From Rhodobacter sp. (GTDB taxonomy: Bacteria; Pseudomonadota; Alphaproteobacteria; Rhodobacterales; Rhodobacteraceae): a DNA stretch of 64,000 bases. Both the position numbers and the translations under genes were made by a program. The stretch is taken from positions 714 to 64,713 of the forward strand of contig JADCDI010000040.1 in the NCBI GenBank assembly GCA_020251025.1, read 5' to 3'. Under the pieces are notes generated by a model, which saw only the letters and a list, made by a program, of their open reading frames with translations, was not told where the DNA came from and made no database searches. Of this stretch, positions 1 to 64,000 are shown piece by piece (within the stretch, counting starts at the first letter, position 1; every line of letters begins with the position of its first letter).

Positions 1-114
1 CATCTCGCGGACCGGTGCCGCGTTGAAGGCACGGCATCGCCACAGGGGAAGCGGAGGCGATGCAGCCTCGGCGAAAGAGCCCGAACTCCCGCTCGGCAAG
101 CCGGGGGCACCCCC

Positions 115-297
115 GTGATCCGCGCGCTCCACAGCCCGAAAGGCGGGGTCAGGAAGCCCACCTTCGCCTTCGATCTCGCCCTCGGGTTTCCGGGACGCGT
201 CGAGGGTTCGGCCGGGCAGACCAGCAAGACCGTCGGCACAATGCCGCGCAGCTTGCTCGGTCGGGGTCTTTCCGCTGCAGAGAGAGCCCTGTCATGA
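115..297 (+). pseudogene. Possible truncated ParA-like ATPase remnant (60 codons)
   Basis: GTG-started ORF reading IRALHSPKGGVRKPTFAFDLAL. This resembles a ParA N-terminus with a degenerate deviant Walker A (KGGVGKT to KGGVRKP). It stops after 60 aa with an ATGA overlap onto the next gene. Weak. Confidence 0.2.
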
Positions 298-812
298 CTG
301 GCAAGCTCCCGCCGCAACGAGACGCACACACGACGCACGACCGACCCACTGCGTCGATCACCTGGGTTGATCTGACGTTCCAGCGACGCCGCGTCGAGCA
401 GTGGATCCGCTTCGGCCACCCGTGCCGGGAACAGGTGATCGATCGGCAAAGACGACGGGTTGGTTTCGCCTCCGGTGCAGTCTTTGCCTGCGTCCGCTGG
501 GCCGGAAACGAGCATGGAACCGTCGCCGTGCGGCTCGTCATCCTGCGCGCTGTCTTCCGCACCGAGCCCTTCCAGACGCTCGGTTTCGTGCATCCCGGTG
601 CCGAAATCCTGCTGCAGCTGGATGGCTGGCCGAGGGTCAAGCGCACCCTGGAAATCATCGACGCCATCGAAGCCCTCGGGATCGATCCGACCGCCGTCGC
701 GCCGGATCATTGGCGTCATGTCCACAATCGCCTCGCGGCCGGGCAGTCCCCGTCGGTCTATTCCTCGGCGCGGCATGCGGCCTGGCTTGCGCGGCGCAGG
801 ATCTGGCCATGA
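294..812 (+). CDS. DUF2840-like ICE protein
   Basis: In-frame ATG 294 within ORF 60..812. Motifs ITWVDLTFQRRRVEQWIRFG and EIIDAIEALGIDPTAVAPDHW match my recollection of DUF2840. ATGA overlap with traF. Confidence 0.55.
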   Translation: MTGKLPPQRDAHTTHDRPTASITWVDLTFQRRRVEQWIRFGHPCREQVIDRQRRRVGFASGAVFACVRWAGNEHGTVAVRLVILRAVFRTEPFQTLGFVHPGAEILLQLDGWPRVKRTLEIIDAIEALGIDPTAVAPDHWRHVHNRLAAGQSPSVYSSARHAAWLARRRIWP

Positions 813-1354
813 AGCGCCCTGTGATCCTCCTCTTGGCCGCGATGGGTCTCGCAGGTCTTGCAGCTCCGTCAATCGCGGTTCTGCCCGCGTGGCTCATCTG
901 GAACGCGTCTGCCAGCGTGTCGCTCGGACTCTACCGGGTCGAGCGCCCGACCGGGCTCGTCATCGGCGACCTCGTCGCGGTCATGCCGCCTGCGCCTCTT
1001 GCCGCGTTCATGGTCACGCGGGGCTACATCGGCGCGGATGTCCCGCTGTTGAAGCATGTCGCGGGCCTGCCGGGACAGCGCATTTGCCGCAGCGGCGCGA
1101 CCATTACCGTCGATGACGTCGTCCTCGGCGAGGCGCTGCCGCGGGATCGGCTCGGTCGCGATCTGCCCGTCTGGCAGGGCTGCAGCCTGCTTTGGGACGG
1201 CGAAATCTTCCTCATGAATCGCGAGGTCCGGGACAGCCTCGATGGCCGCTATTTCGGGCCGCTCCCGGCTGACGCCGTCATCGGTATGGCGCGCCCAGTC
1301 TGGGTGGCTTCCGAGCCAGCCGAGCCCCGTGACGGGCGCTTCATCCACCCCTGA
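809..1354 (+). CDS. traF: Conjugative transfer signal peptidase TraF (S26 family)
   Basis: Internal ATG 809 of ORF 401..1354. N-terminal signal anchor MKRPVILLLAAMGLAGL, then the S26-like body ...GLYRVERP...GDLVAV...MNREVRDSLDGRYFGPLP. Confidence 0.8.
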   Translation: MKRPVILLLAAMGLAGLAAPSIAVLPAWLIWNASASVSLGLYRVERPTGLVIGDLVAVMPPAPLAAFMVTRGYIGADVPLLKHVAGLPGQRICRSGATITVDDVVLGEALPRDRLGRDLPVWQGCSLLWDGEIFLMNREVRDSLDGRYFGPLPADAVIGMARPVWVASEPAEPRDGRFIHP

Positions 1355-1388
1355 CAGCCCATCCAACCCAAAACACAGGAGACCTGAC

Positions 1389-1724
1389 ATGTCACAGATC
1401 GGACAGTTCACCCGCGAAGAAACGGGCTTCACCGGTCAGCTCCGGACGCTCACACTCGACCTCTCGCTTGCCCTCGTTCCGGTGGAAAACAGCGAGGCCG
1501 AGAACGCACCGGCCTATCGCGTGCATGCCGGTGATGCGGACGGACCGGAGGTCGGGGCCGCCTGGAAGCGCAGCGGCGAGAAGGCCGGCGAGTATCTCTC
1601 GGTCCTGCTCGACGATCCCGCCCTGCCGCAGCCGATCCGCGCCAATCTTTTCCGCGACGATGACGCCGGTGCCGCCTGGTCGCTGCACTGGAATCGTCCG
1701 AAACCCCGCGAAGACCGGGACTGA
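1389..1724 (+). CDS. DUF736 domain protein (ICE-associated)
   Basis: MSQIGQFTREETGFTGQLRTLTLDLSLALVP...YRVHAG...GAAWKR.GEKAGEYLSVLLDDPALPQPIRANLF is typical of DUF736. Internal ATG of ORF 1242..1724. Confidence 0.8.
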   Translation: MSQIGQFTREETGFTGQLRTLTLDLSLALVPVENSEAENAPAYRVHAGDADGPEVGAAWKRSGEKAGEYLSVLLDDPALPQPIRANLFRDDDAGAAWSLHWNRPKPREDRD

Positions 1725-1729
1725 CGGCC

Positions 1730-2404
1730 ATGCGGCACAGTCATATCGCGGCGCTCGTTTGCGCCCTGTCTTCGTTCAACCATGGCCCCGCCATGGCGCA
1801 TGCGGAGCCCGTTCCGGCGCAGATCGCGGAGCATCCCCACGGCACTTTCATTGCCGAGGCTGCACAGCGTTTCGGGATCCCGGCACCCTGGATCGTCGCG
1901 GTGATGCGCGCCGAAAGCGCCAATGATCCCGGCGCCGTCAGCCACGCTGGAGCTATGGGGCTGATGCAGGTCATGCCTGGCACCTGGGCCGCCTTGCGCG
2001 CGCGCCACGGACTTGGGCACGACCCCCATGACCCGCGCGACAACATCCTCGCCGGGACCGCCTATCTGCGCGAGATGTGGGACCGCTACGGCACTATCGC
2101 TGCCATGCTCGCCGCCTACAATGCCGGTCCCGGTCGCTACGACGCCTATCTCGAAACGGGGCGTGCCTTGCCGGGCGAGACGCGCGCCTATGTGGCGGCA
2201 CTCGCCCCTCTTCTCGGCGGCGGGAGAGCATCGGAGGCGCAGATGGTTGCGCAAACTCTGCCGCCGGACTGGCGCGATGCGGCGCTGTTCGTGGCGCGGC
2301 GCGATCAGCAAATCGGGTCTGGCCTGCCGGGGAGCGCGCCGGGATCCGCAGCCCCGGCGGACGGGATTTTCGTAACGCTTGGCGAAGGGTCGGGCGGACC
2401 ATGA
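1730..2404 (+). CDS. Lytic transglycosylase (SLT domain), ICE-associated
   Basis: Signal peptide plus SLT motifs AVMRAES...GAMGLMQVMPGTW...NILAGTAYLREM...AAYNAGPGRY. Confidence 0.85.
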   Translation: MRHSHIAALVCALSSFNHGPAMAHAEPVPAQIAEHPHGTFIAEAAQRFGIPAPWIVAVMRAESANDPGAVSHAGAMGLMQVMPGTWAALRARHGLGHDPHDPRDNILAGTAYLREMWDRYGTIAAMLAAYNAGPGRYDAYLETGRALPGETRAYVAALAPLLGGGRASEAQMVAQTLPPDWRDAALFVARRDQQIGSGLPGSAPGSAAPADGIFVTLGEGSGGP

Positions 2405-2713
2405 CCACATGCCCGGCATCGGAATGCTACCGGGAGCCGACAGGTTCGGGGAAGGCACGCCTGGCTGCGATCCCGGCGGCAGAAGCGGAAAGGGCAGGGA
2501 AGGCGGAGGGCAAGATAAAGGAAACCGGCACCCCGGGGCGCCGGTTTCCGGGCAAGCCCTTGTCTGCACACTGTTTTCGGGGCGCGGATGTAGCACCCTG
2601 TTTTCCGGGCCTTGGTGCCGCGCTCTGCGGCAAGTCCCTGAATTCGCGCTACTATTTGCGGCACTGTGCCCCGTCTTTCGCCCGCAAGCGTCCCTTGATC
2701 CCCGGACGGCTCC

Positions 2714-3355
2714 ATGAGCGGCGATGACGAGAACCGGTTCGAGCTGCGGCCGGGGGCCATCCGATCAGACAGTCCGAAAGCGGGCAAGGCCAAGAGCTTT
2801 CTGACCCGCGCCAAGAAGCTCGCCCGCCAGCACAGCAACCGACCCGCGCGCGGCGCGGCGCGCGCGCCCTCGGGCGCTTCCCCTGACCCTGCCAATCCGG
2901 CCGGGAAGGGAGTGAAGGCGGCGGGACGGCGTGTGGAAGGGGCGGGCGTCCGGCGCGGGCGGGGCGCGGCCTTCGTCCGCGCCCGCGGCCTCTCGGGGGG
3001 CTGGCGGCACAGCGCACCGGGCATGCGCCGGGTCGTGATCAAGACCCGCTTTGTCCGGCAGGCGGGCCAGAGCGGGAAGGGGGCCGCCCATCTGCGCTAC
3101 ATCCAGCGCGACGGCACATCCCGCGACGGCGCGCCGGGACGGCTTTATTCCGCGACCGAGGACCAGGCCGACGGCGAGGCCTTCCTCGCGCGGGGACGCG
3201 ACGATCACCATCAGTTCCGTTTCATCATCGCGCCCGAGGATGCCGCCGAGCTTTCCGATCTGACCGGGCACACCCGCGACCTCATGCGCAGCGTCGAAGC
3301 CGACCTCGGCACAAAGCTCGACTGGGTCGCCGTGAACCACCACAACACGGGTCAA
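2714..3355 (+). pseudogene. 5' fragment of a DUF3363-type relaxase/mobilisation nuclease
   Basis: N-terminal FELRPG..., VVIKTRFVR...AHLRYIQRDG...HQFRFIIAPED...LDWVAVNHHNTG is relaxase-like. Immediately after NTG, where the His-rich motif is expected, the reading frame turns into Arg/Pro/Gly-rich non-protein-like sequence up to the stop at 3856. Confidence 0.65.
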
Positions 3356-3992
3356 CGGCGCGCGGTGCCGCCTTGCGGCGCCGGGGTGGTTTCCCTGCGG
3401 CGCACATATCGGCTGTATGAAGGTCAACCAGACCACCGAAAGTGTGCAGGCGGGCCGGGGGCGGGACAATGGCAGGCGGCAGGCTTCTGGCCCATCCCCG
3501 CTCGTGCAGCGGCGCCATGCCTCCCGGCAGAATGCAGCAGATGTGGAACGCGCGGGGGCTGGCTGACTGCGCAGCGGGAAACATGCCGGCCTGTGCGCGC
3601 CTGGCGTATCCCGGCAGCGGCCATTGCCCCGGCCACCGCGCACGGAAACCCTGCCCCGGGCTTTTCTGCGACGCCGCGGGCCTTGGGCATCAGGATCGCG
3701 AAACCGGTGGTCGCGTCTGCGGGTCGCCCGGCGGCATGGGGCGTCGCGCACCCCTGTCGCTCATCCGGTGGACCACTGCAGGTTGGCCATGTTCGGGCGT
3801 GTCACCGGGTTCTTCATCCGCCGACCCTGTCCACAATCGGGCCACAATCTTGCTGATGTCGCGACGGAAGACCATTTGCTCCGGATGATTTTGATGTTAT
3901 TAACTGTGGGCGGTTATGACGTTGCGCGGTTGGGATAGTTCGGGATCGGTTTGGTGGCTGTCACAGTCGCATCTCCTGCGGAAAAGGAAAAA

Positions 3993-4640
3993 ATGTACGG
4001 GATGCGTGACATGACCGGGTCGGTCGCCGGGGCGCTGTCGGCTTCCCGGCGGCGTGGCGTTACCCTGATCGAAGCTGTGCTTTATATCGCGGTGTCATTG
4101 GCGCTGATCGTAGGGGGTCTGGTTTTCTACCAGCAGGCGTCGACGGCGTCCCGGATGAATACCCTTACAACCATGCTGACATCGATCATGGCGGAAACAC
4201 GCGCCTTCGGGCAGGAGAGCACGTCTGCCGTTCAAGTGGTTAACTATTCCGCGTTACTCATCGCCAGAGGGTCCATCCCCGAGGCCTGGCTGGACAGAAC
4301 AAGACCGGTCTGGCAGCAAATCCGGCACCCTTGGGGCGGATACATATTGTTTGAATTCTATTTCTCCGCGACCACACCGGGAGGATATGAGGTCGTGGTG
4401 ACGTTGAACAACTTGCCCCTTCAGGTATGTTCGCGCCTTGCGGCCGTAAGTGACACGGGACGGACCATCTATTCGGGGGGGTTCAGCAGTGCAGGCATTG
4501 GTGATGCCCACCCGAACGTCGTCGGTTTGGTCAGCGCTCCCATATCATTGGATACCGCTGCGGCCGCCTGCAGAACAGGAGATACAAACAACGACGGCAG
4601 AACCAATGTGGAACAGTTTTTTGAGTTTTCCAGCAACTGA
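3993..4640 (+). CDS. Type IV prepilin/pseudopilin-like protein (orphan)
   Basis: Class III signal peptide RRRG|VTLIEAVLYIAVSLALIVGGLVF, with Gly at -1 and Glu at +5. Two C-terminal Cys (QVCSR ... AAACRTG). AAGGAAA precedes ATG 3993. Visibly lower G+C than the flanks. Confidence 0.6.
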   Translation: MYGMRDMTGSVAGALSASRRRGVTLIEAVLYIAVSLALIVGGLVFYQQASTASRMNTLTTMLTSIMAETRAFGQESTSAVQVVNYSALLIARGSIPEAWLDRTRPVWQQIRHPWGGYILFEFYFSATTPGGYEVVVTLNNLPLQVCSRLAAVSDTGRTIYSGGFSSAGIGDAHPNVVGLVSAPISLDTAAAACRTGDTNNDGRTNVEQFFEFSSN

Positions 4641-4940
4641 CAGCAGATTGAACCAGCCGTGCCAACGCTGGGCATTGTGGATGTCAGAGGAACCGTGGCC
4701 TTGCGTCTGCGCGCCCGTTGCCGGGTTCGTCGCCTGATCTTTAGAGTATTACCCCGCTTTTCTTGCTTGACGCCCTTGTCTTGACACCGAAGGCGATGTC
4801 TTTGGACGATCAGCCGCAGGATGCGGACCCGGACAGGTATGTTCCGGCCGGCTGCGGTCGCCGCAGGCGGTCGGAGATTCCGGTGCGCGGACCGGCGCAG
4901 GGGCCGCTTGTTTCAAAGGATCGGCGACAAAGGACAGAAT

Positions 4941-5927
4941 TTGAGAAATCAATCGTATAGACTGTCCGTGGCGCCCATGATGGATTGGACCGACAGGCAT
5001 TGCCGGTACTTTCACCGGCTGATGACGCGGCGCGCCATGCTTTATACCGAAATGGTGACGGCTGCGGCGGTGATCCATGGGCCGGGCCCCCGCCTTCTGG
5101 ACTACAGCCCCGAAGAGCATCCGGTCGCCCTGCAACTGGGCGGGTCCGACCCGCATGATCTGGCGCAGGCCGTGCGCCGGGCGCGGGACTGGGGTTATGA
5201 CGAGATCAACCTGAACGTCGGATGCCCGTCGGACCGGGTGCAGTCGGGCTGCTTCGGGGCGGTTCTGATGGAACGCCCCGCGCTGGTGGCCGATTGCGTG
5301 GCGGCGATGCGCGCCGAAAGCCCGGTGCCGGTGACGGTGAAATGCCGCATCGGCGTTGATGACCAGCAGCCTGCGCGCGCGCTGCCCGGATTTCTGGAAC
5401 AGGTCAGCGCCGCCGGGGTCACCCATTTCATCATCCATGCCCGCAAGGCCTGGCTGCAGGGCCTCAGCCCAAAGGAAAACCGGGAAATCCCCCCTCTGGA
5501 TTACCCGCTGGTTCTGGCAATGAAGCGGGCCTTTCCCCACCTGACGATCTGCATCAATGGCGGCATCACCTCGTTGCAGCAGGCGCGCGGCTTTCTGGAA
5601 CAGGGGCTGGACGGGGTGATGCTGGGCCGGGCGGCCTATCATGACCCGGCGGGCACGCTGATCGGGGCCGATGCCCTGTGGGGCGACGGGCCGGGGCGCG
5701 ACGCCCTTCAGACCGTCGCGGCGATGCGGCCCTATATCGCGCGGCATCTGGCGGCGGGCGGGCGGCTGCACCAGGTCACCCGCCACATGCTGGGCCTGTT
5801 TGCCGGGCGACCCGGCGCGCGTGGCTGGCGGCGGGTGCTGTCCGAAGGTGCCGGCCGCCCCGGGGCGGGACTGGCCCTGATCGATGCCGCATTGGCCGAA
5901 CTGGCGGTGCATCCCGCAGGCGTCTGA
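4941..5927 (+). CDS. dusA: tRNA-dihydrouridine(20/20a) synthase DusA
   Basis: RLSVAPMMDWTDRHCRYF, EINLNVGCPSDRVQ, HARKAWLQGLSPKENREIPPLDY, TRHMLGLF. TTG 4941 (AAGGA upstream) is preferred as the start. The ORF-track ATG 4821 would add an Arg-rich, non-conserved extension. Confidence 0.9.
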   Translation: MRNQSYRLSVAPMMDWTDRHCRYFHRLMTRRAMLYTEMVTAAAVIHGPGPRLLDYSPEEHPVALQLGGSDPHDLAQAVRRARDWGYDEINLNVGCPSDRVQSGCFGAVLMERPALVADCVAAMRAESPVPVTVKCRIGVDDQQPARALPGFLEQVSAAGVTHFIIHARKAWLQGLSPKENREIPPLDYPLVLAMKRAFPHLTICINGGITSLQQARGFLEQGLDGVMLGRAAYHDPAGTLIGADALWGDGPGRDALQTVAAMRPYIARHLAAGGRLHQVTRHMLGLFAGRPGARGWRRVLSEGAGRPGAGLALIDAALAELAVHPAGV

Positions 5928-6004
5928 CGCGGCCTGCGGCCCGCTCTGGTCTTGGCGGCGCGGGCGGGATATGCCGGAACGGCACATGGGAAAGGTCGCG
6001 GGCC

Positions 6005-6823
6005 GTGCCTGAACTTGCAGCCCTTCTGCCGATGGTGGCCCTGCTTCTGGTGATCGGGGCCTTCGCCGGCGTTATCGCCGGCCTCCTGGGCGTCGGCGGC
6101 GGGATTGTTCTGGTGCCCGCCTTCTTTTACGCCTTCGGGCATCTGGGCTATGGCGGTGGGCAGCTGATGCAGGTCTGTGTCGCCACCTCGCTGGCCACCA
6201 TTGTCTTTACCTCGGTGCGTTCGGTTCTGGCGCACAACCGCAAGGGCGCGGTTGACTGGGCGATCCTGCGCGGCTGGGCCCCCTTTATCGTGGCCGGAGC
6301 CATCCTTGGCGTGCTGGCCGCGTCATCGCTGAAATCCGCCGCCCTGCAGGCCATCTTCGGGGCGCTGGGGCTGGGTGTCGGGCTTTACATGGCTTTCGGG
6401 CGCGCAGACTGGCGGCTGGGGCAGGCGATGCCGGGCGGGGCGGCGCGCGTCGTGCTGGCCGGTTCCGTCGGCTTTGTGTCGGTGCTGATGGGGATCGGCG
6501 GCGGCACCTTTGGCGTGCCGCTGATGTCGCTTTACGCCGTGCCGATCCACCGCGCCGTTGCCACCGCTTCGGGGTTCGGCATCCTGATTGCGCTGCCGTC
6601 AGTCATCGGCTTTCTGCTGTTGCCGGTGGCCGACGGCCCGCCCTATACTGTGGGGGCTGTCAACCTGCCGGCCTTTCTGATCGTCATGGCCACGACGGTG
6701 ACGACCACCCCCTGGGGGGTCAGGCTGGCCCATGCGATGGACCCGAAACCGCTGAAACGCGTCTTTGCCCTGTTCCTGACGATCATCGCGCTGAACATGC
6801 TGCGCAAGGCGGCAGGGTGGTGA
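6005..6823 (+). CDS. TSUP family (TauE/SafE-like) anion exporter
   Basis: Multi-pass membrane protein with GLLGVGGGIVLVP and MGIGGGTFGVP repeats. Start is GTG 6005 or ATG 6032 within ORF 5678..6823. Confidence 0.85.
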   Translation: MPELAALLPMVALLLVIGAFAGVIAGLLGVGGGIVLVPAFFYAFGHLGYGGGQLMQVCVATSLATIVFTSVRSVLAHNRKGAVDWAILRGWAPFIVAGAILGVLAASSLKSAALQAIFGALGLGVGLYMAFGRADWRLGQAMPGGAARVVLAGSVGFVSVLMGIGGGTFGVPLMSLYAVPIHRAVATASGFGILIALPSVIGFLLLPVADGPPYTVGAVNLPAFLIVMATTVTTTPWGVRLAHAMDPKPLKRVFALFLTIIALNMLRKAAGW

Positions 6824-7578
6824 CCGGGGCGCGCGGCTGGGCCCGCCTTGGCCCGTTGCCCGGCCTGCGGGCCTGGGCCGAAGCGGCACTGCCGGCAGCG
6901 CGTGGCCACATCGCCGCAGGCACCGAAGCCTGGCGCTGCGGCGGCACCTGGCTTGCCGGGGTTGATGCCCTGCCCAACGGGGAAAGCGGTGGGATCGCGG
7001 GGGCAGAACTGCCCCCGGCGCTGCTGTCAGGCCTGCCCTGGCAGCCCGCAACATGGCACCGGGCGCAACTGTCCACGCTGCGCCCGGGCTATCCGCAGCC
7101 CTGGGACGGCGAAAGCGAGGCCGCCTTCCGCTTCCGCCGGGACCGTGATGCCGCCCATGTCGACGGCCTTCTGCCCGTCGGGCCGGACCGGCGGCGGATG
7201 CTGCGCGAGGCGCATGCCTTCATCCTGGGCCTGCCCCTGACCGAAGCCGATCCTGCGGCGGCCCCGCTGGTGGTGTGGGAAGGCAGCCAGGACATCATCC
7301 GCCGTGCCTTCACGGCGGCGCTGGCACCGCATCCGCCCGAAACCTGGGGCGACATCGACCTGACAGAGCCGTATCACGCGGCCCGGCGTCAGAGTTTTGC
7401 GACCTGCCCGCGCGTCCTGCTGCCCGCCCGGCCGGGCGAAGCCCTGCTGCTGCACCGGATGATCCTGCATGGCATGGCCCCCTGGGCCGAAGGGGCCACC
7501 GCCGCGCCCGAGGGGCGGATCATCGCCTATTTCCGGCCCGGGTTTGACCGCATGGCAGATTGGCTGGAAGCCGCCTGA
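6817..7578 (+). CDS. Conserved hypothetical protein (possible HxD...H dioxygenase-like fold)
   Basis: 253-aa ORF with protein-like composition and a GTGGTGA start/stop overlap with the TSUP gene. Contains AHVDG and a later LHRMILHG. Function not established. Confidence 0.5.
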   Translation: MVTGARGWARLGPLPGLRAWAEAALPAARGHIAAGTEAWRCGGTWLAGVDALPNGESGGIAGAELPPALLSGLPWQPATWHRAQLSTLRPGYPQPWDGESEAAFRFRRDRDAAHVDGLLPVGPDRRRMLREAHAFILGLPLTEADPAAAPLVVWEGSQDIIRRAFTAALAPHPPETWGDIDLTEPYHAARRQSFATCPRVLLPARPGEALLLHRMILHGMAPWAEGATAAPEGRIIAYFRPGFDRMADWLEAA

Positions 7579-7581
7579 CGG

Positions 7582-7812
7582 TCAGCGGCCCGCACGGCCC
7601 ATACGGCCACCGCGCCGCCTGGCCAGACGCGGTGCCCGCGCGGGCAGGTCGGCCATCACGGTTGCGCGTGCCTCGGGCGTCAGGCGTGACCAGGCGGTGA
7701 TTTCCTCGATCGTGCGCAGGCAGCCGACGCAGATCCTTTCTTCGGGATGCACCACGCAGAGCTTGACGCAGGGCGACGGGATCCCGTCGCGTTTCCAGAC
7801 CTCGTCCGTCAC
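7582..7812 (-). CDS. DUF1289 domain protein
   Basis: SPCVKLCVVHPEERICVGCLRTIEEITAWSRL is the Cys-rich DUF1289 signature. 4-nt overlap with ruvX. Confidence 0.75.
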   Translation of the reverse strand: MTDEVWKRDGIPSPCVKLCVVHPEERICVGCLRTIEEITAWSRLTPEARATVMADLPARAPRLARRRGGRMGRAGR

Positions 7813-8294
7813 GCCTTCTGCTCCCGCATCAGATACCCCAGACGGTCCAGCGCCCCTTGCAGGATAAACCCTGCCGCGACATGGTCGATCACCTCAGACC
7901 GACGCTTTCGCGACGTATCCGCCTCCAGCAGGGCGCGTTCTGCCGCCAGGGTGCTCAGTCTTTCATCCCAAAAGCCGATGGGCAAGGGGGTCAGGCGGCC
8001 CAGATTGCGGGCGAATGCGCGCGTCGCCTGGGCGCGGGGGCCTTCGCTGCCGTCCATGTTGCGCGGCAGGCCAAGGATCAGCCCGGCGATGCCCCGTGCG
8101 GTGACCAGCGCCAGCAGGGCCGCGGCATCTTCGGTGAACTTCACGCGGCGAAGGGTGGACAGCGGCGTTGCCACCTGGCGGCGCAGGTCCGACACCGCGA
8201 TGCCAATGGTCCTGTCGCCCAAATCAAGCCCGGCCAGCGCCCCGGCGGCGGGCAGGGCGCGCAGAAAGGCGTTGAAATCATCCTCGACGGTCAT
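7809..8294 (-). CDS. ruvX: Holliday junction resolvase-like nuclease RuvX (YqgF)
   Basis: GLDLGDRTIGIAVSD...GLILGLPRNMDGSEGPRAQ...WDERLSTLAAER...IDHVAAGFILQ. Confidence 0.9.
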   Translation of the reverse strand: MTVEDDFNAFLRALPAAGALAGLDLGDRTIGIAVSDLRRQVATPLSTLRRVKFTEDAAALLALVTARGIAGLILGLPRNMDGSEGPRAQATRAFARNLGRLTPLPIGFWDERLSTLAAERALLEADTSRKRRSEVIDHVAAGFILQGALDRLGYLMREQKA

Positions 8295-9529
8295 TCGGCC
8301 ACCCCGGCCTGCGTGGCGGCGGCGCGGAGCACCTCAAGGTCTGCCGCACGGCCGCCAAAGAGCTGCTGCGCCTCGGCCCAGATCGCGCGGGCGCGGCCGG
8401 TTTCCCCCAGCACGCCATAGGCCCTGATCAGGCGGGCCCATTCCCCGGCGCTGCCGCCCTGCGTCGCCAGACGGTCGCTGAGCCCTGCCACCATGCCGCG
8501 CACCATCTCCTGCCGCTGTTCCGGCGTCATCGCGGCGGCGGCCGCAACGGCATCGGCATCCGGGCCGGGGGCCGTGTCTGCCGCATCGGGCAGCGCGTAA
8601 TTGTCTTCGCCCGCTTCGCTGGCCACCTTCATCAGCTGCGCGCGCAGCGGGGCGACCCAGGGGTCGCCGGGAAGCGACCGGTCCAGCAGCGGCGCCCACA
8701 GTGAAAAGGTCCGGTCGGGCCTGCCCACCTGGGCAAACATCAGGCCCGCGTAATAGGTGGCAGTCCCGTTCAGGGGATCGCGCTCAAGGGCGCGGTTGAT
8801 CTCTTGCTCGGCCTCGGGCGAGACATAGCCCCCCGCACCCAGAATCATCATCTCGGCCAGCATGGCGTGATCGTCGGCGCTGACGGCATCGCCCAGGATG
8901 GCGATGACCCGTCTTTGTGCCGCCGCCGCCGCCGCGTAATTGCCAAGGCCGGATTCGTTGCGCGCCAGCAGGCGGTGCCCTTCCAGATCGTCGGGGCGGT
9001 CCTTCAGCGCGCTGCGCAACTGGTCCATCAGTGCCGAAAAGGCAGGGTCAACAGGGCCGGGGGCCGGCGCGCGGGCGGCTGCGGCGGCCTCTGCCGCAGC
9101 CTGCGACGGGCGGGTGCGATAGACCTCCTCCGAGGCCGCAAGCCGCGCGGCGATCGGCAGGTCGGGATAGCCGGGCGCGCCGAGGCGGGCATAGGTCCAG
9201 ACCCCGCCCAGCATCACCGCCGCCATGAGACCCGCCATGGCAAGCGTGACCCGGCGGGGGGGCGCGTCAGCCCCGGCCCCGGCCCCGCCGCTCAGGGCGC
9301 GGTCCGCCTCCAGCACCCGGCGCGCCACTTCGGTGCGCAGCCGCCCGGCCTCGGCGGGGGCGATGACGCCGCGGGCCAGGTCGCGGTCCACCTCGCGCAG
9401 CTGATCACGGTAGACCCGCAGGTCATAGGCCGCCGGCGGCCCGTCCCCCGCGCGCCCGTGCAGCAGTGCCAGCAGCAGAAGCGCCGTTACCGCAAGACCG
9501 ATCCCTGCCGCCGCAAGCCAGAATGCCAT
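8291..9529 (-). CDS. ccmI: Cytochrome c-type biogenesis protein CcmI (CycH)
   Basis: Internal ATG 9529 gives MAFWLAAAGIGLAVTALLLLALL...YRDQLREVDRDLARGVI...EAGRLRTEVARRVLEAD plus C-terminal TPR-like repeats. Confidence 0.8.
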   Translation of the reverse strand: MAFWLAAAGIGLAVTALLLLALLHGRAGDGPPAAYDLRVYRDQLREVDRDLARGVIAPAEAGRLRTEVARRVLEADRALSGGAGAGADAPPRRVTLAMAGLMAAVMLGGVWTYARLGAPGYPDLPIAARLAASEEVYRTRPSQAAAEAAAAARAPAPGPVDPAFSALMDQLRSALKDRPDDLEGHRLLARNESGLGNYAAAAAAQRRVIAILGDAVSADDHAMLAEMMILGAGGYVSPEAEQEINRALERDPLNGTATYYAGLMFAQVGRPDRTFSLWAPLLDRSLPGDPWVAPLRAQLMKVASEAGEDNYALPDAADTAPGPDADAVAAAAAMTPEQRQEMVRGMVAGLSDRLATQGGSAGEWARLIRAYGVLGETGRARAIWAEAQQLFGGRAADLEVLRAAATQAGVAE

Positions 9530-9704
9530 GGTGCCCCCTTTAACAGGGCTTGATGTAATCGCTGGCCGCCATGGGCAAAAGGTGCAATCTTTTGTCCGGG
9601 CGTGGCCGCGTGTCGCATTTTTCCCGATTGCGCCGCTTGTGGCGGCGGATAAGACTGTATCCTGTTCCACAGCCGATCACACAGGCACAGCGACCGGGCC
9701 GCCC

Positions 9705-10952
9705 ATGACACGCTATTCCGCTTTCGCCATCGCCCGCGAGGCGCTGCGCAACCATCAGGGCTGGCAGCGCGCCTGGGCCAGGGCCACACCGAAGGCGCGC
9801 TATGATGCGGTGATCATCGGGGCCGGGGGCCATGGCCTGGCCACGGCCTATTACCTTGGCCGGAATCACGGCATCACCAATGTCGCCGTGATCGAAAAGG
9901 GCTGGCTGGGCGGCGGAAACACCGGGCGCAACACCACGATCATCCGGTCGAACTATCTGCAGGACCCGTCGGCGGCGCTGTATGAAAAGGCGCGCAGCCT
10001 GTATGAGACGCTGAGCCAGGAGCTGAACTACAACGTCATGTTCAGCCCGCGCGGGTTGTTGATGCTGGCCCAGACCCATCACGAGGTGCGCGGCTATCTG
10101 CGCACCGTGCATGCCAACATGCTGCAGGGGGTGCAGACCGAATGGATCGGGCCGGACCGGGTGAAGGACCTGGTGCCGATCATCAATATCGACGGGCCGC
10201 GCTATCCGGTTCTGGGGGCGCTTTATCAGGCGCGCGGCGGCACGGCGCGGCATGATGCCGTGGCCTGGGGCTATGCCCGGGCCTGTTCGGCGATGGGCAT
10301 GGACATCATCCAGCAGTGCGAGGTGACGGGCGTACGCGCCGAACATGGCAAGGTGACCGGGGTAGAGACGACCAAGGGTTTTATCGCCACCCCGAAACTG
10401 GGCATCGTCGTGGCGGGCCATTCCGGCCAGGTCGCCGGAATGGCGGGCTTCCGCCTGCCGGTCGAGGCGGTGGCGCTGCAGGCGCTGGTGTCAGAGCCGA
10501 TCAAGCCCTGCATGGATGTGGTCGTGATGGCCAATACCGTGCACGGCTATATGAGCCAGTCCGACAAGGGCGAAATGGTGATCGGCGGCGGCACCGACGG
10601 GTTCAACAACTTCACCCAGCGCGGCAGCTTTCACCATATCGAGGAAACGTTGCGCGCCCTGATCGAGACCTTTCCGATGATCTCGCGCCTCAAGATGCTG
10701 CGCCAGTGGGGCGGCATCGTGGACATGACCGGCGACCGGTCCCCCATCATCTCCAAGACCCCGCTGGGCAACTGCTTCATCAACTGCGGCTGGGGCACCG
10801 GCGGGTTCAAGGCGATTCCCGGCTCCGGCTGGGCCATGGCAGAGCTGATGGCAAAGGGCGAGCCGGGGCCGCTGGCGGCGGATTTCGGGATGGAGCGGTT
10901 CCGCGAGGGGCGGTTCATTGATGAGTCAGTGGCGGCGGGGGTGGCGCATTGA
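9705..10952 (+). CDS. soxB: Sarcosine oxidase subunit beta
   Basis: MTRYSAF...YDAVIIGAGGHGLATAYYL...IEKGWLGGGNTGRNTTIIRSNY. Internal ATG 9705 of ORF 9528..10952. Confidence 0.9.
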   Translation: MTRYSAFAIAREALRNHQGWQRAWARATPKARYDAVIIGAGGHGLATAYYLGRNHGITNVAVIEKGWLGGGNTGRNTTIIRSNYLQDPSAALYEKARSLYETLSQELNYNVMFSPRGLLMLAQTHHEVRGYLRTVHANMLQGVQTEWIGPDRVKDLVPIINIDGPRYPVLGALYQARGGTARHDAVAWGYARACSAMGMDIIQQCEVTGVRAEHGKVTGVETTKGFIATPKLGIVVAGHSGQVAGMAGFRLPVEAVALQALVSEPIKPCMDVVVMANTVHGYMSQSDKGEMVIGGGTDGFNNFTQRGSFHHIEETLRALIETFPMISRLKMLRQWGGIVDMTGDRSPIISKTPLGNCFINCGWGTGGFKAIPGSGWAMAELMAKGEPGPLAADFGMERFREGRFIDESVAAGVAH

Positions 10953-10972
10953 CGATACGTGCCGCCTTTCTT

Positions 10973-11000
10973 CCCGATTTTGACCGTCGGCAAAATCGGG
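10973..11000 (+). terminator. Stem-loop after soxB (CCCGATTTTG / CAAAATCGGG, 8-nt loop)
   Basis: Perfect 10-bp stem starting 21 nt after the soxB stop. No T-tract. Confidence 0.35.
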
Positions 11001-11124
11001 ACGCGCCTGCCCCCCGCGGGCTGGCGCGTTCCGCGCCGCCGGGGCAGCCGCGCCCCGATCCCGGCCTTCGTGCGGGCTGCGGGCCCCTTGGCTTCCGGCT
11101 TGCGCCGTCAGCCAACCGCCCCGC

Positions 11125-11150
11125 GCGACCCTCCACCGGAGGGTCGCTTT
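11125..11150 (+). terminator. Stem-loop GCGACCCTCC-ACC-GGAGGGTCGC followed by TTT
   Basis: Perfect 10-bp GC-rich stem with a short T run, inside the soxB-soxD spacer. Confidence 0.4.
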
Positions 11151-11694
11151 CGCGGGTCGGGGCGCTGCCAGACAGCAGGCCTGTCGTTTGTCGTTCGGTT
11201 GCGGTTCCCGAAGCATGGTCAGGTACGGGTCAGGGCAGGGGGGGCGCATTGATGGCTGCGTCTGCGCAGGCTTTACCGGTCAGTGAAATCCTGCCGCGCT
11301 TGGCTTTGCGCGGCTGTTGTCCGCAATTCCATCTCTTGCCGGATATTCGTTTTGACCCTGTCTGCATGGGTCTGAACGGGACGCCGGATGCGGCCAGACC
11401 GGAACGGATCGGCATGGCGCGTAAGCCAAAGAATGACCAACACCACGGCCAACCCAAGCCAAAGCGGCCAGGGCAGAGCGAAATCAGCCAAGGTTCCGAT
11501 ATTTCCCATACGCCGGATGTCGGAATGGAAACAGCTTTCGTCAAGTGCCCCGCCCGCTTGCCTCCTCCCGCAGTGTTCAATCTCATCCGCACAGATATCC
11601 TCGGGGGCTGCCAATTGTTCGCCATCGGCGCAACAATCAATTGGCTGCGGGGGCAGACAGCCGCCCGGCCTGACCCCATACGCAAGGCTTTGTC

Positions 11695-12015
11695 ATGCTT
11701 CTCCTGACCTGCCCCTACTGCGGCATTGCCGCCGAGGAAACCGAACTTGCCCCCGGCGGTGAGGCGCATCTCAAGCGCTTTGGCCCCGGATCGTCGGATG
11801 ACGATTTCGAGGCCTACATGTTCGCGCGCAAGAACCCCAAGGGCGTGCATTTCGAACGCTGGCGGCATGCCTATGGCTGCGGCAAGTGGTTCATGGCCGC
11901 GCGCTGCACCGCCACGCTGGAGGTGTTCGGCACCTATCCCGCGCAAGTGCCCGGCCCGCCGCCCGAAATCATCGCCCGGATCAAGGCCCGCCGCCCCGGC
12001 TGGTCCCCCGGATGA
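11695..12015 (+). CDS. soxD: Sarcosine oxidase subunit delta
   Basis: MLLLTCPYCG...EFAPGGEAH-like N-terminus, ...ERWRHAYGCGKWF. 106 aa. Confidence 0.9.
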   Translation: MLLLTCPYCGIAAEETELAPGGEAHLKRFGPGSSDDDFEAYMFARKNPKGVHFERWRHAYGCGKWFMAARCTATLEVFGTYPAQVPGPPPEIIARIKARRPGWSPG

Positions 12016-12025
12016 CCCGCTGCCA

Positions 12026-12159
12026 TCCCCCCCTCCCATCCTCCCCCACAAGGGGGGAGGGGCCGGTTGCGCCGCCCTGCGCCGTCGGCCCACACACCCT
12101 CACGACGCTGCCTACCCGCGCCTCCCTCCCCCCTTGTGGGGGAGGGATGGGGTGGGGGG
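12026..12159. repeat. Inverted pair of a G/C-homopolymer-rich element (core CTCCCCCACAAGGGGGGAGGG)
   Basis: Arm 12026-12062 and arm 12121-12159 are reverse complements over about 30 nt (21-nt identical core, plus CCCATCC). They are separated by about 58 nt in the soxD-soxA spacer. Confidence 0.65.
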
Positions 12160-12187
12160 TCGTCCGCCAAGCCGCAGGAATACGAGC

Positions 12188-15100
12188 ATGAGCACCCGTC
12201 TGGCCCAGGGCGGCCGCCTGATCGACAGGTCCGCCGCCGCCGAATTCACCTTCAACGGCAAGCGGTTGCGCGGCTACCGGGGCGATACGCTGGCCTCGGC
12301 GCTTTTGGCCAATGACCAGATGCTGGTCGGGCGCAGCTTCAAGTACCATCGCCCGCGCGGCATCATCGGGTCCGGTCCGGAAGAACCCAATGCGCTGCTG
12401 AACCTGGGGCAGGGCGGCCGGCTGGAACCCAATCAGCGCGCCACCACGACCGAACTGTTCGACGGGCTGGTCTGCGCCAGCCAGAACCACTGGCCCAGCC
12501 TGGAGTTTGACCTTGGGGTGGTGAACAACGCCCTGGCGCGCTTTCTGCCCGCCGGGTTCTATTACAAGACCTTTATCCACCCGCGCGCCTTCTGGAAACA
12601 TGTGTTCGAGCCGGTCATCCGCAAGGCGGCCGGCCTTGGCAAGGCACCGAAGGACCGCGATGCGGACCGCTATGAACAGGCCTATGCCTTTTGCGACGTG
12701 CTGGTGATCGGCGGCGGGATTGCCGGGCTGGAAGCGGCCCTTGTAGCGGCCCGTGCGGGCCTGCGCGTCATGCTGCTGGAACAGGCCGCCCATTGGGGCG
12801 GGCGCGCGCCCGTGGACGGGCTTCGGATCGACGGCAAGCCGGCGCAGGACTGGGTGGATGCCGCCGTGGCCACCCTTGCCGCGATGGACAGGGTCACCCT
12901 GCGGCTGCGCTGCACCGGGGCCGGGGTTTATGACCACGGCTATGTCCTGGCGGACGAGCGTGTGGCCGACCATACCCCCGGCGACGGGCGCCCCCGGCAC
13001 CGGCTGTGGCGCATCCGCGCCGGGCGCATCATCACCGCGACCGGGGCCATCGAACGCCCGCTGTCCTTTGCCGGCAATGACATTCCCGGCGTCATGCTTG
13101 CCTCGGCGGTGCGCGACTATGTCGTCAACCAGGCGGTTTCGCCCGGGGACCGCACCGTGGTTGTCACCAACAATGACGATGCCTTCCGCACCGCCATCGC
13201 GCTGGTGGAGGCGGGCCTTTCCGTGCCCTGCATCATCGATGCCCGCAGCACCGCCTCCGGCCCGCTGGCCGACCGTGCCCGCGCGCTGGGCATCCGCATC
13301 GAGGCGGGCCGGGCCATTGCAAAGGTCAGGGGCGGCAAGCGGGTGACGGGCGTGTCGCTGTGCCTGCAGGCGGGCGAGGGATCGGTGCTGGAAGACATCG
13401 CCTGCGACGCCGTCGCCATGTCGGGCGGCTGGTCGCCCGTGGTGCATCTGTGGAGCCATTGCGGCGGCAAGCTGATCTGGGATGCCGCGCAGGTCTGTTT
13501 CCGCCCCGATCCGGACCGGCCGCCGCTGAACCATGACGGCAGCGCCATGGTCATCGCCGCCGGTGCCGCCAGTGGCGCGCTGGACGATGCGGCAGTGCTG
13601 GCCGATGCCCATGCCGCCGGTATTGCCGCCGTCAAGGCCGCAGGGGCCAAGGCGAAGAAACCGGCGGCCCCGGTGGTTGCCGACCCCGTCGCCCCGGCGG
13701 TGGAACCGGTCTGGGTGATGCCGCAGGGGGCTGGCCCCGATCTGCGCGCCAAGATGTGGCTTGACTATCAGAACGATGTCAAGGTTTCGGACGTGCAGCT
13801 TGCGGCGCGCGAGGGCTACGAGAGTGTGGAGCATACCAAGCGCTATACCACGCTGGGCATGGCGACAGATCAGGGTAAACTGAGCAACATCAACGGTCTG
13901 GCTGTTCTTTCTCAGTCGCTGAATGAAGATATCCCGCAGGTGGGCACCACCACCTTCCGCCCGCCCTACACGCCCGTCCCCCTGGGGGCGCTGGCGGGCG
14001 AGGCGCGGGGCGAGATTTTCCAGCCGCTGCGCCGCACCCCGATCCACGGCTGGCACGAAAGCGCCGGGGCATATTTTGAGCCCGTCGGCCTGTGGCGCCG
14101 CCCCTATTGTTTTGTGCGGCCGGGCGAGACGCATGAGCAGGCCGTCCACCGCGAGGTTCTGAACGTCCGCAAGGCGGTGGGGCTGCTGGATGCCTCGACC
14201 CTGGGCAAGATCATCGTCAAGGGTCCTGATGCGGGCCGGTTCCTCGACATGCTGTATACGGGCGTGATGTCTACCCTGCCTGTCGGCAAATGCCGCTACG
14301 GGCTGATGTGCGGCGAATCCGGCTTTCTGATGGATGACGGTGTTGTGGCGCGCATCGATCAGGAGACATGGCTGTGCCACACCACCTCGGGCGGGGCGGA
14401 TCGCATCCATGGCCATATGGAAGACTGGCTGCAATGCGAATGGTGGGACTGGCAGGTCTTCACCGCGAATGTCACCGAACAGTTTGCGCAAGTGGCCGTT
14501 GCCGGCCCCAACGCGCGCAAGCTGCTGGAAAAGCTGGGCGGCATGGATGTGTCGAAAGAGGCATTGCCCTTCATGACCTGGGCCGATGGCACGCTGGGCG
14601 GGTTTGCGGTGCGCGCCTATCGCATCAGCTTCTCGGGCGAGCTCAGCTATGAAATCGCCGTGCCTGCCAGTCACGGTCTGGCCTTCTGGAAGGCCTGCGT
14701 CGCGGCGGGTGAGGGGCTGGGCCTGATGCCCTACGGCACCGAGGCGCTGCATGTCCTGCGGGCCGAGAAGGGCTTTATCATGATCGGGGATGAAACCGAC
14801 GGCACCGTCATTCCGCAGGACCTTGGCCTTGGCTGGGCGATCTCGAAGACGAAACCCGATTATCTGGGCAAGCGCGGGCAGGAACGGCCGTTCCTGGCCT
14901 CGGCTGACCGCTGGCGGCTGGTGGGCCTTGAAACGCTGGATGGCTCTGTCATCCCCGATGGTGCCTATGCGGTGGCCGAAGGGACGAACCCGAACGGGCA
15001 GCGCAACGTGCAGGGGCGCGTCACCTCGACCTATTTCTCGCCGACGCTGGGGCGCGGCATTGCCATGGGGCTGGTGCGCCGCGGGCCCGAGCGGATGGGC

Positions 15101-15199
15101 GAGGTGCTTGAATTTCCGAAGGTCGGGGGCGGGTCCGTCATGGCGCGCATCGTGGATCCGGCGGTTTACGACAAGGACGGGGAGAAGCAGCATGTCTGA
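12188..15199 (+). CDS. soxA: Sarcosine oxidase subunit alpha
   Basis: MSTRLAQGGRLIDR...FTFNGKRLRGYRGDTLASALLAN...FKYHRPRGI. FAD/NAD dinucleotide motifs and a C-terminal GcvT-like domain. Internal ATG 12188 of ORF 11726..15199. Confidence 0.92.
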   Translation: MSTRLAQGGRLIDRSAAAEFTFNGKRLRGYRGDTLASALLANDQMLVGRSFKYHRPRGIIGSGPEEPNALLNLGQGGRLEPNQRATTTELFDGLVCASQNHWPSLEFDLGVVNNALARFLPAGFYYKTFIHPRAFWKHVFEPVIRKAAGLGKAPKDRDADRYEQAYAFCDVLVIGGGIAGLEAALVAARAGLRVMLLEQAAHWGGRAPVDGLRIDGKPAQDWVDAAVATLAAMDRVTLRLRCTGAGVYDHGYVLADERVADHTPGDGRPRHRLWRIRAGRIITATGAIERPLSFAGNDIPGVMLASAVRDYVVNQAVSPGDRTVVVTNNDDAFRTAIALVEAGLSVPCIIDARSTASGPLADRARALGIRIEAGRAIAKVRGGKRVTGVSLCLQAGEGSVLEDIACDAVAMSGGWSPVVHLWSHCGGKLIWDAAQVCFRPDPDRPPLNHDGSAMVIAAGAASGALDDAAVLADAHAAGIAAVKAAGAKAKKPAAPVVADPVAPAVEPVWVMPQGAGPDLRAKMWLDYQNDVKVSDVQLAAREGYESVEHTKRYTTLGMATDQGKLSNINGLAVLSQSLNEDIPQVGTTTFRPPYTPVPLGALAGEARGEIFQPLRRTPIHGWHESAGAYFEPVGLWRRPYCFVRPGETHEQAVHREVLNVRKAVGLLDASTLGKIIVKGPDAGRFLDMLYTGVMSTLPVGKCRYGLMCGESGFLMDDGVVARIDQETWLCHTTSGGADRIHGHMEDWLQCEWWDWQVFTANVTEQFAQVAVAGPNARKLLEKLGGMDVSKEALPFMTWADGTLGGFAVRAYRISFSGELSYEIAVPASHGLAFWKACVAAGEGLGLMPYGTEALHVLRAEKGFIMIGDETDGTVIPQDLGLGWAISKTKPDYLGKRGQERPFLASADRWRLVGLETLDGSVIPDGAYAVAEGTNPNGQRNVQGRVTSTYFSPTLGRGIAMGLVRRGPERMGEVLEFPKVGGGSVMARIVDPAVYDKDGEKQHV

Positions 15200-15749
15200 T
15201 CCGGTCAGCGCCCTGGGCCATGCCACCTTCGACGGATTCGTCAGGGTCCGGGAAACCGGCCCGCTCGGGATGATCACCCTGCGCGCCAGGGCCGATCTTC
15301 CGGCATTGCCTGCCGCCGTGATGGCAGCCACCGGCCTTGGCATGCCGGCGGTGCGGCGCATCGTGACGGCAGGGGACCGGTCCATCGCCTGGATGTCCCC
15401 CGATGAATGGCTGATCGTGCTGCCCTGTCCGCAGGTCGCGCAGACGCTGGCCGGGCTGGCAGAGGCGTTGCGGGGCCAGCATCATCTTGCTGTCGACGTT
15501 TCGGACGCGCGGGCGGTGTTGCGCATCGAAGGGGCAAGGGCCGGCGACGTGCTGATGAAGCTGTCGCCGGTCGATCTGGCGCGGCTGGAGCCGGACGAGG
15601 TGCGCCGGACCCGTGCCGCCCAGGTCGCCTGTGCCCTGTGGCGCGAGGGCGAGGGATACACGCTGGTCTGCTTCCGGTCGGTCGCGGGTTATGTCATGGG
15701 TCTGCTGACCCGGTCCGCGCAGCCCGGAAGCGAAATCTTTCCGGCCTGA
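15192..15749 (+). CDS. soxG: Sarcosine oxidase subunit gamma
   Basis: Overlaps the soxA stop by 8 nt. About 185 aa, with gene order soxB-D-A-G. Internal ATG of ORF 14790..15749. Confidence 0.85.
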   Translation: MSDPVSALGHATFDGFVRVRETGPLGMITLRARADLPALPAAVMAATGLGMPAVRRIVTAGDRSIAWMSPDEWLIVLPCPQVAQTLAGLAEALRGQHHLAVDVSDARAVLRIEGARAGDVLMKLSPVDLARLEPDEVRRTRAAQVACALWREGEGYTLVCFRSVAGYVMGLLTRSAQPGSEIFPA

Positions 15750-15895
15750 CGCGGCGGGTTTCCGCCTGCCTGTCAGGGCCGGGCCTGTCCGTTGCCGTGC
15801 CTTTTCACCGTCAATCTCAGGGCGGCCCTTGACCTTGCCGTTGCCGGGCCGCTTATACAGCCCCAAGAGCTTCACCGAACCGAGAGGAGAGTTCC

Positions 15896-16498
15896 ATGGC
15901 CTTCACGCTTCCCGATCTTCCCTATGCCCATGACGCGCTTGCAGCCCTTGGCATGTCCAAGGAAACGCTGGAATACCACCACGACCTGCACCACAAGGCC
16001 TATGTCGACAACGGCAACAAGCTGATTGCCGGAACCGAGTGGGAAAACAAATCGCTGGAAGACATCGTGACCGGCACCTATCAGGCCGGTGCCGTGGCGC
16101 AGAACGGCATTTTCAACAATGCCAGCCAGCACTGGAACCACGCCCTGTTCTGGCAGATCATGGGGCCGGGCGAGGGCAAGAAGATGCCCGGTGTGCTGGA
16201 CAAGGCCCTGACCGAGGCTTTCGGTTCGGTGCAGAAGTTCAAGGATGATTTCGCCGCCGCCGGGGCCGGTCAGTTCGGATCCGGCTGGGCCTGGCTGGTC
16301 AGGGACAAGGACGGGTCGCTGAAGGTCACCAAGACCGAGAACGGCGTAAATCCGCTGTGCTTCGGCCAGACCGCCCTTCTGGGCTGCGATGTGTGGGAGC
16401 ACAGCTACTACATCGACTTCCGCAACAGGCGCCCGGCCTATCTGACCAATTTCCTTGAAAAACTGGTCAACTGGGACGCGGTCGCGGCACGGATGTAA
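15896..16498 (+). CDS. sodB: Fe/Mn superoxide dismutase
   Basis: MAFTLPDLPYAHDALA...LEYHHDLHHKAYV...DVWEHSYYIDFRNRRPAY. Confidence 0.92.
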   Translation: MAFTLPDLPYAHDALAALGMSKETLEYHHDLHHKAYVDNGNKLIAGTEWENKSLEDIVTGTYQAGAVAQNGIFNNASQHWNHALFWQIMGPGEGKKMPGVLDKALTEAFGSVQKFKDDFAAAGAGQFGSGWAWLVRDKDGSLKVTKTENGVNPLCFGQTALLGCDVWEHSYYIDFRNRRPAYLTNFLEKLVNWDAVAARM

Positions 16499-16512
16499 TC
16501 CCCTTTCGGGAC

Positions 16513-16543
16513 GGATGCCGCCCGGTTACAGCAGGCGGCATCC
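16513..16543 (+). terminator. Stem-loop GGATGCCGCC...GGCGGCATCC between convergent sodB and the LOG gene
   Basis: Perfect 10-bp stem with an 11-nt loop. Confidence 0.45.
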
Positions 16544-16575
16544 CTCAGCCTGGCCATGGCATTTTCGCGCAAGGA

Positions 16576-17139
16576 TCAGGCGGGCGGGGCCAGCGCCTCG
16601 CGCAGCCGCAGGGCCAGCGCGGCCACATCATCCACCACCGTGGCATAGCTGCGCATCGGTGCCTCGGCAAAGCCGTGGCCGATGACATGATCCACCAGCG
16701 CGATCAGCGGGGTCCAGTAGCCGTTGGTGTTCAGCAGGTAGATCGGCTTGCGGTGCAGCCCGATCTGCCGCCAGGTCAGCACCTCGAAAAACTCGTCCAG
16801 CGTGCCCGCGCCGCCCGGCAGCACGATGATCGCGTCCGAGTTCATGAACATCACCTTCTTGCGCTCGTGCATGTCCTCGGTGATCACCAGCGTCGTCAGG
16901 TCGCGCCGCCCCCGTTCGCGCGCCATCAGATGCGTGGGGATCACGCCCAGCGTGCGCGCCCCCGCCCCCTGGGCGGATCGCGCCACCTCGCCCATCAGGC
17001 CGACGTCGCCCGCGCCATAGACCAGACGCCAGCCTTCTGCCGCGATCAGCGCCCCAAGGGCGCGCGCCTCTTCCGCAAAGGCGGGGTGCGCGCCGGGGCG
17101 TGAACCGCAGAACACACAGACGGATCGAAGCTGGGTCAT
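16576..17139 (-). CDS. LOG family (TIGR00730) nucleotide 5'-monophosphate nucleosidase
   Basis: VCVFCGS...LVYGAGDVGLMGEVA...GVIP...MHERKKVM...DAIIVLPGGAGTLDEFFEVLTWRQIGLH.KPI. Only the 3' 564 nt of ORF 16576..18870 is coding. Confidence 0.88.
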   Translation of the reverse strand: MTQLRSVCVFCGSRPGAHPAFAEEARALGALIAAEGWRLVYGAGDVGLMGEVARSAQGAGARTLGVIPTHLMARERGRRDLTTLVITEDMHERKKVMFMNSDAIIVLPGGAGTLDEFFEVLTWRQIGLHRKPIYLLNTNGYWTPLIALVDHVIGHGFAEAPMRSYATVVDDVAALALRLREALAPPA

Positions 17140-17256
17140 GACGGGGAGACTTCCTGAAATCAGTTGCGTTGCCCCCAGATATCGGGGTTTCTGTGCCAGG
17201 GACAAGCACGGGCCGGCACGGGCAGGCCCGGCGATGACAGCGGCAGGGGACCCCGC

Positions 17257-18753
17257 ATGACGGCGTGGAAGGATATGGGCAGCGGCGCGCGCGCCCTTTG
17301 GATCGGGGGGGGGGCCGTGGCGGCCGCAGCGGCCGCAGCCGCGCTGTGGATGGGGCTGAGCGGGCCTGCGCCCGCCCCTGCGCCTGCGGTGACAGACCCC
17401 CAGACGGCGGCCATCCCGGCCCCCGCCGCAACAGCACCCCCGGCACCGGACGCCACCGAAGCCCCGGCCCCCGCCGCGCCGGACACGCAGAAGGCCGCCA
17501 CCCCGGCCCCCGCCGCGCCGGCCCCCGCCGCGCCGGACGCTGCCGAAACCCCGGCCCCCGCCGCGCCGGGCACGCAGACAGCCGCCACCCCGGCCCCCGC
17601 CGCAACGGCACCCCCCGCACCGGACGCCGCCGAAACCCCGGCCCCGGAACCCGATGCGGCTGCGGAAGCCGCCGCCGAAAGTGCCGCTGGCGCGCCGGAC
17701 CCCGAATTGCCCGCTGCAGACCCCGTCTTGCCCGGCTTTGATGTCGTGCGTGTCTCGCCCGAAGGTGATGCCGTGATTGCGGGTCAGGCAGATCCGCGCT
17801 CTGCGGTTCTGGTCATGGTGGATGGGGTGCAGGCGGCCAGCACCACGGCGGATGCGCAGGGCAAATTTGTGTCCCTGTTCACCCTGCCGCCCGGTGCGGT
17901 GCCGCGCATCCTGACGCTGCAATCGGTGCTGGCGGACGGGCGGAGGCTGACCTCGTCTCAGTCCGTGATCCTTGCCCCCACTTTGCCGGTGCCCCCCGCC
18001 GCGCTGGCCGCCGCCGAAGGCCCGGCCACCGGAACTGCGGACCCCGCAGCGGACATCGCGGCGGCACAAGATACCACCCCCCCGGCAGACCCCGCCGCCG
18101 GGACGGTTGCAGCCGCCGCCCCCGCACCCGCCGCCACCGCGCCCGCTGCGGCTGCGCCCGCCACCGAAGGGGTGTCCGCCGCAGCGCCCGAACCAACCCC
18201 CCGGGCGGCGCTTTTGCTGGATGAAGGCGGTGTCAGGGTGCTGCAGGACGCCGGTGGCGGGGATATTGACCCCCGCAATGTCACGATCGACACCATCTCT
18301 TATTCCGCCGGGGGGGATGTGCAGCTTTCCGGTCGCGGGCAATCGCCGGGATTTGTGCGCCTTTACCTTGACAATCAGCCGCTGGTGGACGCCGAACTTG
18401 CGCCGGACGGAAGCTGGGCCGCAACGCTTCCTGCTGTCGCGACCGGCAAGTACCGTCTGCGCGCCGACCAGCTTGACGCCCAAGGCAAGGTGCTGTCGCG
18501 CTATGAAACGCCGTTTCAGCGTGAATCGCCCGAAGTCCTGGCCGCCGCCGCGCCGGACGGGGCCGATGCGCCGATGGCCGTCAAGGTCACGGTCCAGCCG
18601 GGCTTCACGCTGTGGGGGATTGCCAGGCAGAACTACGGCAGCGGTCTGCTCTATGTGCAGGTCTACGAGGCGAACAGGCAGATGATCGGCGATCCGGACC
18701 TGATCTATCCGGGCCAGGTCTTTAACGTTCCTGTCCGTACGCCGGTGCCGTAG
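17257..18753 (+). CDS. LysM peptidoglycan-binding protein with Pro/Ala-rich repeats
   Basis: N-terminal TM segment, long PA-rich linker, C-terminal LysM ([47 protein letters not shown]). Internal ATG 17257. Confidence 0.75.
17401..17650 (+). repeat. About 2.9 tandem copies of an 87-bp (29-aa) in-frame repeat
   Basis: Units start at 17401, 17488 and 17575 ([29 protein letters not shown] / [29 protein letters not shown] / [24 protein letters not shown]...). Confidence 0.8.
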
Positions 18754-19087
18754 GGGCGATTTCCCCCGGCCTGCGGGGCTGGCAGCAGGCCCGGACTTCG
18801 GGGTGGTCCATGCAGCAGTCGCGCAGCAGGGAACCGATGGTCTGGCCAAGCCCGCCAAGGTCGGCCGCATAGAAGACCTTGCGCGACACGCGGCGTGACC
18901 GGATCAGCCCGGCCTGTTCCAGCGCCGCCAGATGGAATGACAGCCGTGATGAGGTCATCCCGAGGTGACGGCCGATCTCTCCGGCTGAAAGCCCGGTTTC
19001 GCCCCTTGGCATCAGCAGGCAGACAAGCTCGAACCGCTTGTCACTGGCAAGTGCGGACAGGGCCGCCAGGACTTTACTTCGCTCCAT
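18722..19087 (-). CDS. ArsR/SmtB family metalloregulator with a Cys-rich C-terminus
   Basis: wHTH ...[39 protein letters not shown], with a C-terminal [13 protein letters not shown]. Divergent from the ABC exporter. Confidence 0.8.
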
Positions 19088-19189
19088 CTTTCAAATACTC
19101 AAAAATCATTGAACTGTCGATGGATACCCCAGGATCAAGGCCGGATCAACGGCGCTTCTGCGGGCGGGGGGGCCGGGAAAGGGTTTTCG

Positions 19190-21028
19190 ATGCGCAAGGT
19201 AACCACCACCGCGACCAGCGCCGATGCGGCAGACCGGCCCACAAGCGGGCTGCAGACCATCCGCCGCGTGCTGCCCTATCTTTGGCCGGATGGGCAGGCC
19301 TGGGTCAAGCGCCGTGTCGTGCTGGCGCTGATGGCGCTGGTGGCGGGCAAGCTGATCTCTGTCACCACGCCCTATCTGTACAAGGTTGCGGTGGACGCGC
19401 TTGCCAGGGAACAGCACGACGATGCCTGGCTGCTGGTTTACGGCGCGGTCGGGCTGACGGTGGCTTATGGTGTGGCCCGGCTTGGGGCGGTGGCCTTCAA
19501 CGAATTGCGCGATGCCATCTTCGTGCGCGTCGGGCAAAGGGCGCTGCGGGCGCTGGCGCTGGAAACCTTTACCCATATCCACCGTCTGTCGATGCGCTAT
19601 CACATCACCCGCAAGACCGGCGGGCTGAGCCGCGTGATCGAACGCGGGGTGAAGGGGGTCGATTTCCTGCTGCGGTTCATGCTGTTTTCCATCGGGCCGC
19701 TGATCCTGGAACTGGTGCTGGTGGCGGTCATCTTCTGGAAGGTGTTCGGCTGGCAATACATGGCGGTCGTACTGATCACGATCACGCTTTATGTCCTGTT
19801 CACCTTCCGGGTCACCGAATGGCGCGTGAAGATCCGCCGCGAGATGAACGATCAGGATACAGACGCGAACCAGAAGGCGATCGACAGCCTGCTGAACTTT
19901 GAAACGGTCAAGTACTTTGGCGCGGAATCGCGCGAGGCGCGGCGGTACGACGCCGCGATGCAGCGCTATGAATCGGCTGCGGTGAAGACCGGCCTGTCTC
20001 TCAGCTTTCTCAATGGCGGGCAGGCCTTGATCATCACGACCGGTCTGGTTCTGGTCATGGTCATGGCCGCACTGGGGGTGCAGAGAGGCGCGCTGACGGT
20101 GGGCGATTTTGTCATGGTCAATGCCTACATGATCCAGATCACCCTGCCGCTTGGCTTTCTGGGCACGGTCTACCGCGAAATCCGGCAGGCTCTGGTCGAC
20201 ATGGGGGACATGTTCGGCCTGCTGTCGCAGCCCGCCGAGGTGACCGACAAGCCGGGGGCCCAGGACCTGCGGGTGACGGCAGGCGAGATTGTGTTTGACG
20301 GGGTCGGGTTCGGCTATGAGGACAGCCGCAGGATCCTCAAGGGCGTCTCGCTGCGCGTCGGACCGGGCGAGACGATTGCCCTCGTTGGCCCGTCCGGCTC
20401 TGGCAAATCCACCATCGGCCGGCTTCTCTTTCGCTTTTACGATGTCACCGCCGGGGCGATCCGGATTGACGGCCAGGACCTGCGCGATGTGACGCAGGAC
20501 AGCCTGCACGCGCAGATCGGGGTGGTGCCGCAGGATACGGTGCTGTTCAACGACACGGTCTATTACAACATCGCCTATGGCAACCCCGATGCCGGGCCCG
20601 AGGCGGTCGAGGCAGCCGCACGGGCCGCAAAGATTCACGACTTTATCCTGTCCCTGCCGGACGGCTACCGGACCACGGTCGGCGAACGCGGGCTGAAGCT
20701 GTCGGGGGGTGAAAAACAGCGCGTCGGCATCGCCCGCACCCTGCTGAAGAACCCGCCAATCCTGCTGCTGGACGAGGCGACGAGCGCGCTGGACACCCAG
20801 ACCGAGCGCGACATCCAGGACAGCCTGAAGGCCATGGGGCAGGGGCGCAGCGTGATCACCATCGCGCACCGTCTGTCCACCATCGTGGATGCCGACCGCA
20901 TCATCGTGCTGGAAGACGGCCATATCGTGGAAGAGGGGCAGCACGAGGCGCTTCTGGCCCGGGGCGGGCGCTATGCCGCGATGTGGGCACGCCAGTCATC
21001 CGAGGAAGAGGCCGCCCGGGCCGCCTGA
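19190..21028 (+). CDS. ABC transporter, fused permease/ATPase, Atm1/ABCB7-like exporter
   Basis: Six-TM domain then an NBD with GPSGSGKST (Walker A), LSGGEKQRVGIAR (signature) and ILLLDEATSALD (Walker B). N-terminal LPYLWP... is typical of Atm1 homologues. Confidence 0.85.
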   Translation: MRKVTTTATSADAADRPTSGLQTIRRVLPYLWPDGQAWVKRRVVLALMALVAGKLISVTTPYLYKVAVDALAREQHDDAWLLVYGAVGLTVAYGVARLGAVAFNELRDAIFVRVGQRALRALALETFTHIHRLSMRYHITRKTGGLSRVIERGVKGVDFLLRFMLFSIGPLILELVLVAVIFWKVFGWQYMAVVLITITLYVLFTFRVTEWRVKIRREMNDQDTDANQKAIDSLLNFETVKYFGAESREARRYDAAMQRYESAAVKTGLSLSFLNGGQALIITTGLVLVMVMAALGVQRGALTVGDFVMVNAYMIQITLPLGFLGTVYREIRQALVDMGDMFGLLSQPAEVTDKPGAQDLRVTAGEIVFDGVGFGYEDSRRILKGVSLRVGPGETIALVGPSGSGKSTIGRLLFRFYDVTAGAIRIDGQDLRDVTQDSLHAQIGVVPQDTVLFNDTVYYNIAYGNPDAGPEAVEAAARAAKIHDFILSLPDGYRTTVGERGLKLSGGEKQRVGIARTLLKNPPILLLDEATSALDTQTERDIQDSLKAMGQGRSVITIAHRLSTIVDADRIIVLEDGHIVEEGQHEALLARGGRYAAMWARQSSEEEAARAA

Positions 21029-21107
21029 GGCCGGGCCGGCCCCGGGGCGCCGGGGTTGCGCGGCGGGCGGCGCGCAAGTATGACACTGCAAAACCACGGA
21101 GGCCTGC

Positions 21108-21755
21108 GTGAGCAACCCGGACAGTTTCATCGATGAAGTGACCGAAGAGGTTCGGCGCGACAAGCTTTTCGGCTATTTGCGCCGCTATGGCTGGATCGGG
21201 ATTCTGGCTGTGTTTCTGCTGGTGGGCGGGGCGGCCTACCGCGAATACCGGCTTGCCGCGAAACAGGCGGACTCCGAGGCATTCGGGGACGCCGTGCTCG
21301 ATGCCCTGGATCAGGACGATCCTGCGGCCCGCAGCGCGGCCCTGGCCGCTGTTGACGCACCCGGCCAGCGGCGCGCCCTGCTGGGCCTGCTGCAATCAAG
21401 TGACCCCGAAACCGACAAGGCCGCGGCACTTGCGGCGCTGGCCCTGGTTGCCGGTGATGCGACACTTCCCGCCAGTTACCGGGATCTGGCGGTTCTGCGC
21501 CGCGTGATCGTGGCCGGGGCGGACCTGCCCGCAGAGGAACGCCGCGCGCTGCTGGAACCCATTGCGCAACCGGGGCGGCCCTACCGCACGCTGGCGCTGG
21601 AGCAACTGGCGCTGCTTCTGGTCGAAACCGGCGATCCCGCTGCCGCGATCACGGCGCTGGAGGCCCTGCGTCAGGATCAGGAAGCGACTGCGGGCCTGCG
21701 CCGCCGGGCCGGGCAGATGATTGTCGCGCTGGGTGGAAAACCTGCAACCAACTGA
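21108..21755 (+). CDS. YfgM-like TPR membrane protein
   Basis: GTG start. N-terminus FIDEVTEEVRRDKLFGYLRRYGW plus one TM, in the conserved position upstream of bamB-der. Confidence 0.6.
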   Translation: MSNPDSFIDEVTEEVRRDKLFGYLRRYGWIGILAVFLLVGGAAYREYRLAAKQADSEAFGDAVLDALDQDDPAARSAALAAVDAPGQRRALLGLLQSSDPETDKAAALAALALVAGDATLPASYRDLAVLRRVIVAGADLPAEERRALLEPIAQPGRPYRTLALEQLALLLVETGDPAAAITALEALRQDQEATAGLRRRAGQMIVALGGKPATN

Positions 21756-21793
21756 CGGCGCGCCCGTTCCGTCGCGGCACCGGGGAGAGGAAG

Positions 21794-23131
21794 ATGCGGA
21801 ATGCTCTGGTTGCGGGACTTGCGATGGTCAGCCTGCTGGCAGGCTGCACCGAAAGGGAAGTGATCCTTGCGGGCGAGCGCTTTGACGTCCGCACCCCCCT
21901 GGAGGCGAGCATTCCCGCGCAGGGCGCGCCCGCGCCCAAAGAGAGCGTGACCGAAAACCGCAGCGTCCCGATCAGCCTGCCATCCCCGGTTGTGAATGCG
22001 GATTGGACCCACCGGGGCGGCAATGTGCGCCACCTGGCCCCGCATGTGACCCTGTCCGCACAGCCCGCACGGGTCTGGACGGCCGATATCGGCGAAGGCA
22101 ACTCGCGCCGGAACCGGATTGCCACGACGCCGGTCGTGGCGGGGGGGCGGGTCTTCACGCTGGATGCACGCGCCACCGTTACGGCGACATCAACGGCGGG
22201 CGCGACCCTTTGGCAGGTCAGTCTGGTACCCGCGAACGATGACGGGTCCGAAGTGTCGGGCGGCGGTCTGGCTTTTGGGGATGGCAAGGTTTTTGTCACC
22301 ACCGTGTTCGGCGAGATGGCGGCGCTGGACCCGGCCACGGGTGCGATTGTCTGGCGGCAGCGCTTTCTTGCCCCGATCACCAGCGCGCCGACCGTTGCGG
22401 AAGGCATCGTCTATGTCGTCGCCGATGACAATTCCGCCTGGGCGGTGACCACCGCAGACGGGCGCCTGCGCTGGGAGATTCCGGCAGCACCATCGACGCC
22501 CGGCAGGCTGGGCGGTGCGGGGCCGGCCATAGCCGACGGTCTTGTTCTTCTTCCCTTCCCGAACGGCCAGCTCGTTGGTGCGCTGCGCAAGGGCGGCGTC
22601 GAAGTGTGGCGGGCCCCGGTAGCGGGCCGGCGTCTGGGGCGGGCCTACGGCATGGTTTCCGAAATCAGCGCCGATCCGGTCGTGGCCGGGCCTGTCACCT
22701 ATGTCGGCAATGCCAGCGGACGCCTTGTTGCGCTGGATACCCGGTCGGGGGAAGAGAGATGGGCTGCCATCGAAGGGGCGACCGCAGCCGTGGCCGTCGG
22801 CGGCGGGTCGGTCTTCATGGTGAATGACGAGGCACGCCTGCTGCGCCTTGACGCCGCCACCGGCAATGTGATCTGGCAGGTTGAGCTGCCCTATTTCGTC
22901 AACGACAGGCCCAACAGGCGCAAGGCGATTTTCGCCCATTACGGGCCGATTCTGGCCGGGGGCCGTGTTGTTGTCGCCTCGTCCGACGGGCTTTTGCGGT
23001 TCTTCAGCCCTGTGGACGGCAGCCTTTCCGGATCGCTTGAGATTCCGGGCGGTGCGGCGGCATCCCCCGTTGCGGCGGGTGGTGTGATTTATGTCGTCGG
23101 GACGGAAGGGCAACTTCACGCTTTCCGTTAG
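21794..23131 (+). CDS. bamB: Outer membrane protein assembly factor BamB (PQQ-like beta-propeller lipoprotein)
   Basis: Lipobox LLAGC and repeated propeller blades (...G.V...D.G.L.ALD...G...W). Immediately upstream of der. Confidence 0.75.
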   Translation: MRNALVAGLAMVSLLAGCTEREVILAGERFDVRTPLEASIPAQGAPAPKESVTENRSVPISLPSPVVNADWTHRGGNVRHLAPHVTLSAQPARVWTADIGEGNSRRNRIATTPVVAGGRVFTLDARATVTATSTAGATLWQVSLVPANDDGSEVSGGGLAFGDGKVFVTTVFGEMAALDPATGAIVWRQRFLAPITSAPTVAEGIVYVVADDNSAWAVTTADGRLRWEIPAAPSTPGRLGGAGPAIADGLVLLPFPNGQLVGALRKGGVEVWRAPVAGRRLGRAYGMVSEISADPVVAGPVTYVGNASGRLVALDTRSGEERWAAIEGATAAVAVGGGSVFMVNDEARLLRLDAATGNVIWQVELPYFVNDRPNRRKAIFAHYGPILAGGRVVVASSDGLLRFFSPVDGSLSGSLEIPGGAAASPVAAGGVIYVVGTEGQLHAFR

Positions 23132-23188
23132 GCGGCGTTGCGTGTAGGGCCATCCGCCTGACTGTCGAACCGGCCTGCGGAGGGCGAG

Positions 23189-24658
23189 ATGACCTTTACC
23201 CTTGCGATCGTCGGGCGTCCCAACGTTGGCAAATCCACCCTGTTCAACCGGCTTGTCGGGCGCAAGGTGGCACTGGTGGATGACCAGCCCGGCGTCACCC
23301 GCGATCTGCGCGAGGGGGACGCCCGCATCCTTGACCTGCGCTTTACCGTGATCGACACCGCCGGGCTGGAAGATGTGACCGATGACAGCCTGCAGGGCCG
23401 GATGCGGCGGCTGACCGAACGCGCGGTGGACATGGCGGATGTCTGCCTGTTCCTGATCGACGGCCGCGTCGGTGTGACGGCCACCGATCAGGTCTTTGCC
23501 GGGATCCTGCGCAAGAAGAATGCCCGCGTCATCGTCGGTGTGAACAAGTCCGAAGGAAGGGCGGGCGATTCGGGCGTGCTCGAGGCCTATGCGCTGGGTC
23601 TGGGAGAGCCGCTGCGGCTTTCGGCGGAACATGGCGAAGGGATCGACGATCTGTACCATATCCTGCGCCCCATCGGCCAGGAGTTTGCCGAACGCGCCGC
23701 CCGGGATGCGCCGCAGGTCGATCTGGACCTGTCCGAAGAGGAGGCCGCGGCCGGTGCCGATCCGGATGCCCACAGGCCCACTGCAAAGCGGCCGCTGCAG
23801 ATTGCCGTCATCGGCCGCCCCAACGCGGGCAAATCGACGCTGATCAACCGCATCCTGGGCGAAGAGCGGATGCTGACCGGCCCCGAGGCCGGCATCACCC
23901 GCGATGCAATCTCTGTCCGGGCCGACTGGATGGGCACTCCGATCCGCATCTTCGACACCGCCGGGATGCGCAAGAAGGCGCGGATCAGCGACAAGGTGGA
24001 AAAACTTTCCGTGGCCGACGGCCTGCGGGCGGTGCGCTTTGCCGAAGTGGTGGTCGTTCTTCTGGATGTCGGCACGCCCTTTGAACAGCAGGATCTGCGC
24101 ATTGCCGACTATGCCGAAACCGAAGGCCGCGCCGTGGTGATCGCCGTGAACAAATGGGATCTGGAGGGCGGCAAGCAGGAAAAACTGGCCGAACTGCGCG
24201 AGATGTTCGAACGCCTGCTGCCGCAACTGCGCGGGGCGCCGCTGGTCACGGTTTCGGCCAGGACGGGGCGCGGTCTGGACCGGCTGCATGCGGCGATCCT
24301 GCGGGCGCATGACATCTGGAACAGGCGTATCCCCACCGCGCGGCTGAACACCTGGCTGGGTGCCATGACCGAGGCGCATCCCCCGCCCGCCCCCGGCGGG
24401 CGGCGCATCAGGCTGCGCTACATGACCCAGGTCAAGACCCGCCCGCCGGGCTTCGTCGCGATGTGTTCGCACCCCGATCTTTTGCCCGAAAGCTACCGCC
24501 GCTACCTGGTCAACGGGCTGCGCGACCATTTCGACATGCCCGGCACGCCGATCCGCATCACCCTGCGCGGGCAGGGCGACAAGAACCCGTTCAAGGACCG
24601 CAAGTTCCACACCCCGTCGCGGCTGCGCAAGCATATGGAAAAGAACACGGGCGCGTGA
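23189..24658 (+). CDS. der: Ribosome-associated GTPase Der (EngA)
   Basis: Two G domains ([13 protein letters not shown]...DTAG; [13 protein letters not shown]...DTAGMR...NKWD) plus a KH-like C-terminus. Confidence 0.93.
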
Positions 24659-24862
24659 CGCGGCGTTCATGGGACCCGAAAGCAAACGTCCAGTGGGCGT
24701 TGCCGGGCCCGGTTGCCAAGGGCGCAAGCCCGCAGGCAAGGGGCCTGCCGCCTGCACCACGGCAGATAATCCGTCCGCTCCTGCCACGGGCAGGCGTGGA
24801 GGGAACTGTCGCGCGTCAAATCCGTCAACAATTCAAGCAAATCAATACCTTGCGGGGGAATG

Positions 24863-25588
24863 TTAAGGCGATCTGCCCCGCCGCACCCGCCAGGCTGCCG
24901 CCAGCATCACCACGCAGCCTGCCGCAGCCAGCGCGGTGACCGCAAGGTTTCCCGCCCCGTTGCGCACAGAGACGCCAAACAGTGCCCAGACAACGGTCAG
25001 CCCGTATTCCGGCGCCCGCCCCAACCAAAGCTGCACCGATACCGCCAGCACCAGCACGAAAGGCAGCAGGACCATCGCCGCGCCCGTATCGGTCAGCCAG
25101 CCAAAGCCCGCCAGCAGCACGCCCAGCGACACGCCCGTGGCCGCCGTGAGCCAGCCCGCATAAATCGCCAGCGGGGCCAGCAGCAGCCAGCGGTCAGGAA
25201 CGCCGGGCGCGCGCAGCAGCGCCACCAGCGCACCCGCCAGCATCACCGCAATCAGCACGCTGGCCCAGACAGGATCGCGCACCGCGACAAACAGCCAGAC
25301 GGACCCCACCGCCAGCGACAGGGTCAGTGGCGCGCGGACGCCATCCCAGGTGGGATCATCCGCGCGCCGCCACAGCCCGAACCCGGCATGCAGGACCAGC
25401 CACAGATAGATCAGCCCCCAGATGCCAAAGGCATAGCCCGCCGGCAGGATCGCCGGGGCGTCAAGCCGGACCGGAAACTGCGTGGCGTCATAGCCCCGGA
25501 AATCCGGCGTCAGCAGCGGCGACAGGCCAAAGGCCAGCGCCATCAGCAGCACAAGGACCGGTTTGGGGCGCAGCGCGGGGCCGGTCAT
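24863..25588 (-). CDS. Multi-pass integral membrane protein, unknown function
   Basis: Internal ATG 25588 of ORF 24863..25858, overlapping the serS stop (ATGA). About 7 hydrophobic segments, Trp-rich. Confidence 0.55.
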
Positions 25589-26874
25589 TGCAGCGTCCCG
25601 TCGGCCGCAATCCGTGTCTTGCCACCCAGATAGGGCCCCAGCACGGGCGGCAGATCGACCGATCCGTCTTCCTGCTGGCCGTTTTCCAGCACCGCAATCA
25701 GCGTGCGCCCCACGGCCAGTCCGGACCCGTTCAGCGTATGCACAAATTCCGGCTTGCCGCCCGCAGCGCGGTAGCGCGCATTCATCCGCCGCGCCTGAAA
25801 ATCGCCGCAGACCGATACGGAACTGATTTCGCGGTAGGTGTTCTGCCCGGGCAGCCACACCTCGAGGTCATGCGTCTTCTGCGCGCCAAAACCCATGTCA
25901 CCGGCGCACAGCACCACGGTGCGATAGGGCAGGCCCAGCTTTTCAAGGATCGCTTCCGCGCAGCGCGTCATGCGGTCATGTTCTGCCAGGCTGGTTTCGG
26001 GCGTGGTGATGCTGACCATCTCGACCTTTTCAAACTGGTGCTGGCGCAGCATTCCGGCGGTATCCCGCCCCGCCGACCCGGCTTCAGAGCGGAAGCACTG
26101 GGTATGCGCGGTCATCCGGACCGGCAGTTGCGCCGCCTCCAGCACCTCACCCGCGACGGTATTGGTCAGGGTCACTTCGGACGTGGGGATCAGCCACCAG
26201 CCATTGGTGGTCTGATAGCTGTCTTCGGCGAATTTCGGCAGTTGGTTGGTGCCGACCATCGCCTCTTCCCTGACCAGAACGGGGGTCCAGACCTCGGTCA
26301 GGCCGTGTTCGGTGATATGCGTGTCCAGCATGAATTGCGCCAGCGCCCGGTGCAGGCGGATCACGGCCCCTTTGAGCACCACAAAGCGGCTGCCGGAAAG
26401 CCTGGCGGCGGTCTCGAAATCCATCCCCGGCCTGACGCCTGCAATCTCGTAATGTTCCCTGGGCGCAAAGGCGAAATCGCGCGGGCTGCCCCAGCGGCGC
26501 ACCTCGACGTTACCCGCCTCGTCCGCGCCATCGGGCACGTCGGGATGCGGCAGGTTGGGAATGGTCAGAAGCATGTCGCGCAACTGCATGTCCAGCGCCG
26601 CCGCCTGCGCCGCAAAGGCGTCCGCCGCCGCCTTGCTGTCGGCCACCCGCCCGCGCAGCGCCTCAAACGCGGCCCCGTCGCCCTTTGCCTTGGCGGCCCC
26701 TGCGTCTTTCGACAGGACGTTGATCGCGGCCTTCGCCTCTTCCGCCTGCCGGATGGCCGTTCGCCGCGCCTCATCCAGTGCCAGGATTTCCGCCGACAGC
26801 CCGGACAGCCCCCGGCGCGCAAGGGCGGCGTCGAATGCGGCAGGGTTGCCGCGGATGGCGCGGATGTCGTGCAT
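25585..26874 (-). CDS. serS: Serine--tRNA ligase
   Basis: [22 protein letters not shown]..., coiled-coil arm, class II motifs ...[21 protein letters not shown]... and [16 protein letters not shown]. Internal ATG 26874. Confidence 0.93.
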
Positions 26875-27212
26875 GGGTCTGGGTCCTTTGCGGTCTTTGT
26901 CGCCCCATATGCCCGATTGCGCCTTTGGGTGGAAGGGGCGCGCTGCGCGGGTGGTGACGGCCAAGGGCGGGCAAGGGACGCGCAGGCAGGCCCCCTGCGC
27001 CCCTGGCCCGTACCGGCACGCGATCCGGCCCGGTACCGCATCGCCCCGGCGCCGCGGCCGGGATTTACTGCCGCCGGCGCGGTTGACCCGCACCGCACCG
27101 CCCCACATATCCCGCCGACCCCTTGCCTTGCCATCCCCCGGCCCCGGCGATAGGGTGCGGCGCAATTCAGACCGGGGGCATCCCCCGGCCCCGACCAAGG
27201 AAAGGACGATCG

Positions 27213-27536
27213 ATGTTCATAACCCCCGCCTTTGCCCAGGCTGCCCCCGGCGGCGCGGCAGGTGCCTTTACCAGCTTTGTGCCGCTGATCCTGATCTTTG
27301 CGATCATGTATTTCCTGCTGATCCGTCCGCAGCAGAAAAAACTGAAAGAACACAAGGCTATGGTCGAGGCACTGCGGCGTGGTGACCAGATTCTGAGCCA
27401 GGGCGGCATCATCGGCAAGGTCGTGAAGGTGCATGAAGACGGGGTTCTGGAAGTCGAGATTGCCGAAGGGGTGAAGGTGCGCATGCCGCGACATACCGTC
27501 GCCCAGGTCATGTCGAAAACCGAACCGACCGCCTGA
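27213..27536 (+). CDS. yajC: Preprotein translocase subunit YajC
   Basis: [26 protein letters not shown]...L..GD.I.T.GG..G.V. Confidence 0.9.
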
Positions 27537-27568
27537 TCCTTTGTGATCGCTGACCCTGGACCTGCCCG

Positions 27569-29230
27569 ATGCAAACGCCGCTGTGGAAGACCATCCTGAT
27601 CTGGGGCATCTGCGCCGCGGGTCTGCTTTATGCGCTGCCGAACCTGTTTTACACCAGGGTCGAGCAGCACAATGACGCGCTGCGCGCGGTTGAACTGGCC
27701 GGGGTGTCAACCCCGGATCAGGACGCCGCCATCGCGCAGTGGCCCAACTGGCTGCCCTCGGGTCTGGTGAATCTGGGCCTTGATCTGCGCGGTGGCGCGC
27801 ATCTTCTGGCGGAAGTGCAGGTGGCGGATGTCTACAAGGACCGCATCGATGGCCTGTGGCCGGATGTGCGCGATGCCCTGCGCAGCGAACGCGATGCCAT
27901 CGGCAATGTCCGCCGCGAGCCGTCCGATCCCGGTGTGCTGAAGGTCAAGATCGGCAATCCGGCCAATATGGCCAGGGCGGTTGAACTGGTGCGCGCGCTG
28001 GCCCAGCCGGTGGTGACGCTGACCGGTGTCGGCCAGACCGATATCGAGGTGTCGGCACAGGGTGACACAATCACCGTCCAGCTTTCGGAGGCGGAACGCG
28101 CGGCGACCGACAGCCGCACCATCCAGCAATCGCTGGAAATCATCCGCCGCCGCGTGGACGAGGTGGGCACCCGTGAACCGACGATCCAGCGGCAGGGCAC
28201 CGACCGCATCCTGATCCAGGTGCCCGGCATCGGATCGGCGGCGGAACTGAAGGCGCTGATCGGCACCACCGCGCGGCTGACCTTCAATGCGGTGCGCGGA
28301 CGCACGTCGGATGAAAACGCCGATCCCGGCGCGCGCAACCTGCTGCTTCCCGCCGCCGACGAGCCGGGCATGTTCTATATCATCGAACAGACGCCTGTCG
28401 TGTCGGGCGAAGATCTGGTCGATGCCCAGCCCGCCTTTGACCAGAACGGCCGGCCTGCCGTGAATTTCCGCTTCAATCCTTCGGGCGCGCGGAAATTCGG
28501 CGATTACACGGCGGCCAACATCGGGCAACCCTTCGCCATCGTTCTGGATGACGAGGTGATTTCCGCCCCCGTGATCCAGTCGGCGATTCCGGGCGGCTCG
28601 GGCATCATCACCGGCAATTTCACCATCGAGGAAAGCACCGATCTGGCCGTGCTCTTGCGTGCAGGGGCATTGCCGGCCGAGCTGATCTTTCTGGAGGAAC
28701 GCACCATCGGCCCGGAACTGGGCCAGGACAGCATCGACGCGGGCCGGGTCGCCGCCGTCATCGCGATGATTGCCGTGTCGCTGTTCATGTTTGCAAGCTA
28801 TGGCCTGTTCGGCCTTTTTGCCAATATCGCGCTGGCCATCAACATGGGCCTGCTGTTCGGGGTGCTGTCGATGATCGGCGGCACGCTGACCCTGCCCGGC
28901 ATTGCCGGCATCGTGCTGACCATCGGCATGGCGGTGGATGCCAACGTTCTGGTGTTCGAACGCATCCGCGAGGAATTGCGCGGCCAGAAGAACCCCGTGC
29001 GCGCCATCGAGATCGGTTATGAGCGGGCGATGTCCGCCATTGTGGATGCAAACCTGACCACATTGATCACCGCCGCTGTCCTCTTCTCCTTCGGGGCGGG
29101 GCCGGTGCGCGGATTTGCCGTGACCCTGGCCCTTGGCATCATCACCTCGGTCTTCACGGCGCTGCTTGTGACCAAACAGCTTATCGCACTCTGGTACGGC
29201 TGGCGCCGTCCCAGGACCATCACGGTTTAA
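27569..29230 (+). CDS. secD: Protein translocase subunit SecD
   Basis: LGLDLRGG..., periplasmic domain, and a C-terminal 6-TM RND-like domain GIAGIVLTIGMAVDANVLVFERIREE. Confidence 0.93.
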   Translation: MQTPLWKTILIWGICAAGLLYALPNLFYTRVEQHNDALRAVELAGVSTPDQDAAIAQWPNWLPSGLVNLGLDLRGGAHLLAEVQVADVYKDRIDGLWPDVRDALRSERDAIGNVRREPSDPGVLKVKIGNPANMARAVELVRALAQPVVTLTGVGQTDIEVSAQGDTITVQLSEAERAATDSRTIQQSLEIIRRRVDEVGTREPTIQRQGTDRILIQVPGIGSAAELKALIGTTARLTFNAVRGRTSDENADPGARNLLLPAADEPGMFYIIEQTPVVSGEDLVDAQPAFDQNGRPAVNFRFNPSGARKFGDYTAANIGQPFAIVLDDEVISAPVIQSAIPGGSGIITGNFTIEESTDLAVLLRAGALPAELIFLEERTIGPELGQDSIDAGRVAAVIAMIAVSLFMFASYGLFGLFANIALAINMGLLFGVLSMIGGTLTLPGIAGIVLTIGMAVDANVLVFERIREELRGQKNPVRAIEIGYERAMSAIVDANLTTLITAAVLFSFGAGPVRGFAVTLALGIITSVFTALLVTKQLIALWYGWRRPRTITV

Positions 29231-29241
29231 GGAAGACGGAT

Positions 29242-30213
29242 ATGGCCTGGCGTTTGCGGCTTGCCCCTGAAAAGACCAACATCGATTTCTTCCGCTATCA
29301 GTGGCTGACCTTCGGCGGGTCCATCGCCCTGATGCTGGTGGCCTTTGTGGCCTGGGGCGTGATGGGGTTGAATTATGGCATCGACTTCAAAGGGGGCACC
29401 ACGATCCGCACCGAATCCACGACGCCCGTCGACATCGGGGTGTATCGCGGGGCTTTGGCACCGCTGCCGCTTGGCGATGTGTCGATTACCGAGGTGTTCG
29501 ACCCCGGCTTTGCGCCCGACCAACATGTGGCGATGATCCGGATATCGGCGCTGGACAATACCCAGTCGGTGACACCCGAGGTGATCCAGCAGGTGGAAGA
29601 TGCCCTTGTCGCCGTCGATCCGGCGATCAGCTTCACCTCTGTCGAATCCGTCGGCCCGAAAGTGTCGGGCGAGCTGGTCTGGTCTTCGATCCTTGCGGTG
29701 GCGATCACCAGTGTCGGGATATTGCTGTATATCTGGCTGCGCTTTGAATGGCAGTTCGCCTTGGGTGGTGTGCTGGCGCTGCTGCATGACGTCTTCATCA
29801 CCATCGGCATCTTTGCGCTGTTTCAGCTCAAGTTCGACCTGACCATCATCGCGGCCCTTCTGACCATTCTGGGATATTCGATCAACGACACGGTCGTGGT
29901 GTTCGACCGGCTGCGCGAGAACCTGGTGAAGTACAAGACCATGCCGCTTCGCGATGTGATGAACCTGTCGGTGAACGAAACGCTGAGCCGCACGCTGATG
30001 ACCTCGATCACCACGCTGATCGCGGTGGGATCGATGATGGTCTTCGGCGGGGACGTGATCCGCGGCTTCAGCTTTGCCATCTTCATGGGTGTTCTGCTGG
30101 GCACTTATTCGTCGGTCTATGTGGCCAAGAACATCGTCCTGATGATCGGCCTTGATCGCAGCGACAAGCCAAAGTCGGACAAGGGCAACCAGTTTGCCGG
30201 GATCGATGCCTGA
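29242..30213 (+). CDS. secF: Protein translocase subunit SecF
   Basis: GIDFKGGT..., ...LLHDVFITIGIFALF..., GYSINDTVVVFDRLREN. Confidence 0.93.
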   Translation: MAWRLRLAPEKTNIDFFRYQWLTFGGSIALMLVAFVAWGVMGLNYGIDFKGGTTIRTESTTPVDIGVYRGALAPLPLGDVSITEVFDPGFAPDQHVAMIRISALDNTQSVTPEVIQQVEDALVAVDPAISFTSVESVGPKVSGELVWSSILAVAITSVGILLYIWLRFEWQFALGGVLALLHDVFITIGIFALFQLKFDLTIIAALLTILGYSINDTVVVFDRLRENLVKYKTMPLRDVMNLSVNETLSRTLMTSITTLIAVGSMMVFGGDVIRGFSFAIFMGVLLGTYSSVYVAKNIVLMIGLDRSDKPKSDKGNQFAGIDA

Positions 30214-30228
30214 ACCGCAGGGAACCCG

Positions 30229-30582
30229 ATGCGCCTGACCGAAATCACCTATTCCGAAGCCAGGCCGATCGACGGCTATGGGCCGGGGTTCTTCCGGGTC
30301 GGCGGGCGGGTGATGCAGGGGGCCGTTCTGGTTTCGCCCTGGTCATCGCAAGGGTGGGGCGGACTTGACGATACGGCAACGCCTCTGGCGCTGGCCGACA
30401 GGATCGACGTGCTGTTCGTCGGCACCGGGGCCGAGATTGCCCATCTGCCCCCCGGTTTCCGCCACATTCTGGAAGAGGCCGGGATCGGGGTTGAGGTGAT
30501 GAATTCCCCAGCGGCGTGCCGCACCTATAATGTGCTTCTGTCCGAAGGCCGCCGGATTGCCGTGGCGCTTTTGCCGGTCTGA
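30229..30582 (+). CDS. Mth938-like domain (DUF498) protein
   Basis: 117 aa. I..Y..G.F.V.G......VLV.P.......L...D.L..GTG.......P.......GI.VE.M.....C.TYN.L..EGR.V.A.L. Confidence 0.7.
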
Positions 30583-30709
30583 TCGCCTGCCTGCGCCGGC
30601 TTGTCGCCGGGGCAGGCCGGACACCATGGGAGGATCCGTTTCGCATGACCTGCCGCATCGCCATTCCCGGTCCCGTTGCCGGTGCCGGTCTGGCATATCG
30701 GGGTGCGTT

Positions 30710-31330
30710 GTGGGGCTGACCGTCATTGATCTGGCCTGCGCGCGGGGCGGGGTCACGGTGCTGGCGGGCGTCAGGCTGACACTTCCGGCGGGGCGTGCCC
30801 TGGTGCTGCGCGGCCCGAATGGCATCGGCAAGACCACGCTGCTGCGCACGGTTGCAGGGTTGCAGCCTGCCGTTTCGGGCCGCGTGCAGGCTGACCCCGA
30901 AAGCCTGACCTATGCCGCCCACGCCGACGGTCTGAAGGCGGCCCTTACGGCGCGGGAAAACCTGGCCTTCTGGGCCGCAGTCCACGGGCAGGGGGGCGTT
31001 GACGCCGCCCTGACGGCGCTGAACCTGACCGCGCTGCAGGACCGCCCGGCACAGCACCTTTCGGCCGGGCAGAAGCGCCGTCTGGGCCTGGCGCGCCTTT
31101 TGGTAACGGGGCGGCCGGTCTGGCTGCTGGACGAGCCGACGGTTTCGCTTGACGCCGCTTCGGTCGCCCTGTTTGCTGAGGTGCTGCGCGGGCATCTGGC
31201 ACAGGGTGGCGCGGCCCTGATCGCCACCCATGTCGATCTGGCGCTGGACGAGGCCGCCGTGCTGGACCTGACCGCATTCCGGGCGCAAAGCCGCAGCCAT
31301 GGCGGTGCCTTTGACGAGGCCTTTGCATGA
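30710..31330 (+). CDS. ccmA: Heme exporter ATP-binding protein CcmA
   Basis: GTG 30710 gives [14 protein letters not shown]...[19 protein letters not shown] (Walker A), [21 protein letters not shown]. An ATG at 30626 would add a non-conserved Arg/Cys-rich extension. Confidence 0.85.
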
Positions 31331-31983
31331 CCGCCCTTCTGCTGCGCGATTTGCGCCTTGCCACGCGGGCCGGGGGCGGTTTTGGCCTTGGGCTGGCGTT
31401 TTTTCTGCTGGTGGCGGTGCTGGTGCCGCTTGGGGTCGGGCCGGAACCTGCCCTGCTGGCGCGGATTGCGCCCGGCATCCTTTGGGTCGGGGCCCTGCTG
31501 GCCTGCCTTCTGTCGCTGGACCGGATCTTCGCGCTGGATTTCGAAGATGGCTCGATGGATCTTCTGGCCATTGCGCCCATTCCGCTGGAAGGGGTGGTTG
31601 CGGTCAAGGCGCTGGCGCATTGGCTGGTGACGGGCCTGCCGCTGACCCTGCTGTCGCCGGTGCTGGGCGTGCTTTTGCACCTGCCCGGCCCGGGCTATGT
31701 CTGGCTGGTGCTGTCGCTGGCGCTGGGAACGCCTGCCCTGTCCATGATCGGGGCCTTTGGTGCGGCGTTGACGGTGGGTTTGAAGCGGGGCGGGCTGCTT
31801 TTGTCGCTGCTGGTGCTGCCGCTTTACGTGCCCACGCTGATCTATGGTGCCGAAGCGGTGCGGCGCGGCGTGGACGGGCAGGGCGCACCGACGGCTTTGC
31901 TGTTGCTGGCCGGACTGACCGCCGGGGCGGCGGCCCTGCTGCCCTTTGCCGCGGCTGCGGCAATCCGCGTCAATCTGCGGTGA
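31327..31983 (+). CDS. ccmB: Heme exporter protein CcmB
   Basis: 218-aa 6-TM protein with ...SLDRIF..D.EDGS.DLL.... ATGA overlap with ccmA. Confidence 0.9.
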
Positions 31984-32035
31984 GGCATCCATGTTAAGAT
32001 CAGAGCGTGAACCGAAGGGGGCCTGGCTGAGCGGC

Positions 32036-32764
32036 ATGTCGTTATGGGAATATGCAAATCCAAGGCGGTTTCTGCAGACCTCTGCCCGCCTGCTTCCCTG
32101 GCTGGCGGGGCTGTCCGCCCTGTGCCTGGCAACAGGCGGCATCTGGGGCTTTTTCTTTACGCCGGATGACTTCCGCCAGGGGTCCACCGTGAAGATCATC
32201 TATCTTCACGTGCCTGCGGCCATGATGGCCGTCAATGGCTGGATCATGATGCTGGTCACCTCGCTGATCTGGCTGATCCGGCGTCATCATGTGTCGGCGC
32301 TGGCTGCAAAGGCGGCAGGCCCTGTCGGGCTGACCATGACCATGATCGCGCTGGTCACCGGTGCGCTTTGGGGGCAGCCGATGTGGGGCACCTGGTGGGC
32401 CTGGGACCCAAGGCTGACCTCTTTCCTGATCCTGACCCTGTTCTATCTGGGCTACATCGCGCTGTGGGCGGCGGTGGAAGACCCCGACACGGCGGCGGAC
32501 CTGACAAGCGTGCTGTGCATCGTCGGTTCGGTCTTTGCGGTGCTGTCGCGCTATGCGGTGAATTTCTGGAGTCAGGGGCTGCATCAGGGTGCGTCCCTGT
32601 CGCTTGACAAGGAAAAGAATGTCGCGGACGTGTTTTACCTGCCGCTTCTGGTCTGCATCGCGGGATTTGTGCTGCTGTTTGTCACCCTGGTGCTGCTGCG
32701 TACCGGGACCGAGATTCGCGCACGCCGCCTGCAATCGCTTCTGGCGCGGGAAAGGATGGCCTGA
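32036..32764 (+). CDS. ccmC: Heme exporter protein CcmC
   Basis: MSLWEYANPRRFLQTSARLLPW...IIYLHVPAA... and the WWAWDPRLTS tryptophan-rich motif. Internal ATG 32036 of ORF 31946..32764. Confidence 0.9.
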   Translation: MSLWEYANPRRFLQTSARLLPWLAGLSALCLATGGIWGFFFTPDDFRQGSTVKIIYLHVPAAMMAVNGWIMMLVTSLIWLIRRHHVSALAAKAAGPVGLTMTMIALVTGALWGQPMWGTWWAWDPRLTSFLILTLFYLGYIALWAAVEDPDTAADLTSVLCIVGSVFAVLSRYAVNFWSQGLHQGASLSLDKEKNVADVFYLPLLVCIAGFVLLFVTLVLLRTGTEIRARRLQSLLARERMA

Positions 32765-32922
32765 TGCCCGATCTTGGCAAATACGCGGTGGCGGTGCTGG
32801 CCTCCTACGGGGCGACGATCATCCTTCTGGCCGTGCTGGTGGCCTTGAGCCTGTGGCGCAGCGCCCGGATGCGCCGGGCCCTGCGCGAGGTGGAGGCCCG
32901 GCAGGGGGCGACCCATGGTTAA
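32764..32922 (+). CDS. ccmD: Heme exporter protein CcmD (52 aa)
   Basis: Not in the ORF track (under 60 aa). The ATG at 32764 overlaps the ccmC stop. Single TM: MPDLGKYAVAVLASYGATIILLAVLVALSLWRSARMRRAL. Overlaps the ccmG start. Confidence 0.7.
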   Translation: MPDLGKYAVAVLASYGATIILLAVLVALSLWRSARMRRALREVEARQGATHG

Positions 32923-33448
32923 GCCGCTGATGCTGGCCCCGCCGCTGATCTTTGCCGGGCTTGCCGTGCTGTTCTTTGTCGGCATGCAGCGCAGTGATCC
33001 TGAGCAGCTTCCCTCGGCCATGGAGGGGCGCAAGGCGCCTGCCGTGCAGGTCGCGGCCCTGGGCACCGGGCCGGAACTGACCGATGCCATGCTGCGTGAG
33101 CGGGGCGTGAAGCTGGTGAACTTCTGGGCCAGCTGGTGCGCGCCCTGCCGCGCCGAGCACCCGGTGCTGAAGGCCCTGTCGGCCGAAGGCGTGACGATCC
33201 TGGGCGTCAACTACAAGGACAAGCCCGAGGCAGCCCTGCAGTTTCTGGAAGAACTGGGCAACCCTTACGCCGCCATCGGGGCCGATGACAACGGCCGCAT
33301 GGGGCTGGACTGGGGGCTCTATGGCGTGCCGGAAACCTTTGTGATCGATGGTGACGGCAAGGTCATCCTGCGGCATGCCGGACCGATCACGGCCAGCATC
33401 CTGCAAGAGCGGATTCGCCCGGCCCTTGCCCAGGCGGCGGGCGGCTGA
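32915..33448 (+). CDS. ccmG: Thiol:disulfide oxidoreductase CcmG/DsbE
   Basis: N-terminal anchor, NFWASWCAPCRAEHP thioredoxin motif, GVYGVPETFVIDG.G.I. Confidence 0.9.
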   Translation: MVKPLMLAPPLIFAGLAVLFFVGMQRSDPEQLPSAMEGRKAPAVQVAALGTGPELTDAMLRERGVKLVNFWASWCAPCRAEHPVLKALSAEGVTILGVNYKDKPEAALQFLEELGNPYAAIGADDNGRMGLDWGLYGVPETFVIDGDGKVILRHAGPITASILQERIRPALAQAAGG

Positions 33449-33861
33449 TGCGGGCTTCTGCGGCTGTCCTGGTCTTTGCTGCCTGCCTGCCGGCCACGGC
33501 CCCGCTGGCCAAGCCCGGCACGCCGGGGCCGCATTACTTTGCCGGAACCTTCGAGCGTGTCGGGCGCGCGGGCGGCCCGGAACCGGCCCTGCTGGATGAC
33601 CGGGTGACGATTACGCCGCAGGGGCAGGCCGTGGTGATCGAAAGCTGTTCGGGTCCGGACATCGTGATGGACTTCGGCCCGGCGTTCGAGCTGGAAAACC
33701 TGATGACCGGCAGCATGGAAGAGACGGCGGTAGAATGCCTGTTTCACAACAACGGCTACAACCGCCCGCTGCTGACCTGCCGGGCGGAAGACGGGGCCAG
33801 CTTTACGCTGTGGCCCGTCAGTGGCGTTAAGGCGGGGCTGGCGCTGGATTGCGGGGGGTAA
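33448..33861 (+). CDS. Hypothetical secreted protein
   Basis: Signal peptide MRASAAVLVFAACLPATAPLA and 4 Cys. The ATG overlaps the ccmG stop (TGATG). No recognisable domain. Confidence 0.5.
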   Translation: MRASAAVLVFAACLPATAPLAKPGTPGPHYFAGTFERVGRAGGPEPALLDDRVTITPQGQAVVIESCSGPDIVMDFGPAFELENLMTGSMEETAVECLFHNNGYNRPLLTCRAEDGASFTLWPVSGVKAGLALDCGG

Positions 33862-33983
33862 AGGGCCCGGCGCTTTGGCGGGGGCTATGGCCCCGGCCAG
33901 GATGCGCAAGGCGCGCAAACGCCAAGGTCCTGCCGCTTTTCGGTCAGGCCGCCCGTGCGGCCGACCCTGTTCCATCGCCCGCC

Positions 33984-36674
<2,691 letters not shown>

Positions 36675-36877
36675 TCTGGCCTCCTGGCTGTGACGCGGGC
36701 GGGGAAGGGTGCAAAAGAGTCGCGATATTGGTATGCAATTGTATGCCGAAAATCCAGTCCCTTTGCGCCCGAAGAACCGACAGATCACAGCCTGGCATGA
36801 AAACCCTCGCAATTCCTTGATTGGCTGTTGCACGGGCAGATGGCTACAAGATTGAAATCCAAGACAGGATGTACCGC

Positions 36878-37585
36878 ATGCGACATATCGTCAGCGCCAC
36901 GTTCGGATTGTGCCTTGCTGTGGCGGGCATGGCCGGGGCGCAGCCGGCGTCACGGTCTGCGGTGGTGGTCGAGCTGTTCACCTCGCAGGGCTGCGCATCC
37001 TGCCCGCCTGCGGATGATTTCTTTGCGGAACTGGTCAGCGACCCGGATGTGATCCCGCTGGCGCTGCATGTCGACTATTGGGATTACATCGGTTGGGAAG
37101 ACAAGTTTGCCGATCCGGCATTCACCGACCGGCAGAAGGCCTATGCCCGTATGGCCGGCAGCCGGATGGTCTATACCCCGCAGTTGATCGTCGGGGGGCT
37201 GGACCGGGTTGAAGGCAATCAGCCGGCCGAGGTCAAGGCGCTGATCCGCCGCCACCTTGACGCGGCCCGGGCGGTGACGCTGACACTGGAACGCCAGGGG
37301 GACCAGATCGTGATCCGCGCCGTGTCACAGCGGGCCTTTGCAAAACCGGTGCGGGTGCAGCTGGTCCGCTTCCGCCCGGAAGAGACGGTGACGATCGAAC
37401 GCGGCGAGAATGCGGGGCGGACGGTGACCTACCGCAATATCGTCACATCGTGGCAGGCGCTGGGGGAGTGGACGGGCGAGACCCCGCTTGCCGTGCAAAC
37501 ACCGGCACCAGGCGCGGACCCTGCCGTGGTGATCTTGCAAGAATCCGGCCCCTCGGCCATTCTTGCGGCGGCGCGGATCGACTGA
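36878..37585 (+). CDS. DUF1223 domain protein (thioredoxin-like, secreted)
   Basis: Signal peptide, then VVELFTSQGCASCPPAD...LALHVDYWDYIGWEDKFA...YTPQLIVGG. Confidence 0.8.
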   Translation: MRHIVSATFGLCLAVAGMAGAQPASRSAVVVELFTSQGCASCPPADDFFAELVSDPDVIPLALHVDYWDYIGWEDKFADPAFTDRQKAYARMAGSRMVYTPQLIVGGLDRVEGNQPAEVKALIRRHLDAARAVTLTLERQGDQIVIRAVSQRAFAKPVRVQLVRFRPEETVTIERGENAGRTVTYRNIVTSWQALGEWTGETPLAVQTPAPGADPAVVILQESGPSAILAAARID

Positions 37586-38458
37586 TCACGTCTTCCAGCG
37601 GCGATGAATCCACAGCCATTGGTCCAGATGCTGGCGCACCAGGGCCTCCAGATTGTCGTTCAGGGCCTGGGTCATCGCCTCGGGCGTGCCGCGCGGAATG
37701 GGGGATTCGACCACGATGCGAAAGTCGAGCCCGTTTTCAAGGCGGATGGCATAGATCGGGATCAGCAGCGCATCATACTTGATCGCCATTTCGGCTGCCG
37801 ACAGCGCGGTCATCGCATCATGCCCGAAAAAGGACAGCCGCGCGCCATGGCCCATGTGCTGGTCTATCAGCAGGCCCAGCATGCCGCCGCCGCGCAGAAA
37901 CCGGATCATCCCGGCCATGCCGCGCTTGTCGCGGGGAAACAGGGGCGTTCCCAGTCTGGAGATTGCCGCCACGTAATGTTCGTTGAAATAGGGGTTCATC
38001 ATCGGGCGGTACAGGCCGCCAAAGGGGTAGCCGCGCCTGATCAATGCGGCGCGGCCCGCATCATGGTTGCCGATATGGCCTGAAACGACGATGACCGGGC
38101 GCCTCGCGGCAATCGCCTTGTCCAGTTCTGCCAGGCCGGGGCCGGACAGCGGGTGTTTCATGGCCCGTTCGATCAATTCCTCGCCGGAATACATCTCGAT
38201 CAGGGTGCGGCCCGCGTTGTTGGGGACGGCCCGGGACAGGCGCCTTACTTCTGCTTCCGGCAGGTCGGGCAGAATCTTTGCCAGATTCTCGCGCACACGC
38301 CGGTCGTACCCCGCCAGAGGGCCGATGACCCGGCCCAGCAGCCACCCGCACAGCCTGACCCGCCAGGCATAGGGCAGGCAAAGCAGGACCCAGATCAGGC
38401 TGCGCAGCGCCCGGTCCTGCAGCCGCAGGCCCGGCTTGAAGGGCTTGGCTTTTGTCAT
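37586..38458 (-). CDS. Lysophospholipid/lipid A lauroyl acyltransferase (LpxL/HtrB family)
   Basis: Internal ATG 38458. ...VVSGHIGNHD (HX4D-type motif), ...GMLGLLIDQH..., C-terminal QWLWIHRRWK. Confidence 0.8.
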   Translation of the reverse strand: MTKAKPFKPGLRLQDRALRSLIWVLLCLPYAWRVRLCGWLLGRVIGPLAGYDRRVRENLAKILPDLPEAEVRRLSRAVPNNAGRTLIEMYSGEELIERAMKHPLSGPGLAELDKAIAARRPVIVVSGHIGNHDAGRAALIRRGYPFGGLYRPMMNPYFNEHYVAAISRLGTPLFPRDKRGMAGMIRFLRGGGMLGLLIDQHMGHGARLSFFGHDAMTALSAAEMAIKYDALLIPIYAIRLENGLDFRIVVESPIPRGTPEAMTQALNDNLEALVRQHLDQWLWIHRRWKT

Positions 38459-39360
38459 CCTGCCTCGTCGGGCGCCGCGGTGCGTGGGGCCCGTGTTTCC
38501 TGCCGCCACACATAAAGCCCGGCCGAAACGATCACAAGCGCACCCAGAAGGGTGGCGGGGTCGGGGTAATCGCCGTAAAGAACAATCCCCCAGCCGATGG
38601 CAAAAAGGATGCCCGCATAGGCGAACGGTGCCACCGCCGCCGCTTCGGCCAGCGAAAAGGACCGGATGATGCATAATTGTGCGACGGTGCCCAGCACCCC
38701 GAGGGCCGCAAACCGCCAGAAATCGGCGGGATCAATATCGACCCACAGGACGGGCAGGGTGACGCCGCTGGCCAGCGTTCCGAAGGCCGCAGTATAGATC
38801 ATCGCCGTCCAGGGTGTTTCGAACGGGCCGACCCGGCGGGTGATCAGCGCGCTGCCTGCATAGCAGACGGCCGCCGCGACCGGCAGCAATGCGGGCAGTG
38901 TCAGCACACCGGACCCGGGCCGGATCACGATCATCGCACCGATCATCGCCAGCACGACGCCGAACAGCCGGTCGCGTCCCAGCCGCTCGCCCAGGAAAAG
39001 GGCGGCCCCAAGCGTGATCAGCACAGGGTTGACATCGGTCAGCGCCTGCGCCTCGGCCAGTCCGATGTAGGTCAGGCTGGCAAAAAACAGGGTGACGGTG
39101 GCGAATTGCAACACCGCCCGCGCCAGGTGCAGGCCGGCAAAGCGGGTTCGCAGCGCCGGCCCGGTCGCGCCGCGCAGGATCATCAGCACCAGCACGATCT
39201 GTCCCGCAAAGCGGAAGAAGATCACCTGAAGCACTGGATACCCCCCCACCAGACCCTTTGCCACGGCATCCATGGTGGTGAAGAACAGAACCGCGACGAC
39301 CATCAGAAGGATTCCGCGCGCCGTGTGGGTCGCTGCGGCGGCGGGAAGGGGCAAGGGCAT
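38455..39360 (-). CDS. DMT superfamily (EamA-like) transporter
   Basis: 301 aa, 10 predicted TM segments in two EamA-type halves. 4-nt overlap with the acyltransferase gene. Confidence 0.85.
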   Translation of the reverse strand: MPLPLPAAAATHTARGILLMVVAVLFFTTMDAVAKGLVGGYPVLQVIFFRFAGQIVLVLMILRGATGPALRTRFAGLHLARAVLQFATVTLFFASLTYIGLAEAQALTDVNPVLITLGAALFLGERLGRDRLFGVVLAMIGAMIVIRPGSGVLTLPALLPVAAAVCYAGSALITRRVGPFETPWTAMIYTAAFGTLASGVTLPVLWVDIDPADFWRFAALGVLGTVAQLCIIRSFSLAEAAAVAPFAYAGILFAIGWGIVLYGDYPDPATLLGALVIVSAGLYVWRQETRAPRTAAPDEAG

Positions 39361-39441
39361 GAAAAGGGTCCGATCCGGAGACGGGACGGACCCTAGAATG
39401 CAGGCATCGCCGGGACAAGGGCCGACCTTATGCGCCTGACA

Positions 39442-40509
39442 TTACTCTTCGGCAGGCACCACGAAGGCCAGCTCTCCCGTCGCCTCGAGTTCCCGGATTG
39501 CGGTGATGACGGCACCTTGCGCCTCTTCCGCGTCCTTTTCCCTGACCGCACCACGCTCCGCCACCTCGTCGCGGATCGATTGCGCCAGACGCTGGGACAG
39601 GTTGTCCAGAAAGAAGGTGGCGGCAGCGGCAAGTTCGTCTGTCGTCGCACCGGCAATGGCAGTGACCAGCACCGCCTGATCGACGACGCGGACGATCTTG
39701 GGCACATCGCGCCCCGCGATCCGGTGCGGGATATGCACAAAGGTAAAGATGGCGCGCCGCACCTTGCGGGCAAATTCCGCATCGGTTTCGTCCAGACCCT
39801 TGAGAACTTCGTCCCGCGTTGCCGCCGCAGTGACATTCAGGATCGCCCCCACCCGTTCCACCGGCCCGGTTTCGAAGGCGCGCGCAGGCTGGGTGTCCAG
39901 CTGGGCTGCCAGTGACTGGCCGATGCGCCGCACCGTTTCGGGGTCGACATTGCCGGTCTGGGACACCGCATAGGCCACGCGGCGCGCCTTGTCGCCGGGC
40001 AGTCGGCCCAGCAGGCTGGCGGCCTTTGGGATGGGCAGCTTCGAAAGCATGACGGCCGCCACCTCTTCGCTTTCCTCTTCCAGGACGGGCAGCAGACGGT
40101 CTTCTTCCAGCAACATGATCCGGTCCCACGGGTCCGCCTTGCCCGAGGCACCCGCCAGACGGCGCAGCCGGTTGGCGGCGGTTGTGCTGATATGCCCGTC
40201 CATCATCGTCAGCGCGCCTTCGATGCCGCCGGGAAAGGACAGGCCCACCTGTTCAAGTTCATTCAGGAATTCTTCCACCACCGCGCCCAGCGTGGTGCGG
40301 TCGACAAGGCGCATCCGGCCGATCTGTTCGGTAAGGGCCGCCTGCATGTGCTCGGGCAGGGACGACAGCGGCAGAGACGCGCCTTCAGCCAGCAGCAGGC
40401 GGACAATGACCGCAGCCTTTACGCGACCGGTCATGGCCAAAGGCTGTCCCGGTGCCGGCTGCGGTTCTGCCCCGCGATGGGTGGTCAACTGGCCCAGAGT
40501 GGTGCGCAT
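39442..40509 (-). CDS. fliG: Flagellar motor switch protein FliG (isolated copy)
   Basis: ...KAAVIVRLLLAEG..., ...EVLKGLDETDAEFARKVRRAIFTF..I......D...I.R.VD...L..A..GA. and ...RLAQSIRDE are typical FliG middle and C-terminal domains. No other flagellar gene in the window. Confidence 0.8.
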   Translation of the reverse strand: MRTTLGQLTTHRGAEPQPAPGQPLAMTGRVKAAVIVRLLLAEGASLPLSSLPEHMQAALTEQIGRMRLVDRTTLGAVVEEFLNELEQVGLSFPGGIEGALTMMDGHISTTAANRLRRLAGASGKADPWDRIMLLEEDRLLPVLEEESEEVAAVMLSKLPIPKAASLLGRLPGDKARRVAYAVSQTGNVDPETVRRIGQSLAAQLDTQPARAFETGPVERVGAILNVTAAATRDEVLKGLDETDAEFARKVRRAIFTFVHIPHRIAGRDVPKIVRVVDQAVLVTAIAGATTDELAAAATFFLDNLSQRLAQSIRDEVAERGAVREKDAEEAQGAVITAIRELEATGELAFVVPAEE

Positions 40510-40552
40510 GACGGCCTTCCTTCAACACAGGCAGATCATGCACGGGCATCGG

Positions 40553-40567
40553 TTAAGACCGGATTAG
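40553..40567. promoter_or_regulatory. Near-consensus CtrA-type box TTAA-N7-TTAG(C) upstream of fliG
   Basis: TTAAGACCGGATTAGC, 44-58 nt upstream of the fliG ATG (40509). One mismatch to TTAA-N7-TTAAC. Confidence 0.3.
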
Positions 40568-40569
40568 CA

Positions 40570-40589
40570 GACCCCGGTCGCCCGGGGTC
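40570..40589 (-). terminator. Stem-loop GACCCCGG-TCGC-CCGGGGTC downstream of the small Cys-peptide gene
   Basis: Perfect 8-bp GC stem about 10 nt after the stop at 40600 (minus strand). Confidence 0.35.
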
Positions 40590-40599
40590 AGCCAGGATG

Positions 40600-40767
40600 T
40601 CAGCTTGTGACTTCGGCAGTGCAGGCCTGCTTTGCCGCATCCCAGGTCTGGCCCGCCGCGCATTGCGAGGCGGATTGCATTTTTTCCCGGTCGCAGCCCG
40701 CCCCGGCAAGCGCAAACGTCGGCGCAAGGGTCAGGGCGATCAGGCAGAGGGTCGTCTTGATCTTCAT
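40600..40767 (-). CDS. Small secreted Cys-containing protein (55 aa)
   Basis: Internal ATG 40767 of ORF 40600..40995. Signal peptide MKIKTTLCLIALTLAPTFALA, then GAGCDREKMQSASQCAAGQTWDAAKQACTAEVTS. Shares the C-x2-GQ-x-WD-x3-K-x-C motif with the next gene. Confidence 0.45.
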   Translation of the reverse strand: MKIKTTLCLIALTLAPTFALAGAGCDREKMQSASQCAAGQTWDAAKQACTAEVTS

Positions 40768-40864
40768 GGCGCGTCCTTTCGTTGCAGTGCCCCCTAAGGA
40801 ACCCTGAAACGCGATTCGCGGCAAGTCCGCCGTCCTTGCGCGCCGCCCGATCACGGCATTGTCA

Positions 40865-41407
40865 TCAATAATCGTGCGTCTCGCCGGTCTGGATGGCGCT
40901 TTGCAGGGCCGTTTCGGCCCAAAGCCCCGAACCGCCGCGTGCCCGGATCTCGGCCAGTTGAACCTCTGCCAGGTCGATCCTGCCCAATTCGACATAGGCC
41001 TGCCCCAGGTAGGACCGGCACAGGATATTGTCCGGGTTCAGCGCCAGCGCCTTTGCATAGGCGGCAAGCCCTTCGTCCATCCGCCCGGCCTTGCGGTTGG
41101 CAAAGCCGATATAGGTCAGGACCCGGTCGGTCTTGCCTTCGGTCATGGCCGCCAGCACGATCAGGGCGTCTTCGGGCCGCCCCGCCCAGGCAAGTTCCCG
41201 GACCGCCCTGAAGCGGGTATCGTCATCCAGAAGGCCGCTTTTGGCATCGACGCAGCTTTTCGTAGCCTCGTCCCAGACCTGGCCCTTGACGCATTCGGTG
41301 CTGGTCTGGGTCGCAGGCGGCGGTTCGGTTTGATCGCTGCCGGCGGCAAGGGCGTTGACCGGCAACAGAAGCAGGGCGGCAGCGGCAACGGTGATGGTCA
41401 GGCGCAT
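40865..41407 (-). CDS. Secreted TPR-repeat protein with an N-terminal Cys motif
   Basis: Internal ATG 41407. Signal peptide MRLTITVAAAALLLLPVNALA, ECVKGQVWDEATKSCVD, then TPR-like repeats (...GRMDEGLAAYAKALALNPDN...YLGQAYVELGRIDLAE). Confidence 0.65.
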   Translation of the reverse strand: MRLTITVAAAALLLLPVNALAAGSDQTEPPPATQTSTECVKGQVWDEATKSCVDAKSGLLDDDTRFRAVRELAWAGRPEDALIVLAAMTEGKTDRVLTYIGFANRKAGRMDEGLAAYAKALALNPDNILCRSYLGQAYVELGRIDLAEVQLAEIRARGGSGLWAETALQSAIQTGETHDY

Positions 41408-41504
41408 CGCTGTTTTTCCTTCCGTTCTTCGCATGGCCGAAGGGTAGCAACGCAGCCGACAAGACCCGCTCACGTTCGCGTGACCGCCGGCGCGGGAAAA
41501 GGCA

Positions 41505-42809
41505 TCAACCCCCGAAAACCCGCGCAAAGATCGTGTCGACGTGCCGCGTGTGATAGCCCATATCGAAGTTTTGCTCGATCACGGCGGGCGGCAGCGCCGC
41601 CGTCACCTCGGGGTCGGCCAGAAGCTCGGCCTTGAAATCCGCCCCCTGGTCCCAGACCTTCATCGCGTTGCGCTGCACCAGACGGTAGGCATCCTCGCGG
41701 CTGACCCCGGCCTGGGTCAGGGCCAGCAGCACGCGCTGGCTCATCACCAGGCCGCGGAACCTGTTCAGGTTGGCCAGCATGTTTTCGGGGTAGACCACCA
41801 GTTTTTCGATGAGCCCTGCCAGCCGGTGCAGGGCGAAATCCAGCGTGATCGTGGCATCCGGCCCGATGGCACGTTCCACCGAGGAATGGCTGATGTCCCG
41901 TTCGTGCCACAGCGCCACGTTTTCCAGCGCCGGAATCACCGCCATGCGCACCAGCCGCGCAAGGCCCGTCAGGTTTTCCGACAGCACTGGGTTGCGCTTG
42001 TGCGGCATGGCGCTGCTGCCCTTCTGGCCGGGGGAAAAGAATTCTTCCGCCTCCAGCACTTCGGTGCGCTGCATGTGGCGGATCTCCACCGCGACATTTT
42101 CGATCCCCGAGGCGATGACGCCCAGCGTTGCAAAGAACATCGCATGCCGGTCGCGCGGGATCACCTGGGTGCTGATCGGTTCCGGCACCAGCCCCATCAT
42201 CGCGCAGACGTGCTTTTCGACCGCAGGATCGATGTTGGCAAAGGTTCCGACGGCCCCTGAAATGGCGCCGGTCGCAATTTCCGAACGGGCATTCACCAAA
42301 CGCGCCCGGTTGCGGGACATCTCGGCATAGAAGCGGGCAAAGGTCAGCCCCAATGTTGTGGGTTCGGCATGAATGCCGTGGCTGCGCCCGATGCGCAGTG
42401 TATACTTGTGTTCCAGCGCGCGGGATTTCAGCGCGCCCAGCACCCGGTCCAGCCCGGCCAGAAGCAGATCGCTGGCGCGGCACAACTGGACGTTCAGCGC
42501 GGTGTCCAGAACATCGGAACTGGTCATGCCCTGATGCACGAAACGCGCCTCGTCGGCACCGATGTGCTCTGCCAGATGGGTGAGAAAGGCGATCACGTCG
42601 TGCCTGGTCACCGCCTCGATCTCATGGATCCGTTCCACGTCAAAGGTCACGTCCCTGGCCCGCCAGACTGCTTCGGCATTTGCCTTGGGGATCACGCCCA
42701 GGGCAGCCTGGGCATCACAGGCATGGGCCTCGATCTCGAACCAGATGCGGAACCGGGTTTCGGGCGACCACAGGGCAACCATCTCGGGGCGGGAATAGCG
42801 CGGGATCAT
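41505..42809 (-). CDS. purB: Adenylosuccinate lyase
   Basis: MIPRYSRPEM..LWS.E.RF..W..IE.... and the signature GSSAMPHKRNP. Internal ATG 42809 of ORF 41505..43097. Confidence 0.93.
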   Translation of the reverse strand: MIPRYSRPEMVALWSPETRFRIWFEIEAHACDAQAALGVIPKANAEAVWRARDVTFDVERIHEIEAVTRHDVIAFLTHLAEHIGADEARFVHQGMTSSDVLDTALNVQLCRASDLLLAGLDRVLGALKSRALEHKYTLRIGRSHGIHAEPTTLGLTFARFYAEMSRNRARLVNARSEIATGAISGAVGTFANIDPAVEKHVCAMMGLVPEPISTQVIPRDRHAMFFATLGVIASGIENVAVEIRHMQRTEVLEAEEFFSPGQKGSSAMPHKRNPVLSENLTGLARLVRMAVIPALENVALWHERDISHSSVERAIGPDATITLDFALHRLAGLIEKLVVYPENMLANLNRFRGLVMSQRVLLALTQAGVSREDAYRLVQRNAMKVWDQGADFKAELLADPEVTAALPPAVIEQNFDMGYHTRHVDTIFARVFGG

Positions 42810-43188
42810 CGGCGGGCCTTTCTGTTGCGGCGCAGGCGCGGTCGGCATAGTCGTGACCGGCCAGCCTGGCAAGGACCGGAACCTTGCGCGGCGCAAAGAC
42901 CGGCCCGCGCCGGCGGGGCGGCAAAGCGGGCAGGGCCGGGTGGGTGCTGTGGCGGACTGACATGGGGCGACACTGCAGGATTTGACGGCCCGCTGGCGCA
43001 GCTTTCCGGGACCGGTTGAGGGGCGCGGGACCCTGCCTTTGCTGTCCTGCCCCCGTCCGGCCCCGCCGGGAACGCCTTGCCTGTCTGGGCAGCGCACGTT
43101 CCGCGCGGGGACCCGGGATTTGCTTTACGGATGATGCCGGATCGGTCACGCTGCGACGCTGTGTCGGTCTGCAGGAAGGAAGATCAGG

Positions 43189-43827
43189 ATGGTTGAAACC
43201 GTAAAGGGCCGCGAGGTGACGATCACCTTTGACGCCACGCGCTGCGTGCATTCGCGCAACTGCGTTCTGGGGCACCCCGAGGTGTTCGTGCCCAATGTGA
43301 AGGGCGACTGGATTTACCCCGATGCCGCGCCCGCCGCGACCGTTCTGCAGATCGGCATCGCCTGCCCGTCGGGTGCGATCCGCGTCACCCGCAATGACGG
43401 CTCAGCCACGTCAGAGGTGCCGCCCGTGGTCAATACGCTGCGCCTGCGCGAAAACGGGCCCCTGTCGCTGGAGGCGCCGATGCTGATCGGCGGCGTTGCG
43501 GCTGGCAGCGTGCGCGCCACCCTGTGCCGCTGCGGTGCGTCGCGCAACAAACCCTATTGCGACGGCAGCCATGCCGGGGCCGGCTTTATCGCCACGGGGG
43601 AGGCACCGGTGAAAGAGTCTGAACCGCTGGCCGCGCGTGATGGTCCGGTCGAGGTTGTGCCACTGCCGAACGGTCCGCTGAAGCTTGCAGGCAATGTCGA
43701 GGTTGTATCCGGCACCGGCAGAACCCTGAACCGGGCGACACAGCTTTTCCTGTGCCGCTGCGGCCAGTCCAAGACCAAGCCGTATTGCGACGGCAGCCAC
43801 AAGGCGGCGGGCTTTCAGGCCGACTGA
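43189..43827 (+). CDS. CDGSH iron-sulfur domain protein (two CDGSH motifs) with an N-terminal Cys-rich domain
   Basis: CRCGASRNKPYCDGSH and CRCGQSKTKPYCDGSH, with N-terminal ...FDATRCVHSRNCV...IACPSGAI. Confidence 0.85.
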   Translation: MVETVKGREVTITFDATRCVHSRNCVLGHPEVFVPNVKGDWIYPDAAPAATVLQIGIACPSGAIRVTRNDGSATSEVPPVVNTLRLRENGPLSLEAPMLIGGVAAGSVRATLCRCGASRNKPYCDGSHAGAGFIATGEAPVKESEPLAARDGPVEVVPLPNGPLKLAGNVEVVSGTGRTLNRATQLFLCRCGQSKTKPYCDGSHKAAGFQAD

Positions 43828-43993
43828 ACCCGCAGGCCGCGCGTTCAGGGCAACGCGCGGTCACCACCATGATTTTTCAGCGAAAAATCCCGCCCCCTTC
43901 GCCGGGCATCTCGATCCCCCGCAGATTTTTCGCAGAAAAATCGGTTCTGACCAATGCGCGGCACCGCGCTGGCATCCAGCCGGGCGGCCCCGG

Positions 43994-45337
43994 TCAGGCC
44001 TGCCCGGTCAGGCGCGCATCGAACGGGTAGGTTGTCAGGTTCTCGAACCCCGTTTCGGTGATCAGCACCTGATCCTCCAGCTTGATCGAGAAATCGCCCC
44101 CCTCCGGACTGACCAGAGCCTCGACACAGATCACGTTGCCCGGTTCCAGCACGGCATCGAAGGCCCCTTCGGTATAGCCGTCGGGGTAGGTGACATAGGG
44201 CCATTCGTCGCACAGCCCCACGCCATGCATCTTGCAGGAATATTTCTGCCGCCAGTACTGCGCGTCAAGCTGATGGCCGCCATGGACCAGTTCCCTGATC
44301 GAAACCCCGGGCTTCAGCATTGCCATGTTGGTGGCGATATGGTCCATCGCATGCCCCATCGCCGAGATCATCGCATTGCCGGGGTACCCGTCGCCCACCC
44401 ACCAGGTGCGCGAGATGTCGATGCACATGCCGTAGGCCCCGATCAGGTCGGTATCAAAGGCCACGATTTCATTGTTCTGCACGATCCGTGGCCCGCATTC
44501 CTGAAACCAGGGATTGGTGCGCGGACCCGAGGCAAGCAGGCGGGTTTCAATCCATTCGCCGCCGCGCCGTATGTTTTCGGCATGCAGCACCGACCAGATG
44601 TCATCCTCGCTCATGCGCCCGCCGGGGACACCTTCGCGCGTGGCGCGTTCCATCACCGCAATGGCGCTTTCGCAGGCATGGTGGGCGCAGCGCATGGCCG
44701 CGATGTCATCCGGCCCCTTTACGGCGCGGACCCGCTCGGTCACCTCTTCGCCTTCCACCACGTCAAAGCCGATGCGTTCCAGCGCGCGCAGGCCGACGAT
44801 CATGATCTTGTCCACGGCAAGCCGGCGGTTTGTCCCGGCATGGGCGCGCATGATCTCGTCCACCTGGGCGGCAAAGCCCCTGGCCGCATCTTCGCCCCGG
44901 TCGCCGGTGGAGTTGTAAAAGAAGGTCGCGCCGGACCGGACTTCCCGGATCAGCGGGTTGAACGTCACCAGAAACGGCGCATTCTTGTATTCCCAGATCA
45001 CCATATGCCCGTCCGCGCACAGCAGCACGGCCCGGAACGGGTTGTGCGTGTTCCAAAGCTGCATATTGGTGGTATCGGTCGCATAGCGGATGTTCAGCGG
45101 GTCAAACATCAAAAGCCCGCCATAGTCGCGCTGCACCAGCGCCTGCGTCAGCCGCGCCCAGCGGAACTGGCGCATCGCGGCCAGATCGGGCGGGGTCAGG
45201 CCCGCTGCCGCCCATTCGGCAAAGGCAAGCTGCGTCGGGCCGATTTCCACCCGGTTGTTGTCGTTGGGCGTACCATCGGCCAGCACGGCCCCGCGGCCGG
45301 GGTCGATCTTGCGGCGGTCGGCGTAATGCTGGTTCAT
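43994..45337 (-). CDS. dddP: M24 metallopeptidase-fold protein; best guess DMSP lyase DddP
   Basis: 447 aa. Creatinase/prolidase-type N-domain plus a pita-bread domain (...FDTDLIG.YG.C.DISRTW..., HGVGLCDEWP, CVEALV...FSIKLEDQVLITETG). N-terminus MNQHYADRRKIDP...GTPNDN matches my recollection of roseobacter DddP. Not verified by search. Confidence 0.6.
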   Translation of the reverse strand: MNQHYADRRKIDPGRGAVLADGTPNDNNRVEIGPTQLAFAEWAAAGLTPPDLAAMRQFRWARLTQALVQRDYGGLLMFDPLNIRYATDTTNMQLWNTHNPFRAVLLCADGHMVIWEYKNAPFLVTFNPLIREVRSGATFFYNSTGDRGEDAARGFAAQVDEIMRAHAGTNRRLAVDKIMIVGLRALERIGFDVVEGEEVTERVRAVKGPDDIAAMRCAHHACESAIAVMERATREGVPGGRMSEDDIWSVLHAENIRRGGEWIETRLLASGPRTNPWFQECGPRIVQNNEIVAFDTDLIGAYGMCIDISRTWWVGDGYPGNAMISAMGHAMDHIATNMAMLKPGVSIRELVHGGHQLDAQYWRQKYSCKMHGVGLCDEWPYVTYPDGYTEGAFDAVLEPGNVICVEALVSPEGGDFSIKLEDQVLITETGFENLTTYPFDARLTGQA

Positions 45338-45461
45338 CGCGGCCCCTTTCGTTCTTGATCCAGCGTCCCGCAGCCCGTTCCATGCGGCTTGCCTGCGCGC
45401 GACCTTGCCCTGTCGGTTTCCTGCCCTTCCGCCGGGCGCGCAGCCCGGCTAAAGTTGCGCC

Positions 45462-46241
45462 ATGCCCCTGATCCTGCAAACCACGCTGCCCTTCGCGCCC
45501 TGGATGGACCCGCGCACCAACCGTCTTCCCGGCGTGTTGCCGCTGGAGGGGGATGACTGGCTGCGGGTGGACGAGGCTTTTGCGGCGCAGATGGCTGAAC
45601 GTAACCGGCTGATCCGGGAGGTGCCCGATCTGGTTCATGCGCTTTTGCCGCAAGGCGTTGCCGCCGCGCAGGAACTTTACCGCCGCGTGCTGGCGCGGCT
45701 GGCCACAGAAGCGGGATATGCCGTGGGGGCAGATGCGGTGCAGCGCCCTGACGGTGTCTCGATCCCGCTGGACCTGTCGCAGCCGCTGCTGACCCTGGGG
45801 CGGCTGGTGCAGGAAGACCTGTGTCTGCTGGATTCGGTGGGTGGCGAACATGTTCTGACCGGGGCGATCCTGTGCTTTCCGGCAAGCTGGACCCTGGCGC
45901 AGAAGATCGGACGGCCGCTGTCGGACATTCATATTCCGGTGCCGTCCTATGACGGGGGGATCGCGCGGCGCGTGCAGCGCATGTTTGATGCGATCCGCCC
46001 CGAACAGCCGCTGTGGCGGGCCAATGCGCTGCTGTATGATGACCCGACGCTGTTCCAGCCCCGGCGGGAAGGCGTGCCCCGTCCGCGTCCGGTCGAAAAG
46101 ACCTATCTGAGGTCGGAACGGCAATGCCTGCTGCGCCTGCCCGAAACGCGGGCAGTGGTGTTCACGATCCACACCTGGGTTCTGCGGCGGTCCGACCTGC
46201 CGCAGGATGCCGAAGCTGCGGTGCTGGCGCTTCATCCCTGA
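45462..46241 (+). CDS. DUF3445 (heme-dependent oxidative N-demethylase-like) protein
   Basis: ...LVQEDLCLL......L.GA.LCFPASW.L..K.G..L..IH.PVP.Y......RV.R.F. is typical of DUF3445. Confidence 0.65.
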   Translation: MPLILQTTLPFAPWMDPRTNRLPGVLPLEGDDWLRVDEAFAAQMAERNRLIREVPDLVHALLPQGVAAAQELYRRVLARLATEAGYAVGADAVQRPDGVSIPLDLSQPLLTLGRLVQEDLCLLDSVGGEHVLTGAILCFPASWTLAQKIGRPLSDIHIPVPSYDGGIARRVQRMFDAIRPEQPLWRANALLYDDPTLFQPRREGVPRPRPVEKTYLRSERQCLLRLPETRAVVFTIHTWVLRRSDLPQDAEAAVLALHP

Positions 46242-46260
46242 CGGGGCAAGGCCATGCAAG

Positions 46261-46286
46261 AAGGGCGCGCCCTGCGGCGCGCCCTT
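46261..46286. terminator. Bidirectional stem-loop AAGGGCGCGCC-CTGC-GGCGCGCCCTT between convergent DUF3445 and glnA
   Basis: Perfect 11-bp stem with a 4-nt loop. Confidence 0.6.
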
Positions 46287-46310
46287 GTCCGACCGGCAAA
46301 TCCTGCCGGG

Positions 46311-47720
46311 TCAGCAGGAGTAGTACATCAGATATTCGATCGGGTGCGGCGTGTGTTCGTAGGCATAAACCTCTTCCCACTTCAGCGCGATATAGGCTTC
46401 CAGCTGATCCTTTGTGAACACGTCACCTGCCAGCAGGAAGTCGTGGTCTTTCTGCAGCTCTTCCAGCGCCTCGCGCAGCGAGCCGCAGACCGTGGGGATC
46501 GCCGCCAGCTCTTCGGGGGGCAGATCATAAAGGTCCTTGTCCGAGGCAGGGCCGGGATCGATCTTGTTGCGGATGCCGTCGAGACCGGCCATCAGCAGCG
46601 CCGCGAAGGCCAGATAGGGGTTGGCCGCCGGATCGGGGAAGCGGGCTTCCACGCGCTTGGCCTTGGGCGATTCCGTCCACGGAATGCGCACGCAGCCCGA
46701 GCGGTTGCGGGCGGAATAGGCGCGCAGGACCGGTGCCTCGAAGCCCGGGATCAGGCGCTTGTAGCTGTTGGTTGACGGATTGGTGATGGCGTTCAGCGCC
46801 TTGGCGTGCTTGAGGATCCCGCCGATGAAATACAGCGCCTCTTGCGAAAGGTCGGCATATTTGTCGCCTGCGAACAGCGGTTTGCCACCCTTCCAGATCG
46901 ACATGTTCACATGCATCCCCGACCCGTTGTCGCCCTTCATCGGTTTCGGCATGAAGGTGACGGTCTTGCCATAGGCATGGGCCACGTTGTGGATGACATA
47001 TTTGTACTTCTGGATGTTGTCGGCCTGGTCAACCAGACCGCCAAAGACCATGCCCAGTTCGTGCTGGCAGGTGGCCACCTCATGGTGGTGCTTGTCCACC
47101 TTGATGCCCATGCGCTTCATCGTCGAGAGCATCTCGCTGCGGATGTCCTGCGCCTCGTCCACGGGGTTGACCGGGAAGTAGCCGCCCTTGTGGGCCGCGC
47201 GGTGGCCGTAGTTGCCGCCTTCGGTCACGCTGCCGGTGTTCCAGGCTGCCGCCTCGGCGTCGATCTCGTAAGACACTTTGGCAGGGGTAATCGAATAGCG
47301 CACATCGTCGAACAGGAAGAATTCCGCTTCCGGCCCGCAATAGAACGCATCCCCTATCCCCGATGCCTTGAGATAAGCCTCTGCCTTCAGCGCGGTCTGG
47401 CGCGGGCAGCGCGAATAGGCCTCTCCGGTGTCCGGTTCGACCACGACGCAATGCACGCACATCGTCTTTTCGGCATAGAACGGGTCGATGTAGACCGACC
47501 CCGGATCGGGGATCAGCTTCATGTCGGACTGGTCGATGGATTTCCAGCCGGCAATCGACGAGCCGTCGAACATGAAGCCTTCTTCCCAGAAGTCTTCGTC
47601 AACAAGGTCAGCCACAAGCGTCACGTGCTGCAACTTGCCCTTGGGGTCGGTGAAACGGACGTCGACATATTCGACATCCTCGTCCTGCATCAGTTTCAGG
47701 GCAGCCTTTACCTTGCTCAT
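46311..47720 (-). CDS. glnA: Glutamine synthetase type I
   Basis: 469 aa. [31 protein letters not shown]... and the adenylylation-site region ...NLYDLPPEE. Confidence 0.95.
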
Positions 47721-47788
47721 CTTGAGGTCGTTCCTTCTGCTTGAGGATCATTGCGGCGGCCGGGTGCCAGCCGGACAGGGGAGAGAGG

Positions 47789-48157
<369 letters not shown>

Positions 48158-48296
48158 TCACTGACCACTTTCAAACCGGGGCTACAATTGGCTAGGCTGG
48201 GCCTGTCCTGACACCAGGCGGAAATCCCCGCGCTGCGCCGTGAAAACAGGCAAAGCGCCTGTGTTTTGGGCGGTTTGTGAACAATGGGGCAAGAAA

Positions 48297-49877
48297 ATGA
48301 CCTATCTGCTGACATCTGCCCAAATCCGGGCCATTGAAAGCAGCGCAATTGCCTCGGGGCAGGTGACGGGACAGGTCCTGATGTCCCGCGCCGGGCAGGC
48401 TGTTGTGACGGCGGTGCAGACCGCCTGGCCCGGCAGAACCGGCCCCGTGGTTGTGTTCTGCGGGCCGGGCAACAATGGCGGCGACGGTTATGTCATCGCC
48501 CGTCTGCTGGATGCGGCGGGGCACGCGGTTTCGGTCTTTTCCTGTGGCGACAGCATCACGCCCGATGCCCGGCAGGCCCGGGCCGGCTGGACCGGTGCGA
48601 TTCTGCCGCTTGCTGCGCTGGACCGGACATGCCTGGCGCAGGCACCGCTGGTGATCGACGCCATGTTCGGAACCGGCCTTGCGCGGCCCGTTGCGGCGGA
48701 TGTCTGGGGCGCCGTTGCCATGGCGCAGGACAGCGGCTGCCCGGTTGTTGCGGTGGATATCCTGAGCGGTCTGTGTTCCGACAGCGGGCGTATCCGGGCC
48801 GATGCGGGCTATCTGGACCGTCCGGCCACCATGACCGTGACCTTCGACAGCCCGCGCCTGGGCCATATGCTGGCCGATGCTGCGCGGCTGTCGGGGCAGC
48901 TTGTCGTGGCCGATATCGGCCTGGGCCCCTGGCGTCAGGCCTGGGCGCGCGGGCGCGATGCAGAGCTGGTCGACGCCGCCACACCGTCCGGTCTGCTGGC
49001 CAAGGAGGGTGGGCACAAGTACAGCCATGGCCACGCCCTGATTCTGGGCGGCGGTCCGGGGCAGGGCGGGGCCGCCCGGCTGGCGGCCCGCGCGGCACTG
49101 CGGGTCGGGGCGGGGCTTGTGACGCTGGCCTGTCCGGCAGCCGCGCTTGCCGAAAATGCCGCGCGGCTGGACGCCGTCATGCTGCACGGCCTGGCGGACG
49201 GGGCGGCCCTGTCCCGGACGCTGGCCGACCCGCGGATCACTGCCCTGTGTCTTGGGCCGGCGCTGGGACGCGGGGCGCGCGAGGTCGGGTTGGTCGGTGC
49301 CGCCCTTGGCGCGGGCCGGGCCACCGTTCTGGACGCGGATGCCCTGACGCTGGTGGCAGAGGTCCCCGCCTTGCGCGCGGCCCTGCATCCGCGCTGTGTC
49401 CTGACCCCGCATGACGGCGAGTTTGCGCGGCTGTTTGCGCAGATCGCGGCGCGGCGGACCGGCCCGGTGAAGAACGGTACGCCCGCCTGTTCGAAAGTGG
49501 ATGCGGCCCGGCAGGCGGCGGCAGATGCGGGTTGTGTCGTGCTGCTGAAGGGGGCCGATACGGTGATTGCGGCCCCTGACGGGCGCTGTTCGGTGCATGC
49601 GGCGGTGCGCGGGCGCGCCGCCCCCTGGCTGGCCACCGCCGGGTCCGGTGATGTGCTTGCGGGACTGATCGGCGGGCTTCTGGCACGCGGGTTCGGCCCC
49701 TTCGAGGCTGCCGGGACGGCGGCCTGGCTTCATGCGGAAGCGGCGCTGCTTTTTGGACCCGGCCTGATTGCCGAAGACCTGGCGGACATGCTGCCACAGG
49801 TGCTGCGCCGCCTGACCGGGCACGGCGGGCAAGGGGCGCAAGCTGCCGGCCCCGCCCCCTTCGGTCAGCCCCAATAG
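48297..49877 (+). CDS. nnr: Bifunctional NAD(P)H-hydrate repair enzyme Nnr (epimerase/dehydratase)
   Basis: N-terminal YjeF_N (CGPGNNGGDGYV) and C-terminal carbohydrate-kinase-like dehydratase (GGGPGQGGAA...GSGDVLAGLIGGLLA). Internal ATG 48297. Confidence 0.88.
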   Translation: MTYLLTSAQIRAIESSAIASGQVTGQVLMSRAGQAVVTAVQTAWPGRTGPVVVFCGPGNNGGDGYVIARLLDAAGHAVSVFSCGDSITPDARQARAGWTGAILPLAALDRTCLAQAPLVIDAMFGTGLARPVAADVWGAVAMAQDSGCPVVAVDILSGLCSDSGRIRADAGYLDRPATMTVTFDSPRLGHMLADAARLSGQLVVADIGLGPWRQAWARGRDAELVDAATPSGLLAKEGGHKYSHGHALILGGGPGQGGAARLAARAALRVGAGLVTLACPAAALAENAARLDAVMLHGLADGAALSRTLADPRITALCLGPALGRGAREVGLVGAALGAGRATVLDADALTLVAEVPALRAALHPRCVLTPHDGEFARLFAQIAARRTGPVKNGTPACSKVDAARQAAADAGCVVLLKGADTVIAAPDGRCSVHAAVRGRAAPWLATAGSGDVLAGLIGGLLARGFGPFEAAGTAAWLHAEAALLFGPGLIAEDLADMLPQVLRRLTGHGGQGAQAAGPAPFGQPQ

Positions 49878-50107
49878 CGCGCCCCGGTGTGGGCAAGGAC
49901 CAAGCGGAAGGACGCGGCCCGGTGCCTTTGCGCGGGACCGGTCCCGGCGGCCGGTCTGACTGTTGGCAGGGCCCGGCACCGGCCCGGCGCTGATGCCATG
50001 GCGTGCTGCGGACCGGATCGGGGCGACAGATTCCCCTCGTATCTGCGGCTGTCTCTTGATAAAGGCGCGCAGGTTCCGGCCGGTCCCGGCGGCGGGCGGA
50101 ACAGGAT

Positions 50108-50192
50108 GCGGGCGTGGCGGAATTGGCAGACGCACCAGATTTAGGTTCTGGCGCCGCAAGGCGTGGGGGTTCAAGTCCCTTCGCCCGCACCA
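50108..50192 (+). tRNA. tRNA-Leu (anticodon TAG)
   Basis: Folded by hand: acceptor GCGGGCG/CGCCCGC, anticodon stem CCAGA/TCTGG with loop TTTAGGT, long variable arm, T-loop GTTCAAGTC, encoded 3' CCA. Confidence 0.9.
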
Positions 50193-50448
50193 CTTGCCAT
50201 CCTGCCGGACCCCGCCTGCGCCGGGTGCCGGCCTTGCCGGAAACGCTTCCAATTTCCCCCTCGCATCGCCCCGGAAGCTTTGCTAGAAGGCTTGGGGTTT
50301 GACTGCCCTGACATTGTCGGGGGCGGTGGCGTTTTGTGTTTCGCAAGCTGGCGGAGCGGGAAGGGCGCCCAGGGACATTGGGTCCGGATCAGCGGTGCCG
50401 GAAGGGGATGCCCCTGGCCCGCCCCGGTGAAGGAAAAAGGACGAAACG

Positions 50449-51783
50449 ATGCAGGTTACCGAAACCCTGAACGAAGGTCTGAAGCGCGCCTACACCATCA
50501 CGGTGACGGCGGCCGAGCTTGACGCCAAGGTCCAGGAAAAGCTGGTCGAGGCGCAGCCCGAGGTCGAGATGAAGGGCTTCCGCAAGGGCAAGGTTCCCAT
50601 GGCCATGCTGCGCAAGCAGTTCGGCACCCGCCTGATGGGCGATGCGATGCAGGATGCCATAGACGGCGCGATGAAATCGCATTTTGCCGCCAGCGGCGAC
50701 CGCCCGGCGCTGCAACCCGAAGTCAGGATGGTTGGCGGCGAAACCTGGGCCGAGGGGCAGGATGTTGTCGTCGAGATGACCTATGAGGCGCTGCCGCTGA
50801 TCCCGGAGTTCGACGCGGGCAAGGTCGTGCTGGAGCGGCTGGTCGTGAAGGCCGAGGCTGCCGCCGTGGACGAGGCCCTGGCAAATCTGGCTGGGTCTGC
50901 CCAGTCGTTCGAGGACGGCAAGAAAGGTTCCAAGGCCAAGAACGGCGATCAGGTGGTGATCGACTTTGCCGGAACGGTCGACGGAAAGCCGTTCGAAGGC
51001 GGGTCGGCCGAAGACTTTCCCCTTGTGCTTGGTTCGGGCTCGTTCATTCCGGGGTTCGAGGACCAGTTGATCGGAGCCAGGGCGGGCGATGCGATTTCGG
51101 TGAACGTGACCTTCCCCGAGTCCTATGGCGCAAGGCATCTGGCCGGCAAGGCCGCCGTCTTTGCCTGTACCGTGAAGGCCGTGAAAAACCCGAAACCGGC
51201 CGTGATCGACGACGAACTGGCCAGGAAATACGGTGCCGAAAGCCTGGAAGCGCTGAAGGTGCAGATCGCCGAGCGGCTTGAGGCGGAATATCTGGGTGCA
51301 GCGCGGGCGGTGATGAAGCGTGCGCTGCTGGATCAGCTTGATGCGCTGGTGAAGTTCGACCTGCCCGCGTCACTGGTCACGGCGGAGGCAAGCCAGATTG
51401 CCCACCAGTTGTGGCATGAAGAGCACCCCGAAGTGCATGGGCACGACCACGGCACCGTGGAGCCGACGGACGAGCACAAGTCGCTGGCCGAGCGCCGCGT
51501 GCGCCTTGGCCTGCTGCTGGCCGAAATGGGCCGCAAGGCCGAGATCACCGTGACGGACGCTGAAATGACCAGGGCCGTGCTGGCCCAGGCCCGTCAGTAT
51601 CCGGGGCAGGAGCGCGCCTTTTTCGAATTCGTTCAGAAGAATCCGCAGATGCAGCAGCAGTTGCGCGCGCCGATCTTCGAGGACAAGGTGGTGGATCACA
51701 TTGTGGCCGCTGCCAGCGTGACGGAGAAAGCCGCGACAAAGGAAGAGCTGCAAAAGGCGGTCGAGGCGCTTGACGACATCTGA
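50449..51783 (+). CDS. tig: Trigger factor
   Basis: [18 protein letters not shown]....... then the FKBP-type PPIase segment (IDF.G..DG..FEGG.A....L.LGSG.FIPGFE.QL.G). Confidence 0.93.
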
Positions 51784-51965
51784 CTGCCGCTGCGCGAGAT
51801 TGCAGAAAGGGCCGCACCCGGGGGGTGTGGCCCTTTTCCTTTGGCGGGGCGGGTTCCTGCCGGATCAGGCGCAGGCGCGCGTCAGGTTGGCCGGAGCCAT
51901 GGCCCCGTGCGGGTTTTCTGTGCGGCGCAGCGACAGAAGCATCCGATATTCCGTTGATCTGAAAC

Positions 51966-51997
51966 GAAACAAGGCACCCCATGGGGTGCCTTGTTTC
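51966..51997. terminator. Bidirectional stem-loop GAAACAAGGCACCCCATGGGGTGCCTTGTTTC between convergent tig and acpP
   Basis: Perfect 32-nt palindrome, flanked by A/T runs on both sides. Confidence 0.65.
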
Positions 51998-52018
51998 CGG
52001 CCCGGTGTCTGAACGGGG

Positions 52019-52252
52019 TCAGGAGGCGTCGGAGATGAATTTCACCGCATCGCCAAAGGTCTGGATCGTCTCGGCGGCATCATCGGGGATCTCGATGCCG
52101 AATTCCTCTTCGAATGCCATCACCAGTTCGACCGTATCAAGGCTGTCGGCACCCAGATCATCGATGAACGAGGCATTATCCGTTACCTTGTCGGCATCAA
52201 CGCCCAGATGTTCGACGACGATCTTCTTCACGCGGTCGGCGATGTCGCTCAT
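52019..52252 (-). CDS. acpP: Acyl carrier protein
   Basis: [23 protein letters not shown]...[28 protein letters not shown]. Confidence 0.95.
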
Positions 52253-52424
52253 GTCAGTCCCTCTCAAAGATGCGGGAAGCCCCGCTTTGTCTGTTTCCGG
52301 TCGGCCCGGCACTGATTTTGCCAGACATCAGACCGACATTGCCTGCGCAACCCCGGCCCGTTCTGCGCGCCTATAGCAAGGGTGCCCGCGCAAGGCAAAC
52401 CCTTTCCCGTGGCGCTGTCCTGCC

Positions 52425-53162
52425 CTAGATCATCGCCATGCCGCCGTTCACGTGCAAGACCGCGCCGGTCACATAACCCGCTTCGGGGCTGGCGAGATAA
52501 AGGACGGCGGCGGCGATTTCCGAAGCCTCGCCCATCCGCCCGGCGGGGATTGATGTCAGGATGCGGGTCTTCTGGTCTTCGCTCAGCTTTTCGGTCATGG
52601 CCGTGGTGATAAAGCCCGGGGCCACGCAGTTCACCGTGATGTTGCGGCTTGCCACCTCGGCCGCCAGCGATTTCGACATGCCCACCATGCCCGCCTTTGC
52701 GGCGGCATAGTTGGCCTGGCCGGGGTTGCCGGTGGCCCCCACGACAGAAGAGATATTCACGATCCGCCCCCAGCGGGTCTTCATCATGCCGCGCAGCACA
52801 CCCCGGCACAGGCGGAAGGCAGAGGTCAGGTTGACGTCGATCACCGACTGCCAGTCCTCGTCGGACATCCGCAGGAAAAGGGTGTCGCGGGTGATGCCGG
52901 CGTTGTTGACAAGAATATCGACCGATCCCATCGCCGCCGCCGCCGCCTTTGGCAGCGCCTCGACCGAGGCGGGATCGGCCAGATCGCAGGTCAGCACATG
53001 GGCGCGGCTGCCCAGGTCTGCCGCCAGCGCCTCAAGCGGGGCGGTGCGGGTGCCCGAAAGGGCCACTGTGGCCCCGGCGGCGTGCAGCGCCTGGGCGATG
53101 GCCCCGCCGATGCCGCCCGATGCGCCGGTCACCAGCGCGGTCTTGCCTGTCAGATCGAACAT
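52425..53162 (-). CDS. fabG: 3-oxoacyl-ACP reductase FabG
   Basis: MFDLTGKTALVTGASGGIG...NNAGITRD...SS..G..GN.GQANYAA.KAG..G..KSLA.E.ASR.ITVN.VAPGFI.T.MT. Confidence 0.92.
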   Translation of the reverse strand: MFDLTGKTALVTGASGGIGGAIAQALHAAGATVALSGTRTAPLEALAADLGSRAHVLTCDLADPASVEALPKAAAAAMGSVDILVNNAGITRDTLFLRMSDEDWQSVIDVNLTSAFRLCRGVLRGMMKTRWGRIVNISSVVGATGNPGQANYAAAKAGMVGMSKSLAAEVASRNITVNCVAPGFITTAMTEKLSEDQKTRILTSIPAGRMGEASEIAAAVLYLASPEAGYVTGAVLHVNGGMAMI

Positions 53163-53173
53163 TGTCGCGCTCC

Positions 53174-54121
53174 TCAGTTCTGGTTCGTTGCCTCGGCCAC
53201 CGCTGCCGCCACCTCTTCGGGCGAGCCGATGGCGCGGGTGGTGATGCCGGGGGAGATGCGCCTGACCATGCCCGACAGGGCCTTGCCTGCGCCGATCTCC
53301 CAGATTTCGGTGACGCCCTGTGCGGCCATCCACAGCACGGATTCGCGCCAGCGCACCGAACCCGTGACCTGTTCGACCAGAAGGGCGCGGATCACCTGGG
53401 GGTCGCTGACCGCCGTGGCGCGCACATTGGCGACCAGCGGCACGCGGGGGGGCAGCAGGGTGACGCGGGCCAGCGCCTTTGCCATGGCATCGGCAGCGGG
53501 CTGCATCAGGGCGCAGTGAAAGGGGGCGCTGACGGGCAAAAGCAAGGCGCGTTTGGCACCCCTGGCCCTGGCGATGTCGACGGCGCGTTCCACCGCGCCG
53601 CGATGCCCCGAGACCACCACCTGGGCCGGATCATTGTCATTCGCGGCCTGACAGACCCCGTCCTGCGCCGCTTCGGCGGCAACTTCGGCGGCGGCGGCGA
53701 AATCGAGGCCCAGGAGGGCGGCCATGGCCCCGACCCCAAGGGGAACGGCCGCCTGCATGGCCTCGCCCCGCAGGCGCAGCAGGCGGGCGGTATCGGCCAG
53801 GCTGAGGGCACCGGCGGCGCAAAGGGCGGAGTATTCGCCCAGCGAATGACCGGCGACAAAGGCCGCAGAGGTGAGTTTGATCCCTTCGGCCTCCAGCGCG
53901 CGCAGGGCGGCGATGGAAGTGGCCATCAGGGCAGGCTGGGCATTGCGGGTCAGCTGCAACTGGTCGGCCTGGCCGTTCCAGATCAGGTCCGAGAGGTTTT
54001 CCGACAGGGCGTCGTCCACCTCGGCGAAAACCGCACGGGCGGCGGGGCTGGCTGCCGCCAGATCGCGCCCCATGCCGATGGTCTGGGCCCCCTGGCCCGG
54101 AAATACGAAAGCGCGTGTCAC
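53174..54121 (-). CDS. fabD: Malonyl CoA-ACP transacylase FabD
   Basis: FVFPGQGAQ..GMG..L, GHSLGEYSAL, ...VSAPFHC.LM. Confidence 0.92.
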   Translation of the reverse strand: MTRAFVFPGQGAQTIGMGRDLAAASPAARAVFAEVDDALSENLSDLIWNGQADQLQLTRNAQPALMATSIAALRALEAEGIKLTSAAFVAGHSLGEYSALCAAGALSLADTARLLRLRGEAMQAAVPLGVGAMAALLGLDFAAAAEVAAEAAQDGVCQAANDNDPAQVVVSGHRGAVERAVDIARARGAKRALLLPVSAPFHCALMQPAADAMAKALARVTLLPPRVPLVANVRATAVSDPQVIRALLVEQVTGSVRWRESVLWMAAQGVTEIWEIGAGKALSGMVRRISPGITTRAIGSPEEVAAAVAEATNQN

Positions 54122-54473
54122 GGTCTGCGTGCCCCCCTGGCGTCTTTCCCGACCGCATAGCGCGGCAGGCGCGCCCGCGCAATCTTTGCGCAGGGCGATG
54201 CAGAAGGTTCCCTGCCGCCTGCCGGACGGGGGAGATCTTCCTGCCCCGTCGCAAAGGCAGCCGGCCGGTCAGGCGCTGGCCGGGGGCCGAAGTCCCCGGC
54301 GGATATGGATGCAGCGCCACCATGTGGCCGGGGCGATGGCCCTGGCCAGACCGCGCAGGGCGCGAAGGCAAGAGCTTGCTGTCTTCCAGCCGACGGTGCA
54401 TGCGGTTGGCACGTCTTCAGCGGGCTTTGGGGCCGCGCGCGGCAGGGCGCAGCTTTTCGGGCCGGGGAAAGGC

Positions 54474-54501
54474 TTGCATCCGGAGGGCGCGCATGTATAA
54501 G
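54474..54501 (+). promoter_or_regulatory. Candidate sigma-70 promoter of rpsF-rpsR-rplI (TTGCAT-N16-TATAAG)
   Basis: -35 at 54474-54479 and -10 at 54496-54501. Predicts a 5' UTR of about 100 nt. Confidence 0.4.
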
Positions 54502-54530
54502 GCCGCATTCTTCCGCTTACCCACGTAACC

Positions 54531-54589
54531 GGTGCACCCCCTCGTGGACGGGCTGCGGAAGTGCAGAGGCCCGTCCTGTGAAATGCACC
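54531..54589 (+). promoter_or_regulatory. Candidate rpsF leader structure (S6:S18 autoregulatory-type hairpin)
   Basis: Outer stem GGTGCA (54531-36) / TGCACC (54584-89) encloses inner stem GGACGGGC (54546-53) / GCCCGTCC (54569-76). Lies just upstream of the GGAGA RBS and ATG 54609. Confidence 0.35.
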
Positions 54590-54608
54590 CGACAGAACTG
54601 GAGACGGC

Positions 54609-55064
54609 ATGCCGCTTTACGAGCATGTATTCATATCGCGTCAGGATCTTTCCAACACGCAGGCCGAGGGCCTGATCGAACACTTTTCTGCCGTCCTTGC
54701 GGACAACGGCGGCAAGGTCGTTGAAAACGAGTACTGGGGCGTCAAGACGATGGCCTACAAGATCAACAAGAACCGCAAGGGCCACTATGCCTTTCTGAAA
54801 TCGGATGCGCCCGCCGCCGCCGTGCAGGAAATGGAGCGTCTGATGCGCCTGCATGACGATGTGATGCGTGTGCTGACCGTGAAGGTCGACAAGCACGAGG
54901 AAGGCCCGTCCATACAGATGCAGAAGCGTGATGACCGTGGCGAGCGTGGCGACCGGCCCGACAGGGGCGAGCGGCCCGAACGCGGCTTCGGCGGCGATCG
55001 CGGTGACCGGGGCGGCTTCGGCGGTGACCGGGGCGGCTTTGGCGGCGGCGACCGCCGGCGTTGA
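54609..55064 (+). CDS. rpsF: 30S ribosomal protein S6 (with C-terminal RGD/GG-rich tail)
   Basis: [15 protein letters not shown]...L......V....GGKV...EYWG...MAY.I.KN.KGHY. Confidence 0.93.
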
Positions 55065-55084
55065 TCAGGAGGGAATTGCAAATC

Positions 55085-55312
55085 ATGGCGAACAAACCGT
55101 TTTTCCGCCGCCGCAAAGTCTGCCCCTTTTCCGGCGACAATGCCCCGGCGATTGACTACAAAGACACGCGGCTGCTGCAGCGCTATGTGTCCGAGCGCGG
55201 CAAGATCGTGCCGTCGCGCATCACGGCCGTTTCGGCCAAAAAGCAGCGTGAGCTGGCCCGTGCGATCAAGCGCGCCCGCTTTCTTGCGCTGCTGCCCTAT
55301 GCCGTGAAGTAA
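55085..55312 (+). CDS. rpsR: 30S ribosomal protein S18
   Basis: [12 protein letters not shown]......[41 protein letters not shown]. Internal ATG 55085. Confidence 0.93.
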
Positions 55313-55324
55313 GGAGAAAGACAC

Positions 55325-55909
55325 ATGCAAGTCATCCTTCTTCAGCGCGTGGCCAAGCTTGGCCAGATGGGCGAGGTCGTGAACGTCAAGGACGGATACG
55401 CCCGTAACTTTCTTCTTCCGCAGGGCAAGGCGCTGCGGGCGAACGAGGCCAATGTCAAGTCGTTCGAGGCCAGGAAATCGCAGCTCGAGATGCAGAACCT
55501 GGAGACGAGGAAGGCGGCGGAATCTGCTGCCGGAAAGCTGGACGGGCAGGTTTTTGTCGTGATCCGCTCTGCCTCGGACGCGGGGGCGCTGTACGGGTCC
55601 GTGACGACCCGCGATGCCGCCGAGGCCGCAACCGAGGCCGGGTTCACGGTGAACCGGGCGCAGATCGTGCTGGACCGCCCGATCAAGGAACTTGGGATGC
55701 ACAGGGTTACGGTCGTACTGCACCCTGAGGTTTCGGTTAAGATCAGCCTGAATGTGGCGCGTTCGGCGGAAGAAGCCGCGTTGCAGGCCTCGGGCAAGTC
55801 GATCCAGGAGCTGGCGGCGGAAGCCGAGGCGGCTGCGGAATTCGAGATTGCCGAGCTTTTCGACGACATGGGCGCAGCCAACGATTTCGATCCGCGCGAC
55901 CAGCGCTGA
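55325..55909 (+). CDS. rplI: 50S ribosomal protein L9
   Basis: [39 protein letters not shown]. Confidence 0.93.
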
Positions 55910-55929
55910 TCCTTCCTGCCAGGATATGG

Positions 55930-55960
55930 AAACCGCGCCGGGACACCGGCGCGGTTTTTT
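55930..55960 (+). terminator. Rho-independent terminator of the rpsF operon
   Basis: AAACCGCGCCGG-GACA-CCGGCGCGGTTT followed by a T run (TTTTTT). Confidence 0.75.
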
Positions 55961-56116
55961 CATGGCCGGGGCCGGCCCTTCTGCCTGATCCCGGGCGGGG
56001 GCTGTCCGGTGCAGGGGCCATTGTTGGATGTTCTGCGGTTGAAGCAGCGGGGGCCATTGCCGCCACGCGCGACGGGGCAGATTCCGGGACAACTTTGTTC
56101 AGCGGTTTTCCTTGTT

Positions 56117-56306
56117 GTTGAACAAAGATCGATGTTCAACAGATTTATCCCTGACGAGGATACCTGAAATCATGGAAGACTTTCTTTCCTGTTCAACAAT
56201 TCATGTTCAACGGAATTGTTTCTTGTGGTACATGGATGCATGTTCAACGGAGTTGGCGGCTGCGGAGGAAGACATGATGTTCAACAAAAGCTTGTCGGGT
56301 TGAACA
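56117..56306. repeat. Array of seven (A)TGTTCAAC octamers (5 direct, 2 inverted) in AT-rich DNA; candidate operator/iteron array
   Basis: TGTTCAAC at 56133, 56190, 56204, 56241 and 56278. GTTGAACA at 56117 and 56299. The last site ends 4 nt before ATG 56311. Confidence 0.75.
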
Positions 56307-56310
56307 TGCC

Positions 56311-57327
56311 ATGAACCGGCATCATTCCCCGCTTGCCCGCGCGGTTTATCAGGAACTTCTCGGCTCATTTGGCGAAGGGCAGGTTGCCGCCCTGCGCGGA
56401 TCGCCCGCGCTGGAGGAGCGGTCGGGGCGCAGATACTGGTACGACAGCTACCGTGTCGGGGATCGCGTTCGCAAGCGCTACATCGGCGAGGATACGCCCG
56501 ATCTGGCAAAGCGCATGGCGCTGCACCGAGAAGATGCCCGGCGCAAGAAGGAGGGGGCCGCCCACCGGGCAAGGCTGGTGCGCCTGCTGCGCGCCGAAGG
56601 CTTCCTGCCGATCGATGGCGGCACGGGAGCCGTCTTGAATATGCTGGCGAAGACCGGTCTGTTCCGGACGGGCGGCACGATTGTGGGAACCTGCGCCTTC
56701 CGGCTTTACGAGGGTGAGCTTGGATTGCCCTTGGGTTCCCTTTCCGCTGCCGGGACGGATGACGCCGATATGGTGCGGTTTGAACGGCTGTCGCTGGCCC
56801 TTGACGACAGGGTCGACGCATCCCTGCCGGAAAGCTTTCGCGATCTGGAATTTGCCCCCGTGCCCGGCCCGGACGGGGTGACGGTCTGGAAATGCAGGCA
56901 GACCCGGTCCGGGGCGGTGATCGATTTCCTGACGCCGTCGATCCGGGGGGGGGAAGGGATCCGGGACCTGCCTGCCTTGGGGACTTCGGCGCGGTCGCTG
57001 GATTTTCTGGACTATCTGATTGCTGATCCGGTCAAGGCCGCCGTTGCGTACCGATCCGGTGTTCTGGTGCAGGTTCCGCGGCCGGAACGCTATGCCATTC
57101 ACAAGCTTGTGGTGGCCGACCGGCGGCAGGGCGGACCTGACGCCGCGAAAGCGCGGAAGGATCGGGCGCAGGCCGCTTTCCTGATTGCCGCTTTGGCCAG
57201 GGACCGGCCGGAGGCGCTGCGCCTGGCCTATGAGGCGGCGATCGGGAACGGGGTGAGGTGGCGCGACCGGATTGCCGCCAGCCTGAAGCGCATGCCGCAG
57301 ACCTTTTCCGTACTGGAAGCCCTGTAG
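56311..57327 (+). CDS. GSU2403-like nucleotidyltransferase-fold protein (AbiEii-related), stand-alone
   Basis: 338 aa. N-terminal ...YQELL......G...ERSGRRYWYDSYRVGDRVRKRYIG and a central/C-terminal ...FRTGGTIVGTCAFRLYEG..G......TDDADM...VIDFLTP...YAIHKLVVADRR...AKARKDRAQAAFL. Matches my recollection of this family; not verified by search. Confidence 0.5.
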   Translation: MNRHHSPLARAVYQELLGSFGEGQVAALRGSPALEERSGRRYWYDSYRVGDRVRKRYIGEDTPDLAKRMALHREDARRKKEGAAHRARLVRLLRAEGFLPIDGGTGAVLNMLAKTGLFRTGGTIVGTCAFRLYEGELGLPLGSLSAAGTDDADMVRFERLSLALDDRVDASLPESFRDLEFAPVPGPDGVTVWKCRQTRSGAVIDFLTPSIRGGEGIRDLPALGTSARSLDFLDYLIADPVKAAVAYRSGVLVQVPRPERYAIHKLVVADRRQGGPDAAKARKDRAQAAFLIAALARDRPEALRLAYEAAIGNGVRWRDRIAASLKRMPQTFSVLEAL

Positions 57328-57439
57328 GCACCCATAGGCCCGACGTTGAGGCCTGTTGCGGTTGTTTCCGGGGCGTTGTTGCGCGCAGGGTGACAGGCGT
57401 GTATCACCGCGCGCAGGGTCGTCTGGGCGGGAGCGTTTC

Positions 57440-58702
57440 ATGCGTCGGGTGGTTGTTACGGGTCTGGGCATGGTCACGCCGCTTGCCTGCGGGGTCGGAA
57501 AGACCTGGGAACGCCTGATTGCGGGTCAGTCGGGGGCCGGGCCGATCACGCGGTTCGATGCCTCGAACGTGGTGACGCAATATGCCTGCGAGATTCCGAT
57601 GGGCGATGGCAGCGACGGCACCTTCAACCCGGATGACTGGATGGAGCCGAAGGACCGCCGCAAGGTTGATGATTTCATCCTGTACGGAATGGCGGCAGCG
57701 GTTCAGGCGGTGCGCGATTCCGGCTGGGAGCCGGTGACGGAAGAGGACCGTTGCGCGACCGGGGTCTTGCTGGGTTCCGGCATCGGCGGGCTGTCTTCGA
57801 TTGCGGAGACCGCCGTTCTGATCCGGGATAAGGGGCCGAAGCGGGTATCGCCTTTTTTCATTCCGGCGGCGCTGATCAATCTGATTTCCGGTCAGGTTTC
57901 GATCCGCTTCGGGTTCAAGGGGCCGAACCATGCGGTGGTGACCGCCTGTTCAACCGGCGCACATGCCATTGGCGATGCGGCGCGGCTGATCCAGTGGGGG
58001 GATGCCGATGTGATGATCGCGGGCGGTGCCGAAAGCCCGATCAGCGAGATCGGCATCGCCGGCTTTAACGCCTGCAAGGCGCTGTCCACCAAGCGCGCCG
58101 ATGATCCGGCCAAAGCATCGCGCCCCTATGATGTGGACCGGGACGGGTTTGTGATGGGCGAAGGCGCGGGCGTGGTGGTGCTGGAGGAATACGGGCACGC
58201 CAGGGCGCGCGGCGCGAAGATTTACGCCGAAGTTCTGGGATACGGCCTGTCGGGCGATGCCTATCATATCACCGCCCCCAGCGAGGACGGCGACGGCGGG
58301 TTCCGCAGCATGAAGATGGCGCTCAGACGCGCCGGGCTGCAACCTTCGGACATCGACTATATCAATGCCCACGGCACCAGCACGATGGCCGATACCATTG
58401 AACTGGGCGCGGTGGAGCGGCTTTTGGGCGATGCGGCGACAGGGGCGACCATGAGTTCGACGAAATCGTCGATCGGGCATCTTCTGGGGGCGGCGGGCGC
58501 GGTCGAGGCGATTTTCTGCGTGCTGGCGATCCGCGATGGCATTGCACCACCGACGATCAATCTGGATACCCCAGAGGTTGCCGCAAAGCTTGATCTGGCG
58601 CCGAATGTGGCACGCAGGCGCAAGATCGATGTTGCGCTGTCGAATTCCTTCGGGTTCGGCGGCACGAACGCGTCGTTGATCCTGGGGCGGGTGACAGACT
58701 GA
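57440..58702 (+). CDS. fabF: 3-oxoacyl-ACP synthase II FabF
   Basis: MRRVVVTGLGMVTPL..G....W..L..G.SG...I..FD, active-site ...VVTACSTGAHAIG..., ...NAHGTST..D..E, SNSFGFGGTNASL. Internal ATG 57440. Confidence 0.93.
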   Translation: MRRVVVTGLGMVTPLACGVGKTWERLIAGQSGAGPITRFDASNVVTQYACEIPMGDGSDGTFNPDDWMEPKDRRKVDDFILYGMAAAVQAVRDSGWEPVTEEDRCATGVLLGSGIGGLSSIAETAVLIRDKGPKRVSPFFIPAALINLISGQVSIRFGFKGPNHAVVTACSTGAHAIGDAARLIQWGDADVMIAGGAESPISEIGIAGFNACKALSTKRADDPAKASRPYDVDRDGFVMGEGAGVVVLEEYGHARARGAKIYAEVLGYGLSGDAYHITAPSEDGDGGFRSMKMALRRAGLQPSDIDYINAHGTSTMADTIELGAVERLLGDAATGATMSSTKSSIGHLLGAAGAVEAIFCVLAIRDGIAPPTINLDTPEVAAKLDLAPNVARRRKIDVALSNSFGFGGTNASLILGRVTD

Positions 58703-59889
58703 TGTGGAGGTCGGTGGCGTCCAATGCGCTGACCCTGTTCGTGGTGCTGCTGGCCGTGGTGGCGGCGGTGCTGGCATGGGCACGAAAGGAGTTCACCGGG
58801 CCGGGGCCGCTGGCGGAGGCGGTCTGCATCCGGGTGGAACGCGGGGCGTCGCTGGCGAAGATCAGCCGGGTTCTGGAAGAGAAGGGCGCGGTGACGGATG
58901 CGCGCATCTTCCGTATCGGTGCGGAATATGCCGACCGGTCGGCTGACCTGAAATTCGGCAGCTACCTGGTGCCGCCCGGTGCATCCATGTCGCAGGTGCT
59001 GGAGATCGTGACGGCGGGCGGACAATCGACCTGCGGGCGCGAGGTCAATTTCCGGATCGGTGTCACGGGTGCGGATATCGTCCTGCGCGAGCTTGATCCT
59101 GCGACGGAAGCCTACATCGAGGTCGTGAAGTTCGATGTCACGCAGCCGGAACCTGCGGCCTATGTGGATGCGGCAGGCGAGGACGACCTGCGCTGGCGCG
59201 TGACGCTGGCCGAAGGGGTCACAAGTTGGCAGGTGGTGGACAGCCTGCGGCGCGCCGGTTTCCTGACCGGAGAGATTGCGGCCGTTCCGGCGGAGGGCAC
59301 GCTGGCCCCGGACAGCTATGAGGTGACGCGCGGAGCGGACCGGGCGGCGCTGATTGCCGAGATGGAGGCGCGGCAGGCCCGTATCCTGGCCGACCTTTGG
59401 GCCGCGCGGGCCGACGGGCTTCCCTATGCCTCGGCGCAAGAGGCGCTGATCATGGCCTCCATCGTCGAGAAGGAAACCGGGATCGCCGAAGAGCGGCGGC
59501 TGGTGGCGGGTGTCTTTCTGAACCGGCTGGCGCAGGGGATGCGGCTGCAGACCGACCCGACGGTGATCTACGGGATCACGGGGGGCGAGGGGACCCTGGG
59601 GCGCGGGTTGCGCCAGAGCGAACTGCAGCGCGAGACCCCCTATAACACCTATGTGATCGAGGGGTTGCCACCGACACCGATTGCCAATCCCGGACGGCTG
59701 AGCATCGAAGCCGCGCTGAACCCGGAAGCGACGGAGTATCTGTTCTTCGTTGCTGACGGCACGGGCGGGCATGTTTTTGCCGCGACCCTGGCCGAGCATA
59801 ATGCCAATGTCGCCAAGTGGCGTGCGATTGAGGCGCAGCGGGCGGCGGAAGGTGAGGCCCCAGACGGAGCGGCCGCGCCGGAAGAATGA
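58702..59889 (+). CDS. mltG: Endolytic murein transglycosylase MltG (YceG-like)
   Basis: N-terminal TM, ...ASIVEKETG...ER..VAGVF.NRL...M.LQTDPTVIYG..., ...YNTY...GLPP.PIANPG, ...YLFFVADGTGGH.F. 1-nt overlap with the fabF stop. Confidence 0.88.
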   Translation: MWRSVASNALTLFVVLLAVVAAVLAWARKEFTGPGPLAEAVCIRVERGASLAKISRVLEEKGAVTDARIFRIGAEYADRSADLKFGSYLVPPGASMSQVLEIVTAGGQSTCGREVNFRIGVTGADIVLRELDPATEAYIEVVKFDVTQPEPAAYVDAAGEDDLRWRVTLAEGVTSWQVVDSLRRAGFLTGEIAAVPAEGTLAPDSYEVTRGADRAALIAEMEARQARILADLWAARADGLPYASAQEALIMASIVEKETGIAEERRLVAGVFLNRLAQGMRLQTDPTVIYGITGGEGTLGRGLRQSELQRETPYNTYVIEGLPPTPIANPGRLSIEAALNPEATEYLFFVADGTGGHVFAATLAEHNANVAKWRAIEAQRAAEGEAPDGAAAPEE

Positions 59890-59942
59890 AGAAAAGATTA
59901 AGGGTGCGCACGCTAAGTGGCGGGTAGCGTTGAATTTTCTTC

Positions 59943-59971
59943 TTGACTTGCCGCCCGGTCCCATGTAGGGA
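59943..59971 (+). promoter_or_regulatory. Candidate promoter of the GTA cluster (TTGACT-N17-TAGGGA)
   Basis: Located in an AT-richer patch about 100 nt upstream of g1. The -10 element is weak. Speculative. Confidence 0.25.
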
Positions 59972-60071
59972 TTGTGGCATGCTGGAAGAGGTGGGCAAGC
60001 GGCACGGGGCAACCCGGTGCCGCTTTTTCATTTGCCCGGGCGATCCGGCCAGAAAGCGGGTGCGGGGGGTA

Positions 60072-60398
60072 ATGACGAGTGATCTGCCTTCGGACGAGCC
60101 GCCGCCCGTCGATCTTCTGGCAGCGACAGAGGATCTGTACCGGCAGGCGGCGGAAGATCTGGTTCAGGCGCAGCGAAAGCTTCGGCAGGGTTCGGTGGAC
60201 GAGGTCAAGGCCGCAACACAGGCGGTGAAAGACCTTAAGGCCGCCTTCCAGTTGGTGATGGATGAAAGGACGCGCATTGAAAAACTCCGCAAGCAGGTTG
60301 CCGGGGTCGTCCGCGATTACGCGATCGACTTCGACGCGGCGCGAGCTGAGATCGGGCGCCGCCTGGCTTGCCTCCGCGACGCCGGAGGCGGTGGTTGA
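60072..60398 (+). CDS. GTA g1-like protein (small-terminase-like)
   Basis: 108-aa coiled-coil-rich ORF immediately upstream of, and overlapping, the terminase gene. Internal ATG 60072 of ORF 59943..60398. Confidence 0.6.
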   Translation: MTSDLPSDEPPPVDLLAATEDLYRQAAEDLVQAQRKLRQGSVDEVKAATQAVKDLKAAFQLVMDERTRIEKLRKQVAGVVRDYAIDFDAARAEIGRRLACLRDAGGGG

Positions 60399-61689
60399 AT
60401 TCCTGGGCGGGCTGGACGACAACGCGCTGCTTGCCTTGCCCTGGATGTTCGAATTCTGGGCCTTTCCGCATCAGCTGCCGCCCGATGGGGCCTGGAAGAC
60501 CTGGGTCGTCATGGGCGGGCGCGGGGCGGGAAAGACACGGGCGGGGGCAGAGTGGGTCCGCGCGGAAGTCGAGGGGTCAAGGCCGACGGATGTCGGCCGG
60601 GCAAGGCGGGTGGCACTGGTCGGCGAGACGGTGGACCAGGTGCGCGAGGTGATGATCTTTGGCGACAGCGGCATCCTGGCCTGTTCGCCGCCCGACCGCC
60701 GCCCGGAGTGGGAAGCCACCCGCAGGCGGCTGGTCTGGCCCAACGGTGCGGTGGCGCAGGTGTATTCTGCGCATGATCCCGACAGTCTGCGCGGACCGCA
60801 GTTCGATGCGGCCTGGGTGGACGAGCTGGCGAAGTGGAAGAAGGCGGGAGAGACCTGGGACATGCTGCAGTTCGCGCTGCGGCTGGGGACCAATCCGCGA
60901 CAGGTCGTCACCACAACGCCGCGCAATGTCGAGGTGCTGAAGGCGGTGCTGAAGAATCCATCCACCGTTCTGACACATGCGCCGACCGAGGCGAACCGGG
61001 CCTATCTGGCCGCAAGTTTTCTGGAGGAAATCCGCAGCCGCTATTGCGGGACATGGATGGGGCGGCAAGAGCTGGACGGCATCTTGCTGGAAGAGGTCGA
61101 CGGCGCGCTGTGGACGGCGGCACAGCTTGAGGCGCTGCGCCTGCCGCAGGCACCGCCGCTGGACCGGATCGTGGTGGCGATCGATCCGCCGGTGACCGGA
61201 CACGGCGGATCCGATGCCTGCGGAATCCTTGTGGTGGGCGCGATCACCGAGGGCCCGCCGCAAAACTGGCGCGCGGTGGTTCTGGAGGATGCGAGTGTCC
61301 CGGCGGCAAAGCCGCAGGCCTGGGCACAGGCCGCGATCCAGGCCTTTCACCGGCACCGGGCCGACCGGCTGGTGGCAGAGGTCAACCAGGGTGGTGCGCT
61401 GGTGGAAAGCCTGATCCGCCAGTTTGATGCGCTGATCCCCTATCGGGCGGTGCATGCGGCGCGCGGCAAGGCACAGCGGGCGGAGCCGGTGGCGGCGCTG
61501 TATGAGCAGGGGCGCGTGCGGCACCTGGGCGGGCTGGGCGATCTGGAAGACCAGATGTGCCGCTTTGCGCGGCAGGGATATGCCGGGCCGGGCAGCCCGG
61601 ACCGGGTGGATGCCTTGGTCTGGGCGCTGACCGACCTGATGATCGAACCGGCCCGGTCATGGCAAAGGCCGGGCATCCGGACGCTTTAG
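60262..61689 (+). CDS. GTA/phage terminase large subunit
   Basis: ...LPWMFEFWAFPHQLPP.G.WKTWVVMGGRGAGKTRAGAEWVR (Walker A) ...VALVGET...PQFDAAWVDELAKW... Start uncertain: ATG 60262 overlaps g1 by 137 nt; GTG 60391 overlaps the g1 stop as GTGGTTGA. Confidence 0.85.
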   Translation: MKGRALKNSASRLPGSSAITRSTSTRRELRSGAAWLASATPEAVVEFLGGLDDNALLALPWMFEFWAFPHQLPPDGAWKTWVVMGGRGAGKTRAGAEWVRAEVEGSRPTDVGRARRVALVGETVDQVREVMIFGDSGILACSPPDRRPEWEATRRRLVWPNGAVAQVYSAHDPDSLRGPQFDAAWVDELAKWKKAGETWDMLQFALRLGTNPRQVVTTTPRNVEVLKAVLKNPSTVLTHAPTEANRAYLAASFLEEIRSRYCGTWMGRQELDGILLEEVDGALWTAAQLEALRLPQAPPLDRIVVAIDPPVTGHGGSDACGILVVGAITEGPPQNWRAVVLEDASVPAAKPQAWAQAAIQAFHRHRADRLVAEVNQGGALVESLIRQFDALIPYRAVHAARGKAQRAEPVAALYEQGRVRHLGGLGDLEDQMCRFARQGYAGPGSPDRVDALVWALTDLMIEPARSWQRPGIRTL

Positions 61690-61784
61690 CCGGGCAATCC
61701 CCGACAAACGATCATGCCCAAGGGTATTGGCGGCCGCGCCAGGCCCCGAGGAGGCATGCCCGATGACAGAGGAGCAGTTTCGCC

Positions 61785-62957
61785 ATGAAGTTCGACTTTC
61801 TGAGGCGCGGACGGGGGCAGGTGCCGGAGCACAAGGCCTCGGCCACGGGGGCGCTTGTGACATTCCGCGGGGGCGGACGCGCCGTGTGGAGCCCAAGGGA
61901 CACGGTTTCGCTGACGCGGACCGGATTTCAGAGCAACCCGGTGGCCTTCCGCGCGGTCAAGCTGATTGCCGAAGCCGCCTCTGCCCTGCCGTTGATCCTG
62001 CAGGACCGCAGCCGGCGCTATGAGACGCATCCGGTATTGGAGCTGATCCGGCGTCCGAACGCGGCGCAGGGACGTGCTGACCTGTTTGAGGCGCTGTACG
62101 GGTTCCTGCTGTTGTCGGGCAACGGCTATGTGGAGGCCGTGCGGGGCGATGCGGCCCTGCCGGCGGAGCTGCATGTGCTGCGGCCGGACCGGATGAGCCT
62201 GGTTCCGGGTTCCGACGGCTGGCCGGCCGCCTATGACTATGCGGTCGGCGGGCGCACGCACCGGTTTCCGATGACGGGCGGACCGCCGCCCATCTGTCAC
62301 ATCCGCGCGTTCCATCCGCAGGATGACCATTATGGCTTTTCCCCGCTGCAGGCGGCGGGCGTGGCGGTGGACGTGCACAATTCCGCATCGGCCTGGTCGA
62401 AGGCGCTGCTCGACAACGCCGCCCGGCCATCGGGGGCCATCGTCTATCGGGGTGTGGACGGGCAGGGCAACCTGAGCGCCGATCAGTATGACCGGTTGGT
62501 GAGCGAGATGGAAAGCCATCACCAGGGCGCGCGCAATGCGGGCCGTCCGATGCTGCTGGAAGGGGGGCTGGACTGGAAGCCGATGGGCTTTTCCCCGTCC
62601 GACATGGAGTTCCATCAGACCAAGGAGGCGGCGGCGCGCGAGATTGCGGTGGCCTTTGGCATTCCGCCGATGCTGATGGGGATACCGGGCGAGGCGACCT
62701 ATGCCAATTATCAGGAAGCCCACCGCGCCTTTTACAGGCTCACGGTGCTGCCGCTGGCGGGCAAGGTGACGGCGGCGATTTCGCAGTGGCTGTCCACCTT
62801 TACCGGGGAAGAGGTGGAGCTGCGTCCCGACCCCGATCAGGTGCCCGCGCTGGCCGCTGATCGCGACCAGCAGTGGGCGCGCGTCGGTGCCGCGGATTTC
62901 CTGAGCCCGGCAGAAAAGCGGGCCGCCCTTGGTCTGCCGCCGCTGGCGGAGGGCTGA
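61785..62957 (+). CDS. HK97-family phage portal protein (GTA g3)
   Basis: 390 aa. ...NPVAFRAVKLIAEAAS.LP..L..., ...LL.GNGY.E..., ...MGF.P.DM.F...K...AREIA.AFG.PP.L.G. Confidence 0.9.
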   Translation: MKFDFLRRGRGQVPEHKASATGALVTFRGGGRAVWSPRDTVSLTRTGFQSNPVAFRAVKLIAEAASALPLILQDRSRRYETHPVLELIRRPNAAQGRADLFEALYGFLLLSGNGYVEAVRGDAALPAELHVLRPDRMSLVPGSDGWPAAYDYAVGGRTHRFPMTGGPPPICHIRAFHPQDDHYGFSPLQAAGVAVDVHNSASAWSKALLDNAARPSGAIVYRGVDGQGNLSADQYDRLVSEMESHHQGARNAGRPMLLEGGLDWKPMGFSPSDMEFHQTKEAAAREIAVAFGIPPMLMGIPGEATYANYQEAHRAFYRLTVLPLAGKVTAAISQWLSTFTGEEVELRPDPDQVPALAADRDQQWARVGAADFLSPAEKRAALGLPPLAEG

Positions 62958-62959
62958 GC

Positions 62960-63199
62960 ATGCGGGAAGCAGGTGGCGGATCGCGGTTTCTCTACGAGAG
63001 TTTCGATGCGGCGGCCGCCCGGATCGAGGCGAATGAGCGGGTGGCGCAGGAACGCTGGGCGGCGCTGGAGTTCCGGCTTGGCCAGATCGATGCGGCGCTG
63101 GAGCGGCTGGAAAAGCGCATCTGGGTTGGGGTTTACGGCCTGGCCTGCTTTCTGCTGGCGCAGATGGCAGAGGCCGTGATTGCGGCAGCGATGAGGTAG
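62960..63199 (+). CDS. GTA g3.5-like small protein
   Basis: 79-aa ORF (internal ATG 62960 of ORF 62873..63199) between portal and protease, with a coiled-coil plus a C-terminal hydrophobic helix. The position matches RcGTA g3.5. Confidence 0.55.
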   Translation: MREAGGGSRFLYESFDAAAARIEANERVAQERWAALEFRLGQIDAALERLEKRIWVGVYGLACFLLAQMAEAVIAAAMR

Positions 63200-63206
63200 C
63201 AGCGAC

Positions 63207-63770
63207 ATGGATGAGATGACACAGGCGGGCGCGCCGGAGCGCAAGTTCCACCGTCCCGAGGCCGGGATCACGGTAACGGAGGGATCGCGGGTTGAAGGCT
63301 ATGCCTCGATCTTCGGGCACCGGGATCAGGGGGGGGATGTGGTGGGGCGCGGGGCCTATGCGGCGTCGCTTGCGGCCCTGGCGGCATCGGGCCGGCGCGT
63401 GAAGATGCTTTGGCAGCACGATCCGGCGCAGCCCATCGGGGTATGGGATGAGGTGCGCGAGGATGCGACCGGCCTTTATGTAAAGGGCCGGATCCTGACC
63501 GATGTCGCACGCGGCAGGGAGGCCGCAGCCCTGGTTGCGGCGGGCGCGATTGACGGATTGTCGATCGGTTACCGCACGTTGCGGGCCGAGAGGGATTCCA
63601 GGGGCCAGCGGCTGCTGCAGGAGGTGGACCTTTGGGAAGTGTCACTGGTGACCTTTCCCATGCTGGCCGAAGCGCGGGTTCAGGCCAAGGCCGACCCCGC
63701 CGCAGATGCGGGCTGGATCGGGCTGGCCCGGCTTTTCGAGCAGGCGCACCGCAAACTTGCCGCGCGCTGA
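63207..63770 (+). CDS. HK97-family prohead protease (GTA g4)
   Basis: ...EGYASIFG..D.GGD.V..GAY..SL.......VKMLWQHD...PIG.W.....D..GL.V.G.L........A..L...GA.DGLSIGY.......D......L.EVDLWEVSLVTFP. Confidence 0.9.
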   Translation: MDEMTQAGAPERKFHRPEAGITVTEGSRVEGYASIFGHRDQGGDVVGRGAYAASLAALAASGRRVKMLWQHDPAQPIGVWDEVREDATGLYVKGRILTDVARGREAAALVAAGAIDGLSIGYRTLRAERDSRGQRLLQEVDLWEVSLVTFPMLAEARVQAKADPAADAGWIGLARLFEQAHRKLAAR

Positions 63771-63794
63771 CGCGGCCCAATCAAGGGGGACAAG

Positions 63795-64000
63795 ATGGCA
63801 GAGACCAGTATCCGGTCCGGGGCGCAGGGCCCCGAGACCGCCGGACCGGCCGGGCAGATGACCATAGCTTTGGCGGGTTTTCTGCAGGAATTCGACAGCT
63901 TTCAGGCCGAAGTGACATCTGCGTTACATCAACAGGAAGAGCGACTGACCATGCTTCAAGCCAAGACGATGACCTATGGACGCCCTGTGCTTTCAACTGC
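63795..64000 (+). CDS. HK97-family major capsid protein (GTA g5), 5' partial
   Basis: ATG 63795 with a GGGGGA RBS. The N-terminal scaffold-like segment ...FLQEFDSFQAEVTSALHQQEERLTML is typical of HK97 capsid delta domains. Runs off the window end. Confidence 0.7.
   Translation, partial: MAETSIRSGAQGPETAGPAGQMTIALAGFLQEFDSFQAEVTSALHQQEERLTMLQAKTMTYGRPVLST

Follow-up and report, generated by a model that had tools for sequence, protein, structure and literature searches.

A predicted palindromic promoter-operator that travels with a GSU2403-type nucleotidyltransferase gene in alphaproteobacteria

The NTase-toxin operons of AbiE-type systems (NTase, nucleotidyltransferase) are repressed by AbiEi and by Rv2827c through tandem pairs of inverted repeats that straddle the promoter (Prv2827c has two such pairs, with a 13-bp gap within each); AbiEi itself combines a DNA-binding domain with a C-terminal domain that is predicted to be NTase-like (PMC7319586). 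The locus described here, in a 64,000-nt stretch of Rhodobacter DNA (the window), resembles the AbiE/MenAT systems (S. agalactiae AbiEi–AbiEii; M. tuberculosis Rv2827c–Rv2826c and MenA3–MenT3) in specifying an NTase of the Pol-beta superfamily with negative autoregulation (predicted in the present case), in having tandem inverted repeats on promoter elements (predicted ones here), with the same 13-bp gap as in Prv2827c, and in an NTase body whose model resembles the MenT3/TglT fold (Foldseek probability 0.84). The way in which members of the AbiE/MenAT family leave non-cognate operators unbound also has a parallel in the specificity classes of the present loci. On the other hand, AbiE is bicistronic, with the antitoxin AbiEi encoded upstream, whereas the present NTase is the product of a single gene without an AbiEi-type partner; the half-sites are of 8 bp rather than 23 bp; and in place of the winged helix-turn-helix of AbiE/MenAT there is a modelled three-stranded beta sheet that we propose to be the DNA-binding element. 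AbiEii belongs to DUF1814 (PF08843), whereas in Pfam the present protein matches PF12281 only, and a PADLOC scan gave no match, so the kinship with AbiEii suggested in the original prediction stands at the level of superfamily and fold, but not at that of family assignment.

We think it probable that the octamers in front of this gene are the half-sites of its own operator, and that gene and operator make up a partner-less, negatively autoregulated module.

The octamer array in the window

Seven exact octamers (TGTTCAAC or, inverted, GTTGAACA) and one copy with a single mismatch are found within 56096–56306, the exact copies starting at 56133, 56190, 56204, 56241 and 56278 on the + strand and, inverted, at 56117 and 56299. 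All seven of these coordinates had been given exactly in the original prediction, which missed the eighth half-site, TGTTCAGC at 56096. It was also correct about the AT-rich setting (43.5% GC over 56100–56299, against 66% for the window), about the two 37-bp spacings (56204 to 56241 to 56278), about the 4 nt left before the ATG at 56311, and about the hairpin of the rplI terminator (Table 1). Over the whole window the octamer is present in 12 copies, compared with 0.76 expected from shuffled sequences, none of which reached 12. Five isolated octamers, rather than the three first reported, lie elsewhere in the window (4403 on the - strand, 20544, 23241, 47835 and 57947, the last being the fabF copy that had been placed at 57948); each is a single copy without a partner arm, and those at 20544, 23241 and 57947, which are inside reading frames of high GC3, read CTG-TTC-AAC (Leu-Phe-Asn). 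A literature search for the octamer returned primers only.

Two ways of pairing the sites had been put forward: TGTTCAAC-N13-GTTGAACA, which is the real unit, and GTTGAACA-N8-TGTTCAAC, which proved to be the junction of adjacent units. When up to three mismatches are allowed, the 64-kb window contains three palindromes of the former type, all of them at the array (palindromes A, C and E of Table 1), against a shuffle expectation of 0.04. A 51-nt repeat pairs 56096–56146 with 56204–56254, and the array, as judged from its sequence, is a duplicated form of the canonical two-palindrome promoter-operator of related loci (see below) and not an iteron-type array of direct repeats. Palindrome E corresponds to the operator nearest the start codon (O2) in those loci, and we read half-site B as occupying the place of a second palindrome, the right arm of which has decayed. 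In the lineage of the window, then, an operator unit would have been duplicated in tandem and have partly decayed, to give three palindromes and four orphan half-sites, all conserved. The eight half-sites are unchanged in four relatives while the intervening sequence varies, which amounts to a phylogenetic footprint: the orphan half-site at 56190 is invariant in the four relatives, and both arms of palindrome A are so in the window and loci L001–L003.

Table 1. Features of the rplI–NTase region (positions in the window)
Feature	Position	Strand	Basis or remark
rpsF-rpsR-rplI intrinsic terminator	55930..55960	+	perfect 12-nt inverted repeat 55930-55941/55946-55957, then T6
Palindrome A, TGTTCAGC-N13-GTTGAACA, 1 mismatch	56096..56124	.	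left part of 51-nt duplicated unit 56096-56146
Orphan half-site B, TGTTCAAC	56133..56140	+	8 nt past palindrome A
Orphan half-site, TGTTCAAC	56190..56197	+	14 bp upstream of palindrome C; outside 37-bp register
Palindrome C, TGTTCAAC-N13-GTGGTACA, 2 mismatches	56204..56232	.	loop holds -35-like TTGTTT 56216-56221
-10-like CATGTT 56239-56244 overlapping orphan half-site D 56241-56248	56239..56248	+	17 nt past TTGTTT
SD-like GGAGGA 56264-56269 and 9-codon upstream ORF (uORF) MMFNKSLSG* 56274-56303	56264..56303	+	
Palindrome E, perfect TGTTCAAC-N13-GTTGAACA	56278..56306	.	ends 4 nt before ATG 56311
Complete NTase coding sequence, 338 aa, including stop codon	56311..57327	+	
N-terminal domain, aa 1-100	56311..56610	+	AlphaFold models, Foldseek, covariation with operator arm
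PF12281 (NTP_transf_8/GSU2403-type) domain, aa 105-310	56623..57240	+	Pfam E 2.3e-57

The NTase gene lies between the rplI terminator and fabF. The terminator, which is invariant in four relatives, has the sequence features by which we take the downstream NTase gene to be isolated transcriptionally. The -35 and -10 candidates of the window are poor matches, and a strict sigma-70 and terminator scan called no promoter in this region; their geometry matches the NATGTN pattern of the family. The candidate uORF crosses palindrome E, its stop codon being 7 nt ahead of the main ATG, and L001–L003 likewise have it in frame and with a purine block that is SD-like; any role that its position suggests would not be general to the family.

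Operators of orthologous loci and their covariation with the protein

Across a comparison set of 80 orthologous loci, T-N5-AC palindromes with loops of N12–14 were found within about 100 nt of the start in 76 (~95%); at a few loci (L023, L072 and, in Dinoroseobacter, L235) there was no clear palindrome. Two tandem palindromes are present at 58 of the 80, with periods that cluster at 36–37 or 43–47 bp, and as periods of 37 and of 44–46 bp differ in helical phase, no single cooperative geometry is implied. The gap from the end of O2 to the ATG is 1–7 nt in nearly all related loci. Among the 32 loci with a 36–37-bp period, TTG is found at the relevant loop position of the first palindrome in 22, and of the second in only one. 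The promoter-like elements of these loci are a -35-like TTGAC within the loop of the first palindrome and a -10-like NATGTN that overlaps the second (with a spacer of 16–18 nt between them in 20 of 23 loci). Because the palindromes cover promoter elements in this way, the first bracketing the -35-like element and the second taking in both the -10-like element and a short leader, their occupancy would block RNA polymerase, and the resulting negative autoregulation may be expected to keep the enzyme at a low and constant level.

The arms themselves differ among loci, in more than 10 classes, and the left arms of the two palindromes of a locus are identical in 41 of 58 cases, compared with 15% for between-locus pairs. 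Of the 338 positions in the protein, the one best correlated with arm class is residue 46 (serine in the window, codon 56446–56448), with mutual information of 2.11 of 3.15 bits and phi of 0.64 over all pairs and 0.60 over pairs with at least 70% identity in the C-domain, these being correlations on related sequences, for which pairwise statistics are not independent. The next-best positions in the all-pairs analyses (33, 35, 55, 13 and 14) are all N-terminal, and the runners-up among close pairs include positions 171, 104 and 178 of the C-domain. Proteins with S46 go with TGTTCAAC, those with V46 with TGTACAAC, those with H46 with TACCCCAC and those with Q46 with TACCC(T/G)AC: the pairing of S46 with GTTCA holds in 18 of 18 cases, V46 with GTACA in 6 of 6, H46 with ACCCC in 19 of 22, and Q46 with ACCC(T/G) in 4 of 4. 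S46 is found in two separate clades, and Q46 or R46 over at least four lineages, and a further S46 member, from a Paracoccus plasmid, likewise has TGTTCAAC.

Since the sequence of the arm covaries with residue 46 of the N-domain, it is most likely that the enzyme represses itself; with repeats that accompany the gene and covary with its product, the comparison favours the original idea of a self-contained, probably autoregulated unit. In molecular terms, the N-domain (the strands of residues ~30–60, together with helix 7–19) would read the 8-bp T-N5-AC site, the variable core of which would be contacted from the central strand by residue 46, and two inverted sites, 21 bp apart from start to start (8 + N13 + 8), would form one palindrome. 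An S46 protein should thus favour a TGTTCAAC operator over one with TGTACTAC or TACCCCAC. We infer binding, its mode (by dimer or monomer) and repression from these in silico comparisons of site architecture, linkage and covariation.

The protein and its relatives

Orthologues of the 338-aa protein are 55–99% identical to it. An AlphaFold run on 21 close homologues, with a pLDDT of 53.7, was replaced by one on 43 sequences, with a pLDDT of 85.1. The N-domain, which is modelled with good confidence, has a helix (7–19), three strands (31–37, 40–49 and 52–60) and a long helix (63–95), and its conserved residues are Y42-W43-Y44, R48, G50 and Y57. With this domain Foldseek gave weak matches to integrase arm-type domains (3rmp_C, 3jtz and 3ju0; probability 0.14–0.72, E 0.4–3.4), at identities of 21–22% for 3rmp_C and 3jtz and 25% for 3ju0; the likeness is structural only. 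The arm domains of P4-like, HPI and lambda-type integrases consist of a three-stranded antiparallel sheet and then a helix, as does the N-domain model, and integrase arm-type domains bind short sites in both direct and inverted orientations; they are fused to a recombinase, whereas the present N-domain is fused to an NTase, with no recombination context in the window. Neither Pfam nor the PDB provided a sequence-level link to arm-type domains: Pfam gave nothing meaningful for the N-terminal 105 aa (GIY-YIG, E 0.17), and PDB sequence searches with full-length and N-domain profiles gave noise only. Foldseek against viral structures found nothing significant, and tblastn against phage genomes no match. 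Among 1.84 billion representatives the N-domain forms 331 clusters (at 50% identity), almost always fused to PF12281, and within PF12281 the proteins with this YWY domain at the N terminus are a narrow subgroup, mostly from alphaproteobacteria.

The assignment of the body of the protein to the GSU2403 type, made in the original prediction, is secure: residues 105–310 cover positions 3–216 of the 218 in the PF12281 model, a full-length match that, at 194.9 bits, is well clear of the cut-off of 26.3, and plasmid homologues (33–58% identity; 449 PLSDB records, from Rhizobium, Sinorhizobium, Agrobacterium, Paracoccus and roseobacters) are named 'GSU2403 family nucleotidyltransferase fold protein' in RefSeq. 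NTases of the Pol-beta type have a glycine-rich hG[GS] turn and a DxD carboxylate pair as their signature. Conserved residues of the present domain are G121-G122, D151/D153, E205 and H264-K265-L266, and the catalytic signature is intact, G121, G122 and D153 being invariant, and T149 and D151 nearly so, in 21 sequences. The best Foldseek matches of the model are nucleotidyltransferases (5uvd, ANT(2'')-Ia and MenT3/TglT), with MenT3/TglT (TM 0.3–0.4) outranked by ANT(2'')-Ia and by an unrelated NTase-like protein. An NCBIfam scan gave no match; literature searches found nothing on the function, operator or DNA binding of PF12281/GSU2403, and nothing useful on NTP_transf_8, DUF6788 or PF20586, the only return being an expression table of no relevance.

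By analogy with MenT and AbiEii, the enzyme may nucleotidylate RNA or some other macromolecule, and we infer that a separate antitoxin-repressor of the AbiE type is replaced here by tight autorepression or by the fused DNA-binding domain as such. A more elaborate proposal, to which we give only tentative credence, is that of a partner-less, fused NTase toxin–antitoxin or defence module, in which an integrase-arm-like domain would repress the promoter of its own gene and also hold in check, or direct, an AbiEii/MenT-like NTase. A simple code, of which residue 46 against base 6 in the half-site would be one element, would have diversified into at least 10 non-cross-reacting classes over the multipartite alphaproteobacterial genomes. 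The fused toxin–antitoxin CapRel(SJ46), in which effector and control domain share one polypeptide without a partner gene, is a possible analogy only; CapRel is a pyrophosphokinase of different fold, and Foldseek matched it at a probability (0.02) that carries no meaning.

Genomic contexts, alternative explanations and significance

A genome scan yielded at least 584 confirmed stretches with the GSU2403/PF12281 family. No conserved partner gene was found beside the NTase gene in the 80 loci, in agreement with the original prediction. A recent insertion of a single gene between rplI and fabF is at odds with the presence of the rplI–NTase junction in 29 of the 80 loci (in Rhodobacter, Tabrizicola, Gemmobacter and Cereibacter-labelled genomes), where the downstream gene varies. 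The sites accompany the gene after rplI, beside tyrosine integrases (with an integrase gene directly upstream of the sites in seven loci), beside repA/repB on repABC plasmids, and in other contexts. The exact palindrome was found in at least 120 metagenome contigs, with an NTase gene directly adjacent in 16 of those listed, and in 29 viral contigs, none with an NTase, which we read as chance matches.

The octamers do not correspond to DnaA boxes, to the alphaproteobacterial LexA box or to repABC parS, the 8-N13-8 unit having a different spacing and symmetry; the LexA box is GTTC-N7-GTTC, and N10 separates the GTTC cores at 56190 and 56204, two neighbouring direct copies. Plasmid iterons are tandem direct repeats of ~17–22 bp beside a rep gene and an AT-rich unwinding region, and an iteron or origin was rejected, as the unit here consists of inverted 8-bp arms on a promoter, is found also at chromosomal rplI loci, and has no rep gene with it in the window.

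Might some other regulator, encoded by the host or by a mobile element, bind the palindromes, with the NTase gene as merely one target? MucR/Ros and other regulators are often neighbours of the gene, and TGTTCAACaaaatattattttGTTGAACA also precedes the ATG of an unrelated pair of genes (for proteins of 124 and 210 aa, without similarity to the NTase N-domain) in at least six high-GC metagenome contigs, so the NTase family shares the word with other genes. We nevertheless think this unlikely: the 80 loci have no conserved regulator gene as a neighbour, the sites follow the NTase gene in different orders, whether it is on a chromosome, on a plasmid or in an integrase island, and the arms change between close, syntenic loci in step with residue 46 better than with any other position of the protein.

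It seems decidedly improbable that the palindromes are a centromere- or iteron-like site for the maintenance of plasmids or islands, with the protein a site-specific binder for which repression is secondary. The abundance of the family on repABC plasmids, often near repA/repB or integrases, would agree with such a role, as would the likeness of many specificity classes to incompatibility groups and the eight sites, not four, of the window array. However, canonical loci have two palindromes only, exactly on the promoter; the 29 rplI-linked loci are chromosomal, beside ribosomal protein genes and without rep or par; the 80 loci share no partner of ParA or Rep type; and there was no evidence of an AT-rich unwinding element or DnaA box. 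We know of no role for an NTase domain in partition, which also counts against this explanation.

Even less probable, in our estimation, is a hairpin role for the palindromes, in RNA or in single-stranded DNA (as an attenuator, a block to translation in the leader, or a cruciform). The two arms do change jointly between loci, as in stem covariation, and the start-proximal palindrome would be in the short leader, directly before an ATG that lacks a Shine–Dalgarno sequence; yet independent hairpins would not need a common stem, such as the two palindromes so often share, and arm mismatches on the sense strand have no wobble bias (8 G-U, 15 A-C and 12 transversions). Moreover, the window leader folds no better than its shuffles (z 0.69), no Rfam match came near the gathering score, orphan half-sites are conserved without partners, and the first palindrome, bracketing the -35, would mostly not be transcribed. 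A tyrosine recombinase for which the octamers would serve as arm-type sites, in a remnant or active attachment region of a post-rplI island, is scarcely credible in spite of the fold of the N-domain, the integrases immediately upstream in some loci and the variable sequence downstream of the gene in rplI-linked loci, given that the window neighbourhood has no integrase, that the position of the sites is fixed, whatever the context, with respect to promoter elements and to the start codon of the NTase gene, and that it is the NTase protein with which they covary.

Operator half-sites belonging to the NTase gene itself are thus our preferred explanation. GSU2403/PF12281 proteins are widespread, and for them the comparative data provide a defined predicted operator, a candidate DNA-reading surface and a candidate specificity residue, residue 46, which could be exchanged between natural classes. 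Should the enzyme prove to inhibit growth, the module would be one whose NTase effector carries its repressor in the same polypeptide, in place of a separate antitoxin. The natural pairs of protein and operator would, moreover, offer a ready system in which to follow the drift of DNA-binding specificity within a syntenic locus.

The octamer array and the protein encoded behind it

There are 12 copies of the octamer TGTTCAAC in the 64-kb window, where dinucleotide-preserving shuffles predict 0.76, and seven of them lie within 56117-56306, each exactly where the original prediction had placed it. The five copies outside the array are single and have no partner arm, and three of them (20544, 23241 and 57947) are clearly within high-GC3 frames, where they read CTG-TTC-AAC (Leu-Phe-Asn, in preferred codons); the clustering, which had been proposed to be non-random, thus holds up and greatly exceeds chance. 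GC content is 43.5% in 56100-56299 and 66% in the whole window, the AT-rich region beginning past a canonical rplI terminator and ending 4 nt 5' of the ATG of a 338-codon ORF.

The true unit of the array is the palindrome TGTTCAAC-N13-GTTGAACA, two inverted 8-bp arms around a loop: with up to three mismatches allowed, it matches at three places in the window, every one in the array (0.04 expected; see table), and the remaining left arms are orphans. Sites 56204, 56241 and 56278 follow one another every 37 bp (29-bp palindrome plus 8-bp spacer), and 56096 and 56133 are spaced by the same distance. A 51-nt direct repeat with 73% identity indicates that the array grew by tandem duplication of a unit made of a palindrome, a spacer and the following left arm, after which some right arms decayed. 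All eight half-sites are invariant in the related loci L001-L003 (proteins 83-90% identical) while the DNA in between varies, which is a clear phylogenetic footprint, orphan sites included. Between the rplI terminator and the array lie two copies of a further direct repeat, GC(A/G)GGGGCCATTG, at a distance of 36 bp, and a block there is conserved above its flanks in the four relatives compared.

Features in and around the array (window coordinates)
Feature	Position	Remark
Upstream direct repeat	56011-56059	two copies
Conserved block	56016-56060
Palindrome	56096	1 mismatch
Palindrome	56204	2 mismatches
Palindrome	56278	perfect
Orphan left arms	56133, 56190, 56241	exact octamers
51-nt direct repeat	56096-56146, 56204-56254
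Candidate promoter, upstream	TTGTTT (56216) - 17 nt - CATGTT (56239)	family geometry, weak match
Candidate promoter, downstream	TTGGCG (56253) - 17 nt - GATGTT (56276)	family geometry, weak match
Leader	56264-56303	SD-like GGAGGA (56264-56269), then 9-codon ORF
NTase gene	56311-57327 (+)	338 aa

The protein (here NTase) matches PF12281 (NTP_transf_8) over residues 105-310 (E 2e-57), and its plasmid homologues are named 'GSU2403 family nucleotidyltransferase fold protein' in RefSeq. It has a glycine turn (G121/G122), a DxD pair (D151/D153), E205 and an H-K-L motif as conserved residues. A good AlphaFold model from 43 sequences (pLDDT 85, pTM 0.84) allowed Foldseek comparison of its body with the PDB, which gave the NTase-like protein 5uvd (probability 1.0), the aminoglycoside nucleotidyltransferase ANT(2'')-Ia (0.97) and the mycobacterial toxin MenT3/TglT (0.84). 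The GSU2403-type fold first suggested is thus upheld, and the suggested relation to AbiEii survives only as the fold match to MenT3/TglT: AbiEii was absent from the Pfam matches, and PADLOC and NCBIfam scans were empty. A sequence search of the PDB found no solved relative, and the literature searched gave no characterization of GSU2403/PF12281 beyond the RefSeq name. One relative, P0251 (458 aa), has an extra T5orf172/GIY-YIG-like domain ahead of the YWY and NTase domains.

Predicted operator architecture across related loci

A genome scan yielded at least 599 stretches matching a pattern, at least 584 of them encoding a relative. Among the best 80 of these at least 584 loci, 76 have T-N5-AC / N12-14 / GT-N5-A palindromes no farther than about 100 nt from the start, and 58 have two. 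Two period classes are found, of 36-37 bp with N13 loops and of 43-47 bp with N12 loops, and nearly all loci leave 1-7 nt between the end of the start-proximal palindrome and the ATG. In the 36-37-bp class the first palindrome carries TTG (usually TTGAC) in its loop in 22 of 32 loci, the second in one of 32; the hexamer made up of the spacer end and the second palindrome's first four bases is NATGTN, mostly TATGTT, and the two elements are 16-18 nt apart in 20 of 23 loci. The arrangement has the look of a repressible promoter, in which one predicted operator would bracket the -35 element and the other would extend over the -10 element, start site and entire short leader. Two distant members with about 35% identity and the motif YWYF, not YWYD (L232:2283-2485, Rhizobium phaseoli pRphaN161b; L233:2283-2485, Agrobacterium fabrum pAt), have just one long palindrome, GTTATACTGTTTTTGAAAAACAGTATAAC, roughly 15 nt 5' of the ATG, and a normal GGAG Shine-Dalgarno sequence.

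A strict promoter scan calls neither candidate promoter of the window. The NTase ATG has no Shine-Dalgarno sequence of its own, and the 9-codon ORF in the leader (MMFNKSLSG*) crosses the last palindrome, its stop lying 7 nt 5' of that ATG; a transcript from the upstream candidate promoter would include this ORF and its GGAGGA, which are conserved in the four close relatives (the ORF in frame in L001-L003) but not family-wide. The small ORF may couple translation to the NTase ORF, or it may have arisen fortuitously, since ATG...TGA is built into the palindrome (aTGTTCAAC-N13-GTTGA).

Arm sequence and residue 46

More than 10 arm classes were found, including TGTTCAAC, TGTACAAC, TGTACTAC, TGGACTAC, TGTTCTAC, TACCCCAC, TACCCTAC, TGCCACAC and TATACTAC, and both palindromes of a locus have an arm in common in 41 of 58 loci (15% for arms from different loci). 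RNA or single-stranded DNA hairpins would likewise yield two-sided arm changes, but they give no reason for the two palindromes of one locus to share sequence; moreover, mismatches between arms are not biased towards wobble pairs (8 G-U, 15 A-C, 12 transversions), the window leader folds no more stably than its shuffles, and Rfam gave nothing.

Among 338 alignment positions, residue 46, directly after Y-W-Y-D/E in the central strand, is the most informative on arm class (mutual information 2.11 of 3.15 bits), and it has the top pairwise association both over all pairs (phi 0.64) and over pairs with C-domains at least 70% identical (phi 0.60). The runners-up in the mutual-information and all-pairs analyses (33, 35, 55, 13 and 14) are all N-terminal, but close pairs also bring up C-domain positions 171, 104 and 178, which leaves residue 46 as the only one to withstand the close-pair control. 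Serine at this position goes with the arm core GTTCA (18 of 18), valine with GTACA (six of six), histidine with ACCCC (19 of 22) and glutamine with ACCC(T/G) (four of four). S46 with TGTTCAAC turns up in two clades that lie apart on the C-domain tree, and again in an additional member on a Paracoccus plasmid; Q/R46 with TACCC(T/G)AC is found in at least four scattered lineages.

Both AlphaFold models give the N-domain three beta strands (31-37, 40-49 and 52-60), on which the invariant Y42-W43-Y44, R48, G50 and Y57 are located, and a long helix (63-95); judged from strand alternation, positions 33/35, 46 and 55 would have the right parity for one face of the sheet. Its Foldseek matches, which are weak (probability 0.14-0.72), are to the arm-type DNA-binding domains of P4-like and HPI integrases (3rmp_C, 3jtz, 3ju0). 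The domain is a hallmark of this PF12281 subgroup rather than a widespread module, since a search of 1.84 billion representatives with its profile finds just 331 clusters, in which the full-length members are PF12281 proteins of about 340 aa.

Genomic contexts and comparison with AbiE

Among the same best 80 of at least 584 loci, 29 are directly 3' of rpsF-rpsR-rplI, as in the window, a junction kept across many Rhodobacter, Tabrizicola, Gemmobacter and Cereibacter-labelled genomes (29 loci among L001-L079; for example L004:3284-5017, L006, L013 and L055). The next gene is fabF only in the three closest relatives, and elsewhere an EamA-type transporter or trigger factor gene. Operator class changes at this conserved junction (TGTTCAAC, TGTACTAC, TGTACAAC, TGGACTAC and others), so specificity appears to have drifted inside one syntenic locus. 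At seven loci the gene is downstream of a tyrosine integrase gene and at seven it adjoins repA/repB of repABC replicons. Homologues are present on 449 plasmids in PLSDB, whereas none of the phage records or viral contigs searched has the gene. Roles as iterons, centromeres or recombinase arm sites would suit the plasmid and integrase contexts, but neither the fixed placement on promoter elements nor the chromosomal rplI-linked loci. On Roseibium/Labrenzia plasmids (L081:525-7541, Roseibium sp. Sym1; L026, L037, L039, L045, L048) a convergent MucR/Ros-family regulator gene follows the NTase gene, which is a few kilobases from repABC, and in two loci a ParE-like ORF is close by.

No partner gene is conserved among the 80 loci, as the window alone had suggested, and the operator appears to belong to the NTase gene, not to its neighbourhood. 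Binding by a separate regulator is hard to reconcile with this lack of a conserved neighbour and with the covariation of arm and adjacent protein, with the caveat that the same palindrome, in near-perfect form, also stands ahead of an unrelated two-gene module in a number of metagenome contigs. There (L135:3492-4542; also L125, L143 twice, L154, L164, L226 and possibly L190) the palindrome TGTTCAACaaaatattattttGTTGAACA lies 13-14 nt 5' of the ATG of a 124-aa protein (start MAKISASKPPA...), followed by an overlapping 210-aa one; neither has a Pfam match or likeness to the NTase N-domain, and the module in L135 adjoins DUF3323/DUF2399 and a large SMC-like gene.

We propose instead that the NTase protein would occupy the palindromes on its own promoter, its N-terminal sheet reading the 8-bp sites, and so hold down its own amount; the lineage of the window has a duplicated operator unit. 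By analogy with AbiEii/MenT, the enzyme may nucleotidylate RNA and harm the cell when overproduced, which would account for tight self-repression where an antitoxin gene is lacking. AbiEi and Rv2827c repress NTase-toxin operons via tandem inverted-repeat pairs straddling the promoter, with a 13-bp gap inside each pair for Rv2827c and no cross-binding between systems (PMC7319586). The regulatory logic proposed here is the same, but membership of AbiE is ruled out by the Pfam family, which is not AbiE's defining one, and by the missing partner gene, a defining AbiE feature. The module is best described as putatively autoregulated, with a predicted beta-sheet DNA-binding domain fused to the enzyme. 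Its predicted operator has an architecture found throughout the RefSeq-named family, together with a candidate recognition code, and the anatomy of the module is clear and directly testable.
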